Source: Schizochytrium sp. TIO01
Taxonomy: Eukaryota; Protista; Bigyra: Labyrinthulomycetes
Assembly (NCBI GenBank): GCA_004764695.1
Contig: SMSO01000037.1
Location: 2,146,747 to 2,210,746, forward strand
Length of the DNA stretch: 64,000 nucleotides
Direction: 5' to 3'
Of the stretch, positions 1 through 64,000 are shown in pieces. Below the pieces are notes generated by a model. The model worked only from the letters and a program-made list of their open reading frames with translations, ran no database searches and was not told the DNA's origin. Both the position numbers and the translations under genes were made by a program. Numbering within the stretch: position 1 is the first letter of the stretch; the number at the start of each line of letters is the position of its first letter.

Positions 1-31
1 CTGCAGTAGGAACATATGAGTTTTGTATTTC

Positions 32-108
32 GTATGTATGTATGTATGTTGTATGTATGTATGTATGTATGTATGTATGAATGAATGAATGAATGAATGA
101 ATGAATGA
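32..108. repeat. Compound (GTAT)n/(GAAT)n microsatellite
   Basis: Tetranucleotide runs read directly from the sequence. Confidence 0.9.
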
Positions 109-1172
109 TGAAATGGAATGTGTCTCTCCATATGTCCACTTCCATCATCGCTGCCTCTTCGTTCCAGAAGTGGGAGTGGCATACGCGATGATGATGGCGC
201 ACACGCCCAAAGAAAAAGAAAATTCGCACTTCACCTTTTGGCGATTACTGTACTTTAGTTTTGGAGATTGTTTTCACTTTACATCTGGGTAGGAATCACC
301 TAATCAACCATTACTAGTAAGTAAGCAAGCTATTTTGTTTATTTGTTTGTTTATTTGATTGTTTATTTACGAAGCATAAATAAATAAATACTTAATTGTC
401 TTCAAGTTGTTCGTTTTGTTGCAAATACCGTACTACTATGCGCTACCGGGGTTCTGAAGTAGGAGCTAAAGGCAGGCAGAGCATGCAGAACAGGGGGATT
501 TCAGTCTTTTGATTAGCTAGGGTACAAGCTAAGTCCTCTTTTTGCTGTTGCATTAATTTTTCTTTCATTAAACTTTGTTTTTTATCTTCAATTACATTTT
601 TAATTATTTTTAGGGAAGAAAAAAATTAGCGGGGGATTTACTTTCCTCCGCGAGCTCGAAATGCAGCATGGCAGTAGAGACTATTGGGGTATAGTTGTGT
701 GAAAAGGTGCCTTTTCGATGGTGGGGCAGTTTGATAAGGACTTTGGAGAGTTGCCGACTGAAAAAGCACTCATGAGGGAATAGTTGGGATTGAGGGTGCC
801 TTTTCTATCTTTGGTTTCTCAGAACTTGGCATTCTTTCACCCCCATTTTTTTTTTTTTTTTTTAAAAAGATCATTTCTCATTTTTATAAAAAGTAAAGTT
901 TTTAATTTTAAAGGGGTAAAGAGTTAAATTAAAATGTCGGCACTTTGATTCGATTCTGAAATTAATATCGTGCGGTACTCAAGCTCGAATAAATCTGTCA
1001 AGTTTATCATCGCAACACACATTTGAGTGCGCCGGTGCTATTTCGCAATGTCATCGTGAATGTACAGGGGACCATTGTAACTTCACCAAGGCCTGCAGCT
1101 TTATCAAGCTTCAACTCATTAGATTAACTTATTCGATTTGCAAGCCATAGCGCGTTTTTCTCTGGTTCTGCA

Positions 1173-1236
1173 CATCCTCGTCATCCTTGTCATCCTCGTC
1201 ATCCTCGTCATCCTCGTCATCGGCATCCTCGTCATC
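1173..1236. repeat. 9-bp tandem repeat (CATCCTCGT)n, about 7 copies
   Basis: Directly visible. Reads DED repeats on the minus strand in a frame bounded by stops; it produces the repetitive ILV/MTR ORFs in the track. Confidence 0.8.
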
Positions 1237-4200
1237 GGCTTATCATGCAATGGTATGAGCTTGAACTTTGCCAAACCTGTTTTTGTAGACTTGTGGCATC
1301 GTGGCATCGTGGGCGGCCATCATCACTGTCCACCACGCTTTGCTGTAGTGGTGATGCCTCAAGTCAGTTCTAGTGAACGGCAAATTCTGTATCCGGAAGC
1401 TTGCAGTTCTGAACACGCCTCAAACGGATACGGCCGTGTCTCGCAGGCTACTGTGAAGGATGCCGCTACGCAGCACAAATAATCGAATTAGTGCAAGACA
1501 ACGAAATCCTCTGCAAGTCTGACCACCCGGTTCACCAAATGTAATGCAACCCGTAATCCCATCCGTCAAATCACAGCAAAACTCCCACAATCTCATTAAA
1601 TCGCAGCCACGGGAGTTAAGCACATTTGAGAGGTCTATCTCCACCCCAAGATTGCCCAAGTTATGCTCCCAAACCCGGCGACTTCGAGTTCGAGAGTTTG
1701 GAGAGCGCCGTTTGCTCGTCTTCGGGAATGCGCTGCACGCGTCAAAATGAAGGCCTCTGAGAGATCAATTCCACACTCCCATTCTACGCATTCATTCGTT
1801 TGGGCATTCGAGCATTCATTCATCCATTTGGCGGGACTCCAAAAACCTTCTGTCACAAAAGCAGACGAATGTAGTTCTTTGGTAAATAACAAACAACTTC
1901 AAGAATTGCAATATACTCCTACTAAAGTTTTCCATAGCTGGAAACGCCTAAGGTAGAGCAGGACCTCCCGACCAGACCGCCCCAAGCTCTCCGTTCATTG
2001 GCAGTCAGCTCCTGAGCCACTTTCTTCAGAGTGGCTTCGAAATCAGCGTCCTCCTGGGCCCGAAGCGGTGACCTCGGCCCCTCTGTGGCGTCGTGGCCTG
2101 AGCCACGATCGATTGATCGATCGATCGATCGAGGTCTCCTCCACTCCTATCTCGCCGGGGATTTTTTCCCTCCTTTCATTTCCAGTTTACACATTCTTCC
2201 TTTTCAACTTTGTTTATTCCTTCATTTATATCTTTTAATAATTTTTTCAAATTAAATAATAATAAGAATACAAAGTTTAACTTCAAATAGAGTTTTCACC
2301 AAACCATGCATAGAACAGTTGTCTTTTATTCCTGCTTGTCTGCAATGGCACTTTCTTTAAAAGACAGTCTGTCTTTAAATCTCTGCTCTGTCTTTCTGAA
2401 AGGGTCTGAACATTCGAGATCGCAGAATAATGGAATGAATACCAACGGAGGGCTTCGAGGATGAAGAAGAGCCCAAAGGAGGTCGCCCGGAGGGCCTCGA
2501 AGGACGTACCGAGGGCGATCTGTAGCTTGTGAGCGGCGCCAGAAGCATCTGTAGCCAGCCTGAATATCGAGCTACACGCAAACTGCTCCGCGGGCATCGC
2601 GACTTTGCAGGACTAATTCCAAGCTTATTCTTCTTTTCTTTTCTTCTCTCTGCATATAAAATTCATTTCGCGATGATCACCATTTGGAACGTAGGTAATA
2701 GTTTTTTTAGTACCATCATTAGCAGTTACATACTACTGCTTAAGCATGTACATGCCTATGGTTTAGTAGGGTGGCGGAAATAGTTTTTTTGTTTTGTTTT
2801 GTTTGTTTTTAATTATGTCAGATAATACCGAAGGAGTCTGTAGGTACCTAGCTACGCACCCACTGCTTATTTTATAAAAGACGCTCGTCGTTAAATAAAG
2901 ATGTTTCATGAAGGTAAAAGCCGGGCAGGCAGAATCGGCCTGTCTCACGGCCGACGTATTTTATCAAAGATACCTATAAATAAAATTCGTCCTACAAGTA
3001 CCCTAGATATGGCTGCGGTCAAGTTTTAGTATTACCTGCCCCATGATGGTCACAGCACCGACCCTATTTATTTTATTTCTTTCATTTTGCCTTATTTTAT
3101 TTTATCTCACTTGCCTTATCTTTTGCAATTAATTAATTTTAGTTAGTCAATTATTTAATTGATTGATTGACTAATTAATTAAAAATCGATTAACGTCATC
3201 ATACGAGCATATATAGAAGTATAATGAGAGTTTTCTAGTCGTGCTCTAGAGGAAATGAAGGCATTCGTTCATTTATCATTACATGGACAGGTACAAAGAA
3301 ACAAGGACTAATGAATATAAGGAGAGGTCCATTGCATTGAGGAGGAGTCCATTTATCAATCAATCAATCGATGGATTGATTGATTGATCGATCGATGGAT
3401 TGAGAGATTGAGAGATTGAGAGATTGAGAGATTGAGTGATTGGTTGAGTGTTTGTGTTTCTTTCGAGTTGTTTGTTTGCTCAGGCAGTCGATCGATTGAC
3501 CCATCGACAGTACGTGTATACAGGTCTGTCTATCTCTATCCTCGATCGAAGCTGCTTTCTGTGGAAGAAATAAAATACAGACCGTCCATGTGTTTGTTTA
3601 GCTTGTGAAGTGCAGACTTAGGCAGTGGATGAGAGCACCGCGTGAGTTCGCGAGGGTCTAGTTGGCGTGGCAAACCGAGCCTGGGCTGACTCAAGTCGAG
3701 TCAAAGCAAAGCAAAGCAAAACTAAGCAAAGCAATGCAAAGCAAAGCCCGCCCTCCTCCTCCTTCAAGCTGACAGCAATGTCGAGCGAGAGAAAGAACGT
3801 GAGCATGGGCAGCTAGCTAGCTAGCTATGCTTTGCTCTGCTCCGCTTCGAGCTTTCTTTATTTTTTATTTATTTAATTGTAAAAAGATTGTCTCTTTAGT
3901 TGTGTCTCCACAACGTTTGAAAGAAAACTGACTGACTGTCTACAGACGTCTGTAATAAGTTGCTAAGTCTCCAAATAAGTTACTAAGGTTCTAACTAAAT
4001 GAGTCACGAAGTCTTTAAAAAAGGTAAGGAAGTCTCTACCTAAATCTGAACAAGTAAAGAAGTCTTTAAATCAGTAAACAGGCATTTTTTTTTTAAATAA
4101 ATTATTAAATTATTTTAAAACATATTATTATTTTATTTTGCCTTTATTAAACCAGTGAGGAAGTCTTTAATGTAAATAAGGAGGTGACTAAGGAGGTCTC

Positions 4201-4610
4201 TGTGTATGTACAGCAGAAAGAAAAGGCCTCAGTGCCTTAACTTTCTTTGGCTTAACTTGAACTCCTGTGGCGTGCAAGGGCACGACAGAAGCCGCGCGGG
4301 AAAGGGCTCGCCGCTGGCTGCGACGGGCGGGAGGCTGGCTCGCTGCAGGCAGGCAGGCAGACAGGGTGCAGGGAAAGAACAGGCTCAGCGAGGGAGCGAG
4401 ACGTGCAGACTTGAGATCGATTGCAGTGCCCACCTCGTCCAGCCAATGCCTTCAATGGTGTTTTATTTGTGATTGAGTTCTCTGCTTTATAAAAAATTGT
4501 TTGGCTTTTAGTGAATGAAAAATTCATTCATTCATTCATTCAGGTTTTTTCATGGTAAGTGAATAAATGATCAGTTGTAGGTTTGATTGATGTTTGATCA
4601 TTGTCAGTGA

Positions 4611-4791
<181 letters not shown>

Positions 4792-5925
4792 CAGGAAAGC
4801 AGATAAATACGAGGTTCTTTCTCTCTTTTTTGGTCTCTGTTTGCAAACTCACTTGGGCAGCTAGTTGGCTGTGAGATGAACGCAGCACAGAGAAGGTGTA
4901 GGTGGTAGATATTGAAGATCTTCACTGTAATGCGCTGCGATGACGAGACCACAGACGAGGCAAAAGTCACTCATTCCATGTTGAACTAGGTAGTAGTAGT
5001 TGGAGTCATTCATTGGTTTATTTATGTTGCGCTGATGGGGATAGAAACAAAAATGGGCTAGATGGGTATTAGTACAAAATAAAGAATAAAATACTACGTA
5101 AGCTATTCTCTACATACTATACGTCTATGTATATGTATATATATATGTATGTGTCTATATGTCTATGTATATGTCTCTGTATATGTATATGTATAAAGTT
5201 GAGAATGAAAGCGATGATCATTTTTATTTTTTACTTTATTTATATATTATTTTTAAAGAAACACATTTTAGGAAAAGAAGCATTAATCACGATAACAAAA
5301 AACAAAACTAAAACTAAAACTGAAGAGGAGAGAGAAAAGGAGAGAAAGTGGAGGCAACAAAAGGGCAACAAGCAGAGCTCCACCACCAACTCACGCGGCG
5401 CACGAAGCGTGACGGCCCGTGAGAGTTCCTTTGCACGGGGCTGGCCGCGGATAAACGCACACGTCGGCCCATAGGTCTTACACATCGACTCGGAGGTTGT
5501 GCGCCAAGCCCGTACGCGCCCCTTCCACGGACCTGTGGAGGCCGGCGTCTAGGTTCTAGGCGAATCCTCTGCTTGTGCTTTATTATTCTGCGTCGAGAGC
5601 TTTCTTCCTTGCTCTCGTCTCATCGTGAACTCGTGTTGCCTACCCTGCTGAGAGCTAATTGCGTTGGGCCGATCAAGCAAGCTACCTGGGCCGAAGCACC
5701 CTAAACCCGATTCTATTTTGACTGAGAAGGACGTCACTGCTGTACGTCCCCTGCAAAAGTCAAACTAACCTCAAAACTAAAAGTTGAGGACCTGTCGCTC
5801 ACCCCGGACGATAAGTGCCTCTTCTTGCTCATCCAAGGCGACTCCCTTTTGGAGACTGTTGTCGAAATTAACAAGGCTTTCCAGAAGTGAGTTCTTATCA
5901 TCAGAGAAACCTCTTTACAGAGACA

Positions 5926-8283
5926 ATGAGCGACAATAACAACAATAACGTCAGCGATTCCAAGGTAGCAAAGCGTGCCAAGCCGCACCGCTCGATGGAG
6001 GCGGCATGGTCGTACCTTCTGTATCTGGAAGAGGACAGCAAAACGCAAAAGGACAAAGATAAAAAGGCTGCTGAGATGGTCACCAAAGCAGCCGCTGCGA
6101 ACGCAGATGGCACAGCAAAGCTTGAGATTACAGCAAACGGCATCACAAGTAATGGGGGCTCAAACGCCGCATTATCCTCAACCACATCTGCGTCTGGAAA
6201 CGGCCCGATGGGCCACGCAGCAGGCGATAGCAACGGAACCCCCAAGACTGCTGAGGGCGATGGAGACAGCAAACCTGACACCGATGAAATCCCTGTGGAT
6301 CATCAATTGCTCCATCTCAATGACGGAGCCAAGCTCTTTGTATGCATGGTGGGCAAACCGGCTCGCGGCAAAACTTTTTTGGCAGCCAAGCTGCAGCGTT
6401 ACCTCGAATGGCTCGACTACAGAGTCAAGCATGTGGATACGGTTGCCGTACGACAGAAAATGTTCAAAAAGGTCAAACCTGATGACTTTTTTGACCCGCA
6501 CCGCGAGGAAACCAAGCAGCAACGCCGTGATGCACATGAGGAAGCGCTTAAACAGTCTGTGGAGTGGCTGCAATCTGGTGGGCAGGCCGTAATCTATGAT
6601 GCGTCCAACAGCACCCGCGAGAGGCGCAAGTGGATCGCAGACTACATCGAGAAGAACCTCGTGGACAAGACTGAAAACGAGACCGTGATGTCGCACCGAA
6701 TTCTATGGGTCGAGAGCGTCTGCGACAACCAGACTTTCATTGTGCAGAACTTCTTGGAGCTACGCAAGAAGAACCCTGACTTTTGTGAATACAAGGAGCT
6801 TGACGACGACTCCGCCTCGCTCAAGTTCCTAGAAAAGCTTAAATACCATGATGACGAGTATGAGACGCTGGATGCAACCAAGGAGGACATTAGCTTTATC
6901 CGTCTTTTAGACTTTGGCCAGTCCGTGCTGGTCAACAAGATCCACGGCTTTATTGAGTCCAAGCTCGTGTCCTTTTGTATGAATATTCACATGGAACCGC
7001 GTGTAATTATCCTTATGCGCCATGGTCAGTCAGAGTTCAACCTCGAAGACCGTATTGGTGGTGACCCGGATCTCACCGAGGATGGCAAGCTTTTTGCCAA
7101 GAACTTGGCCAAGTTTATTGACGATGAGGCACCGTATGGACTGCAACCGCACGAAGAAGATGACGAGGATGATGAGGACGAGGACGAGGAGAACGAGACA
7201 GCAGCAGCTGCTGCTGCTGCTGCAACTTCGTCTTCTGCACCTGCAACCTCAGCTAGTGTGGGCGTTCATAGTGGAGCTGAGAATGGTGCCGAGGAATCCA
7301 CTGATAAGAAGAACGCCTCTCCTGCAGTCGCTGATGGCGATGACAATAAGAAAGAGGAAGGTAGCAATGGTGTAAAAGCTGAAGAGGCCAATTCCCAGGA
7401 AGCTACCGTTGAGGGAGGAGAAGGCGCCAAGAAATCTGATACTCCCGCTGCGAACTCCGCTGGGGGCTCAGATGAAGATAATGAAATGGGAGACGAAGAT
7501 GAGGATGACCTTGAGCTAGAGCGCCTAAAGGCCAAGAACCCGTACGCCTTCGACCCGGCTAAGGACCTTTTCGTTTGGACCTCGATCCTCCAGCGCACTC
7601 TTCAAACTGTACAGCATATCAAGTGCCGTGCAACAGTGTCCTGGGTTTCCCTTTCGGAGATTGACGCTGGTGTATGCGAGTGCATGACGTACAAGGAGTT
7701 TCGTGAGCAGCTTGCGACACAGTTCATGAAACGTCAGCGCAACAAGGCAACATGGCGTTACCCTGGTGGTGAGAGTTACCTTGATGTAAAGAAGCGCCTT
7801 GAGCCTGTGATTTTTGAACTCGAGCGCCAGCGCAAGCCTGTGTTGGTCTGTGCCCATCGTGCTGTGATTCGCTGCTTGTACAGCTACTTTTGTGGAATTC
7901 CTATCACTAAAGCACCTTTCCTCCCAGTGCCTCTCCACACAGCCCTGGTTCTCACACCAACCTCTCATGGTTGGACTGAGACACGCACGCCAATCGAGCC
8001 GAGCGTTGGCGATCTTGGTGCACATGAACTGAAGAACAAAGACCACGATGTTCACGCTGCTGCTGCCAAGATCCGCAAGTCTCAAGCAAAGAAGCGCCGC
8101 TTGGAACTTCAAGCCAAGCAAGAGGCACGCGATGCCGCTGCACGTGTTGCTCGGCAGAAACTAACAGATGACACAGACCAGACCACCAAAACTGCTTCCA
8201 AGGAAGAGAAAGCTGCTGCCCAAGAAGAAGCTGCTGCCTCGGAGACCGCAGCATTGAATCCTCCCACTGCCCCAGTGGAGTGA
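5926..8283 (+). CDS. PFKFB: Bifunctional 6-phosphofructo-2-kinase/fructose-2,6-bisphosphatase
   Basis: Kinase P-loop MVGKPARGKT, DASNSTRERR, ESVC; phosphatase motifs MRHGQSEFN, WTS, LSEIDAG, RYPGGESY, CAHRAV. First ATG at 5926 (the track starts at GTG 5887). Confidence 0.95.
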   Translation: MSDNNNNNVSDSKVAKRAKPHRSMEAAWSYLLYLEEDSKTQKDKDKKAAEMVTKAAAANADGTAKLEITANGITSNGGSNAALSSTTSASGNGPMGHAAGDSNGTPKTAEGDGDSKPDTDEIPVDHQLLHLNDGAKLFVCMVGKPARGKTFLAAKLQRYLEWLDYRVKHVDTVAVRQKMFKKVKPDDFFDPHREETKQQRRDAHEEALKQSVEWLQSGGQAVIYDASNSTRERRKWIADYIEKNLVDKTENETVMSHRILWVESVCDNQTFIVQNFLELRKKNPDFCEYKELDDDSASLKFLEKLKYHDDEYETLDATKEDISFIRLLDFGQSVLVNKIHGFIESKLVSFCMNIHMEPRVIILMRHGQSEFNLEDRIGGDPDLTEDGKLFAKNLAKFIDDEAPYGLQPHEEDDEDDEDEDEENETAAAAAAAATSSSAPATSASVGVHSGAENGAEESTDKKNASPAVADGDDNKKEEGSNGVKAEEANSQEATVEGGEGAKKSDTPAANSAGGSDEDNEMGDEDEDDLELERLKAKNPYAFDPAKDLFVWTSILQRTLQTVQHIKCRATVSWVSLSEIDAGVCECMTYKEFREQLATQFMKRQRNKATWRYPGGESYLDVKKRLEPVIFELERQRKPVLVCAHRAVIRCLYSYFCGIPITKAPFLPVPLHTALVLTPTSHGWTETRTPIEPSVGDLGAHELKNKDHDVHAAAAKIRKSQAKKRRLELQAKQEARDAAARVARQKLTDDTDQTTKTASKEEKAAAQEEAAASETAALNPPTAPVE

Positions 8284-9191
8284 TTTCTGTGCATTCAGCG
8301 ATCATAGTTCGCGCATCCATAATGTAGCCACGGCAGATCTTCTGTAATGCTACTAATTCTGCACCCCGAATAAGGCTAATCCCCTCTCTCTGGTTGCGAT
8401 TATCTCTTTCTCTATAATAGTTTGTTCTGAAGTTTCTTTACTGCATCGAAAATTCAAAGCTAAGCTTTAGTAGATAAGAAGCTCTCAGCATTTCCAGGTT
8501 TATTTTTTAAGTAAATCCACCCCGCATCTCAAAAACTCTGTTTCATGCATCGTACACGTCTACTTTGCGCGGTGGCTTCCATTGTGTTTTGATTGTGGTG
8601 GCTTCCTAGGTAGCTAGCTGGGTTTTTAGTGCTTTTGTTCTTCTTGGGATGATGTACTGTCCTTGTTTATATTAGGACCAGTGTGTTGTTTTGCCCTTGC
8701 AAAGCTTTCAGAAACTTATATATCGAAGCTAGTATGAGCAGGTCGCAATTGCAACTCTAGTTCATGCTACAATCAAGATTGCGGTCACCAGCTACTTAAG
8801 TCACTATCGCAAACGTCTCTGTGTGGTCTCATTGGATCACGATACCTTTTCATATTTCGCAAATTACGTATTTCTTAACATCTTTCTTTATTCATCTACT
8901 GCACATCCTATCACCACTTTTGCTTCCTTATATAATCTTCTTGTCCACCCTAATTAAATCGAGACCACAGGTTCAAAGTGAAAGCTCCATGCGTTTTTTT
9001 GATCTCGTGGCATCGACTTCTTGAAATCAATCCATGGTCCAAGTCACATCAGCGAATATGTCCTTTGAGTTGATTCCAATTGACATTAACAGTAAGACAC
9101 CAGCGACTTGGTTGGTGGTAAAACCTTTCTTTGTTAGCTTGCGTCCACGCTCGAGTGTGCCAAGGATTTCGGCTTCGTTAAAGCTGCCAGA

Positions 9192-9992
9192 ATGAAGCTT
9201 AAGCAGTTTGAGAGCATCCTCAGTCAGGTTGAGGCCTTCCGCGAGCCTCGATGGGACCTTGAGCAGTACCCAACCTCGGCTCACATTGCCTCGCGCATCT
9301 TGTATACAGCGGACCAGACCTACGGTGACATTGAGGACAAGACTGTTCTTGATCTTGGATGCGGAACATGCATGCTTTCGATTGCAGCACAGGTTCTCGG
9401 AAGTGCTTATACCCTTGGCGTTGACCTTGACCCCAATGCACTGGAGGTTGCTGTGGATAACATTGAGGAGATGGAGGTTGACATTGATCTCTTAAATGCC
9501 AATATTTTGAGTAGCGATTTGCCTCTTCCTGATGCTAGCTTCGACACAGTTGTGATGAATCCACCATTTGGTACAAGAACTAAGGGTGCAGATGTTCAGT
9601 TTTTAGAAACTGCGCTGCGTCTCTCTAAACACGCAGTGTATTCACTTCACAAATCATCAACGCGCGCATTTCTTGAGCGCAAAGCGACCAAAGACTGGGG
9701 AGTATCTTTTGAGGTCATTGCACAACTTCGCTTTGATATTCCTAAGATGTATAAGTTTCACAAAAAGCAAACAGCTGATGTTATGGTAGACCTCATTCGC
9801 CTTTGCAAGCCTAATGCCCCGGCTGAAGCACAAGGTGAGGTCAATGTCGCAACCTCGCCAATGCCTTCTCCGGCGCCTACTCCAGCCCCGGGGTCCGAAC
9901 AGGGCACAAGCGGTGCCACTGCAGCAAGAGCTTCATCTAGTACGGCTGAAGCTTCTGTGTCTTTGGAGCAATTATCTTTGTCCGAGGAATAA
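9192..9992 (+). CDS. METTL5: 18S rRNA N6-adenosine methyltransferase METTL5-like
   Basis: N-terminal MKLKQFESIL...LEQYPT, SAM motif DLGCGTC, NPPFG catalytic motif, YSLHKSSTR, YKFHKK. Confidence 0.93.
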   Translation: MKLKQFESILSQVEAFREPRWDLEQYPTSAHIASRILYTADQTYGDIEDKTVLDLGCGTCMLSIAAQVLGSAYTLGVDLDPNALEVAVDNIEEMEVDIDLLNANILSSDLPLPDASFDTVVMNPPFGTRTKGADVQFLETALRLSKHAVYSLHKSSTRAFLERKATKDWGVSFEVIAQLRFDIPKMYKFHKKQTADVMVDLIRLCKPNAPAEAQGEVNVATSPMPSPAPTPAPGSEQGTSGATAARASSSTAEASVSLEQLSLSEE

Positions 9993-10310
9993 CAGTTGGA
10001 AGTCGAGCAGTCATCGCAATGATGAGGATAAATGTCGGCCGTTGCACCCAGAATACAAAGCATTGGTTTGTGACTTCTCTTCTCGTCAAATGAATACAAT
10101 TATCAGGCTCTTTGTCATCAGTCATGTTTGGTGTAATATATTAAATTCTTTTATCTCTGTCATCCTGGCAAAGTGATACAAAGCACAGTCTACTCTTTCC
10201 CTGAAAACGGACGTTGCTATTTCCTGTGCGTGCATCTAAGATGGTCTAGTTATCTACAAAGGGAAGTCAACATTAATATCATCCGGGACTTTAAGGCGAA
10301 GTTTGGCGTT

Positions 10311-11168
10311 TTAGGCATCATCAGCCTTGACCAGGTTCTCCCAGAAACTATCCTGCATAATGTCTTCATAAAAAACGCGAATAACCCGCTTCAAGCGTGT
10401 TTTCTTTGGAGGCTCCATCGAGGACAGTGAATCACGAGTGCGATCCATTATTGATTCTACATTCTTTTTTTGTTTTTCAGCAGTTGCCTTCTGTGCAGAA
10501 GGGATTGGGACTGCCTCCATGGCTCTTCGTAACACTGAACCCTTGCGAAATTGTGCAGGTTCGTTATTGTAGTTGATACCAAAGCGTGAAAAAAGAATCT
10601 CATGTTTGTCTTGTGAAAACGTTCCCGAGAGATCTGCCTCTGCTTCCGTAGTACTGCGACCACCCTTGTGCACCAAAGTCCAGAATGTAGTATTAAATAA
10701 GTTGTTCACGTGGCAATCAGCTTGACGCCAACGAAAGTAATCACGCAGGCTTTGGTCTGTAGGATAGAGCACAACACGAGCATCAAATTGTGGTGGTGCT
10801 TGTAGTGTGATATCTGGAAAGAACTTTGCCCAGTTGAACACATATGCTGACGAAAATAATGAAACAAGCAGTGAGAGAATTTTGGTCTTGCGACGCTTGA
10901 ATACCACAGCATTCCTTCGAAACACAAAGCTGTACTCATCACTCTGACCGTACCCAAGAATGATTTCTCCAAACTCTTCCATTACAGTCGAACCACATGC
11001 ATTCATGAGGTCAAGAGCTCGTTTGTCATTGGGTTTCGTGAACTCGTGCGCTTTGGTGAACTTTGTGAATCCACGCCCATCTAAGCGCACAACCATGTAA
11101 GTGCTAAGCAGACATACATCACTATTATCTTCAAACTTCCGCACGTATTCAAACGAAGAGTTCGCCAT
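10311..11168 (-). CDS. THG1: tRNA(His) guanylyltransferase
   Basis: MANSSFEYVRKFE start, VVRLDGRGF, KPND, GQSDEYSF, FDAR, WRQADCHVNNL, INYNN. ATG at 11168. Confidence 0.95.
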   Translation of the reverse strand: MANSSFEYVRKFEDNSDVCLLSTYMVVRLDGRGFTKFTKAHEFTKPNDKRALDLMNACGSTVMEEFGEIILGYGQSDEYSFVFRRNAVVFKRRKTKILSLLVSLFSSAYVFNWAKFFPDITLQAPPQFDARVVLYPTDQSLRDYFRWRQADCHVNNLFNTTFWTLVHKGGRSTTEAEADLSGTFSQDKHEILFSRFGINYNNEPAQFRKGSVLRRAMEAVPIPSAQKATAEKQKKNVESIMDRTRDSLSSMEPPKKTRLKRVIRVFYEDIMQDSFWENLVKADDA

Positions 11169-11696
11169 TCTGCCTACGCGCTTCACGCTTGGTTTCAACC
11201 TTTGCCTGAGCCCCTGACCTTCACCTTCTCTTCGTTGACGATATCATTGTCATCCACTGGTCTTGCGCTCGCATAAATTCGGATAAATTAGAGTAATTCC
11301 GATTTCACCGAATTTCCGGTATGAGCTCGGTTTTCTTGCTTCAAAATTCGCTTGGGACTTTCGGATAACGTACCAAGAACGAGGAGCAACTATGGCAAGA
11401 ACATGTCGGTCACACCAAGTACACAGTATTCAAGGTAAGCTACATAGATAGATAACAGCAACTAGAAACTGCTGAATTCTTTAGAGCGTCACCCTGGAGT
11501 GATGTATGTGCGAAACCAAACGATTTATTCATTATTCAAGTATCGTGAGAAGATGTGATTATTTACAATGAGCTTTAAGTCGGAAAAACAAAGGGACTCC
11601 TTTCGATTAGGATCTGAAAACAGATAGATGGGACTTTGTGTCTGCACATTTAGCGAAATAGTGTGGCTTTCAGTGGACTGATCAAGCTACATCGCA

Positions 11697-12573
11697 CTAT
11701 GGGTAAAGTGTCGGTGCCATAGTTGGTGGTAGAGGCGCACATGAAACACCTTCCATAAGAACTGGTGTCGACGGGACAGTTCCACTTGCGTCAAATTGGG
11801 GGTAGTTGTTAGCTCCCCAGCAACTAACTGTATCATCAGTCAGATTATAACCACAAATAACTTGAGAATTCACTGATACAACAGTCTCGGCAGTGATTCT
11901 GTCTGATTCAACGAAGTTGGAGAATGAGTTCACTTTGGAACTATGATATTGTCCGTAGGCATTCTCACCCTTGCAAAAAACGGTTCCATCTGTCTTTCGA
12001 AGACAGAAGTTCCTATACCTGAAGATACAAGCAATGTTGTCGTTACCTGAATCAAAGACTTCAACAGGTCCAGTTTCGATGTAGCTACCTGAAGCAACAT
12101 CGTTTGAGTACATTCCTTCTTTATTTTGCCCTGCAAATAGGAAACGACCATCCAAAGTAATAAGTCCGATATTTTGTTCATCCAAGGTAATGTCTGTTAC
12201 TGATACTGCATGCCAGGGAAGAAAAGGAACATAGATAATCTCACCATGATCTATAGAATAAGTAAAAGTAAAATTACTCAATGAAAATTTGCCTATCCGC
12301 TCCAGGTTCATTGTTTTGTTGAAGAGATAAAACGAGTGTATCGCATGGGCGAGATAGTGTGATAAAAAGTGCGTCTTCTCCAGGACAGGGAACTGTCAAT
12401 ATTCTTGATTGACTCGCAGCACGGATTTCTGGAGCAGATCTTGTGTACCTCCACCACAAATTATTATCCGAGGATGAACGGAAAAATTGAACTTTGATAG
12501 GACACAAGAGCTTGGAGACTATCATTCCTGCATGCAAGGTCTCTACTACAGGTACGTAGTAAACATCATCCAT
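11697..12573 (-). pseudogene. Fragmented RCC1-like repeat (beta-propeller) protein
   Basis: RCC1-like units FCLRKTDGTVFCKGENAYGQ and DDTVSCWGANNYPQ in ORF 11697-12311, ending in a PTxAPT linker. The upstream part lies in a different frame (12274-12573) with stops further 5'. Confidence 0.55.
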
Positions 12574-12789
12574 TCGTTAAAGAAGGAATGCAAATAATTG
12601 AGGAAAAATGCTACTGTGTTCTTACAAGTCTCCCACACTGAACTTAGTGAAAAGCTTTCCATTACATATAAGAATTAAGAAGATTTCTATTTTTCCTATC
12701 TTGTACTTGAAAGTAATTTATCATCTTTATATAATGAGAGTACTATTCCTTTATATAGCAAGTGTGCTAATGGTTATTATCAGGAGATC

Positions 12790-13839
12790 ATGCAAAAGGT
12801 TTTATTAATTGCAAATATTGGCGAAAGCAGTCAAAGTCGAATCATGATTAAAAACAATCTTGATCATTTTAGTAACCACGATGACATAGCTGCTACAATT
12901 TATGACATAAAGCTGGGAAATGCAAGTGCAAAGTTGGAAAATATCGATATATGTCTAGTATGTATTGGACAAGACTTTGAGCCATCAGTTAGCATTCAAA
13001 CATTGCTCTGTGCCATCCCAATTATCAAAAACGCCAAGCCCCGGATGGTCATTATAGAAACTGTAATCCGAGTTGGTACAGTTGGGAAGTTTGTTAAGGC
13101 AACTGCAGGTGAAATTCCCATCGCATATTCCCCAAACATTATTCATCGGTGTCGCTCGCTTCCATTTGAAGCACCGCGTGATTCACCGAGACTGTTAGGA
13201 GCAAACTCAAGAGAAGCTGCACAAGTGATTTTGCCATTTTTATCATTGTTCTATACTCACATCTACATTACAGAAACTGCAGAAGCTGCTGAGTGCGCAA
13301 CTCTTCTGGACTTGGCAAAAAGAGCTGCTATTCAAGCTGCTATCAATGAGTTTTCTGCCAATTTTAGCAAAGAGATATCGATGCGCGATGCAATTGAAGG
13401 CTCGAACTTTATCTGGACCAATTATCAAAACGACCACCCATCTTTAGGAATCAAGCATAACTTTGCATCGCTGATCGGTAGTGAAGACAAGTTTCCCTTA
13501 CTAACTACAGCTATTGAACAGCTCTGTCTACGCCCGCGCTTCATCTTCCAAGATATCGTAAATAGATACTGCTCAGGCGACCTTGATAAAGTACACCAAA
13601 AGGCATTCCTGATAGTAGGATTCGGAAATCAACCAGGGGCTTCAGAGCACGATGAATCTCCAATTTCCGAAATTGCACAAATGCTTACTATGGAAGTTGC
13701 AAAAGTCACTATTTATGACATGTTTATCAACAGGTTCTCTACAATAAACCCACCAAGTATAGTCTATAACTCAGGACGACACATCTATGATGGGATCCTT
13801 GTTATGCACCCCTACCTTATTTCATTATGGAAAGACTAG
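12790..13839 (+). CDS. Divergent UDP-glucose/GDP-mannose (nucleotide-sugar) dehydrogenase-like protein, probably inactive
   Basis: Colinear family motifs: VIIETVIRVGT (ESTV.PGT), AYSPN (SPER), AECATLL...AINEF (AEMxKL...ALxNE), IVGFGNQPGASEHDESP (LGxxYKxxxxDxRESP), VTIYD, YDGILV. Confidence 0.7.
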   Translation: MQKVLLIANIGESSQSRIMIKNNLDHFSNHDDIAATIYDIKLGNASAKLENIDICLVCIGQDFEPSVSIQTLLCAIPIIKNAKPRMVIIETVIRVGTVGKFVKATAGEIPIAYSPNIIHRCRSLPFEAPRDSPRLLGANSREAAQVILPFLSLFYTHIYITETAEAAECATLLDLAKRAAIQAAINEFSANFSKEISMRDAIEGSNFIWTNYQNDHPSLGIKHNFASLIGSEDKFPLLTTAIEQLCLRPRFIFQDIVNRYCSGDLDKVHQKAFLIVGFGNQPGASEHDESPISEIAQMLTMEVAKVTIYDMFINRFSTINPPSIVYNSGRHIYDGILVMHPYLISLWKD

Positions 13840-14098
13840 CCTCACGCTACTTTTTATTGTAAAGTAGCAAGTTAACAAGATTGAAAACACGAAAGAGAAA
13901 AAAAAGGCAACCAACCTTATATCTGGGAGTCGACTATTTAGTTTAATAAGAAAAGAAAAGAAAAGAAATGAATAGTTTAGTTTAGTTTACTGGTCAATTA
14001 GGAGTTTTCCACTCCCTTCATTAATTCTTGATTTATTGGAACCGCATACTGGAAGACTGCTTTGGCTCTTGACAAGATATTTTAACAAAGGGAGGTAA

Positions 14099-16375
14099 TT
14101 AAGGCTCCTCCCTCATTACGCCCAATACTAAAGATACAATATCCTGATCCTCACCAAAGATGTTTCCTGCAAACTGAAGTTCAGATTGAAATTTGTGTTT
14201 TGGAAGTAAGTTATACGAATCTTGGTGTAAGCAAACCTTGATGTAATCATTCAGAAATAACGTTAGAATACAAGACTGTTGTGACGCACTCGGGGTGACC
14301 TTGGGTAAATTTTTAGTGGGATTGTCTAATTTGAAGTATTCATTCTCAACTAATAAATTCTTGACAATGAACTTCAGAGCAAACTTTTTCTCTTCACTTC
14401 TTGTGTAGATGTCACCGACAAGTTCCACTGATTGAGCTTTCTCTTGCTTTGTGTCATAAATTTGAAGAGTCTTAAGTTCTGAAATAGATGATATTTGCGT
14501 TGCAATTTCAGGGAAAATTGGTTTTAGATCGCCGAGTCTTTGTTGAATTAACTGAAAGATTTTCAAAGACTCCATTCTTGAAACATATGGATCACCAATG
14601 TTCACAAATGAGTTTTTATCAGTTTTTTTCCAGGCCATTTTTGGTTCTACATCAAAAGGTGTGACCTTTTGGCTAACCTTATTAAAGAGTGCTGGTACTA
14701 CGTCATGACAGACAAGCGGGGTCACCTTTGCCGTCATTCCCTCTCGCGGTGAGACAATAGTACGGAAATTCTTAACATCTGACTTGCTAAAGATTTCTTC
14801 TAGATCACCTTGATTATGTCCTTCAAAGTGCCCTGTGAAGAAATTCATCAGTGTCAATACTTCCACTGCGAGGTATTGTTTCACTTCGTCATCTGTGAAC
14901 TCCTTTTCCCCACAAAGTGTATTAATTGTTTTCAAAAGCATTAATGGCGCCAAATCCAAGGCACCAACCATTGAAAATCCATTGGGGATCATATCCTCCT
15001 CCACGATTCCTCGGTGCTCTTTCTTATCGGCAATCAGGAAGAGGCGACGATACAGGACATTTCTAAAGGTTGCCTCAATTCCAACTACTCTGAAGAGAAT
15101 ATGCAAATATTCTACTTCTTTCTTCGCTGCACCTGTAAAGTTCGCTTCCTTCAAAGAGACCAGATTGTACAACAGAAATCTAATCTCATCAATAAAATCG
15201 TTGATACTTTTGTTAGTAAACTGTAGTGAGTCAATTTCTTCAAATTGTATCTTCTTCTGATTCATGATTTGCTCACTATGCTTAAGAAGAGTCAAGATTT
15301 TTCGGAGGCGTTCCGTTACTACTGAGACCAGCGTTTCGATTTCTGTCCCATCGATAATTGAGTTCTTATACTGTGCAAAAGGTCCAATCATTGACCGGTA
15401 AAAGTAAGCAAATGTCTGATTATCGATATCGTCATCTGTAAGATCCGAACTATCCGCTTTCTTGAATACCAAATCCAAGATACGTAACAGTTCGTCATCA
15501 GCTTCAACAACAATTGGGATTTTAAATTTGTTATTCTCGAGGTAGTTCATGTCGAATGGAGTCTTCGATTTTTTCTTTTGAGATTCAAAGACGTTTAACT
15601 GTCTAATCATTGATTCTAAGCGATCATTACTGATGTCTGACTCATCAGGAGCAATGATGACATTGTTATCATCATACTCAGTAAACATCTCATAGAAGAG
15701 GAATCGAAGGGCACCAATAGAGGCTCCATCATCCTGGAAAAGCTTTGTAATTTCCAAAGGGGTCATTGCAGACGTCATGACATTATTCGATCCTAATTCC
15801 TGAACTGCAAGTTCTTGAACATTCTCATTGCTCAATGAAGAAAGATCTACTAATTCCGTAGATTGAAGGATCAATTCTTTTTCCTTTGCAAGCCTATCCT
15901 GTTCTTGAGCACCTTTGAGTTCTATTTCTTGCTCAGATGAGATAGTGTCTGACTCAATAATTCTTGAGATGATTGCTTCTGCGAGACGATCGATGGTTGC
16001 GTCTTCTGTTCTTAATCCCAAAGCAATTACCAAGCTAGCCAGAGTAGTCTTCTTATTCTTATCTTGGAGAAGAGTAAACTTATAGATAATGTATCTCGCA
16101 TAGACTGTGTAGTTCGACCAACGCCCGAACGTTTTCATGTTCTTCGCGAATTCCAAGGCCTCCTTTGCTTCTTCGGTTCCCTTTTACAAGAGGGCCTTCG
16201 TATTCTCATACAAAGTGTTGAGATGGTAGTATCCTGTTGTCAACTCATGTAGGTTCGGAATCATTAAAGAAGACTCATCAAGGGACTTGTTCACGTGAGG
16301 AATGTCTCCACTTCCTTCTTCCTTTGGTAGACCCGCAATCTTCAGCAGAAAATCGTACAATTCTGGTTCAATCAC
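14099..16375 (-). pseudogene. Large AT-rich ORFan interrupted by one in-frame TAA at 16184-16186
   Basis: ORFs 16184-16375 and 14099-16156 share a frame and read ...KALL*KGTEEAKEALEFAKNM... No recognisable domain. Confidence 0.55.
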
Positions 16376-16549
16376 TGCTGAAAGACGATTCTGGTCAGCT
16401 TGAGGTTGACTGTAAAGGTGAAGGCAAGAGTCTTGATGAAGGCTATACGAAGATTGATTTTATAGTTAGCGAATTGACGTTCTGGAGAATGAATTCCAGG
16501 ACAGATGGACTCATGTAGTAATTAAGGAGGCTAAGAAATTCTTGAAAGG

Positions 16550-17903
16550 TGTTAGAGATAATTGATGGAGTTACATTAATTCTCTTCAGCCATCGATTCA
16601 AGTTACACCATACTTGGATGTTCGTAATGTCTAGTCACAGTTTTGGTTCTTGACTCTGGCAGCCAGATTCATACTTGCTCTATTGTAAGCCCTATGTCTA
16701 CATGGGTTTCATAAATGGACACAAAGAACTCTAGCAATATCTTGTCCACTAGTTCCTTCGATTGGAGATCTCAGCGGAGGCACAAATATTTGTCAATCGA
16801 AGAGCCCAACACAGAGGTTACAGAGTTGGTAGGACTATCGAGAGAAGGTACATACGTGTTTCTTTGATTAAGTTTTTACAATTATAGGTCAAGCTACTAC
16901 AACAATAACAAAGTGGCTCAGAAAGAGAATAAGTCGAGCAGGAGCTCGAAGGCGTCTTCCTTCACTTCCAAAGAGAACAACCCTGATCCATAGAAAATTA
17001 GGAACGATATAAAGCAACTAAAAAACAGAATGACAGATTTCATTAAAAACGTTCGTGAGCAGTCTTGAAACAATGCTCTTTAAATGGTCAGAAAGGCTAA
17101 ATAAAGACGAAATTTAAGCAGCCTGGAGATGGTAGAGATGGTAGTTATGATAGTGATAATGATCGGCCGCGTCACTTCCTTTCCCATCCTATGAAAGAGG
17201 TCCTTAACCTTGAAGGGACAAACTGGTTGATATGGTCAGAGGGCCATGGTTTTATGCCATTGTACTTCAGAAGAGATCCGGAAAATCGATTATCGAAAGA
17301 CGAGAACAAAGGTAAATTCTGAACTTGATGAGGTCCTTCGCTCATGCAAGTAGGCTCTCAGCTTTTGAAACTATGCTCAATTTATCCTTGATTGCAGGGT
17401 TGTAAATTGTGGCCTACGAACATGAGAGCCGCTGGTTGAACGATCTCGAAGGCACGGACTGAAACAAATCCAAACCGTCTATGATTCATGAAAAGTAGTT
17501 GCAAAATATTCATCGAAGCTTATGAGTGACTGGGAACCACACGAAAGTTCAAGTTATGTCACACACATCTCAATGCATTTGGATATGTTGCAAAGTCTGA
17601 ACTTGGGTCTTACGGATGGTATGATGTTAGTCAACCTTGTCCCAAGCTTCTCTAGGCACAAAATATAGAGGAAATCACGAGGAGGCTCCTACTCAGGGGC
17701 ACTTCACTGCTGCAATTCAAGAAAGGCTTCAAGGCTGCCAAGACGATATCAATTCAGCTGCAACGACATACAGAGAACAATAAACCTCCATAAAAGGTAA
17801 TTGCCAGGATAGCTCTATATCAAGCAATGCTTCGCATTCGAGTAAAGCCAGCATCAACTGTTTTCTTCACTATGGACTCTCCAACCATTCAGCCGTGAAC
17901 TGC
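16550..17903 (+). mobile_element. Decayed Ty1/copia LTR retrotransposon (putative 5' LTR, PBS and gag remnant)
   Basis: TGTT...ACA segment 16550-16880, followed by ATTATAGGTCAAG (9/13 match to the copia tRNAi-Met PBS GTTATGGGCCCAG). Gag-like peptides LNLEGTNWLIWS (~17205) and LDMLQSLNLGLTDGMMLVNLVPS (~17580); knuckle-like CFLHYGLSNHSAVNC at 17859-17903. Many stops and frameshifts. Confidence 0.6.
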
Positions 17904-19760
17904 ATACATGCAAGCAAAAAAGTAGTATCTGTAAAGAGATTATGCACAGGTTCACGGTATGCCCTATTAAGAAGAACCATAGTAAGCTCAAGCAAACAGA
18001 ATATATCAAAACAGAGCCACCTTCAAATTGAAGCAGCGTTGGTGACCAGGTGCAAGACTAGGATCCCTCTCTTTTCAACGGTGAACGCAGTGAACTTTGA
18101 CTTAAAAACAAAAACTGGTCAGTGCGAGAGATTCATCTTTAAGATTGGTTACAATATAATATTAAAGCTTCTCGCTTTACGATAGATACTCATCTGCGAA
18201 GGTGCTATAAGATTTACTCAGGGCGGAGTAGATACAAAACCATTTTCTTGAAGGACCATCATAGTCTCTTGATTCTTGGAGGTACCTTGCTTAGGGTATA
18301 GTGGGTTTGAAAGTAATTTGTGCGAAATAAGACTACGCTAATAAGATTTAATTTATGTGTAATACTGATTGAATGCGTTTAGTACTCCATTAGCCTTTAT
18401 TCAAGTTATTGTTGAAGCAAATTCAAGAAAAATACACTAAATTTGACCCGCTCATATTCTCAAATCATTATAAATTAATGTAGCTAAAGTTGACCTTACC
18501 CTACTTACCCCCAATCGACAAAAACTTATCAAGTTATATTGATATTTTAATTGGGGAGGATTTTCTTTATTGTAAAGGTCTCCAAAGGCGTTGTTATTGC
18601 TACTGCTCACCTGCTGCTCACCTGCTATTTTAACAAAAATCCCTCAAAACTAACGTTCGAGGATTAATTTGTACGAGTCAATGTCAATTTTGGATGTTTC
18701 CGAGTCGACATTTATGAAAGGTTAGATAGGGTACAAGGTGTATGGTTAAATGTTCACTTGTTAGTTCCCTTCGGTAATTCTTTTCCCTTTTCCTGCTAAA
18801 GCTAGCTAGGGTGATGGAGCAAACACCATGGATGCTCGACGCTAACTTTAAACAATGAAAATCTTGACTTCATCACCTCCAGATAATCAAAATCTCTGTT
18901 TGGCCTGCGCTTATCCAAAAGACAAAAATGTCCACGTGACAACAATATTTTCGTCATAAACATACCCGACTCTCGTCTATGAAGAAAGTTACGGAAGTGC
19001 ACCCTCTTCCAGGAGGGTGGGCTTCGCGGTCTTTCTTTCCCATGGGAACTTCATGTTGGGTGAGTCTAACCAAAGCCTATCTGCACAATACTAGCTTTTG
19101 AGCTGACATCTGTGAGCCTCGTTCTCGTTCAACTAATCACCTCACCTGCAGTGCAGAACGTGATTGAAGGAACATGAATCTTCGCCGTTCCACGCATCTT
19201 TTGCAAAGGAGTTCTGCAATCTAAATAATGATTCGAAGAAGCTTTCTGCACTTTTAATGAATGTCTCTCCGCATCGAGGTTCACCTACGCACGCTGTCAA
19301 GCTAGGATACTCGTTCTGTCGGAACGGGCTCTCTCGATACCTAGCTGGCGTATTTTCACCATCAAGGAGCTACACCGCAAGAATTGGGGCATAAAACGAT
19401 GTTCATTAAGCAGCATACGCGTTCTTTCAGTTCCAAGTGTTCACTAGAGTTACAGCTTCGTACTTTACATCGCCAAAGCGGTCCATGGTATGCCTGATTG
19501 GCGTCTTCATCCCTTGCTTGACTGATTGGCGCAGTGAAGTAATCATTCAACTAATTGTAAGCCATACTATGCGTTTCATTGAGGCATTTATAAGTTCAGA
19601 AACTAATTTATCAACAGGAGCAAAACTATGTACTTTACGCTGTAACGAGCGGGCGAGTCAAACCCGAGTGGCCGCTTCCATCTTGTTAATTAATTCACGA
19701 GCAGCCAGAGGCAACCCAAGCCAAGGACCACAGGCACACCAGCAGCAGAGCGAGCCAACG

Positions 19761-19796
<36 letters not shown>

Positions 19797-20369
19797 CCCT
19801 GCTAATCAGAAGTCAGTCAGTCAGCAGTCAGTCAGTCAGTCTCCTGGCTAGACTCACGGCGCAACTTGCTTGTAATTCTGTGCTTGATGCTCCATCAGGC
19901 GAATAGTAAGCGAATGGAGCAGGTCCAACGAACCCTACAACGATCACTTTGGCCCAGTGCTATTAATCCTTCCCTTCCCTTCCCTTTCTCGCACAACAGC
20001 TCCAATCGTTCCCGCGGAGGGTCTCGGCCGGGTCATTCTCCTCCAAGTTGAGAACGACCACCTGCTCTGTTCTGGCATGAAACTCAGACTGCAGCTGCTG
20101 CTGCCCATTTACGTATGCAGCCCTTGTCACGCATGCGTATGCATCAGTGAGCTCGCAACCGTCGGCTTCACGGTACGCCAGCAAAGCTAAGCAGTCGAAC
20201 CCTCTGGCATCTTGAAACCTCGCTCGCTCTGCAACAAACTTTCCCGCCTCCTCAACCCTCCTCCTCCTCGCTTGCGCGTAACCCCAAATCTGAACAACCC
20301 CAAATGACCGCGGATTCCGCAAGAAGAAAGGCGTAAGTAAAGGACTCGAAAACAGACTTCGTCTCTGCT

Positions 20370-20413
<44 letters not shown>

Positions 20414-20832
20414 ATCAAAAAATAAATCAATGAATGAATGAATGAATGAATGAATGAATGAATCAATCAATCAATCAAAAAATGAATGAATGAATGAATC
20501 AATCAATCAATCAATTAATCAAAAAATGAATGAATGAATGAATGAATGAATGAATGAATGAATGAATCAATGAATGAATGAATCAATCAAAAAATCAATG
20601 AATGAATGGAATGAATGGAATGAAATGAATGAATGAATGAATGAATGAATGAATGAATGAATGAATGAATGAATGAATGAATCAATCAATCAATCAATCA
20701 ATGAATCAATGAATCAATCAAAAAATGAATGAATGAATGAATGAATGAATGAATGAATGAATGAATGAATGAATGAATGAATGAATGAATGAATGAATGA
20801 ATGAATGAATGAATGAATCAATCAATCAATCA
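20370..20832. repeat. Long compound (AATC)n/(AATG)n microsatellite
   Basis: About 460 bp of alternating tetranucleotide blocks. Confidence 0.95.
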
Positions 20833-21060
20833 TGCAGGTTTATTTATTTCTGTACTATATATGGCCTGTCGAAGAAACCCACTGTCGAAGTCTTCGGCGT
20901 GCAGCGAATTGATTGCCTTTCGGGGCTGCCCCACGATCCGATCGGTTGGCAGAGATCTTGAAAGCTCGAAGGCGACCTCGAAAGGAAGGAAGGAAGGAAG
21001 AAGCCATCGTCTGCGTGGATGGAAGATCTCTCTCTCTCGAAGATTCGATTCCCAAAGTAG

Positions 21061-21120
21061 GTAGATAGAGAGAGAGAGAGATAAATAGAGATAGAGAGAG
21101 ACACAGATAGAGAGAGACAC

Positions 21121-21153
<33 letters not shown>

Positions 21154-21155
21154 TA
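21061..21155. repeat. (AG)n/(AGAT)n microsatellite
   Basis: Directly visible purine-rich run. Confidence 0.85.
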
Positions 21156-21620
21156 AGATGGAGAAGAACGGGAACCTGTCTCTTCTTCTTCAGGTAGCAA
21201 GCAGCGCTGCCGCGGCGTGGCCTAGCGGGTGCCTAGCGGTAAAGGTAGCAGGGGCTTCATGGGCTGAATGCTTGTTGTTTATGCACGCTCAGTTCTGGCG
21301 AAGTCGGCGGTGAGTGGACTCGTTGCGGAGGTTTAAGGAGGACTTGGCGTGGAGGGAGGCTGCCATGAAGACCGCTTAGGCCGAGTTATTTCGAAGTATG
21401 CGCGGGTTTGCTGAGGTTTCTGCCGCCTTGTCGGGGTTTTAGAAATGTGATGCAGTGATTCTTCTTTTATTCTTTAATGCCTGTTTTTGTTCTTTTGTTA
21501 TCTTATTATTTACCGCAGAAGAATATAACTTTTCATAATGTTTTTGAATTGAAAGTTGAAACCTGAAGAACAGAAAGAGGTTTTCAGTACGTCGTCTTTA
21601 GGAATCAAAGAGAGTAAAGC

Positions 21621-21691
21621 GAAGAAGAAGAAGAAGAAGAAGAAGAAGAAGAAGAAGAAGAAGAAGAAGAAGAAGAAGAAGAAGAAGAAGA
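21621..21691. repeat. (GAA)n trinucleotide repeat, about 23 copies
   Basis: Perfect run. Confidence 0.95.
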
Positions 21692-22419
21692 GGTCATATC
21701 ATTGAAGAAGAAGCCCTTCCAAATGCTCTGTTTTATCGAGTTAAAGGTCGAAAAGAGAAAATGTTAGTCGAAGTTCACGCTTTGGGGCTCAAGCTTTCTC
21801 TGAAGTTCTGGCTGCGCTTGATCAATCAAGCCGCTGGAAGCTAGCTGGCTGCGAAGACGTAGTACGCCTTGATCTCCACGAAGGCCTCGAAGATCCTCGA
21901 TTCCAGCAAAGCGAACTGCAAGCAGGTACATGAACGAACGAATGAATGAATGAATGAGTGAATGAATGAGTGAATTAATTCCCAAATCTCATTGGCAATG
22001 ATGAGCCAAAACCAGTCCTTCAGTAATGGCGATCGCTCTTTTTAAGTTAACGCTTCGACTCATTGCGAAAAAGCTTTGTTTGCTATGCAGATATCGTAGA
22101 TATCTCCTTCAAGATTGCACGGCAACGACGCTCCACGCGTATCGTAGGATGGAGGCTCTTCAATTTAATCTCGAGCTGCGGCGAAAAGGCGGAGCCTGAA
22201 AGGAAGGAACGAGGGGTCTCGGCCGTCTTTCCGAAGACGAGAACGCGGGACCTTGCGAGGCGAAAGCCTCTCCCTCCCAGAGGCGGAAACTCTTCAAGAT
22301 AACCAAAACCGGAGAAAGAACTCTTCAGCTCGAACTGTGAAAAACGAAGGAACCGCGGGGTCCCTCTTTTAGGTGTGCAATAAGGCATACTAGCAGTAAG
22401 TAGATGACTGCTACAGCTA

Positions 22420-22850
22420 ACTTGCTTACCTACTTACTTACTTACTTTACTTACTTACTTTACTTACTTACTTACTTACTTTACTTACTTTCTTACTTAC
22501 TTACTTACTAGTTACTTACTTTACTTACTTTCTTACTTACTTACTTACTAGTTACTTACTTAGTTACTTAGTTACTTAGTTACTTAGTTACTTACTTAGT
22601 TAGTTACTTAGTTAGTTACTTACTTACTTGATTTCTTACTTGCTAGCTAACTTGCTAGCTAACTTGCTAGCTTACTTGCTAGCTTACTTGCTAGCTTACT
22701 TGCTAGCTAACTTACTAGCTTACTTGCTAGCTTACTTGCTAGCTTACTTGCTAGCTTACTTGCTCACTTACTCACTAACCTACTTACTTACTAGCTTGCT
22801 TACCTAATAACTGCTAAGCTAAGCTAAGCTAGGTTAAGCTAAGCTAGCGC
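22420..22850. repeat. (TTAC)n tract grading into a 12-bp (CTTACTTGCTAG)n unit and (GCTAA)n
   Basis: Directly visible; about 11 copies of the 12-mer at ~22635-22764. Confidence 0.9.
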
Positions 22851-23855
22851 TGGCTAGCTATGATGGCTCCTGCGAGGTGAAAAGAACAGTCCTTGTTCCC
22901 ATCGCTCGACTTGAACCGCCTGCTTTCGCAAAACGAAGGCCTATAATGGCACTTAGAGGCGGCCGCGTCTGCGATGGACATGTGCGCTGCCTTATAGAGG
23001 CGCCTCTTTAGCCAGCGTGGCCGGCTCGCTGCCTTCTGCTCGTGCTTCTCCGTCTCTTTTCCTCCGCCTCGCTGCTTTATCCTTCCATGAGGTGGTGTTC
23101 TTCTTCTGTCTCATTCATCTCCTTTCTAATAAAAACATTTTAGCCAAATAAAATATTCATCATTTTGATTTTGACCAAACAAACAAACCAACAAACACAA
23201 AACTTATTTACAAGCACAACAAATGAATAAATAAATAAATGAACAAATAAACAAATAAATAAATACCTACTATATAGATTCGACAGTTCGAGGGCGTATA
23301 CAGGAGCATAGCCACTCTTAGGCGAGGCGAAGGGACTGCGAGCCCGGAGGAGGCTTCAAGACGCTGAGGAAACTATGGCAATTCACAGCCTTCAACGCTC
23401 GGCGGGGAGTGAATGCTTCGGCAGGAGATAGTCAGGCTGTCGGCCAAGGCCCTGAGCTGGCTTGCCTTTCACGTCGATCGATCGGTGGGTGGATGGGTTG
23501 GTCGAATGCGCGAGTAATCGCTGACGGATTGGTGCTCTATCGTCTGTGCCAGTCTGAGTCTGCTAACTGACGCGGAAGTTTACTGAGAGAGAACAGGCAG
23601 GGAACACCTGCATAGCAGTCCAATACTGACACTTAGCCGAACGTTCCATCGCGCATTACAGAGTTATGATTGGTTTCGTTGGCCGTTCTGTCTGTGCCGC
23701 CTTTTCGAGTTATTCGTGAAACTGAGCGGAAAGAGAGAGAGAGAGAGAGAAAGAGAAAGGACGCAAAGGCAGAAAGGAAAAGGAAAAGAAAAGAGACGAC
23801 GTGACAGTCTATCTCTCACAGGAACACTGGCGAGTGAAAAGAACACCTTTTACAT

Positions 23856-23959
23856 GTTTGTTTGTTTGTTTGTTTGTTTGTTTGTTTGTTTGTTTGTTTG
23901 TTTGTTTGTTTGTTTGTTTGTTTGTTTGTTTGTTTGTTTGTTTGTTTGTTTGTTTGTTT
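23856..23959. repeat. (GTTT)n microsatellite, about 26 copies
   Basis: Perfect run; source of the FVCL-repeat ORF. Confidence 0.95.
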
Positions 23960-24670
23960 ATTTGTGTGTTTTGATTCATTCACTTCAAGTTTGTTTGGAA
24001 AGATACGCGAAGAACATAAATCAACTTGAAGAGTGGCACGTAGTTTGCAGCAGCTTGCAGTTTGGTGAGAAGAAGACTCGCCATGACATCACTGTGGCCA
24101 GATTGAGGTAGACAGTGGCTACGTTTGCGATCAATCGGCTGTTGAAAGAAGGCGGCGCTTCACAAGCTTTGAAGAAGCTCGTTCTCTCCGCTAGTTTTCT
24201 CAACCCTTCCTTTCCCTGAGGTTCTACCTAGTCCCTTACAAGTAAGTATATGGATACATGAACATGTGAATATGTATGTATGTATATATATGTTTTGTAT
24301 TTATGGTTTATTGCTTTACATGATCTTTAATTTAGAAAAGGAGCAAGTCAGTAAGTAGTCCTAAGGGGTCTTTCTTTCTCTTGGGATTCATAAACGGCGG
24401 AAACTCTCTTTCTCTCGAAAGAGGAGATAAAGAAGGCCGTGAAATCTTCGGGTTTTGCAGAAGCAGCTCTCGACTTGGGTTCGCTTCGTCTCGCCATGGG
24501 CCCGTCTGCGCGTTTAAATGGCGCGTTCCGCAACCAGTTTTGTATTCACGGTGGCCTCGGTCTGAAGTCCAGCTTGAAGCTTGGAAGCTGCTGCGATTAG
24601 TTAGTGCCCACGATCTTTTAGCGCCTCATGCTCAAGTGTGCAATCGATCGAATGCTTTGCTTATTCACTC

Positions 24671-24750
24671 TTTGTTTGTTTGTTTGTTTGTTTGTTTGTT
24701 TGTTTACTTTACTTTACTTTACTTTACTCTACTTTACTCTACTTTACTTT
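24671..24750. repeat. (GTTT)n plus (TACTT/TACTC)n microsatellite
   Basis: Directly visible. Confidence 0.85.
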
Positions 24751-26013
24751 GCTTAGTTTATTCATTTATTCCAAATGCAAGAAGGACACTCTTTTAAAGC
24801 GCCCTCCCTCTCTACGGATGCCATATAGATGAAACAGTAGCAGGGCTCGTTTCCTCGCTCTTTTGAACATCTTTTGAACACACACGCGCACACTCACACA
24901 CAAAAACAAATCTCTCTCTCTATCTCTCTCTCTCTTTCTTTCAAGTTAGAGCCTCTCTGCTTTGACTTTACTTAGAACATGGAGGCGGTGGTAGGATGGC
25001 AGTTAGGATTAATGGTAGGGGTTTCAACGCGCTGGTACTCTTGGCGCGCAGTAGAAAGGAAAGAAAGAAAGAGGAACAAAATAGATGCTCGATAAGCTTC
25101 TTTTAATTTAAACAAAAAACTGAATGCTCTTAGGTAGTAGCAGGGAGATTCTTGTTTGACGGATCATTGCTTAAAGTTTGAAAGGTATGACTTCCGTCTC
25201 ATCGCTTTAAGTTTGAAAGTTATGACCTCCGTCTCGTAGAAAACACGACAGTTAGTTGGTCACCTCTCTATAGAAACAGAAGACTTAAGTCTTTTCTGTT
25301 CCTTCCTGAACAAATATAAGTTGGAGTGCCCTTTCTTTTTTAGATGAGATATCATCAATCTTGTTTATCATTTTGTGAAATTCTGTCTCTCAATTGGTAG
25401 TAGTAGGAGTGACTATCCAGTGCATAGATTATCTATGTAGTACCCCTTTCGAAAGAAAAGAAGAGGAAGGAGAGTGTTTGTTAAAAAATGTTTTAAAGTA
25501 AAATAAAATACATGTGATACATGTTATTTTTATATGAAACGAGCGGGCAAAAGAAATTTTGAATTCCTTTTTGTTATTTTTTGAAGCAATAGTTTTCCCG
25601 TTCACTCGCCAGCAAACAGGGAACTAGTACTAGAGCGCAGCAGCCTCTTCAGGTCGTGCTCGCCGGGTCTCGCTCACTCGCCTGACCGCTCGCCACCAGC
25701 CCGCAACAGCTCGAGAGAGAGAATAAATTGAAACTCTGCAGGCAAGCCCCAGCCGCGAAGACCTTGAGTCCAGTGCTAGCGAGGACCAGCCGAATTGACT
25801 TTCTTGTTCAAACAAGCACAGTACTTTCTCCTATCTAAATAAGACAAGGAACTCCAAGTTGGGAACCCTCTTCGAAAAGTTACAGTAAGCAAATCGATAA
25901 CTTGCTCGATTGCTTCTGATCGTGGAGAGCATTGCAGCGAGCGTTGTTCGGTGACAGACAGCAGAAGGTCTTGCGGTTGTTAAGGCTACAGCAAACTCGT
26001 CAAAGCTTCGTGA

Positions 26014-28230
26014 ATGGTGGAGAATATACGATGGCTTCGCCAAGGTCAAGGCAAGGTTGAGAAGGCCTCGCTGTCTCTAGGCAGACTGCCGACGGCAGTT
26101 CTGCTCGTGTGTCTTGCAGCTGCCGCAATTCTTAGCGTGCTGGGCGAACTCCCACCTGCACTCAGGGGTCAAAATGAAAGTCTGACAGCATCGACTGCAC
26201 AACCGCACTTGCGCACCTGGTGGGACCAGGATGACTCGCGTTTTCTGCAGGACTCGACCACTACGAGCGAGTCATGCGCTGCTGTGTCCTGCCACACGGC
26301 AAGCCTGTGCACGTGTAGCTCTGAGCCAGTTCAGAAAAGTGTCGGGCAAATGGCTTACGAGTGGATCCTCATTGTGCTCCTCGTATGCATGAGTGCTCTC
26401 TTCAGTGGTCTTACGCTTGGTTTGATGAGTCTTGATAAAATTGGTCTCGAGATTGTTATCGGCGGCGACCCGGAGTCTACTGATGCCAAGAACGCGCGTA
26501 AGATTCAACCTATTCGCGAACACGGCAACCTGCTTCTGTGTACACTTTTGCTTGGTAACGTTGCCGTAAACTCGCTTCTCTCCATTCTCATGGCTGACTA
26601 CACTGGTGGTACGATTGGTTTCATTGTTTCCACCGGTGTCATTGTGATCTTTGGTGAGATTCTCCCACAGGCTGCCTGCAGCCGACATGCCCTGGCAGTC
26701 GGCTCTCGCACCATTTACATTGTGAAATTTTTTATGATTGTTATGTACCCCATCACAAAACCTTTGAGTCTGGTACTTGACTTCATTTTCCGCGAAGAGA
26801 TTGGTGCCATTTACTCCTCCAAACAACTTGGTACTCTCTTGGAAATCCACGTCAAACATCAACAGATTGACGAGGAGCAGGCCCGCATGATGGGCGGTGC
26901 CATGACTTACAAGGCCAAGCTCGTCAAGGATGTGATGACCAAGAAAGAGAGCATGTTCATGCTCCCAGCCTCGCAAGTACTTGATTTCGAGACCATGTCC
27001 AAGATCTTCCAGCACGGTTACAGTCGTATCCCCGTGTATCAAGATGGCGATAGAAATAAGATCGTTGGTCTCCTACTTACGAAGGATCTGATTCTTATCG
27101 ACCCGGAGGACTGCACCACTGTGTCTTCAGTGATTCAGTTCTTTGGTCGCCCCGTGTATTACCTATGGCCCGAAACAAAGGTTTCTGAGGCTTTGGCTCT
27201 TTTCCGCTCGGGACGCGCTCACCTTGCTATCGTGAATACTGTTAATGACGAAGACGAGACCCGCGACCCGTTCTACGAGGTTTCAGGTTTGATTACCCTT
27301 GAGGATATTATCGAGGAAATTCTTCAGGAAGAGATTCTTGATGAGACTGACTCGATCGAGGAAATCACAAGAGCCGGTTTGCACGGCGCTGATGAACGTG
27401 TGGATCGTGCTACCTTTGATTTTGCCCGCCTCCGTCTTCTCGATTCGAACCGTCGCAATACTTTATCTTCAGATGAGGTTCGTGCAATTGTTGCTCATTT
27501 GTGTACAAATGTGCGCCGTTTTCATGCAGCCGTTGCACAGGGTCTTTTCACCACAGATGACGTGCAGGATCTTGTTAAGGACCTCGTGGTGCTCGAACTT
27601 ATGCCCAATGAGCGTCTCTATATCAAGGGTAAGCCACTCACTCATTGCACCCTCCTGTTGAGTGGTAAGATGGGTATTGTATCTGGTACCGAAGGTTTTG
27701 TATCTGATGCTGGTCCGTGGTCCGTAATTGGCCAGAGCGCCCTCGATCCAGATTTGCCTGAGGGTCACCCCTCTGACTTTAGCGCCACCGTCACTTCAGA
27801 GGATGGTGCTCGCTGCATTCGTATCAATCGATTCAACTTTGACTATCTTTGCCAGAAGCGAACTGAGGCTCTTGAGGCTGCCAAGCTGGAAACGTCTGAC
27901 TCATCGTCCAAAATCAAAACATCTCGCAGTAACAGCTCCAATAGTGCGCGATTGGAGTTGAAGGCTATGTCATCTAGAAAAGTTTCAGATTCTGAGTTTG
28001 GAAGCCCGGCTGAGGTTTCCCCAGCCGAATCAATACGTAACAGAGATGGGAGCACTTCCTCAGGCTTTGCCAACCTTTTTTCTGCCTCAATCGTTCCCAA
28101 CTCTAGCTTCTCCGGGCGCAATGCTCGCACTGTACCTCTTCCCACAACTGACGACGACGAGGATGATGAAGATGCTGATGATGACGACAAGCACGAACAA
28201 TCATTCCTTGTTCGCGATCGCCGCCTGTAA
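26014..28230 (+). CDS. CNNM: CNNM/CorB-family metal (Mg2+) transporter: DUF21 + CBS pair + cyclic-nucleotide-binding-like domain
   Basis: SALFSGLTLGLMSLD, LLCTLLLGNVAVN, FGEILPQA, GYSRIPVY, GLITLEDIIEEILQEEI, C-terminal LYIKGKP...LLLSGK. Confidence 0.93.
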   Translation: MVENIRWLRQGQGKVEKASLSLGRLPTAVLLVCLAAAAILSVLGELPPALRGQNESLTASTAQPHLRTWWDQDDSRFLQDSTTTSESCAAVSCHTASLCTCSSEPVQKSVGQMAYEWILIVLLVCMSALFSGLTLGLMSLDKIGLEIVIGGDPESTDAKNARKIQPIREHGNLLLCTLLLGNVAVNSLLSILMADYTGGTIGFIVSTGVIVIFGEILPQAACSRHALAVGSRTIYIVKFFMIVMYPITKPLSLVLDFIFREEIGAIYSSKQLGTLLEIHVKHQQIDEEQARMMGGAMTYKAKLVKDVMTKKESMFMLPASQVLDFETMSKIFQHGYSRIPVYQDGDRNKIVGLLLTKDLILIDPEDCTTVSSVIQFFGRPVYYLWPETKVSEALALFRSGRAHLAIVNTVNDEDETRDPFYEVSGLITLEDIIEEILQEEILDETDSIEEITRAGLHGADERVDRATFDFARLRLLDSNRRNTLSSDEVRAIVAHLCTNVRRFHAAVAQGLFTTDDVQDLVKDLVVLELMPNERLYIKGKPLTHCTLLLSGKMGIVSGTEGFVSDAGPWSVIGQSALDPDLPEGHPSDFSATVTSEDGARCIRINRFNFDYLCQKRTEALEAAKLETSDSSSKIKTSRSNSSNSARLELKAMSSRKVSDSEFGSPAEVSPAESIRNRDGSTSSGFANLFSASIVPNSSFSGRNARTVPLPTTDDDEDDEDADDDDKHEQSFLVRDRRL

Positions 28231-30622
28231 GCGACTCGGGTTGGTGATCGTGCCTGATACTGATTTCAAATTTAGATCAATGTTTAAGAAAACAATAAGA
28301 CATGTTTCTTTGACGTATACTCACTTTCACTTATACTTTTGTAAAAAAGCAAGTCCAGCAAATATTCTGGCAATATATTCTACAAGAGTTCCAAGATCAA
28401 CGAGATTTCATTTGCAAATATCGGAATTTGTCAGGAACTATATCCAATCCCTTGCTGATATCCTGAACGCTTGCTTCGACATAAATTGTAATGCTGCTAC
28501 TCCATGCCATACAGTCTCAAAATAAATGTTCGCCTTGCCTGCAGAAGCTCATTTCTTTGCAAAGGCCCGCAAAGTCTTGTAATGTCTGGAGTATGCCAAC
28601 AATATCCTGAAAATCCAATTGCGACTTGCTGGAATATACCAGCATTCGAATTTATTTCCTCAACTTTCATAAGCAATTGTAGTGAAAGCAACACCTCTGC
28701 ACTTTTTAGATACACTTAAACATGATGATGAAGGTTGTCTATATAACTTGCCTTGGCCAATATATCCTTCTTCTTGATCCCCTATTAATTTATTAGAATA
28801 GTAGTATGGTCCTCATGAAGAGTTTCGCTGGTGTGTATCACATTGCGCTGTCTTACAAGTGAACAAAACCGAATATTTCTGTACAATTACTCAAACTAGG
28901 TGACTTCCTGCCCCTCATACATTAGTTGGATTCATTTTAAGATTTTTTACGCGTTTCTTGATTCGCTATATAAGAAAATCTTTTACCTTGCATGATTTCT
29001 CTCATTGATGCCACCGTCATTTAAGGGGGGATGGAGAAGAATTTAAGTTAACAATGAGTGGTCTCTTGTACATATATAAACTAATCGTACATCGCAACCT
29101 GCTTACCTGTACACCACCTTTCACAATTTTCCTCACCATATTCCATGGCATTTGGAGATGACCCAAGATCCCTTAGTATTCTTTCTTTCTTTGAAGATTC
29201 GTAATACTTATATTTGTCGATTTATCGTCCTTGTCTTACAATGAGGTTCTGTAAATATGGGAAAATTAGTTGTCACCAGCCTCTTGCCTTGAACAAAGAA
29301 ACATTTCATAGACTAAAGATTCATCATGAATTGAATTTGAAATCATTTGTTGCAATAACAATTGGATTTTCATCATACATTGCCACCCTCGATGTCTATA
29401 TATATAGCCTCGTCCAGGCACCATGATTTACTATGATTTAAGGAAGGATATGTCTTTGGAGCGAGTAACATTTAGATTTGGAAGAGTTATGTAGACAGTA
29501 AGTAATCTTTTTGTCGACTAAGGAAACTAAGATGGGTGAATGCTACGGAAGCTCCGTATATCACCTGAGCTGTGAAGAAGATCCTCCAAGCGTGATAAAC
29601 CTTCGCGCAAGGAAATATGAGCACTAATTTTGTTGATGTAGACCACAAGTGGTTCCTCATACCTACTATACTATTTTGGGGACACTAACAATAAACATGG
29701 CTGTAAATGAATTAGAGTCGTCGCAAAACAAATGGATGTTGATAGCCAGGTCTGCAAAAATTCAAGAACTGCAAAGGAATACTACGCAGTACCTCAATAG
29801 ATAGGTAGGGACATACCTTCCAAATGTCCGCCTTTCCGTAGTTAGTATAGGCCATGCAGAATGAAGTTTGCAATACTTTGACGAAGTCACCGAATGCGAT
29901 AACCACATCTAGGATGGAAGTGGCGCATGCCTTATTCTGATTTGACGTGCAGCTTTCTCCGTCAACTGATTCAGGACAGTCATACCATTACTCAATGTCG
30001 CCAAATAAGAATAACAGGCTTCTTCGATATGAACTACAAGTCAAGGTGGTACTTCCCACATTTTTTCTTTAAAGCACTTGCCGCATTTGGTACATAGCGC
30101 TCGACACGTTCTACGCCTATACTAATTCACGAACTCCAAAAGTCAATAATGCTATTTTTTGGTAAATGGCCACTACGAAAAAATAGCCACACACTCTCTC
30201 CTTTCATGAGCACAATCAGGTGCACGCCATACTCCTTCATCCTCCCTAGCCCTTGCACGTTACATCCCAAATATCCTCAGCCCTTAGCCCACATCATAAA
30301 GGACCATCATCTGATCATCGCACACCCTCTTAAAAATGCTCCAAGCATTAATTCCCTTTGTTCCCATTGTTCCCATCGTTCCTCATTTTCCCCACATTCC
30401 CTTCCTCTTTTACCAGAAACATCAAAGGGGTAGGGTAAACAAACTGCGGCGCATATTAGCGCCATTTGGCGGGTGGCCTCGCTTCGGCTGGTTGTGGCGC
30501 AGAGAAGGGAGAAGAGCGGGGAATATGGGGGAATGTAGGGAACAGGGAGGAGCCACTCAAATGAGACGGCGGCAGACACCAGAAGAGCACCAGGAGGCTT
30601 GCTTTCTCACGCACGCGGCACC

Positions 30623-31931
30623 ATGGAGACCACGGACCAGCACGAGAAGGGTAGGTGAAGGCCACACGAAGGCTTTCTCGCGTGGAATACACTCTTGCGG
30701 AGATATTGGGACTTACACCTTGCAGCATGCGCTGCATCGACTTGGCCATGGCGGTCATGGCGGCATGCCTTCGAACCACCTAGCAACTCGGAGCACTTAT
30801 CTCTCTCCCGTTCACTTCATCCTCATGGAAAGGATCTCGATATTCGATCCCGTGCGTCGTGGACGACCACACGACGTTTTACTGGATAGAATCAGGCCAC
30901 TGCCGCTTACGGAGAGCTGCAGGGTGTCTGAAGGATGTGGGCTGATATGATAAGACGACGAGTTGTGGAGGACGAACTGGAGGCGTGGATGTGTATGGGC
31001 CAAATTATTCGCATATGAACATGCTTGCTGATAACGTCAAGGGCTAAGAGGAGATCATCACACCCGGAGCAGAATACATCAAAAGTATATTTACCAAAAT
31101 TGTGGGTCTTCTTCTGCCTTCAATTCTATCGAATATATTTTTTGCACGATAGGTATACTTTATTAGGTTCTGCTTGATGGGTGGTTGTGGATCTGTTCGG
31201 CCAAAGTTGACCTAAAGTTCTGCATGTTGAAATTAAGAGTGCTCCGCGCGGGTAGCGAGTAGAAACGAGGACGGGAAAAGGACACGTAGACTAACTTTCG
31301 ACGGTGATAATTTGTTTTGCTGATTGATAATTCGCAGCCTTCCAGAAGCAGGATGGCATCTTCGCCTTGACCAAGAGCAAGAAGCTCTTGGCCAAGAAGA
31401 ACAAGAAGGGCCAGCTCCGTTACTACCGTAACATCGGCCTTGGCTTCAAGACCCCCACTGAGGCCATCGAGGGTACCTACGTCGACAAGAAGTGCCCCTT
31501 CACCGGCAACGGTAAGTATTTATTGATTGTGCAATGTCTGTCTGCCATCAGATTTGACGGAGACATTCAAGCAGTTTGTATGTGTAGTATTTCAGACTCA
31601 CTAACTTCCCCTGTTTTGGTTACATTTTAATTGTTTAGTCTCCATCCGTGGCCGCATCCTTAAGGGCCTCGTCGTCTCCACCAAGATGCACCGTACCATC
31701 ATCATGCGCCGTGACTACCTTCACTACATCCAGAAGTACAACCGTTACGAGAAGCGCCACAAGAACGTCCCTGCTCACCTTTCCCCTTGCTTCACTGTCA
31801 AGGAAGGTGACATTGTCACCCTTGGCCAGTGCCGCCCTCTGTCCAAGACGGTCCGCTTCAACGTTATTGACGTCGAGCCCTGCTCCACCCAGAAGCCCGT
31901 GAACGTCAAGAAGCAGTTCCGTGTCTTCTAA
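30623..31931 (+). CDS. RPS11: 40S ribosomal protein S11 (uS17); exons 30623-30650, 31338-31511, 31639-31931
   Basis: Spliced product [14 protein letters not shown]...[13 protein letters not shown]...[19 protein letters not shown]...RYEKRHKN...[10 protein letters not shown]. Donors GTAGGT and GTAAGT, acceptors CAG and TAG, CTAAC branch points; phases are consistent. Confidence 0.95.
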
Positions 31932-34402
31932 ACCCCAGTTATAAACTATTTTTAGGAGGCTCTTGATTCATGATCTGACCTGTCTACTTTTCTCTTCTCT
32001 CTCTTCTGTCTTAATCTTTGAATTCTTGCAACTACTATCGCTTGGCTGCTCCTGCTACTGGGATATTAATCCCCAGCGTTCTGCGTCATTTATTAAGGGG
32101 CTGAAGTTTCCTCCGCATAGTGGACTGAGATAGAGATAGTAGAAGTATATAAATAGATAGACTTTTTATGAATTTATAGTGTTTAGTTTCAATCCTTGTT
32201 TTGCCTGCTGCTGGCTGCCTGCTCACAGCTAGTAGCTTGAAATACTTGAATTCTCTTCGCTGCAATTATAATATTCCTTGGTAGCCCCTCTGTACCATGG
32301 CTTTTGCGATTTTATGTTCGTCTGCGAGTACACGTCGTTTATCTGTGCGTAAGATTTGTTGATGGTAGGTATGTGCTTTAGCTGCCTGATGTTTGTGCCT
32401 TTGGTTCTTGCTTTTTTGGCGCTGCCTCCCTTCTTCTGTTCAGCAACTTTGAGTAATGTATCGGTCTCAACCAAATACTGTTTGTTTGAATGTGTATACA
32501 AGTCTCTCAATTCGCGGCACAGCCTGTAATTGTTATGCTACCTAATGTCCAAATCTCACGTTGACCATAATGGCGACTTGGTTAATCTTATCCACACCTC
32601 ACACCAATGAGTGCGCGACTGCAATATAGGAACTCCCTTTCAAATAATGCTATCCATGTTTGTCACGACTCCCTTTCAGATTTTGCTATCTATCCATGTT
32701 CTGCAAGGTGTGATAGCTCTTGCATATTTTAATTTATTTAAACGTCGAAGCTCTCATAATGAGCACTGTAGGAAGGACTATACCCGTCCCAGTCTGCTAT
32801 AGAAAGGTATGGGTCACACGGGTCACTTTATGCACGCACACCTCTACTGAACACAGTCAATGAGCTCACAAGTGAAATGAAAACCCTCTCAGGTCCTTGC
32901 TCTTTACTCTAAACAGCATCTCACACTGTTCTTTCCTTTTTGTGCAGTCGATCTTTTCTCTACTGCTCATCCTTCACATGTCTATGTTAGCTTAATGTAT
33001 AGCTTTCCTATTGCTCCCGCTATCTGAGCTGTATGAATCCCTTGCACCCTTACATTGCATCTAAAAGTTCTGGGGATCTGAAGGACCCGTTTTTTTATTT
33101 TTTTATTTGTGAATAAATAAGATTTTCGAGATCAATTTTTGCAATGAATTCTAGAAACGCCTTTCTGCCCTTCATGATATAGAGTCCTAGGTACTGCGAA
33201 AGCCCAGTTTAAGTTCTCCCCCAAACAGTGCAAGTTAGCATTGAGCAGATAATGATGCTCTGTTTCGGATTACGCGAAACGCCTTGATATATCACCACGT
33301 ACTCAGCTGAGTTTCATGAGAACATTTGAACAAAGGCTTCAGCGAGGGGCACATGCGTGGTGCGGTCTACATTGACTCGAGAATGGCCGCACCGAAGATC
33401 ATCAACACCAAAAAGTACTCTGCTCGAATTTCGAGACACCTCCACGATTTCCCGTACGTTCCAGCGCCGCGGTAGTGCGATCGCAAGAGCGTTGCGCACA
33501 AAGGGCGTAGACCCCAGCCTTTTCATACCGCTTTTGCAAGCTCAGACCTCGAGTCTGCACAAGAAGTCTTCGCTGCATGTAAGTCTCCAGAGTCCCATCT
33601 GTAGCCTCCTTGAGGACTGGACTTACATTTAGGGAGCGCAATGTGCAATTTAACCCCAAAGTGTCCAACCAGCAAATGTGCTCTACTGCCATTGGTTCCA
33701 CCAAGATATCATGTTTGTTTCTCCCGGCGTGTTCTTCGCCAGGGACAGTAAACCATGGCTTCGTGAGGTTGTCTTTGGCAGGTTTGTGATTGTCTATATC
33801 GAGCTTGAGTTGTGCATTTTGAGACTCAGTGAAAGGCAGGCGTGCTAGCGACCACATATCCTTAACTCTAGCAGTGCAAGGATGGCTTTCTTTCTGTTCT
33901 TAGGAGACGAAGAAAGCTTTTTCGAAGAAATAATACAGAAAAGCACGGAAAACACCGCCACGCCCGAGGCCGGCCTGCAGCTCCTAGGTTTTCGGGCAGG
34001 CTGGAGGCGAGGCCAGGGGAGGGAGGCCGCAGCAGAGGCCGATGTTCGTACGGAAGGCGCCGGGGCCCTCCTTCCGCCGCCCGGTCAGAGGCGTCGGCGC
34101 GGCCTGCGGCTGAGCCAAGCGTCCGGCATTCCACGATTTCCTGCACATGAAAGAAAGCAAAAGAGCATTCATTTTCTCTCTTGAACTTCTTTTTTCCTTT
34201 CTTTTCTTCTTCTTCTTCAGTCAAAATGAATGCTTTTCCACCAAAAACAGTGTTAATTAATGACCCCAAAAAGAGAACGCAAAGCTCTTAAAGAGAGGAA
34301 AGAGGAAAATGAAAGAGCCTAGGCCGCTAGCAGTCGGATAGGCGGCGGTAGGGGTCGCGCAGGAGGGAGTTGGCTGTGTAGTATACAGTGGGGCAAAGGA
34401 GA

Positions 34403-34481
34403 GCAAAGTGAAGTATAGAGGGGCGCAAAAGTGAAGTATAGAGGCACAAAGTGGAGTATAGGGGCGCAAAGTGGAGTATAG
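34403..34481. repeat. ~20-bp minisatellite with core CAAAGTG(A/G)AGTATAG, 4 copies
   Basis: Directly visible tandem copies upstream of the JmjC gene. Confidence 0.75.
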
Positions 34482-35487
34482 CGAACGAAGTAAAGTCCTG
34501 GCCACGATTGGATGATTGACCATTGGATGCTCAGGAATGAAGAAGCGAGTGGACCATCGCAAGCGAGCGACTGATGGTTGAGGGCCAGCCGTGCTAAGGA
34601 CCATGCCTCTCGGCAGCGCGTAAGCCGCCACCAAGAAGGAATCAAAATACATACTTCTGTCGCGGGAAACCATCTTGAAAGCGAAGAGAGGAAAGAAAGA
34701 CCTTGAAGAGAGAAATAAAAAAAAATAAAAAATTCAGAATTCATAGAAATGAAAAAAGAGAAAGAGAGAAGTCGCCGCACGAGCGAGCGTGCAGAACGGG
34801 ATCTCGCGAACTGCCAGAGGCGGTGGCGGCGGCGGTAGCGGAGCAGGCGGTATTGATATCGTGTGGCTGTCGTGGGTGGAGAATCACCGGCGGCGACGGT
34901 GACGGACGGTGCTTGAACTTGCACTGCGTCCGGCCGCGCCATCGATCGACTTGACATTCATTCATTGACTCATTACTCATTCAACAGAGGCTATTTGAAG
35001 AAGAGTTCAAATCTCTTTCTTTCTTTTCTTTTCTTCTCTTTCTTTTCTTTCTTTTTTTCTTTCGAATCATCGCTCCTTTCGTTCGAGTTCTCGCGGTCCC
35101 TTGATACCCTGATCCATAGATTCACATATTGCAAGCAAGCATTCTTAAAGCTGCTTCAAGGGTATTCAAAGCAAAGCGACAGTAGAACTCGGCAGGCAAC
35201 TGAGACAGTGTCGTGGATATCTCATATCTTGACGAGGAAGTTACTTCTTTTATTTCGGTGTTGTTGTTGTTGTTGATTGCTGCTGTTGTCAACTGTGACG
35301 GAGTAACACGGGATCCTGGTTCTACGATTCTGGGTTCACGATTCTGGGTTCTGCAAATTGCGATCTAGATATTGAAATACTTCGGAAACTCGTTTCAGAA
35401 GAGAACGAGAGCAACCAAGACTGAATACACACTGATTTGCAGATTGTACTTGAGTGTTTTGACCTTGGGTCAGAAAAGGCAGGCGCA

Positions 35488-38400
35488 ATGACAAGAGTCA
35501 CGCGCACACGGAGTGGTGCAGCCAAAACCGGGGACCGACAGGGCCTGCAGCTGGACGCACCGGTGTTCCGGCCGACGATTGAGGAGTTTGAGGATTTTGA
35601 GAGCTTTGTAGCCAAGATTGAAGAGGCTGGCAGCAAGTATGGGCTTGTTAAGGTGGTTCCACCCAAAGAGTGGGGCTGGAAAATGCACCCAAATCCTTTC
35701 CTTGCGCGCACACAGGAGCTCAAGCGCGGTATCAAGCCTGTAAGACAGTTCTCCAGCGGACGCAAAGGCGCGTACCGCATTGATCTTGTTGAAACTAAAA
35801 AGCGACCTGTGGGCGACTTTTGGGAGGAGTCTCTTCGCGAAGATGCCAAACGTGAGTCTCTAGTTCGCCAACCAGAGCAAGGTGTGGCCATGTGGCAAGG
35901 CAAATGGGAGTCCTCCACTACAAATGCTTCAGCTGCTCCATGCGAAGAAAAAAAAGAAATTATCGACCCTACTTTGGCGGAGGCAGCATTATCACCTGCT
36001 GGTAAAGACGAAAGTACACACCCGTCTGACAAAGAGAAGCAGGGCCCAGTCCAACCACAGCAAGTTGAAACTGGAGAGAAGGAACAACCACATGTTGCGG
36101 CGCAGGAATCTAAGCAAGCCCCGATACCTCCTCTCCGCATGGTTCTTACTGGCAACTGGGCCGCAAATCCCAAAGCACTTGACGAGGCACTACATGAACA
36201 AAAAAATGCAACAGCCTCTGCAACGATGGAAAGTGAAGATAAAGAGGCAGATGATTCTAGCCAACCATCGCTGTCCACATTCACACTAAATCTCGAGGCT
36301 TTTGACGACGAAGAGGATACTCTAGTAGATGGCGCCATGCGTTTCCGAGGCAAGGGCAGATTTATTGACCAGGACAACGATGGGGAGGTCCGAGAAGATT
36401 TTTGTGTTCTCTATCTTGTTGAACACCTGGTGGAGAACGCTCGTGCTACGGTTGAAGACTGTAGGACGAAAGAATTTGCCAAGGACTACCACCTCGAAGG
36501 CTACGGTGCTAATGGGAAAGGCATGTACCGTCTTATGGGTGAACTGAACCAAGCTCGACTGACCAAACCTTGCGAATCCGAGCCAGCATCTACATTTTGG
36601 TTATCATGTACATACTTGGACTCAACGGAGGGGGGGAGCCCTAAACGTCGCAAAGTTAACGATGAAGACACCGAATCTATCCTAGAGAAAAGTCTCGTAG
36701 AGAAGGCTCATGAAGCTCGCAAGTTACTTGAGTTTGAGCCCGAGAAGATGCAGACGCGTGTTGAAAAACAAGATCTCGACCGCCTTGAAGCTGTATTTTG
36801 GAAAGAAGTTGGGTCTCATTCTAAGCCGTCCATGTACGGTTCTGATCAAGAGGGTACTCTGTTCGGCGATGTAAAAGAATTGAACGCTGGCAAATGGAAC
36901 CTGGACAAACTCGACACGATTCTTCGGGTTGGATTTGCTCCAGGCCGGGAAGCAAAGGGTATCACCACTTCGATGCTTTATTTTGGTATGTGGCGCGCGA
37001 TGTTTGCTTGGCACACTGAAGATATGGAACTCAACAGTGTCAACTTCTTACACTACGGTGCGGCAAAATTTTGGTATGCAGTCCCTCCTGAACATGCTGG
37101 TCGTTTAGAAATTGTCTCTCGTGGTGAATTTGGCGGAGAAGCTAATATTTGTCCCGAATTCTTGCGTCATAAAAACGTCATGATGGCTCCCTCAGTTTTG
37201 ATCCGGGAAAAAATTCCTTTCGTCCGTGCGGTGCAACGCGTCGGTGAGTTCATGTTTACTTTTCCACGTGCGTACCATGGTGGCTTTAATCTTGGATTTA
37301 ATGTTGCAGAAGCATCAAACTTCGCTACACCTCGCTGGCTTACCATTGGCCGACGTGCTCGCTGGTGCAAGTGCGAGCACTGGACATTTCGGCTCGATAT
37401 TGATGACTTTGTGGAGCGCGTCCGAGCAAAAGCACCAGAACGGCTCCCACCCGGACCGTATGAAGGTGATCGGATTCTCTATCGCTATGATGCTAACAAT
37501 CTTGTGCCTTGTCCCACTCGACGTAAATCCAAGTCCAAGTCTAAGTCAGGCCACAGCTCCACACCCAAGACCATGATGCTGATTCGCGTCCCTCGTGAAG
37601 AAGCTGCCGCAGAAGAAGGTACTGAAAATCACGAACGCGTTGCCGAGGACACTGTCGAGGACACCGCTGAGGTTGACCGTGCGAATGAGCAAGGGGGTCA
37701 AGTACAGGCTGCAGGTGATAGTCAAGAGGCAGACTTGCAGGTAACTGCAAATGAAACGAGTACAAAGATTCTTGAACACTTTAACAAAATGGAAGATACA
37801 GAAAGCCGCGCAGATACTCTTCCTTCGTCACCGCATCGCAAGGCCCCAGATATGCGTACAGCTTTAATGCGTGTAATTAAGGGTAAAAACGGCGCTCCTT
37901 TCATGGTTGTGCCAGTGAATTGGGATGAGGTACCCTTCGAGCGCGCTCCATTCTATCCCGACGAAGACGACTGGTCATGGCCTCAACCTGGAGAAGTGGA
38001 TGCAACTGATGACGAGGCATGTGAAATGGTCACCCCCCCCTCTACTAAACCATCCTCGGCAAAGAAGGTCCGTCTTGAAAATGCTGTAGACAGTGACGAT
38101 GATATTCCTATGAGCAAAGAGGACCAACAGCAGCGTCGCGACCGCTGGGAGAATCTTCGCTGGACTCGTAGACAACGAATTATTGTTCGCAAAGCAAAGG
38201 TTCTCCATCAGGCGAACCCACTTGTATTTGCATACATGCTAGCACTTGTAGAGCAAGATGAGAATAGCAGCGATCCCGAGGCGGTTTCCCGTGCTATGCA
38301 ACACATTCAGCAGGGAATTCAAAACCAACAACTCCTCATGAAATCGGCAATGAATACTCATATTCCACGGCCGGTGGCCACATCAACAACTATCAGTTGC

Positions 38401-38505
38401 TTGCCCCCCGAGCGAGTCAAAATTCTTGAAGCCTTCAAGAATTCACGTGCAAAACGTCTTAAGATGCGCCGTGAACGTGCAAGGCTTGCCAAGGTGTCTA
38501 CTTAA
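35488..38505 (+). CDS. JmjN/JmjC histone lysine demethylase, KDM4/JMJD2-like
   Basis: JmjN APVFRPTIEEFEDF...GLVKVVPPKEW; JmjC MYGSD, LYFGMWRAMFAWHTED (HxE), KFWY, FLRHK, YHGGFN, AEASNFA. First ATG at 35488. Confidence 0.92.
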   Translation: MTRVTRTRSGAAKTGDRQGLQLDAPVFRPTIEEFEDFESFVAKIEEAGSKYGLVKVVPPKEWGWKMHPNPFLARTQELKRGIKPVRQFSSGRKGAYRIDLVETKKRPVGDFWEESLREDAKRESLVRQPEQGVAMWQGKWESSTTNASAAPCEEKKEIIDPTLAEAALSPAGKDESTHPSDKEKQGPVQPQQVETGEKEQPHVAAQESKQAPIPPLRMVLTGNWAANPKALDEALHEQKNATASATMESEDKEADDSSQPSLSTFTLNLEAFDDEEDTLVDGAMRFRGKGRFIDQDNDGEVREDFCVLYLVEHLVENARATVEDCRTKEFAKDYHLEGYGANGKGMYRLMGELNQARLTKPCESEPASTFWLSCTYLDSTEGGSPKRRKVNDEDTESILEKSLVEKAHEARKLLEFEPEKMQTRVEKQDLDRLEAVFWKEVGSHSKPSMYGSDQEGTLFGDVKELNAGKWNLDKLDTILRVGFAPGREAKGITTSMLYFGMWRAMFAWHTEDMELNSVNFLHYGAAKFWYAVPPEHAGRLEIVSRGEFGGEANICPEFLRHKNVMMAPSVLIREKIPFVRAVQRVGEFMFTFPRAYHGGFNLGFNVAEASNFATPRWLTIGRRARWCKCEHWTFRLDIDDFVERVRAKAPERLPPGPYEGDRILYRYDANNLVPCPTRRKSKSKSKSGHSSTPKTMMLIRVPREEAAAEEGTENHERVAEDTVEDTAEVDRANEQGGQVQAAGDSQEADLQVTANETSTKILEHFNKMEDTESRADTLPSSPHRKAPDMRTALMRVIKGKNGAPFMVVPVNWDEVPFERAPFYPDEDDWSWPQPGEVDATDDEACEMVTPPSTKPSSAKKVRLENAVDSDDDIPMSKEDQQQRRDRWENLRWTRRQRIIVRKAKVLHQANPLVFAYMLALVEQDENSSDPEAVSRAMQHIQQGIQNQQLLMKSAMNTHIPRPVATSTTISCLPPERVKILEAFKNSRAKRLKMRRERARLAKVST

Positions 38506-38883
38506 ATCGCACTAACGTTTGCTTGATATGCGCTGGCGATTATATGTCTCATTTTTATTTTTCACGAGTTACCTAGTGGTGTCAGTCGAAATTACTCGAG
38601 TTCTTTATGGCCCATCTGGATACCTGATACAATTGTAATTTCTACACCTCCTATATATACAAACGAATGCCTCGCGAACGCCCCCGCTACAACGCGACTC
38701 GCAATAGTCTCGTAGGATTCTTTCCAATCTTTCTTTATGTGATGATTTGCTTTACTTCACGGTTTTCTGTATGCGATTCAATTTTATAAACAATTTCCCT
38801 TTTCTTATCCTTATACAGTAATATTATGCCTCTTTGTACTAAGGTACCTAGGCAAGTGTCGATTGTCTACTAACCCTGGATAA

Positions 38884-38908
38884 ATTGTCTACGAAATACG
38901 TAGACAAT
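38884..38908. other. Subterminal palindrome ATTGTCTACG-N5-CGTAGACAAT (candidate transposase-binding site)
   Basis: Perfect 10-bp stem; an imperfect copy with the same 5-nt spacer at 42996-43020 and half-sites at 43223-43230 and 43236-43244. Confidence 0.7.
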
Positions 38909-39357
38909 AAAAGTTTTATCGATCGGAGAAATTATATATATATTTTTTTGTACACGTTTAAAGTGTACAACTTTTTGAGAAATAGGCCAACCCTACTACA
39001 ACTCGTCATGAATATTCGACCTTTACGACCCAAACTTTCCTTGGATGCTCCCACCATGGCACCAATTGGTCTATGAAAATTTTACGAGACGAGAAGACTT
39101 GCAAGGGGCAGAAGATGGGGTTCTGCTCTGCTTCTCCTTTAGACTTCTGGTAGTTAGGCTGGTAGTTAAGTGCTCCTGATATGTTTTGGGCGCGAACTAT
39201 GCTACTAGGCGCTCTTCTGCTTGCAATTGCGTATCCTGCCAGGGATCCTGCGCGAGTGCTGGTAGTATCTTCGACACGGTCGCCCTCCACACCTTAATGC
39301 TGCGATTCTAGTTTGGGCTTCGAGTATACAGGTATCTTTTAGCTTTTGAGTGTCAAT

Positions 39358-42300
39358 ATGCCTACACGTACGCAGGTTAAGGACTTGGTCTCAGAGTGTG
39401 GCGAAGTTTCTGATGCCTCCTCAATGTCAAGTGACGACAGTGTCGATAGTGACAATAGTGAAAGCTACATTGAAATTGAAATGTGTGGACAATCCATGTC
39501 GGTAGATCCTTCGGTCCAAGCTGATGATGCTAATGGCCAAGGTAACTGGGAATTTGATTCCTTCTCTGCCCATGGCTCCAAGTATCACGAAGGCCTTCGT
39601 GGAACTATGCGAAGTATGGACACAATCGAGCTTGAATACAGCCCACATAACATAGATCTGTTATTGAGAACTCAAATGGAAAGCGAAGTTATTCTAGCAC
39701 GAGTGCGAAAACAACTTCATATATCCAGCGAGGATAGCATTAGCCCCTTTCAAGCCATGCAAGTTTGTATCCCACCTCTCTATATCGATACCTTCTTAGA
39801 GTGGTTAAATAATGACACGAGCTCCAAATTCTCCCGTCGTGACATTCATATGTTTATCGAGGTCGAGATTTTGTGTCGAACGGCGAACCGCTCTAGTACA
39901 TTCGTTTGTAAAGGAGTACCTGACGATGCGTCCAACGCATATAGACGCGTGCGTAGCGCGATGCGGAAAGCAAGCAAAAATAACCGTGAAAAGACCAATC
40001 ATCAAAAGACATCACGAAACCTTCCATTCACAACAGCAGACAAATATCTAAAACGAATGCAGGACCTTGCAAGTAGACACTGGAATTCGCTGTTATTTGT
40101 AAATGGTGTCACGTGGGTTGATCTTGATGATGACAAACTCCCACACTCTTCATCGGACTTTGAATCAGCTGGTATCCGGCTGATCCCAACAAAAACTCAG
40201 AAAAGAAAACCAGTTGTTCATGTCGTAGCTTCTGTTGGAACTGGTGTGATTCTTCAAGGCTGGGTGGAATTTCTCCGCACAAAAGTTTCTGACATCGTGA
40301 AGAAGTCAGTTAACTTGATGTTAGAGCATCCTGACGATTTAGGCAAGGAAAGTTGCAGTCGAGATCTTACTATCTTTATTGACCGCGAATACCTGGCAAT
40401 TGCTAAGTATCAACAAGAAAACACACGAACCAACATCATCCAAATTCTACAGGATCTAAACGTATCGTTTTTAGGGACATGCAAACAGACGCGCATGTTT
40501 CCATTCCAAGATCTACTTGAAAAACCGACTCGGCAGTCATCTACACAGGCGATAGTTTGGGTAAATGGTCGAAGGAGCGCACATACTGCAAAAGTCGATG
40601 GAGAGAATCTCTATGCACTTACCTCTAGGCACGGGCAAGGAAAGGCAAGGATTGCTCGGTTGGTCACCAACAATCCAAAATTAGGCGTTCATAACTGGGT
40701 TTTTGAAGTAGGGTATGGTCAAGTTCAAAAGAATCATCCTGGTGGTGTTTCGAGGCTGGAGCACGTAGTTGCAGACCACGAACCTCTGACAGCTGAATCC
40801 TCCAATGAAGCCCGAATAGGCGCAGCGTTCCGTAATCTCGAAAGCCGAACTATCAGGTTGACACAGAAACAAGGGACTGCAGACTGGTTTTTAGCACGAC
40901 TTTTCCGCGCAACGAGCACAACCTCATTTCAATGTATGAATTTTGTTTCTGCTCCATTTATTCATTCTGAAGAGCTTCGAACAATGCATGCTCGTGTCTT
41001 GCAAATTGCAGTGCTTAATCCCATAACTGCCATTACGGTTGAAAACGCTTCTGAGAGAGTTGATCCAGATCTACCTGGCTCGCTCAAACAAAGTAGAATG
41101 AAGCGCAGACGAGTCAGTCACGGCGACAAGACAAAAGCACAATACTGGTTAAACAAGTGTAAAACAAGGGTCAACTTAGCGGCTGAATTAATGGAACTTA
41201 CTGGAGAGGTGGTTCTTCCTGAAGAGAAAAACCTTGATATCGCAGAACGCCTTGCTAGTGCGACCGCTTTAAAAATAGTGTCTACGCAAAGTTCCGTTGC
41301 TGACTCTTTGTCAATCCAGAATTTGTCTCAACATGAAAATCTGCAGCATACTCCAGTGGGATGTTCTGACACGAGTTCGGAGATATCTTTTTACCAGCGC
41401 CAGCAATGCTTTCTTCAGACCTTGATGTTGTTATGGTTCATACCGCCTTGGAGAGACGGTCTTGCACCTCACAAAAGTCCGTTACGTTTAGGCAAAGAGA
41501 ATGAAAATGTTATTACTGCAGGATTAAAGACCTTCATCTACAAGGTTTCGAGTAAGAGCATCAAAATTCACGAGATTAGACCATACGGACTTCTTGCTAA
41601 CCGAGATGTACCATTTATAGCAGATTCCCCTGATGGAGTTGCGGTCATTTCGCGTAAAGTAGGCGACGAGTACGTTATCCAAGATGCGACAGCCTTAGAA
41701 TTCAAGACTGTTACGTCGCCAGATACAATTTCTGCAGTAGCAGCACGCGTAGGTGAGCTTGGCCAGTTTGTAGAATGTCATGCAGGGTCTCTACTTTTCA
41801 AACATGCGGTCCCTGAACCTTCTTACAGGGCTCAGATCATTCATCACGCGTGTGCGTTAGATGTTTCAGAAGTTTTGCTCATCTACTCGACATCTGAGCG
41901 TGAACTTCAGGCAGTTCTTGTTGAAGTTGCACAGGCTCAACGGGACCAATGGAGAGGCTATTTAGGTGCTCTTGCAGATGAGTACATGAAGTTTGCCTAT
42001 GGAGAGCATCTCGGGACATTTCCCCGTCTTGGAAATGATTACTCGTCGTCGTATGGTTTTGCTAGAGAACACCATACAGTTGATGTTTACTTGCAGCTCT
42101 GGCGGCGGCACAATGATGATGTACTATCAAATGGGACACCGCCACCCTGTAAAAAAATATTACCGAAGTTATGCAGTGTTTGGAATCACCACATGGGAAA
42201 TGTTGATATTGTTCGGAAGACCGTCGAAGGTCGAAAGCGGCGTACCAGTCGACTGAAGCCTGCAGCTTTAGTCTGGCTTACTTACCTCGACTACACACTA

Positions 42301-42870
42301 TATAATGCATTCCGTGTATATCAACTTGCGCGTCTCGAAGCTTTTACTCCTCATGCAAAATCTTTCGATGCATGGCAGACAGCTAGGAAAAACACAACAT
42401 CATTTGTAGTGTTCTTGGAAGATTTGCACAGAGGAATGCGTTATCGATTTGATGAGAATAATCAATTCCCACTTTCCCAGAATTGTGATATTGTTGCTGC
42501 GAATCCCAATTCTGCGATTGAATTATCACCCCAAAACGATGAAGACTCATCGAAATACGTAACAAAATCAGTCCTACTTAACCTGCTTCAAGGTTTGAAA
42601 AATAATACAAACAATGAGCACACTTTATCACGCAATCAGCCTTATGGCACCCCTCCAGCAAGGAGGACATGCATTCTCTGCTGTGTTAGGTGCGAAAAAA
42701 GTCAGGATCACGTCTCTCGACGTGGGAGATCTACTACCAAGGAGTGCAAAGGCTGTGAGATACATCCAGGTCAATATGCTGCATTCTGCAAAAAGTGCTT
42801 CGATACATTTCACGAATTAGGGGCTAAGTCTATATCCAACGTACATTTTTCATTTCTGAAGGAGTTGTAA
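39358..42870 (+). CDS. piggyBac-type DDD transposase with an internal YqaJ/lambda-exonuclease-like domain and a C-terminal Cys-rich domain
   Basis: WVDLDDD (D1), IFIDREY (D2) followed by GTCKQTR, and WNHHMGNVD (D3). YqaJ motifs QGTADWFLAR, GKENE, PFIADSPDG, LEFK, YRAQ. C-terminal CILC...CKGC...FCKKCFDTFH. First ATG at 39358. Confidence 0.85.
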   Translation: MPTRTQVKDLVSECGEVSDASSMSSDDSVDSDNSESYIEIEMCGQSMSVDPSVQADDANGQGNWEFDSFSAHGSKYHEGLRGTMRSMDTIELEYSPHNIDLLLRTQMESEVILARVRKQLHISSEDSISPFQAMQVCIPPLYIDTFLEWLNNDTSSKFSRRDIHMFIEVEILCRTANRSSTFVCKGVPDDASNAYRRVRSAMRKASKNNREKTNHQKTSRNLPFTTADKYLKRMQDLASRHWNSLLFVNGVTWVDLDDDKLPHSSSDFESAGIRLIPTKTQKRKPVVHVVASVGTGVILQGWVEFLRTKVSDIVKKSVNLMLEHPDDLGKESCSRDLTIFIDREYLAIAKYQQENTRTNIIQILQDLNVSFLGTCKQTRMFPFQDLLEKPTRQSSTQAIVWVNGRRSAHTAKVDGENLYALTSRHGQGKARIARLVTNNPKLGVHNWVFEVGYGQVQKNHPGGVSRLEHVVADHEPLTAESSNEARIGAAFRNLESRTIRLTQKQGTADWFLARLFRATSTTSFQCMNFVSAPFIHSEELRTMHARVLQIAVLNPITAITVENASERVDPDLPGSLKQSRMKRRRVSHGDKTKAQYWLNKCKTRVNLAAELMELTGEVVLPEEKNLDIAERLASATALKIVSTQSSVADSLSIQNLSQHENLQHTPVGCSDTSSEISFYQRQQCFLQTLMLLWFIPPWRDGLAPHKSPLRLGKENENVITAGLKTFIYKVSSKSIKIHEIRPYGLLANRDVPFIADSPDGVAVISRKVGDEYVIQDATALEFKTVTSPDTISAVAARVGELGQFVECHAGSLLFKHAVPEPSYRAQIIHHACALDVSEVLLIYSTSERELQAVLVEVAQAQRDQWRGYLGALADEYMKFAYGEHLGTFPRLGNDYSSSYGFAREHHTVDVYLQLWRRHNDDVLSNGTPPPCKKILPKLCSVWNHHMGNVDIVRKTVEGRKRRTSRLKPAALVWLTYLDYTLYNAFRVYQLARLEAFTPHAKSFDAWQTARKNTTSFVVFLEDLHRGMRYRFDENNQFPLSQNCDIVAANPNSAIELSPQNDEDSSKYVTKSVLLNLLQGLKNNTNNEHTLSRNQPYGTPPARRTCILCCVRCEKSQDHVSRRGRSTTKECKGCEIHPGQYAAFCKKCFDTFHELGAKSISNVHFSFLKEL

Positions 42871-43738
42871 AGGTGCTCCCAGAGTTAAATAGTAAAATCT
42901 ATGTAGAGTCCAATTTTCCCGAAGCTTGATCAAGTATCCCCGATGCGACGCTTTCACAAAACCAGTTTGAAATTAATTAAGGATAATAGGGTATATTTGT
43001 CTACGTTTTATGTTGACAAAATGGAGCCATTTTTAATCGGATTTAGGCCGGTTGATTTCGTTCAAAGCCAGAATCGAAAACTCCAATTATTCATCAGCAC
43101 CATCATTTTAGAGCTCAGAGCTCGAATATGTTCTTCTTCAAGGCCAGAACTAGCAATCTGGCACAGAACTTTCAAGAATTTGAGGGATTTGCCCCTAAAC
43201 ATCAGAAATTGGTGGTGTTGAGTTGTCTACATTTGTTGTCTACGTTTTTGCGATATCCAGGGCTAATGGTTGTAACATCTCTTTTCTTGCCCATGTTTAG
43301 AAAATGTTACTCTAAGCACTGGAATGTTTTTACTTTCGTTTTTTAACCGCTGTATCTGGTGAGAGTGCTCAACAATCGTCACTGGGAGTACTAGAATGTG
43401 TCAGTATGATTGAAGTCAATTCTTTTCTTCCCCTTGACCATTTTTCGAAGGGCAAAGCGAAAACAAACAACACAGTACCTAGGTACTAATTCTCTATTCT
43501 ACTGGGAGCTTGTTTTGCTTTTCCTCTTTTTTTTATATTTTTTTTTAAAGGGAGGTTCCCAATAAAGGGATACATTGCATTACGCTACTACTAGACACCT
43601 AATCGTAGCTACGTAGCTAGAAGAAAAACACTCTGGAAGTGATCCTCCTCCAGATGAATGAGTTGCACCAGAACTCTTTTCAATTAGCTGAAAGATTGAC
43701 TTTCAAAAGTGCCACCTTGGGCACCTCGAAAGGCCGCA

Positions 43739-45571
43739 ATGGGGCTACCATCCCGGCGTGAAGTTGTGGAGATTTCTCTAGTCGCTATAGGCTGTGCCAC
43801 GGTGGCATGGGCGATGCAACAAATTAAGGCCGGCCAGCTTCTGAGCCGAGAGGCATCCGCGTTCATGGGTCTAACTACGTTTGTGGCAGCATCTTTAACA
43901 AGTGACAAATTCCGCACATCACTACCTAAGTCGTGGCTGCAGGTGTCTAGGACATGCCCTGATAATGGCATAATTTACGTACTTCTGGGACCACTTGTGA
44001 GTGCGTCTGTTCTGATGGCCTTGGCACAATGTGAATCTTCATTCATTTTGGATGATAAGATACAGTATGCTCGGGCCCTTTTCTGGGTAGTCTGGGGCAG
44101 TACAATTCGGTTTGTAATCAGAGCAGGGGAAAAATCCTTTCCTATTCTGCGACATGCTGACAACACAGATTCTTCGCCAAAGATGCGAATCATTGCAAGC
44201 CTTGTCATTGACATTCTGATTTCCACCACCAGTGGTATACAATTAGGCTTCAGTGAGGCTGGCACAGATAGAATAGGGACTTGGTTTTGTGGCTGTCTAA
44301 CCCTCTGCGCTTTGTTTCTGCAGCGTGGGCTGCTCGCACTATGGTTGCGGGGATTTCAGAAATCCTTCACTGTTGGCGAAGCATATTGCGTAGCGCTCTT
44401 AATCTCTTTTGCGATCTTAGATTTCGTGTTATTATCTGTAGAAAAGTTAGCTAGCGGGCTGTCGCTTAGGGCTCATCTGCCATTCGACCCATTTAAAGAA
44501 AGACTACCCGAATGGATTGCTCTGGAGGGTGGGTTGCTCGGAGTTCTTGCCCTACCTCTTGTCATGTCAACATTCTTACTGCGTCATGCAGTTCTCGAAA
44601 ATGAAACCGTTACAGTAGATGCTCGTGTTGAACCTCCAGTATCAGCAACCTTTCGTCGAAAACTTAGTACACCAGAAACAGCACCACTCTGGAGTTGGGA
44701 TAAAAACTCCTTCTCCATGAAAGATCTTCTTACGTTTTGGGCTGTTGTAATTGCCTGGCTTGGTGGGGTTGTTTCTATCTGGGTAAGCTTTCTTCTCAAA
44801 TGGAAGCATCCTGTTATCTTTGTGGTAGAGTATGTTTTCTCTTCTACCGTGCACCTAGGCATTCTAGGATACTGGATATTAGCACTCAGCGTCGGACTTC
44901 CTTGTATTCATGTTGTAGCGTCTCGAGCTCAATGGCCGTTGATTATTACTCGCAAACTTTATCATTTGCTTGCACTTGCTATGTTTGCTCCTGCTATTGT
45001 CTCTGCTCCAACGTTTCTGGCCTTCTCCTTTGGAATTGCCATGGCGCTGCTGTTCTTCATTGAGCTTATCCGCATTTGTCGTGTGCCGCCCTTTGGCAAC
45101 TGGATTCATGTGTTTCTCCGCAGCTACACAGACTCGCGAGATGAGGGAACGACTATTTTGACACATATTTACCTCTTGTTAGGTTGTGCTTTACCTTTGT
45201 GGTTATATGCCGATATTCCTATTTTCTCATCTCGCGCTGCTCAATTCGCAGGCCTGGCCATTCTGGGAGCAGGCGATGCCGCTGGTGCTATCATTGGATC
45301 TCAATTTGGCAAATACTCATGGCCAGGCGGCAGGAAAACACTCGAAGGTACAATAGCAGCAGTTTGTGCCTCTCTTGGCCTCATGGGTTTTCTTTTGAGC
45401 TGGGCTGTTGCAGGTTGTGAGCGTGATGTCTTCAACACTTTGGCCCTTGTCTGTGCGACCTTGCTCACATGTCTGCTTGAAGCCTTCACGAAGCAGATAG
45501 ACAACCTGACACTACCCATGTTCTATGCCGCTCTTTTAGTCCTGCCGGCTGTAGATCTGCATATAGCCTAA
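43739..45571 (+). CDS. DOLK: Dolichol kinase
   Basis: Polytopic membrane protein with SFTVGEA, RKLYH, DSRD, LTHIYLLLGCALP, GDAAGAIIG...WPGGRKTLEG, QIDNL. ATG at 43739. Confidence 0.92.
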   Translation: MGLPSRREVVEISLVAIGCATVAWAMQQIKAGQLLSREASAFMGLTTFVAASLTSDKFRTSLPKSWLQVSRTCPDNGIIYVLLGPLVSASVLMALAQCESSFILDDKIQYARALFWVVWGSTIRFVIRAGEKSFPILRHADNTDSSPKMRIIASLVIDILISTTSGIQLGFSEAGTDRIGTWFCGCLTLCALFLQRGLLALWLRGFQKSFTVGEAYCVALLISFAILDFVLLSVEKLASGLSLRAHLPFDPFKERLPEWIALEGGLLGVLALPLVMSTFLLRHAVLENETVTVDARVEPPVSATFRRKLSTPETAPLWSWDKNSFSMKDLLTFWAVVIAWLGGVVSIWVSFLLKWKHPVIFVVEYVFSSTVHLGILGYWILALSVGLPCIHVVASRAQWPLIITRKLYHLLALAMFAPAIVSAPTFLAFSFGIAMALLFFIELIRICRVPPFGNWIHVFLRSYTDSRDEGTTILTHIYLLLGCALPLWLYADIPIFSSRAAQFAGLAILGAGDAAGAIIGSQFGKYSWPGGRKTLEGTIAAVCASLGLMGFLLSWAVAGCERDVFNTLALVCATLLTCLLEAFTKQIDNLTLPMFYAALLVLPAVDLHIA

Positions 45572-46227
45572 AAATCATATGCATGAGACCTTACATTGTA
45601 GCACAACCTTGCATCAAAATGCTATTGTTCATAACATGTACGAAAAATGAAGTTTTGGAATTCTGTACTTTAAATCCCACAGATTGCTTATTTTCCTTTG
45701 TCATTTATAACAACAAAAACAGACATTCCTGGATCTTAGCAATAGAGGTGAAATTGATTTTTTGTGAAGCAGAATGAATATTTACAACTTATCAATTAAT
45801 TAGTTGCTTAACGTTTCTATAGACTTCTTTGCATTATATATAACACTTAGTAGCTTCTGCAAGGGTCTAGCCTTTCTTGCATGTTTGACAGCAGGAATCG
45901 AGTCGAATACAAAAGTGGCGTGCATGGTCGAACTCAATGAAAAGTTAGAGCTAGTTATGGTAGTGACAAAAATCAAATTGTTCTCTTTTTCATTATTCTT
46001 TAAAAAAAAGAAGGAACTAGGAGATGGAAGATAACATCAAGATATTTTGATATTTCTCTTAACTCCGAAAGAGTTTGCAACAGAGACAGATGTCTTGCAA
46101 AACCTTGTCCAGGGGAGAGTCTAGTTTGTAAACTGTATATGTTCCTGTAAGTGGTTTATTTATAAAATAAAATCAGTATGAAAATAAATTCAAGGCCATT
46201 CAATTTTTATTTTTATTTTCTTTCCCT

Positions 46228-48057
46228 TCATGAACAAACGTGCGGGGTATTGGCTCTAAGCAAGTCATCTACAACACGTGTGACTTGTTCTACTGGAGCT
46301 GTTACTCCAATCGATGGTTTATCTGAGGACGCACCCGTAAAGCGATACTGCACATCTCCTCGATATGCAGAAAATAGTTTGAAGTGATTGTGCTCCGACA
46401 TTCCTAACGGTTTGATCTCAACAACTCCTGCATTAGGGCGTGTAAAGAGAACATGGCTCATTCCAGCACCGTGTATTCCAACAACGATGTCAGCACTGTT
46501 CACTGCTCGGAGCTGCTCCAACAAGGTCATTTTCTCAAACGACACTACAGTGACATTCACATTACACAAACCTTTCAGTGCTTTTAAAATATCATCTGAG
46601 TTTGCCATTTGACGCGTAATTTGCCTTGGTACCATGCGCGGGTGCGATGCATAAGGGCGACGTAGAACAAGCAAAATTTGCACAACGGAACCTGAAAAGG
46701 CGGGTTTTTGCAAGGTTGCATCAAGGCCGTACGATTCTAGAACAAATCGGGAGAAATCCTTGACGTATGGACTCTTTGGACACGTAGAATGCTCCATCGT
46801 TTTAATCCAAAGCGAGGATGCGTAACCTGGGGATACGGCATATGCATTTTTAAAACATGTACCTGATGGAACAGTTGAGACGTACTGGGGGGTGGTTTTG
46901 AATAAAGTAACCCACAGATTATCCATAGCCCCAGCACTATGACCATCGAGGAAGACAATATTGACTCTGCTTAGGCCATACATGCGCACGGTTTGGTAGG
47001 CATTATACAGGTCTGTCATTGTGTGATAGAGGTTTGCGAATTCATAGCGTGTTATGAACAAAGTTGGCGTCTCCACGGTTGATGTACATTTTGCCTCTGA
47101 CGAGCTGTAACTCATGGCATAGACAATATCTTTAAAGTGAAAGGGTAGTATGCGCTGAACAGCTTCACGGCGCGAGCTGATTGAATCAATGATATTTTCA
47201 TTGCATCCAGAAATCGCAAAAGATCCTTGTTCATACTTGCAGTATTCGTCTGATTCAGGACGACGCTGGACGCTATCGATCGGCTCGTTGCCGGCACTGA
47301 CGTGAATGCGGTCAGTGTTCACTTGAAAGTTTCGCATATGGCACATTGCAGACTCTGAGATTTTGTTGCGCATGCAAGTAAACGCTCCATCGCAAACATC
47401 CACCGAAGGTGAAAAACCAGGTCCAAAGGTTTGGTCACATCTAGAGGTAGACATAGATTCATAAGACAAAGCATTTCTGAGTGCTAGATCTTCAGGATGG
47501 GAATATAGGGCAGATGTTGATTTGTCTACTTGGACTGTATGTGTTCTTGTAGTAGACTCCAATCGTTTCAGGCTCTCGCTAATTTCTATATCTTTTGAAA
47601 TTCTAGAGGCAGGAATCGTATGCGAAAATTCATCATTTGTGAGTAATGGTTTATTAACCTCCTTCTCTTGAAGATTGGTTTCCAATTGAGAATTGGGACC
47701 CTGTGTTTGGCTTTGTTCAAGCAGCACCACATCCTCGCTTGAAATAGGCTCTGACTCAGCGAGTGTGTTGTCATCTGTACGACTAGGGTTCAGAATAATA
47801 TTTGGCTTGCCAGAGTATTGCCGTAACATGCTATATTGCGCAGCCTCGCCGGAAAAGATATCTGAGGACTTAAGAAGCGCAATGCCAAAAATTGCAAAAA
47901 GCAAAAGTGCGATAAATCGCTTGTTTTGGGAAATGTGCTTGTACTTCTGCACAAACCATTTCTTCATTTTCCCAGCATGATGTCTACTGAAGATTACTTG
48001 AGCATGGTCGAAGATGGTCAGTCGAGATGTGTTCTGTGCCCCTCGATCCCCAGACAT
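46228..48057 (-). CDS. GT61 (DUF563) glycosyltransferase, beta-1,2-xylosyltransferase-like
   Basis: Type II membrane anchor; TRYEFANLYHTMTD, FLDGH, RRPYASHPR, EQLRAV...VGIHGAGMSH...VVEI. Confidence 0.85.
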   Translation of the reverse strand: MSGDRGAQNTSRLTIFDHAQVIFSRHHAGKMKKWFVQKYKHISQNKRFIALLLFAIFGIALLKSSDIFSGEAAQYSMLRQYSGKPNIILNPSRTDDNTLAESEPISSEDVVLLEQSQTQGPNSQLETNLQEKEVNKPLLTNDEFSHTIPASRISKDIEISESLKRLESTTRTHTVQVDKSTSALYSHPEDLALRNALSYESMSTSRCDQTFGPGFSPSVDVCDGAFTCMRNKISESAMCHMRNFQVNTDRIHVSAGNEPIDSVQRRPESDEYCKYEQGSFAISGCNENIIDSISSRREAVQRILPFHFKDIVYAMSYSSSEAKCTSTVETPTLFITRYEFANLYHTMTDLYNAYQTVRMYGLSRVNIVFLDGHSAGAMDNLWVTLFKTTPQYVSTVPSGTCFKNAYAVSPGYASSLWIKTMEHSTCPKSPYVKDFSRFVLESYGLDATLQKPAFSGSVVQILLVLRRPYASHPRMVPRQITRQMANSDDILKALKGLCNVNVTVVSFEKMTLLEQLRAVNSADIVVGIHGAGMSHVLFTRPNAGVVEIKPLGMSEHNHFKLFSAYRGDVQYRFTGASSDKPSIGVTAPVEQVTRVVDDLLRANTPHVCS

Positions 48058-49345
48058 CTTTCACGTTTGTTCTCTTTCTCTCAACACGTCGATGAGCAGA
48101 GCTAATCGCTACGGTAGGAGTGAGCAAGTAACGTTCGTAGCCAAACAGTGGTCTCCCCCCCCAAAAAACCTGTTGTGATGCGTAACCACTGAGGCCGAGC
48201 TGTTTGTCACTCCTCCCTCGTTTGGAGGCAGGACTGCCTGCAATTAGAGTTATGCAATTATCGTGGTACGACCAAGCTCTGGTACCGGCTTGGGCGTGTG
48301 CTTTTGTTTACACCTGCCACCTACTTAAATTATTTGCATACCCTTAGCTTGAGTGTTTGACAAGTTAAAATTTTAATCTTAGTACTTCTGAGAGTGAATA
48401 TTATGGAAGTACAACTTAATAATTAACTAGCGTTACGCCCAGCATTGCAATGTATATGCACGACTTCTTCTAATCTATATATTCGCCAGTCGTTTCATCA
48501 CACAAGTTGAACTCAAGCATGGAGATTCCAGCATTAGATAAGCGCAATCCACTACACAGCTAGTGCTGTTCGGCTCCGACATCATGCCTTCACCACAATC
48601 TTTGCAAAGACCACTCGTTTCATCCATAAACATATTATTGCCACAGTAAATCATATCACATGCTACAACTTTTCAAAGTAAAAGGATAGGCAGCTAGCTA
48701 CCTAGTGCTAAGCGAATTGCAGATTGCCACTGACTTTTCTCAAGATTATTCGAAGAAGACAGCCTCTAGATCATTATTGTGGCACTTGGCTTGCTGAGGC
48801 TATATAGCAATCATTGCTCTCACTTCCCAGAGACTACTTCCGTCATCTCTGTTAATTGGGTCAAAACTCACTTAATTTATCGTTTTGTAGGAGGCAATTG
48901 TTTTTTTGTTCCCCCCCCCCCTTAATCTCGTTAAAAATAAGAACTCTATTACTATGGATATATAAGTGTTAGATAGTACACCTTGTAAGGTGTTGTAGAC
49001 TTAATTTTACCTAAGAGTGATGATGAAAATAGTCAGCCATGTTTAAGGCCAGATTCAGAAGAGCGCCAAGTCATTAGTTCGCGATTAGGACTTGCAGACC
49101 AAACTTGGCATCATCATGTCGTTATTGCTTTAATGAGGTAGCTTGTATCTCGGCTTTGGCATGAGATTTGTAAAATTACTGGTGGCGAGGCGAGATCCTG
49201 GTTTTATTTGCAAAAGTGCACAAGGCCAAGCGCTCAAAACAGGACAAATAAATAAGAGGACCTGATTTGCAAAGTTTCGATATCAGTATCAATTGCAAGA
49301 TAATTGGAGTAATAATATACATCAAAATTTCAGAAGGCTTGGTTT

Positions 49346-51145
49346 CTAGTTTTCGACAGTGGCAGGACTTGCCCGAAGGCTTTTACTTTCTTCAGGAGGA
49401 ATTGGCAAACTTTTATTGCTCTTAAGCACATCCTCTACTACGCTTTGAAGAGTTTCAACGTTTACGTGAACTCCGCGAAAGGGACTATCGGGCGAACCGG
49501 GTATAGCTACATGCAAAATATCGCCGCGTAGAAGGGAAAAATATTCAAAGTGCTCAGTCTCATCCATCTTCAATGGACGAATTTCTACCAAAGCAGTGTT
49601 AGGCCTGGCAAAAAGGACATGGCTAAGACCTGCACCATGAACACCGACAATGATGTCGGCAGATTGAACAGCTTCGATTTGCTCTTTGATCGACATGTTC
49701 TCAAAAGATACTATTTCGACTTGTACACCAGGCAAACTCTGTAACATTTGTGTTACTGCGAGCTTATTTCCTAGTTGGCGAGCGACACGGTGCCTCTCCA
49801 TACGGGGATGAGACTGGTATGGGACCCGCAGGACAAGAAGAATCTTTGTAATAGGATCAGAAAAGGCGATACTGCTGGAGCTTTTCGACAATTCATGCCT
49901 TTCTAGCACGAATTTGGCGAAATCCTTTACGTAAGGGCTACTTCTGCAATGCGCTGCACTTTTCATCGTCCAGTAGGAGAGAGCAGAACGATAACCCGGC
50001 GACACAAGATATGCGTCTTTAAAACACGTACTTGGCTGTATGGAGGAAATATATTTGGGGTCTGTTTTGAAGAGGTTACTCCACAAGTCATCAACAACAC
50101 TTTGACTGTGCCCATCCAGGAAAATGATGTTTACATTTTCTAGGTCGTATAAACGAATGGTTTGATAAGTATTGAAGAGATCTGTCATTGTATGGTATAG
50201 GTTGGCATACTCGTAACGCGTGATGAACAGTGTAGGTGTTTTTACAGTTTCACTGCACTCTGAGACAGGTGTGATTACTTTCACTGCATTTACAAAAGAA
50301 AATAAGTGATTGGGCAAAGCAAGCTGTGCTAGAGTTGGTTGTGACTGGGCTATGTTAGCGCCTGTACTTTCGCCATCTTTTGGTTGCGGATCTTCAGGCT
50401 GCTCGGGCGCCATTTTATTTATGGTACTAATGATTGATTCAGTACACTCTGGCACTTCGAAAGCTCCTGTCGTATAATCGCAAAATTCAGCTTCTTCTGA
50501 ACGGCCTTTCACATCATCAACAGGCTCGCCACCGTCCGCAACATTAATTAAATTAGTGTTAACATGCAGATTCTTGATTTTGCAAGTGACGGCTGTATTT
50601 GCATTGTTCTGAAGGCAGGTAAAAGCTTGGTTACACACATTGACAGAATCTCTGAATCCAGCAGGCCCAAAGGTTTCTGCACAAATTGCAGTCTCTTCTT
50701 TGACTAGTCCATCACTAGATGATTCCAAACCTGTAACAACATTGCTTGATGCTGAAGGTTGAGAATATGAGATGTACCCAAGTTTAACCCACTTAGATGT
50801 GGGCGTAGGGTGCTGAGATTGGTCTCTCGAGCATATGAAATATAATAATAAGAAGAATAAAGCCAAGATTAGAGCCTTGTCGAGGACTCTGAGGAGGATT
50901 CTTCGTTTATTCTCTTGTGCTTTCGGTGATGACTTTGTCAAGTCTGCCCTAATTTTGCTTATTTGCGTCTCTGCCTGTGCATAGAGTCCTCCTGAGGATA
51001 CCTTGGCAAGTTTCTCTTCGCCTAGCCACCCCATCGCTCTTGTGAAGGTGGTCTTGACCTTGTCACGCACGTTCTGCAAGGTGTTACTAAGGCGGCCCGT
51101 GTTAAGCGAGCGTGTGGCAATCGTAGGGGACTGCTCCATCGTCAT
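49346..51145 (-). CDS. GT61 (DUF563) glycosyltransferase, tandem paralogue
   Basis: Type II anchor; TRYEYANLYHTMTD, FLDGH, PYQSHPR, VGVHGAGLSH; colinear with 46228-48057. Confidence 0.85.
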   Translation of the reverse strand: MTMEQSPTIATRSLNTGRLSNTLQNVRDKVKTTFTRAMGWLGEEKLAKVSSGGLYAQAETQISKIRADLTKSSPKAQENKRRILLRVLDKALILALFFLLLYFICSRDQSQHPTPTSKWVKLGYISYSQPSASSNVVTGLESSSDGLVKEETAICAETFGPAGFRDSVNVCNQAFTCLQNNANTAVTCKIKNLHVNTNLINVADGGEPVDDVKGRSEEAEFCDYTTGAFEVPECTESIISTINKMAPEQPEDPQPKDGESTGANIAQSQPTLAQLALPNHLFSFVNAVKVITPVSECSETVKTPTLFITRYEYANLYHTMTDLFNTYQTIRLYDLENVNIIFLDGHSQSVVDDLWSNLFKTDPKYISSIQPSTCFKDAYLVSPGYRSALSYWTMKSAAHCRSSPYVKDFAKFVLERHELSKSSSSIAFSDPITKILLVLRVPYQSHPRMERHRVARQLGNKLAVTQMLQSLPGVQVEIVSFENMSIKEQIEAVQSADIIVGVHGAGLSHVLFARPNTALVEIRPLKMDETEHFEYFSLLRGDILHVAIPGSPDSPFRGVHVNVETLQSVVEDVLKSNKSLPIPPEESKSLRASPATVEN

Positions 51146-54100
51146 GGGAGGCCTGCACTAGAGTAGTCAGGTCCGCTGGTCTAGTTTTGGTTCTGGGCTT
51201 GGCTCCCATGCAATGTAATTCAATCGAGCTGGAAAGAGATGTCCACATTTACTCTATATTCAATTGTCTTAAGACTAGTTATTATAAATCATAATATTTC
51301 TATATCATCCACACTTAATAACACCTAGTGCCTCCTTTGCAAAACTTCAAACTTCCTTTAACAAGTTAGACTGAATGGCTCATTATATTACTCTTTTGAT
51401 TTGAGTTTTTACTAAAGCAAATGAACGTATTCATTGCCTTTGAGCAGTGAGTATGCGGATTCTTTTTCGTCTCTTTACCTATAGAAAAACAAAAGATCTG
51501 TTCGGGTTAATGTCGACGAGGCTTGAATGAGTACTGCCTCATAAAAACGAAGATTCTTGAGCACAAATTATAAATGTAGATGAACTAAAGATGTACTAGA
51601 TTTTTACATATATATATAAATTAAAAATATTTTACTCATTTAAAATAAATCTTTTAATATTAACCAATAAATGGTGCAAATAATTTATTGATCAAGTTTC
51701 CTCTAGACGGATATACTAGTTTCGTTCTTTTATTCTGAACGGGGAAACCCGAGAAAACAACAGCTCACAAGAGTTGAGCTCAGCAGAGCAAATAGAGAAT
51801 GATGCGCTTCATTCGCTACAACGTGATCCAAGGCGTCTAAAGACTCGGAGATTCCTCCTGAAATCTTTGCCACGACGTACGTCGGTACCTACTTTTAACG
51901 AGTTTCAATTTAGAATTATTTATTTATATAGAATAAAAATAAAAATACGCACCAATAAATAATCTTATTTATTTCAAGTTCAAGTTGCTCAAAAGACAAC
52001 GCTTTGGCGAGTACCTGTGTAATTTAAGCTCCATGGCGAGTGGGTGATGTCCTTCCCGATAATTTTTTCTAAGTGCTGACTGGACTAATACGAGTTTCAT
52101 GAGGACAGCCTTTCATGAAATTGAGGTCACTGTACTAGGGCCAGATACCGATAACTATAGCAGAGCTGTGCATATGCAAGCGTGCATGAGACTTCTTTTC
52201 ATTGGCGCTTGATCCTCATCTATTAATTGAAAAGCTAATAGTAAAAAAAAGAAAATGCACACAGACACGAGTGTAAACTTTTCAATCTCGGATACACACC
52301 AATACATGCACATCGTTCTTTGGTTGGGCTCAACAGAAACAACAAAACGCTAGATGGCGAGCTCAGCCCTAAGCCACCAGCGGTCAGTGCATTATAGCTG
52401 AGTTCGTCGCAGGTCTGGAGCATGTCCCCTGGCAGGTACACATGAAATCATGATTTTAGTGCATGCAGTTTATGGATTACATACTGGGACAGATACAGCG
52501 CGAGCGAGGGAGATCTTGGAGGTACCTAGGCCATCCTTAAGGCGCTCGATGCACATGTACCTGTGCCATACAAATTCAATCGGCCGCCTCGGTGGACAAA
52601 CAACCTAAGCAAAGCATACGTAATGAGCGATGTTTTGTTTTGGCCTGAGATTTCACCCGAGCAGCTGATTACCTCGGATTAGTGAGTGTGATGCGCATAT
52701 ATTCTACGAAGGCTTAGCCATTGGAATATTGGAATTGTGGTTGGGGTACAATAAAAACAGCTTTGAGGGTAAATTAGTTCTTTTGTTTCAATCTCCGATG
52801 ACGCGACTTTTGATGACAGCCAAAGAAGACGCATTGGTTCTTTAGTCTAGCCACACGTCTCCTTTCCCCTGTTACTTTAGTTTGAAGGCAGCTGAAAGTG
52901 CTTAGACTTTTTGTAGTTTGGTCAAATAAAGTTTGCTTTTCTTCTAACCATGTATTGATCGATTGGTGATGTAGCAAGTGCGATTGGGTTCTTCGATTAG
53001 CAATCCGTCACGAAAGCTCTCATTAACGTAGCTTGTTTGACAGAGAACCCTTCTTGAACTATGCTCACACTAGGTCGTTGAGCTTGTTGCGAGGAACTCG
53101 ACGGACTTCGCAGGAGACCTTTGAGCGTGTTTCTTTGAAGTAGGTACGTGGCCTTTAGTTCGTTTCCTGCTTCATCAAGTACGGGAGCAAGTTAGTGTCC
53201 TGCATCGATTGTGTGTAACTATTTTACATGAAAAACTTTCAGCACCCTCCTCGATTGTTTTCGGGCGAGCGAGAGAAGCACTAGCTTAAGTTTGAGTTTG
53301 TATTCAGGCAGCCAGCACATATGCAAAAGTCAAGAGAAAGCGCAAAGAGGAAAGGCGTTTTGACCCAAAGAATCGTATTTATTTATTTTAAATTTTAATT
53401 TTAATTCATATTTTGAAGTTCAGGAGTTGGTATCATTAGAACAAGATACTAATCCCGCCTGGAAATACATGAGCTTAGAACATACGTTTTCGTCATCAAT
53501 TAAATGCATGAGGGCTTTTCATTTGTTGGGCCCAGAGATGTTCTTGGCAACACCAAGAAACGGCCGTATTATTAATGGCTGTTTGGCCAAAGTGGAGAGA
53601 AAATCTAGTCAGTCATGATCGACCTTTGCAGTTTTTCAGACAAGGAAACAGACACCCCTGCTCTTGCTATTAGACCATCAGAATGGCCATGGGTAAGTAT
53701 TGATTAATGCATAAGTTCTGAAGTTTGTTTCTGACCAGAACCCACCTATACCACAACAACGATACATCGTCCTCACCGTTTCAGGCCTCTCCGTACTACC
53801 CTGGGTGGCCTATTTTGAGAACGCTGCTGGCTTTCACCTCAACTGATTGATTGAAATGCAGGCTCGGAAACGGAGCTGTTGTTCAGTCTTTGAGGCCTCC
53901 GTTTAAGATTTTGCCACATGACTCACATTGCAACTTCTTTCTGATAGTGCCAAAGTCTCGCTACTGGAATGCACGGGTAAGGTTTTAAAACTCTAGTCAA
54001 TATGGCGCAGTTTTCTAATTGTATCATTATGTGACACATGGCTATATGCGTTTGATGTTAGCTTTGGTGCCAGCGTACATAAATTTGTATGGTTCACTCC

Positions 54101-54465
54101 TTGGCTTTATGATGTTTGCAGTTTCGTGCTTTGTCGCAAGGCTACATTTTACTGGATCTTTCTATCTAGTCAATCGCACGTTCAAAAGACTGAAAGCCCA
54201 AAATACTTGAACAGATTCACACCCGAATATCTAAAAGCATTAGTGTTTCTGTTGTTTGTTAGTTTTTATGGCGGAACTGTAAGATAACCTGGGATTTGGA
54301 ATGCCTTCAGCAATGAAGATCTTTCGAGCCAAAGATAATTTGAGGCACGTGTTCGAGGAATTCGAATATTGACAAGAACTTTTGAAGTCTTCGAATTCAA
54401 AACCATTTTCCAATATCATTGTCCAATTCTAGTCGATATCAGAATTTGAATTTTTTGCTACACGG

Positions 54466-56445
54466 ATGGCGAACACTGGTTGTGATGCGGATCTTGACAC
54501 CACTGCGTCTGAGATCGCTGACGTCCTATGTCGCGCCGCTGTGGCGAGCCCTTCGTTCACATCAATAGCGTCTCTAGAGACCTCATTAGCACGCGTTTTT
54601 GAATTTGGCCATGAGCTCGTGCTTCGAAGGCCCTTTTCAGACGCTGTCCGGACTAGACTTCAAGATGCTTGCGGAACTCTAGCAACGCTGCATCGCGGTA
54701 GTACGCGCTGGCTTGCGTTGCGTGCTCTGACACGACTTGGGGACTGTACAAAAGCGCAATTTCGGCGTCTCATGAAAAACTTACTCCGGCAAGACGAGAC
54801 ACCAGATGTCCTTGTGATGCGATCTTTGGTGAGTATAATGCCAGTGACTTCCAGTGACGGGGAGATTTGCGCGCAGTTTCGTAGACCGCCGTGCGGAGAA
54901 GAGTTCGACAATAGGCTCTCGCAAAGCTCAGCAGGGTTTTGGGCGTCGGCATCCGAGTACCTCGAGCACTGTGCAGGCATATCATTAATGTTTCTTAAGG
55001 CTGGCGCAGAAGCCGTGCTGGAAGGTGTACACAAGGATCAAGTAAATGAGCAGGTTCATGTATTTTCACCATTGCAAGCAGATTTAGCACTCAGACTATA
55101 TAAAGCTGGGATACTAAACATAAGCAATCTACCAGATGAAAATGAAGAATTACCTATGCGTCTGGCATACTTGGTGTTGAGAAATTTGGGTTTCTGGTGG
55201 GGGCAACCATTGAACTTGGGCTCGATCAATGCAAAACACCATTCATTGCCTGCTTCTCTAAGGCCCTGCGATCTTTTGACTGCTCTCGAGGTACCTATCA
55301 GTGAAGATCTTGCAGCAATTTGTTTTGGCCTTTTAGCTTTGCATTTTACTCACTATCCGAGTTCTCAAATTCATGATTCAAAATCTCAATCATTTGTGTG
55401 CACAAACAGATCTGCATCCACATCGTCCTTTGGAGCGAGTAATCAAACTGCGCTCGAAATGGCTATTAATGGCAGTATAAAATATTTTTCACTGTCGGCT
55501 CTAGTTGGGATTTTGAGCAACGTGTCAGTGGTTCATACAGATCAGCATGGGTCACGCGAGCGCTGGGTGTGGCCCTTACTATGTCTTTTAAATGTTCTTG
55601 ACTCGCCAAAACATGGGTTTGTTCGTGATTTAGCAGCTCGGCTACCTGAATGCGCTGGATTACCTCTGCACGTGCAGCACTGGAGCAGTGCAGCGCGTCT
55701 GATTCCCGCAAGGTCCTGGAGTGAGATTCACAATTTTGCTCTAAAAGTACAGAGCCGAGACTGCTGGTTTATGGGTTGCTCGTCACAGGATGCTGAGATG
55801 CTGTCAGATGAAGCTCTGCGCCACGGGTATTTTGGACTTGCTGCAGCGCTCGAACTAGCATTTCCCGCAACTGTTGTTGTTTCCCAAACATGGCGCTCAG
55901 CCCTTCTACGTCAGACACATGTTGATATTTGCGTTGAGAAATTTGCTCTTTTGACCGCTCTCGTATGGAAAAATGTGTTACCAGAGTTTGAAGTCAAGCT
56001 TGATATATGTCATCAAGTTCCTTGGCAGCTTCGAACCGCACAGCTTAACTTTGCAGCTGCACTAGGGGCTGATAATGCAAAGTCTTTATCCCATATTGAC
56101 CTTTATCGTGTTTTAATCTACAGCACACAACATGAGGAACGGGAAGCAGCTTGTGCTTGTGTTTTGCGCTGCTTTCCTAACGTCGTTGGCTTGCAACATG
56201 CTGTTTTGACGAACATCCACTCTCCTTGGTGCAAACAATTATGTGACAATTTGAAATCTAACTTTGCTTCCGCTCAGGGGCATCAACAAGAGGGTTGGTT
56301 TACCTTTGTCGGAAGGTTTCACCACAGTTCAAGTAATGCTCACAAATTTACAACTTCACCTGAGCTTTGTCTCGTTCAACAATGCAGCTCTGCAGGAAAT
56401 CACAGCACATGTCTCCTTTTGCGATGGCAGCATAATGATCAGTGA
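54466..56445 (+). CDS. Hypothetical 659-aa protein, Leu/Ala-rich, probably helical
   Basis: Long ATG-initiated ORF; no motif recognised. Confidence 0.7.
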   Translation: MANTGCDADLDTTASEIADVLCRAAVASPSFTSIASLETSLARVFEFGHELVLRRPFSDAVRTRLQDACGTLATLHRGSTRWLALRALTRLGDCTKAQFRRLMKNLLRQDETPDVLVMRSLVSIMPVTSSDGEICAQFRRPPCGEEFDNRLSQSSAGFWASASEYLEHCAGISLMFLKAGAEAVLEGVHKDQVNEQVHVFSPLQADLALRLYKAGILNISNLPDENEELPMRLAYLVLRNLGFWWGQPLNLGSINAKHHSLPASLRPCDLLTALEVPISEDLAAICFGLLALHFTHYPSSQIHDSKSQSFVCTNRSASTSSFGASNQTALEMAINGSIKYFSLSALVGILSNVSVVHTDQHGSRERWVWPLLCLLNVLDSPKHGFVRDLAARLPECAGLPLHVQHWSSAARLIPARSWSEIHNFALKVQSRDCWFMGCSSQDAEMLSDEALRHGYFGLAAALELAFPATVVVSQTWRSALLRQTHVDICVEKFALLTALVWKNVLPEFEVKLDICHQVPWQLRTAQLNFAAALGADNAKSLSHIDLYRVLIYSTQHEEREAACACVLRCFPNVVGLQHAVLTNIHSPWCKQLCDNLKSNFASAQGHQQEGWFTFVGRFHHSSSNAHKFTTSPELCLVQQCSSAGNHSTCLLLRWQHNDQ

Positions 56446-56635
56446 TTTTTTATTCTTCATCTTTCTTTTCTAAAGTTTCTGCCGAAGCAAACGGGGAGTC
56501 CCATTCCACTTTAAGACTGCCCTCTTGACGTTTTGTTTGTAAATATTATAATCACCGTTCTCCTTTTAATGTAATAGTCATCTTTATAACTGATAAACTC
56601 AGATACAGATTCATCACGAAATGATAACTTGAAAT

Positions 56636-56651
56636 GCGGTCTTAGCTCAGG

Positions 56652-56684
<33 letters not shown>

Positions 56685-56708
56685 TGCGTTCGATCCGCGG
56701 AGACCGCA
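56636..56708 (+). tRNA. trnF-GAA: tRNA-Phe (GAA)
   Basis: Acceptor stem GCGGTCT/AGACCGC, D arm GCTC...GAGC, anticodon arm TCAGA-CTGAAGA-TCTGA (GAA at 56669-56671), T loop TTCGATC, T-run terminator just downstream, no encoded CCA. Confidence 0.97.
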
Positions 56709-57696
56709 ATCACGATTTATTTTTCCCCTTCTTCAATATTTAGTTTGGGTTAGATAGTTCTAATTACTATTACTTGAAGGGGGGCGATAGTTTTTCTCTG
56801 TTTTTGTTTTTAAAATAAAATAAAAGTTCAAAATTCCCACGTGCAATATTTAACAGATAGATACGAAGTATTAATAGTCAGCCTTGGGGTAAGAACATAT
56901 CTGATATTCGAACATAATAACAGAATAGATAGCGAAAGAGTCTCAGATGGTGATTTTGCCTTTGATTTACCCCTTAACAAACTCAATGTCACGAAATTAT
57001 TACAAATAAGGGAATTTTAAATTGATTAGAGAAGTGAAGTTTTGCATTGCTGGCTCTCAAAAAGCTAGTGAAAAGGCCGTTCACCAACTGATTATACTTT
57101 CTCTGGAAATTATTCTTGCATATTATCCCTAGCTGTGGTCCAAAATTTAAAGTATCTTTTGCTTTATTCAAATTGGCTGACTCTAAAATAAAGTTTAACG
57201 AACTCGACGTTTGAGCTAGGATGTCGAAGTCCTCCTACTTGGGCCAGTACGCGAATATGTTTGCAACTACTTGCGTGGCGCACCAAATGTTGATACCTTT
57301 TCAAAATATCCAACTTTTCTCTTAAAATCTCACACTTAAAAAAATAGGTTTAAAAAAATCACTGTCATAAGACCTAGGCTTACATACTTCAATTCTCAAT
57401 GGACAACCTTTCTTCTCTCGTCGGCCTCATAAAATCCTGGGGTTTGGAAATAATTATCAGCGGATGTAACTACACAAAGTAAAAATGGCCGGGAGTATAT
57501 CGTTGGTACAATATTGAGAAACCATAAGACTTGCAAACAAATATATTAAAGTTAAGGGGCTATATTATCATCAGTGGATGATATAACGCTAACGCTTGCA
57601 AATAAGGATAATTTAAACATCTGCATTTCTTGGGAAAGTCTCCACGATGTTAGTTATTATTATTTAGCTTTGATTGGCACCCTATTGTGCAGAGAT

Positions 57697-60138
57697 CTAA
57701 TCGCACTTTGCAAAAGCCTCTTTAATGTCGTTTTCATTGAGAAAGGTCACAGTAATGCCCAATGGATTGTAGGTAGGTGGGCTGGCGGCGCATTGCCACG
57801 AACGCTTCTGTAAATCTCCTAGAGACTGCAGCGCAGTGATAGTTCCTGAAAAGGGATTCTGACCCTGCTTACAGACGTCAGCAAAGACAACCGGGGTGTT
57901 GGGGAACTTTTGCAAGATAGCCCGCATACCTTCAGTCGGGCGACCAAGAGTTGGGCAATCGACAACAAGAGTTTTCTTGCCAGTCTCTTGAGCAATTTCG
58001 TGAGCTGCACGCAACGAGGTTGGTACACCATTGCCATAGGAAAAGATCATGAGATCCGGAACCATATCAATCTTGCTAGCTTCCTCTGTTGAAGTAACAT
58101 CGGTAGTTACAGGCTCAGTGCCAGCTTCGTTAGTGTAGGCGATAACAGTCTCGAAACCCAGAACACCATCAGACACCTCAGGGTAGCTGCGCAGCCAGTA
58201 TGTGTCCTCCTCAGAATAAAGACTACGGCGGTACAGAAGGTCCGTGGAGTCTACTGACATAACTACACGACCAGCATGTTTGGCCTGATAAAGAGCGTGG
58301 CGCATACCACGCGCATAGTCCCAACCGTTGGAATAGCACACGACATCAAGACCAGGTGGCAGGTGAAGCATGTTGTGGGTGTGAAAGTTGCCACCAAAGA
58401 CACCCTTGTCAAAACCTTGCAAGCGGATCAGCATACCATTTTTCTGCTTACCACCAGTGCACCAGTAAGTCATGGCAATCTCAAAGAACATATCGGCACC
58501 GCAGTCAAGGTATTTGGCATAGGGCATTTCAACAATTGGCAGCAAGCCAGATTGAGCATATCCAAGTCCAATGCCAAACACTGAGGTTTCATCGGGAGGC
58601 ACATCTTGAATTCTTTCGGGGAATTCCTTTGCAAGGTCGTCAGTGACGCGGTAGTAGCCACCATGGCGAACATCTTCTCCCACATAAACAGTCACTGGAT
58701 CTACCGTGAGGGCCTCACGAAAGACATTATTCATTTGGTTTCGCATAGGCTGCGGCTTGTTGCGGCGGATGGTGGGCGCATTCTCGAGACCCGGCAGCGG
58801 AGTGGACATATCAGCCAAAGGAGGCACAGTCTTCTCCATAACTTGCTCTCGCGTGGTAATCTTGGGTTCGCTAGATGCTTTCTCAAAGGAGGTCTCAATA
58901 AGCTTCTCAAGGTCATCCCACCACTCCAGTAATTCCCGAGGACTTTCCACTAGGCCAAGCTCGAGTGCTTGTGTGCAAGCCTGTTCCAGTGGGTTGGAGC
59001 TTTGCTTTGACTCAATCTCGGTCGAGTCCATGTAGTTGATCTGGCGATCAGTGGCAGCATGCCCGAAACGGCGAGTGAGCCCGTCGACAAGAAGAATTGC
59101 AGGCCGAGAGTATTTGCGAACATAACCAAATGCGTCTTCAGTGGTTTTCCAAAGGTGAGGAAGGTCCACGGTGCCAGCACCAGCACCAGATGTCTCGTAA
59201 ACAGGAATGCCGGCGGTTTTTAGAAAATTACGCAGATATCCATACCCACGGAGGGAAATGCAAAGATCGTTGTTAGAAATGACAATGAGTGCAGGCATTT
59301 TAAAACCGCGAAATTGGGCATATTTGCAGAGATTGAGGGAGGAGAGAAACATCGCGTTGTTAACAGAGCCGTCACCTAGACTTACAACACTGACGGCATT
59401 CCGAGAGAACCTAGGCTCTACACCCTTGCCGAGTAGACGTGGAGCAAGGCGAATGCCCATCGCTCGACCCATCGCAGCAGGGCACTGCGATGCCAGGGTA
59501 GACGTGACATAGAAATCATTCTTACCACCTCCAAGTGCACAATGGTGACCAGCTGTGACTGGGTCTAGTGTTGAGCAAGTAAATCCTCGAGCGCGATCAA
59601 GCATAACATCCTCCTCAGAACGTGTTTGAAATTGTCGGGTCAGCTGAACACCGACATGGCGGTAGTGGAGCGCAAATGGGTCCGTCTCCTTGCCAATGAG
59701 CCCAAGTACGCTCACTAACTCCTCGCCGCAGGGTCCAATCGTATAGAAGCCTTCGCTGATGTAAGAGGCAATCCTTGCCTCCACGTGTAGTAGAAATGTG
59801 CCAAGACTCGCACGCATCCAGATCCTGGCTTGGTCCTTAGTCAAACTTGACGGCACACCCGTCTGGCTTGGGCTCGGCGTACTAGGGACAGGAATTTCAC
59901 CATTTGCAAGTTGCTCAAGCCAAGCTCTAAATTGAGCACGTTGTTGTACTTCCGGTAGCTCCTCAAGCCTCTTTTGAGCTTCTGCTCTCTTTTCTGTGTA
60001 TCGCGAAGTGGAACTTGAAAACGACCGTATGCCAGTAGACCTCAAGGTTGTCGGAAACACACCATTTTGTGAAGGCCGGGACAGAAGCCACTTGAGGCTT
60101 GCCACTGTGGACGATTTCACGACTGCTGTCCGCGCCAT
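57697..60138 (-). CDS. Fused E1 alpha/beta 2-oxoacid (branched-chain-type) dehydrogenase with a putative mitochondrial presequence
   Basis: ALHYRH, STLASQ, TPP motif GDGS...NN, RRFGHA; beta part YVGEDV, PPDE, PIVEMPYAKY, GGNFH. The N-terminus is Ser/Arg-rich and lacks acidic residues. ATG at 60138. Confidence 0.9.
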   Translation of the reverse strand: MARTAVVKSSTVASLKWLLSRPSQNGVFPTTLRSTGIRSFSSSTSRYTEKRAEAQKRLEELPEVQQRAQFRAWLEQLANGEIPVPSTPSPSQTGVPSSLTKDQARIWMRASLGTFLLHVEARIASYISEGFYTIGPCGEELVSVLGLIGKETDPFALHYRHVGVQLTRQFQTRSEEDVMLDRARGFTCSTLDPVTAGHHCALGGGKNDFYVTSTLASQCPAAMGRAMGIRLAPRLLGKGVEPRFSRNAVSVVSLGDGSVNNAMFLSSLNLCKYAQFRGFKMPALIVISNNDLCISLRGYGYLRNFLKTAGIPVYETSGAGAGTVDLPHLWKTTEDAFGYVRKYSRPAILLVDGLTRRFGHAATDRQINYMDSTEIESKQSSNPLEQACTQALELGLVESPRELLEWWDDLEKLIETSFEKASSEPKITTREQVMEKTVPPLADMSTPLPGLENAPTIRRNKPQPMRNQMNNVFREALTVDPVTVYVGEDVRHGGYYRVTDDLAKEFPERIQDVPPDETSVFGIGLGYAQSGLLPIVEMPYAKYLDCGADMFFEIAMTYWCTGGKQKNGMLIRLQGFDKGVFGGNFHTHNMLHLPPGLDVVCYSNGWDYARGMRHALYQAKHAGRVVMSVDSTDLLYRRSLYSEEDTYWLRSYPEVSDGVLGFETVIAYTNEAGTEPVTTDVTSTEEASKIDMVPDLMIFSYGNGVPTSLRAAHEIAQETGKKTLVVDCPTLGRPTEGMRAILQKFPNTPVVFADVCKQGQNPFSGTITALQSLGDLQKRSWQCAASPPTYNPLGITVTFLNENDIKEAFAKCD

Positions 60139-63100
60139 CCTTAAGCACGTCAACCCAGAGGGAAGGATATTTGTTGATGAGCTATGGATCGGTTTAGAGA
60201 AACCCAAACCAACCCCTAGATAGATCGCCCGTTTAGGGATCTAGATCTACCTACTTGAGGTTACTTGGCTGGCTGCTCAAGCCAATCTGGATTTGCCAGC
60301 GTCTCGCCGACTCTTGGGGAGGCGATTTCCACTCTCGTATGAAGAAAGGAATGATCTAATCGAGTTTTGGTCTTGAACGAGCCCGTTGAACTCGCATTAT
60401 AAAGAAAACAAAACCAAAAGATAAAAAGAGAAAAGGAACAAAAAATAAATTGTTTTTCAAAATGCTTGAAGACTTTTACCATCGGTCCCTCTTCGATCAG
60501 CTTTGCGCTGCCGTTACAGCGAGTCTCGGTTGCAAGGTGAGGTTCACGGCCGGGATGTACGCGTTGCTTTGCGTACCATTTTACGTACACGGCGATTGAT
60601 GGTTGCAGTGAATGTGGTACGAGTGGTTTCTTCAACGAAAGAATGTTTTCTACCTACCATGCCCAAACAAACGAACTAACCACTATACGTACGTACGAAC
60701 TAACTTTCCCCAGCAGAGTCTAATAGTCGTGCTTACAGCCCACGACTATTTTATAAAATTAAAAGAAAGAAAGAAAAGAAAAGAAAGAAAATGATCATCA
60801 ATAAGAGTCTATTCTTACTATCCCAAAACTTAGTTAGTATCATCTATCTACTTGAAAGTTCTCTCTCTCTGTGTCTATTGGCAGAAGAAGAGTGATTGGT
60901 TTCATTCACATCGTGTGTAAAAACTTGAGTTTGGAGTTTCGGGGGTTGTGCCGTGGATCCCACTCAGGCCTGAGATCCGAGCAGAACGAATGCTCGCAGT
61001 GAGAGAAAAGTATTCCGTCCCTGAGTGGAGCTGTTTTGTGCAGGCGAGGCGGTAGAAGCCATCCATGATTACAGTCGGTCGTAAACTTGGTGCCTTCAAA
61101 GGCGGCTGGAGATGCTCTACTTTGCGTTGGAGCGTGGGAACCTTTTTTAATACCTAGTAGTAGTTGTTATTTTTTAATGGGGCGATGCCCTAAGAGGATA
61201 CAAATTCTGAACGTGGCCAATGCGCTCTTCAACGCGATCACAGACGACTTGTGGCGGCCTTCCGGGTCGAACACTTGCACAGTGCGAGGTATGCGCAAAT
61301 GGCTCGAAGAGACGGGGCCGTGTTCGCAGAACGAAGCTCGCGGAGAGGCTCTCTAGGACCGGAGGGGCCAATTTACTTTGATGGTCCTGGAGACGGGTTG
61401 TGCTTCGAAGAATGAGAATTTACAACGTAGTATGCGACTTCTCAATAGAGTGACATGCGGAGCATACCAGCGCTTCTGGTGTGTGTCATTTCTAATAGAA
61501 CGCATCTCTACGACCATTCCCGATGCTCTTTCGACTAAGACGAGGCATCTTTGGATATTGGGTTGACCCGTATAGGGCTGACTACCTAGCTTGACATGCC
61601 ATTATTTATTTGTAATATTACTGCGTTCAACTGACAGTCAAACGTGTAGAGCAACGGTCTTTTGGCGACGGCTGGGTCCAAGGCGAGGCAAAATGTCAGA
61701 GTTCGCGCTGTCTCTACTCATAGCTTTCAACTGGAAAACCTCGATTATACATGATCAGCTTAATTAAAATTTACCCACAGAAGTTCGTTCACCTTCAACA
61801 ATGATAGGACTTATGAAGATACTACTGAAGAGGTTCTTGTTCGTGCGAAACGGAGACCCTAACACTGGCGATTTATCTTGTTCGGCGGATGCTTGACTTC
61901 AGAAGGTCGCGCTAACCAAATAAGAGTCGGAATCGTTCGCACGGAGGCGCAAGGGGTTGCTGAGGTTGGATATGAAGCGAATTCGCAAAGTTTTCAGCGC
62001 GACATCGCTCCGGTCTTGAAGTTGGCGAGATTGAACCGGCACAGACGGAAATTGTGTGCTGATTTTTAATTGCGGCAGAGCAGCAAAGCTTCACAACATG
62101 CGTCTACTCGTGACGAGCGAGAGATGTCTTGATGCTCCTCTAGCGATGACAGTTCCTGATCATTTCGTACAATTCAATGAGCACTTAGCAAGACGAGTTA
62201 CCTTCCCTAAGAGCCAACCACAGCTTTTCTATGCTTATGTATCATGTCTTTAATGAAAAGTTAAACCTTATCTAAGATAGTGATATTTGACGAAACTTTA
62301 GATGCATTACTTTTTGTCGGAAGGAAAAGCACGCAAAGGATCATCCCAGTAAAAGCCTCATCAACAAATTTTGATTGTTGTTGTATTATCGTTCTGGAAA
62401 CCACGACTATTAGATTTCTTGGTCTCAAGAGCATTAAGTTTCACATGCCATCTGAGTTTGCTGTATGCACTCATCGTTTCCTAGGATATTGACCATGGTT
62501 TAGCAAAGTAGATCCGGGTTCGAAGAACGTGATTCTAGACAATTCGGGGGAGCCTGCGAATGCGAGATTTCATAGCATACAAGAAAAAAGAGCAGCTCGA
62601 ACTCAAGATAATCCTTTTGCGGGAATCGGTGGGTTTGTCTCACGAGCTTGCATAGTATTTTGCATCACGAGTCTACTGTTTAAACCCCTGCATACTTGTG
62701 ATCTGAATCCTGGTGCTGCATGTTGTACATGAATTGTTACGGAGATGGTGAATGTTGTCTCACAAAATCCACGATCTATTGGTGGCATATATAAATAACG
62801 CTAGTGATATATATTCGGCATCAAGTGACCCTGCTCATCTAGGTTTCACTGCTGTTCTCCGCTTAGCATTTCGTTCGGGCCGAGGTTTGTCGGCTTATCG
62901 CCCCATCTTTCCGAAGGCTTTTTTTTTTTTTTACTTTCGTGCGGTCAGAAAAGTCCCTCCTCCTACTCTAACGCAGCTAGTTGAGGAGGTCACTTTGTCG
63001 TTCGCTCCTCTCTTCCGTCGTCTTCAACTCATTTTAACACAGGCTCAGATCCTTCTCGATCCTTGCATGATCAACCAAGTCGAAGTTGCTTTGCACAGCC

Positions 63101-64000
63101 ACAAAGTCAAAGTCCCAGGTTGATCCAATAAACACTTTCACCTTTTATTCTAAGGACGATCTAGATTGTCGCAGTCCCTCCCTATTAGGGTGTGCACCGT
63201 TTCATATGTTCCGGACGTTCCAGAGGTGCGAGTGACAGGGATCTTTTTCCAAGCTAAGCGGAGCGTATAGCTAAAACTATAAGGGTGTGTATTGGATATA
63301 TCTTCAAAGGGTAAAGGGAGTGCTGCTAAAATTTCTTCGAAGTTGGATGAAGATCAGAGAAAGCAAAGACACAGAACCCAATTCCGTGCTCGTTCGAGTG
63401 AGTCAGCGAGGTAGAAGACGACTCAGAGGTGGATGATCTTTCCTATGTACCTCCAATAAGCTTTGCTCTCCAAGACTCATTGTGCTGCTCTCGAGTCCGT
63501 CAGACATTTGTGAGCGTCACGATATCAATTCGTTCATTATCCCCATTATGAAGTACCTTCTTACCTACTATTTAATTATTACTATTGCGTGGAGGTAATG
63601 TTAAAGCATGAAAAGAGAAAAGATAAAAAGGTGTATTACAGTTTCCAGTAATGGGTACTAACTTCAACACAGTTTTTATCTAAGGTTGAAAAGAGAAAAA
63701 GGAAAAAAGGTTTTTCCAACTAAAAATAAATGATAGTCAATCATAATATATCGTAGATCCGCGCATCGCTCAGCGCAGCACAGCTGCCGCTTCCTGTGTA
63801 TTGCTCAGTTCTCCTTGCTGCGGCTGCGAGAAGAGGTGTAAACACTCGTGGAGGCAGCGAGGTTCTGGAGCTCGGACGCACAAGGATTTTCCTAGACTCG
63901 TCTGCAGTAGGGCGGCACACAAATTGAGAACTGCGCTGCTCTTGCCTCGAGGAGCAGAAGGAGATCGAGGATACGGCGCCAACATCTTTCCCTTTTCGTT

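What the first reader, a model, noticed from the sequence alone, without database searches (positions are those of the whole stretch)
39358..42870. piggyBac transposase with a YqaJ/lambda-exonuclease domain inserted inside its DDD catalytic core
Seen: piggyBac landmarks in order, namely D1 (DLDDD, ~40126), D2 (IFIDREY, 40381) with GTCKQTR, D3 (WNHHMGNVD, 42205; cf. YNxxMGGVD) and the terminal Cys-rich domain. D2 and D3 are about 608 codons apart, against about 100 in canonical piggyBac. The extra sequence holds an ordered set of YqaJ/lambda-exonuclease motifs: QGTADWFLAR..RATST (~40870), LGKENE, GLL...PFIADSPDG (~41623), LEFK (~41698) and YRAQ (~41824), with the PD-(D/E)xK residues retained. 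Known: canonical piggyBac excises precisely through hairpins and needs no exonuclease; YqaJ-type nucleases accompany some other eukaryotic DNA transposons such as ISL2EU. Inference: a two-nuclease transposase that may resect the donor break or process ends for recombinational repair, for example restoring the donor copy. The unbroken ORF and intact ends suggest recent activity.
Basis: partly seen in the sequence, partly recalled or inferred. Interest (0 to 1): 0.9.

Follow-up and report, generated by a model that had tools for sequence, protein, structure and literature searches.

The report
piggyBac transposon with built-in exonuclease
This is an intact piggyBac-type jumping gene whose cutting enzyme has a complete second DNA-degrading enzyme (lambda-exonuclease type) spliced into the middle of its catalytic core. 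A large unannotated protein family shares this design, and no paper I could search describes it.

Summary
Window 39358-42870 (+) is one unbroken 1170-codon ORF inside a 4389-bp element (38874-43262). The element has piggyBac-type ends (CCCTGGATA...TATCCAGGG) and a perfect 4-bp duplication, CTAA.

- **piggyBac part:** a profile of 149 relatives hits the piggyBat and T. ni piggyBac transposases (E 7e-15, 6.5e-11). The match comes in two blocks that flank about 450 extra residues. The AlphaFold model (pLDDT 83) matches piggyBac at Z 24.3 across residues 106-1036.
- **Inserted part:** residues about 466-917 match lambda exonuclease at Z 12.6-13.9, covering about 200 of its 226 residues.
- **Conservation:** D257/D342/D950 and R514, E716, D759, E781, K783, Q826 are conserved down to about 18% identity. 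All 47 long relatives share the same nested order.
- **Targets:** nine full copies in this genome have perfect 4-bp duplications of NTAN. Only one of them is TTAA.

What the exonuclease does is inferred. I favour 5'-strand trimming at the breaks made by the DDD site. The two candidate roles are removing old-site overhangs from the excised element and resecting the donor break for homologous repair.

The scan had already reported this design on other DNA of this genome, a 40%-identical subfamily. This is a second lineage, with one intact copy and one frameshifted copy.

Novelty: new variant of a known kind.

The parts
38870..38873 (.). Left target-site duplication, CTAA
   Evidence: Identical 4-mer at 43263-43266. 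The second genomic copy (G000:C33) has CTAG on both sides.
38874..43262 (+). Whole transposon, 4389 bp
   Evidence: Similarity to the C33 copy (97.4-98.1% by BLAST) starts and stops at these ends. A scan for CCC..GGG ends plus a duplicated 4-mer returns only this pair.
38874..38882 (+). Left terminal inverted repeat, CCCTGGATA
   Evidence: Perfect 9-bp inverted match with 43254-43262. piggyBac-type CCC...GGG termini.
38885..38907 (.). Left subterminal TTGTCTAC repeats, an inverted pair. Likely transposase binding sites (inferred).
   Evidence: 8 matches in the window against 1.9 expected. 6 of them lie at the element ends (inverted repeats I1/I2).
39358..42870 (+). Transposase ORF, 1170 aa plus stop
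   Evidence: AlphaFold2 model has mean pLDDT 82.9 and pTM 0.81.
39358..39537 (+). Disordered acidic/Ser-rich N-terminus (aa 1-60)
   Evidence: pLDDT 30-52. T. ni piggyBac also has a disordered N-terminal ~110 residues (PMC7351741).
39538..40503 (+). piggyBac N-part (aa 61-382): helical DNA-binding/dimerisation part 1 and RNase H strands 1-5, with D1 = D257 (40126-40128) and D2 = D342 (40381-40383)
   Evidence: Profile stretch 30-297 aligns to piggyBat 76-356, including lfiDRgY...flgT against iYMDNYY...CGT. VIA alignment to 6x67 starts at model residue 106. D257 is conserved in 56 of 58 and D342 in 62 of 67 aligned sequences.
40504..40710 (+). Beta-stranded piggyBac-type insertion domain (aa 383-451)
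   Evidence: Six strands follow beta-5 in the model. This is the same topological place as the piggyBac insertion domain, residues 372-433 (PMC7351741). The correspondence is inferred from secondary structure and the HMM alignment.
40789..42132 (+). Nested lambda-exonuclease/YqaJ-type PD-(D/E)xK module (aa 478-925). Key residues: R514 (40897), E716 (41503), D759 (41632), E781 (41698), K783 (41704), Q826 (41833).
   Evidence: Domain model pLDDT 84.7. VIA-align against 48,161 chains gives lambda exonuclease 3slp Z 13.9 (199 of 226 residues aligned), LHK-Exo Z 12.9, mimivirus R354 Z 11.3, EBV alkaline nuclease 9.7 and 3k93 9.7. Foldseek hits lambda exonuclease at E 5e-4. The profile hits R354 at 5.7e-4 and LHK-Exo at 0.019. 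The listed residues are conserved in at least 90% of 39 relatives.
41143..41256 (+). Degenerate SAP-like motif (aa 596-633) in the disordered loop inside the exonuclease module
   Evidence: It aligns with the Pfam SAP hit of relative P0031 (6.6e-9, 35.6 bits) and of P0006. SAP is found in 9 of 39 relatives. This protein itself has no Pfam SAP hit, and pLDDT is low here.
42133..42465 (+). piggyBac C-part of the core (aa 926-1036): return strand, WNHHMGNVD helix with D3 = D950 (42205-42207), and helical DNA-binding part 2
   Evidence: Profile 657-825 aligns to piggyBac 433-594 and piggyBat 411-577; WNkckGgvD matches YNQTKGGVD/YNKHMKGVD. VIA alignment to 6x67 ends at model residue 1036. W942, N943 and D950 are at least 90% conserved.
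42664..42816 (+). C-terminal Cys-rich domain (aa 1103-1153)
   Evidence: C1105, C1130, C1133, C1144 and C1147 are invariant; C1108 and H1152 are at least 90% conserved. The region aligns to the piggyBat/piggyBac Cys-rich domain. Pfam zf-Tnp_2 is found in 4 of 39 relatives, best E 9e-4.
42997..43243 (.). Right subterminal TTGTCTAC repeats (42997, 43223, 43236)
43254..43262 (+). Right terminal inverted repeat, TATCCAGGG
43263..43266 (.). Right target-site duplication, CTAA

Best explanation
Window 38874-43262 is an autonomous DNA transposon of the piggyBac superfamily. Its single 1170-aa protein is a piggyBac DDD transposase. It has a helical DNA-binding domain, an RNase H-like core with D257/D342/D950, a beta-stranded insertion domain and a C-terminal Cys-rich domain. 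A complete lambda-exonuclease/YqaJ-type PD-(D/E)xK nuclease (aa ~478-925) is nested in it at the C-terminal edge of the insertion domain, just before the helix that carries D3. The nuclease in turn holds a SAP-type DNA-binding loop.

Shown: both folds, conservation of both active sites, the piggyBac-type ends, 4-bp duplications, and mobility (copies at different sites).

Inferred mechanism: the DDD site does the usual piggyBac chemistry of nick, hairpin, hairpin opening and strand transfer. This leaves 5'-phosphorylated 4-nt overhangs on the excised element and on the donor flanks. The tethered 5'-to-3' exonuclease then degrades those 5' strands in cis.

I favour this main role at about 35%: it removes the old-site overhang from the excised element. 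This family inserts at NTAN rather than only TTAA, so an overhang copied from the old site would mismatch the new target. It has to be trimmed before fill-in and ligation. Resection of the donor break comes next at about 30% (see rivals). The two roles do not exclude each other.
For: - **Architecture, by sequence:** the profile hits piggyBat 9c0f at E 7.1e-15 and piggyBac 6x67 at 6.5e-11. The matches fall in two blocks either side of the insert. R354 scores 5.7e-4 and LHK-Exo 0.019 within the insert.
- **Architecture, by structure:** the full model has pLDDT 82.9. VIA gives piggyBac Z 24.3 (369 residues aligned, model 106-1036), piggyBat Z 21.1 and lambda exonuclease Z 12.6-12.8 (model 466-917). 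The domain model gives lambda exonuclease Z 13.9 and LHK-Exo Z 12.9.
- **Pfam in relatives:** DDE_Tnp_1_7 at 2.4e-10, zf-Tnp_2, SAP at 6.6e-9 and YqaJ at 0.006.
- **Family:** 47 of 47 long relatives have the order N-exo-C, and none has N-C alone. Both catalytic sets are at least 90% conserved.
- **Ends:** CCCTGGATA/TATCCAGGG with CTAA duplicated here and CTAG at the C33 copy.
- **Sister subfamily:** 7 copies 99.96-99.98% identical, each with an intact 1176-codon frame, at different sites. Their TSDs are ATAT, TTAT, TTAA, CTAA, TTAT, ATAG and TTAG.
- **For trimming:** all 9 TSD pairs are perfect although they comprise 7 different sequences. The central TA is invariant. W942/N943 are conserved; they correspond to piggyBac Y439/N440, which contact T-3 and A-2 of TTAA (PMC7351741). 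The insertion domain that hosts the exonuclease lines the target-DNA channel (PMC7351741). R514 fits the position of the 5'-phosphate-binding Arg of lambda exonuclease. That motif correspondence rests on my own knowledge of lambda exonuclease.
Against: - No biochemical data exist; nuclease activity and polarity are inferred from fold and residues.
- Lambda exonuclease and LHK-Exo act as toroidal trimers, an arrangement a nested domain in a piggyBac dimer may not form.
- Host flap nucleases could trim 4-nt overhangs without help, so perfect TSDs do not show who trims.
- Only 9 insertions from one genome were scored.
- I could not get ends of relatives from other organisms or of canonical piggyBac elements in this genome, so the link between exonuclease and relaxed targets is uncontrolled.
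- Lambda-exonuclease-like nucleases also occur in ISL2EU and KolobokE elements (PMC4122938, PMC9587614). This argues for a role not tied to piggyBac overhangs.
- This protein itself reaches no Pfam threshold.
Confidence: 0.8

Rival explanations
1. Same architecture, different main role for the exonuclease. It resects the two donor flanks after excision and destroys their complementary 4-nt overhangs. Seamless re-ligation is then blocked and the break is repaired by homologous recombination from the sister chromatid. This restores the donor copy and makes transposition effectively replicative.
For: Canonical piggyBac excision is seamless because the donor overhangs are complementary (PMC7351741). 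A 5'-to-3' exonuclease is the classic first step of recombinational repair. Lambda-exonuclease-like nucleases were acquired independently by ISL2EU and KolobokE transposons (PMC4122938, PMC9587614), which suggests a general benefit. The sister subfamily reached 7 near-identical copies.
Against: Donor flanks leave the transpososome after hairpin formation, so a tethered domain has less access to them (inference from PMC7351741). No annealing protein is encoded in the element. No footprint or conversion data are available here. This role does not explain the relaxed NTAN targets.
Confidence: 0.3
2. The PD-(D/E)xK domain acts as an endonuclease that cuts the second (5') strand at the transposon ends, as TnsA does beside TnsB in Tn7. 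It would replace the piggyBac hairpin step.
For: The PD-(D/E)xK fold with an intact D/E/K site. Relatives such as R354, Cas4, Dna2 and MGME1 appear among the structural matches. R354 is described as a dual nuclease in the abstract of PMC6137704 (listed).
Against: The closest structural matches are processive 5'-to-3' exonucleases (lambda exonuclease, LHK-Exo), not restriction-like endonucleases. The piggyBac residues around the hairpin/TTAA pocket (W942, N943) are conserved. The 4-bp duplications and CCC/GGG ends are as in hairpin-forming piggyBac.
Confidence: 0.08
3. The nested nuclease no longer acts in transposition. It is a structural or DNA-binding spacer, or it acts on other DNA or RNA.
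For: Three single-copy paralogues in the same genome keep long ORFs with the exonuclease residues replaced. The domain can therefore persist without catalysis.
Against: Those paralogues also lost DDD residues and the piggyBac ends, so they are not transposons. In elements with ends, all exonuclease catalytic residues are at least 90% conserved alongside the DDD triad.
Confidence: 0.05
4. Artefact: a YqaJ-carrying element inserted into a piggyBac gene, or a mis-assembly, giving a false fusion.
For: None found.
Against: One continuous frame. The same order appears in 47 long relatives at 18-40% identity from independent sources. The model packs all parts with pTM 0.81. The same stretch is held by public runs from 11 studies.
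Confidence: 0.01

Closest known systems
piggyBac superfamily transposases (T. ni piggyBac, PDB 6x67; piggyBat, PDB 9c0f)
   Same: DDD triad on an RNase H-like core. Helical DNA-binding/dimerisation domain split around the core. Beta-stranded insertion domain after strand 5. YN..G.VD-type D3 motif (here WNHHMGNVD). C-terminal Cys-rich domain. CCC...GGG termini and 4-bp duplications with central TA (PMC7351741).
   Different: About 450 extra residues forming a second nuclease between the insertion domain and D3 (D2-D3 is 608 aa against 101 aa in T. ni piggyBac, D346-D447). Targets are NTAN, with only 1 of 9 being TTAA. The sequence is too divergent for Pfam PF13843 to detect on its own.
Lambda exonuclease / YqaJ / alkaline exonuclease family (PDB 3slp, 3syy, 3k93; mimivirus R354, 5yet)
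   Same: Whole-domain structural match: Z 13.9 with 199 of 226 residues aligned. The motifs W..R...T-S, G..NE, SPDG, ExK and Y/R..Q are present and conserved.
   Different: It is not a free-standing protein but is nested in another enzyme. A ~150-residue disordered loop with a SAP-type motif splits its N-terminal helix region from the core. The oligomeric state is unknown. The best Pfam YqaJ score in the family is below the threshold (17.2 bits against 22).
KolobokE and ISL2EU transposons (cut-and-paste elements with a lambda-exonuclease/YqaJ nuclease)
   Same: A DDD/E transposase is combined with a PD-(D/E)xK lambda-exonuclease-like nuclease in one element (PMC9587614, PMC4122938).
   Different: In those elements the nuclease lies downstream of the transposase domain (KolobokE) or in a separate ORF (ISL2EU). 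It is not inside the catalytic core, and the superfamilies are different.
Sister subfamily in the same genome (P0001; G000 loci L004-L010), already reported by this scan
   Same: Identical domain order, the same CCCTGG termini, 4-bp NTAN duplications, and both active sites intact.
   Different: Only 40% protein identity. It has 7 near-identical copies of 4.49 kb, against one intact and one frameshifted copy for the window's subfamily.

Membership tests
piggyBac superfamily | RNase H-like DDD catalytic core homologous to piggyBac transposase | tested here: met
   Profile against PDB gives piggyBat E 7.1e-15 and piggyBac 6.5e-11. VIA gives Z 24.3 and 21.1. D257, D342 and D950 are conserved.
piggyBac superfamily | This protein passes Pfam PF13843 (DDE_Tnp_1_7) | tested here: not met
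   No Pfam hit at E up to 1 for this sequence. 4 of 39 relatives hit PF13843, best 2.4e-10. This reflects the sensitivity limit of the model, not a missing fold.
piggyBac superfamily | C-terminal Cys-rich domain | tested here: met
   Conserved Cys/His pattern, aligned to the piggyBat and piggyBac Cys-rich domains. zf-Tnp_2 is found in 4 of 39 relatives.
piggyBac superfamily | Terminal inverted repeats beginning CCC and ending GGG | tested here: met
   CCCTGGATA...TATCCAGGG in the window and in the C33 copy; CCCTGGCTA...TAGCCAGGG in the sister subfamily.
piggyBac superfamily | 4-bp target-site duplication | tested here: met
   9 of 9 full copies have perfect 4-bp duplications.
piggyBac superfamily | TTAA-specific insertion | tested here: not met
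   The duplications are CTAA, CTAG, ATAT, TTAT (twice), TTAA, CTAA, ATAG and TTAG. The consensus is NTAN, and only 1 of 9 is TTAA. Sample size is small.
Lambda exonuclease / YqaJ (PD-(D/E)xK) | Lambda-exonuclease-type fold over the whole domain | tested here: met
   3slp Z 13.9 (rmsd 3.4, 199 of 226 aligned), 3syy Z 12.9, 5yet Z 11.3, 3k93 Z 9.7. Foldseek probability 1.00.
Lambda exonuclease / YqaJ (PD-(D/E)xK) | Catalytic Asp, Glu and Lys (SPDG ... ExK) | tested here: met
   D759, E781 and K783 are present and at least 90% conserved in 39 relatives. They align with the R354 SPDG...EIK motif.
Lambda exonuclease / YqaJ (PD-(D/E)xK) | 5'-phosphate-binding Arg in the N-terminal W..R...TAS motif | tested here: inconclusive
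   R514, in DWFLARLFRATST, is at least 90% conserved. Its equivalence to lambda exonuclease Arg28 rests on motif spacing recalled from knowledge, not on a residue-level superposition.
Lambda exonuclease / YqaJ (PD-(D/E)xK) | Passes Pfam PF09588 (YqaJ) | tested here: not met
   No hit for this protein. 2 of 39 relatives hit below the cut-off (E 0.006; 17.2 bits against 22).
Lambda exonuclease / YqaJ (PD-(D/E)xK) | Toroidal trimer and processive 5'-to-3' exonuclease activity | not testable with these tools
   Needs biochemistry or an experimental structure.
SAP domain | Passes Pfam PF02037 | tested here: not met
   No hit for this protein. aa 596-633 aligns with the SAP hits of P0031 (35.6 bits against a cut-off of 23.9) and P0006. 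9 of 39 relatives hit SAP.

The most novel reading that the evidence does not exclude
The built-in exonuclease changes what a piggyBac element can do. By removing the 5'-phosphorylated 4-nt overhangs it would free the element from strict TTAA targeting. It could also block seamless donor re-ligation, so the donor copy is restored by recombination. The result would be an effectively replicative piggyBac with relaxed targets. The catalytically dead, TIR-less paralogues in the same genome would then be domesticated descendants of this two-nuclease enzyme.
Probability: 0.35. Interest if true: 0.85.

Novelty: new variant of a known kind. Interest (0 to 1): 0.72.

Why it matters
piggyBac is the textbook 'seamless' cut-and-paste transposon and a major genome-engineering tool. 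It is thought to need no nuclease other than its DDD site and no DNA synthesis. Here a natural, apparently mobile lineage has a complete 5'-to-3' exonuclease fold spliced into the insertion domain that lines the target-DNA channel, and it inserts at NTAN instead of TTAA. This makes two open questions directly testable with ordinary excision and integration assays and point mutants:
- how transposons bias the repair of the breaks they make;
- what fixes piggyBac's TTAA specificity.

It also defines a family of at least several hundred proteins (483 representatives at E<=1e-3) that automatic annotation leaves as 'hypothetical'. In addition, it shows an unusual three-level domain nesting: core, then insertion domain, then exonuclease, then SAP.

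Tried and rejected
- **Pfam and PDB sequence search with the single protein:** no family and no meaningful hit. Only the family profile worked.
- **The search for homologous proteins with the exonuclease core alone (aa 687-903):** nothing. This is a word-index limit.
- **hhalign of the family profile against single sequences:** uninformative against a canonical piggyBac-domain ORF and a stand-alone YqaJ ORF of this genome.
- **The search for related loci:** the two alignments had no stretch conserved enough to search with. The single-protein scans of metagenome and viral contigs found no relative. I therefore have no ends or duplications from other organisms.
- **TIR search around three divergent paralogues and three canonical piggyBac-domain ORFs:** no piggyBac-type ends. 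No in-genome TTAA control was available.
- **A third 'end' match at G000:C31:7786477:** proved unrelated.
- **Expression:** not shown. One 3912-nt contig (39159-43006, inside the TIRs) in a run guessed to be RNA is transcript-like. However, it is the frameshifted C33-type variant, and the run's nature is a guess.
- **Complex prediction:** not used. A full-length dimer or an exonuclease trimer exceeds its size limit.
- **Literature:** five of seven text searches sought a prior description. They combined piggyBac or DNA transposons with YqaJ, lambda exonuclease, Cas4/RecB, exonuclease domain, oomycete/diatom or stramenopiles. None found a description of this architecture. Repbase and Dfam could not be searched.

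Full report
**Observation.** The region holds one open frame, 39346-42870 on the + strand, 1170 codons from the first ATG at 39358.
- D257 in DLDDDK (40126);
- D342 in IFIDREY (40381);
- GTCKQT (aa 373-378);
- D950 in WNHHMGNVD (42205);
- a Cys/His-rich tail (aa 1103-1153).

Between D2 and D3 lie QGTADWFLARLFRATST, LGKENE, PFIADSPDG, LEFK and YRAQ. D2 and D3 are 608 residues apart. Pfam hmmscan and a PDB sequence search with the single protein find nothing. The motifs alone would therefore have been a weak basis.

**Relatives.** An exhaustive HMMER search of 1.84 billion cluster representatives gives 483 relatives at E<=1e-3 and 39 at E<=1e-30. I cut the family into three modules: N (aa 60-480), exonuclease (481-925) and C (926-1155). 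Searched with these, all 47 long relatives show N-exo-C in that order. None has N-C without the middle module. In 39 full-length relatives at 18-38% identity, these residues are invariant or at least 90% conserved:
- D342, R343, W942, N943 and D950;
- Q505, W510, R514, E716, S757, D759, E781, K783, R824 and Q826;
- the Cys/His of the tail.

D257 is D in 56 of 58 aligned sequences. Both active sites are thus kept together over a long evolutionary span.

**What the parts are, by sequence.** A profile of 149 family members searched against all PDB sequences hits piggyBat transposase (9c0f, E 7.1e-15) and T. ni piggyBac (6x67, E 6.5e-11). Each match has two separate stretches. One covers the N-part up to the D2/GT motif. 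The other begins at the D3 motif and runs through the Cys-rich domain. Inside the gap, the same profile hits two nucleases of the lambda-exonuclease type: mimivirus R354 (5.7e-4; GLL..pFlatSPDGv...lEiK) and LHK-Exo (0.019). Scanning the relatives one by one against Pfam gives these hits:

| Pfam family | Relatives hit (of 39) | Best E-value |
|---|---|---|
| DDE_Tnp_1_7 | 4 | 2.4e-10 |
| zf-Tnp_2 | 4 | 9e-4 |
| SAP | 9 | 6.6e-9 |
| YqaJ | 2 | 0.006 (below cut-off) |

The SAP hits of P0031 and P0006 align to aa 596-633 of the window protein. This lies in the disordered loop inside the exonuclease module.

**By structure.** AlphaFold2 with the family alignment gives a confident full-length model: mean pLDDT 82.9, pTM 0.81. 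It is disordered at aa 1-49, 570-670 and 1041-1069. Foldseek ranks piggyBac first (E 1e-6), then Tn5 transposase, then lambda exonuclease. A second look with VIA-align gives:
- piggyBac 6x67 at Z 24.3, with 369 residues aligned, model 106-1036 against chain 117-519;
- piggyBat at Z 21.1;
- lambda exonuclease at Z 12.6-12.8 for model 466-917 against chain 2-226.

The piggyBac match therefore bridges the exonuclease, which is the definition of a nested domain. A separate model of aa 478-925(930) has pLDDT 84.7. It was compared with 48,161 PDB representatives without any Foldseek pre-filter:

| Match | Z | Note |
|---|---|---|
| Lambda exonuclease 3slp | 13.9 | rmsd 3.4, 199 of 226 aligned |
| LHK-Exo | 12.9 | 180 of 194 aligned |
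| R354 | 11.3 | |
| EBV alkaline nuclease | 9.7 | |
| YqaJ-type phage exonuclease 3k93 | 9.7 | |

Dna2, MGME1, Cas4 and RecE follow. The language-model atlas puts the same stretch nearest to YqaJ and viral alkaline-exonuclease clusters, at lead-only scores of 0.82-0.84.

**Where exactly it is nested.** In T. ni piggyBac the catalytic domain (263-457) is interrupted after strand 5 by a beta-stranded insertion domain (372-433). The hairpin loops of that domain line the target-DNA channel and contact TTAA. D447 sits on the following helix (PMC7351741). In the model, strand 5 (aa 370-375) is followed by six strands (383-451), then the exonuclease, then one strand (931-936) and the helix with D950. 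The HMM aligns piggyBac 433-447 to aa ~936-950. I infer that the exonuclease sits at the C-terminal edge of the insertion domain. This gives three levels of nesting: core, insertion domain, exonuclease, SAP loop.

**It is a transposon.** The window copy and a second copy on G000:C33 are 97.4-98.1% identical by BLAST from 38870 to 43265 and unrelated beyond. The element is 38874-43262 (4389 bp), with termini CCCTGGATA...TATCCAGGG. It is flanked by CTAA/CTAA here and CTAG/CTAG on C33. TTGTCTAC occurs 8 times in the window against 1.9 expected, and 6 of these lie at the element ends.

The C33 copy differs from the window copy as follows:
- 74 substitutions, 1.3% in the ORF against 3.1% outside it;
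- frameshifts of +1 at 39704, +2 at 41030 and +1 at 41134;
- a 66-bp in-frame insertion.

The window therefore holds the only intact copy of this subfamily. Fragments at 52-92% protein identity lie elsewhere in the genome.

A sister subfamily (40% protein identity) has seven copies that are 99.96-99.98% identical over about 4.49 kb, each with an intact 1176-codon frame. Their termini are CCCTGGCTA...TAGCCAGGG and their duplications are ATAT, TTAT, TTAA, CTAA, TTAT, ATAG and TTAG. Earlier notes of this scan describe that sister subfamily on other DNA of this genome with the same reading. I treated those notes as leads and re-derived everything here.

**Public runs.** The stretch is held by runs from 11 studies under ten coded organism labels. 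Laid contigs show several things:
- one contig crosses the right junction at this locus (X2);
- other flanks indicate other insertion sites, including the C33 flank (X6);
- a 3912-nt contig lies wholly inside the TIRs (39159-43006) in a run guessed to be RNA (X17).

The X17 contig carries the C33-type frameshifts, so it is at most a hint of transcription of the broken copy.

**Targets.** All nine full copies have perfect 4-bp duplications. The consensus is NTAN, and only one is TTAA. In piggyBac, N440 reads A-2 and T-3 sits in a pocket that includes Y439. Integration occurs overwhelmingly at TTAA, which the authors attribute to a hydrogen bond between the two outer target bases T0T and A3T (PMC7351741). 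Here the equivalent W942 and N943 are near-invariant, which fits an invariant central TA with free outer positions.

**Mechanism (inferred).** piggyBac chemistry leaves 5'-phosphorylated 4-nt overhangs on the excised element, copied from the old site, and on both donor flanks. With TTAA everywhere, these overhangs pair and only ligation is needed. With NTAN targets, the element's old-site overhang will usually mismatch the new target at the outer bases. If such flaps were simply ligated, the left and right duplications would often differ, yet 9 of 9 are perfect across 7 different sequences. The flaps are therefore removed and the gap is copied from the target. A tethered 5'-to-3' exonuclease beside the target channel is well placed to do this, and I put this at about 35%.

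Resection of the donor flanks would destroy the cohesive ends and channel repair into recombination, restoring the donor copy. Independent acquisitions of similar nucleases by ISL2EU and KolobokE elements favour this rival (PMC4122938, PMC9587614). The two roles are compatible. Second-strand cleavage in the manner of TnsA (~8%) and a non-catalytic role (~5%) are less likely. An assembly or nested-insertion artefact is excluded by the family-wide architecture.

**Comparison and novelty.** By fold, active site, Cys-rich domain, termini and 4-bp duplications, this is a member of the piggyBac superfamily. It fails two customary criteria: TTAA specificity and the Pfam threshold for the single sequence. 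The inserted module is a lambda-exonuclease/YqaJ-type PD-(D/E)xK nuclease by fold and residues, although no member passes the Pfam YqaJ cut-off. Known transposons with such a nuclease carry it downstream of the transposase or in a separate ORF, not inside the catalytic core. Searches of about 8.4 million full texts found no description of this design. Repbase and Dfam were not searchable, so prior deposition of consensus sequences cannot be excluded. I rate it a new variant of a known kind.

**Limits.**
- Scans of metagenome and viral contigs found nothing, so the taxonomic range and the ends of foreign relatives were not examined. The only taxon hint I have is 'Oomycota' for the nearest atlas cluster.
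- No activity, oligomeric state or expression is shown.

Noticed in passing
L024:2740-6540 (G000:C6), L025:2589-6515 (G000:C30, = P0018), L026:2848-6585 (G000:C30, = P0140): These are three single-copy paralogues of the piggyBac+exonuclease family. Each has an intact 1246-1309-aa ORF but no CCC/GGG ends or duplications. Catalytic residues of both nucleases are replaced (for example ExK to KIN or HVH, and D3 or D2 lost), while the Cys-rich domain is kept. They look like domesticated, catalytically dead derivatives.
   Followed up: partly
L032:4967-7924 (G000:C31), L033:5691-8228 and L034:5635-8814 (G000:C13): These ORFs of 986, 846 and 1060 aa hit canonical Pfam DDE_Tnp_1_7 (E 5e-32, 3e-20 and 2e-9; the third matches only the first 95 of 349 profile positions). 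In the first two the Pfam match is contiguous, so they carry no exonuclease insert. No piggyBac-type ends were detectable. They may be PGBD-like host genes.
   Followed up: partly
G000:C36:4088765-4089157 (L031:1288-2571, minus strand): A stand-alone YqaJ-domain ORF of 428 aa (PF09588, E 4e-22) lies on the same contig as the window, about 1.9 Mb away. Its relation to the nested module was not resolved (hhalign was uninformative).
   Followed up: partly
window 38863-38870: A further TTGTCTAC copy lies in the left flank and overlaps the first base of the CTAA duplication. The C33 copy has no such flank. This may be chance or a target preference.
   Followed up: no
window 39159-43006 (run X17): A single 3912-nt contig lies wholly inside the TIRs, in a run guessed to be RNA. 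It carries the frameshifts of the C33-type copy. It looks transcript-like but is unproven.
   Followed up: partly
window 39409-41680 (run X6): One contig joins 39409 to 41680, skipping 2270 bp, with only 29 letters on the shorter side. It may be an internally deleted derivative in another strain. The evidence is weak.
   Followed up: no
window 35437-38505 and 43709-45571: The element sits between two long intron-free ORFs. One is 1022 aa with JmjC-like motifs by eye. The other is a 620-aa multi-pass membrane protein. Neither was searched.
   Followed up: no
L011 (G000:C34:602119-608223): This is an older copy of the sister subfamily at 97.6% DNA identity. Its ORF is shortened to 1054 aa, the left end is flanked by ATAA, and the right terminus is degraded.
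   Followed up: partly
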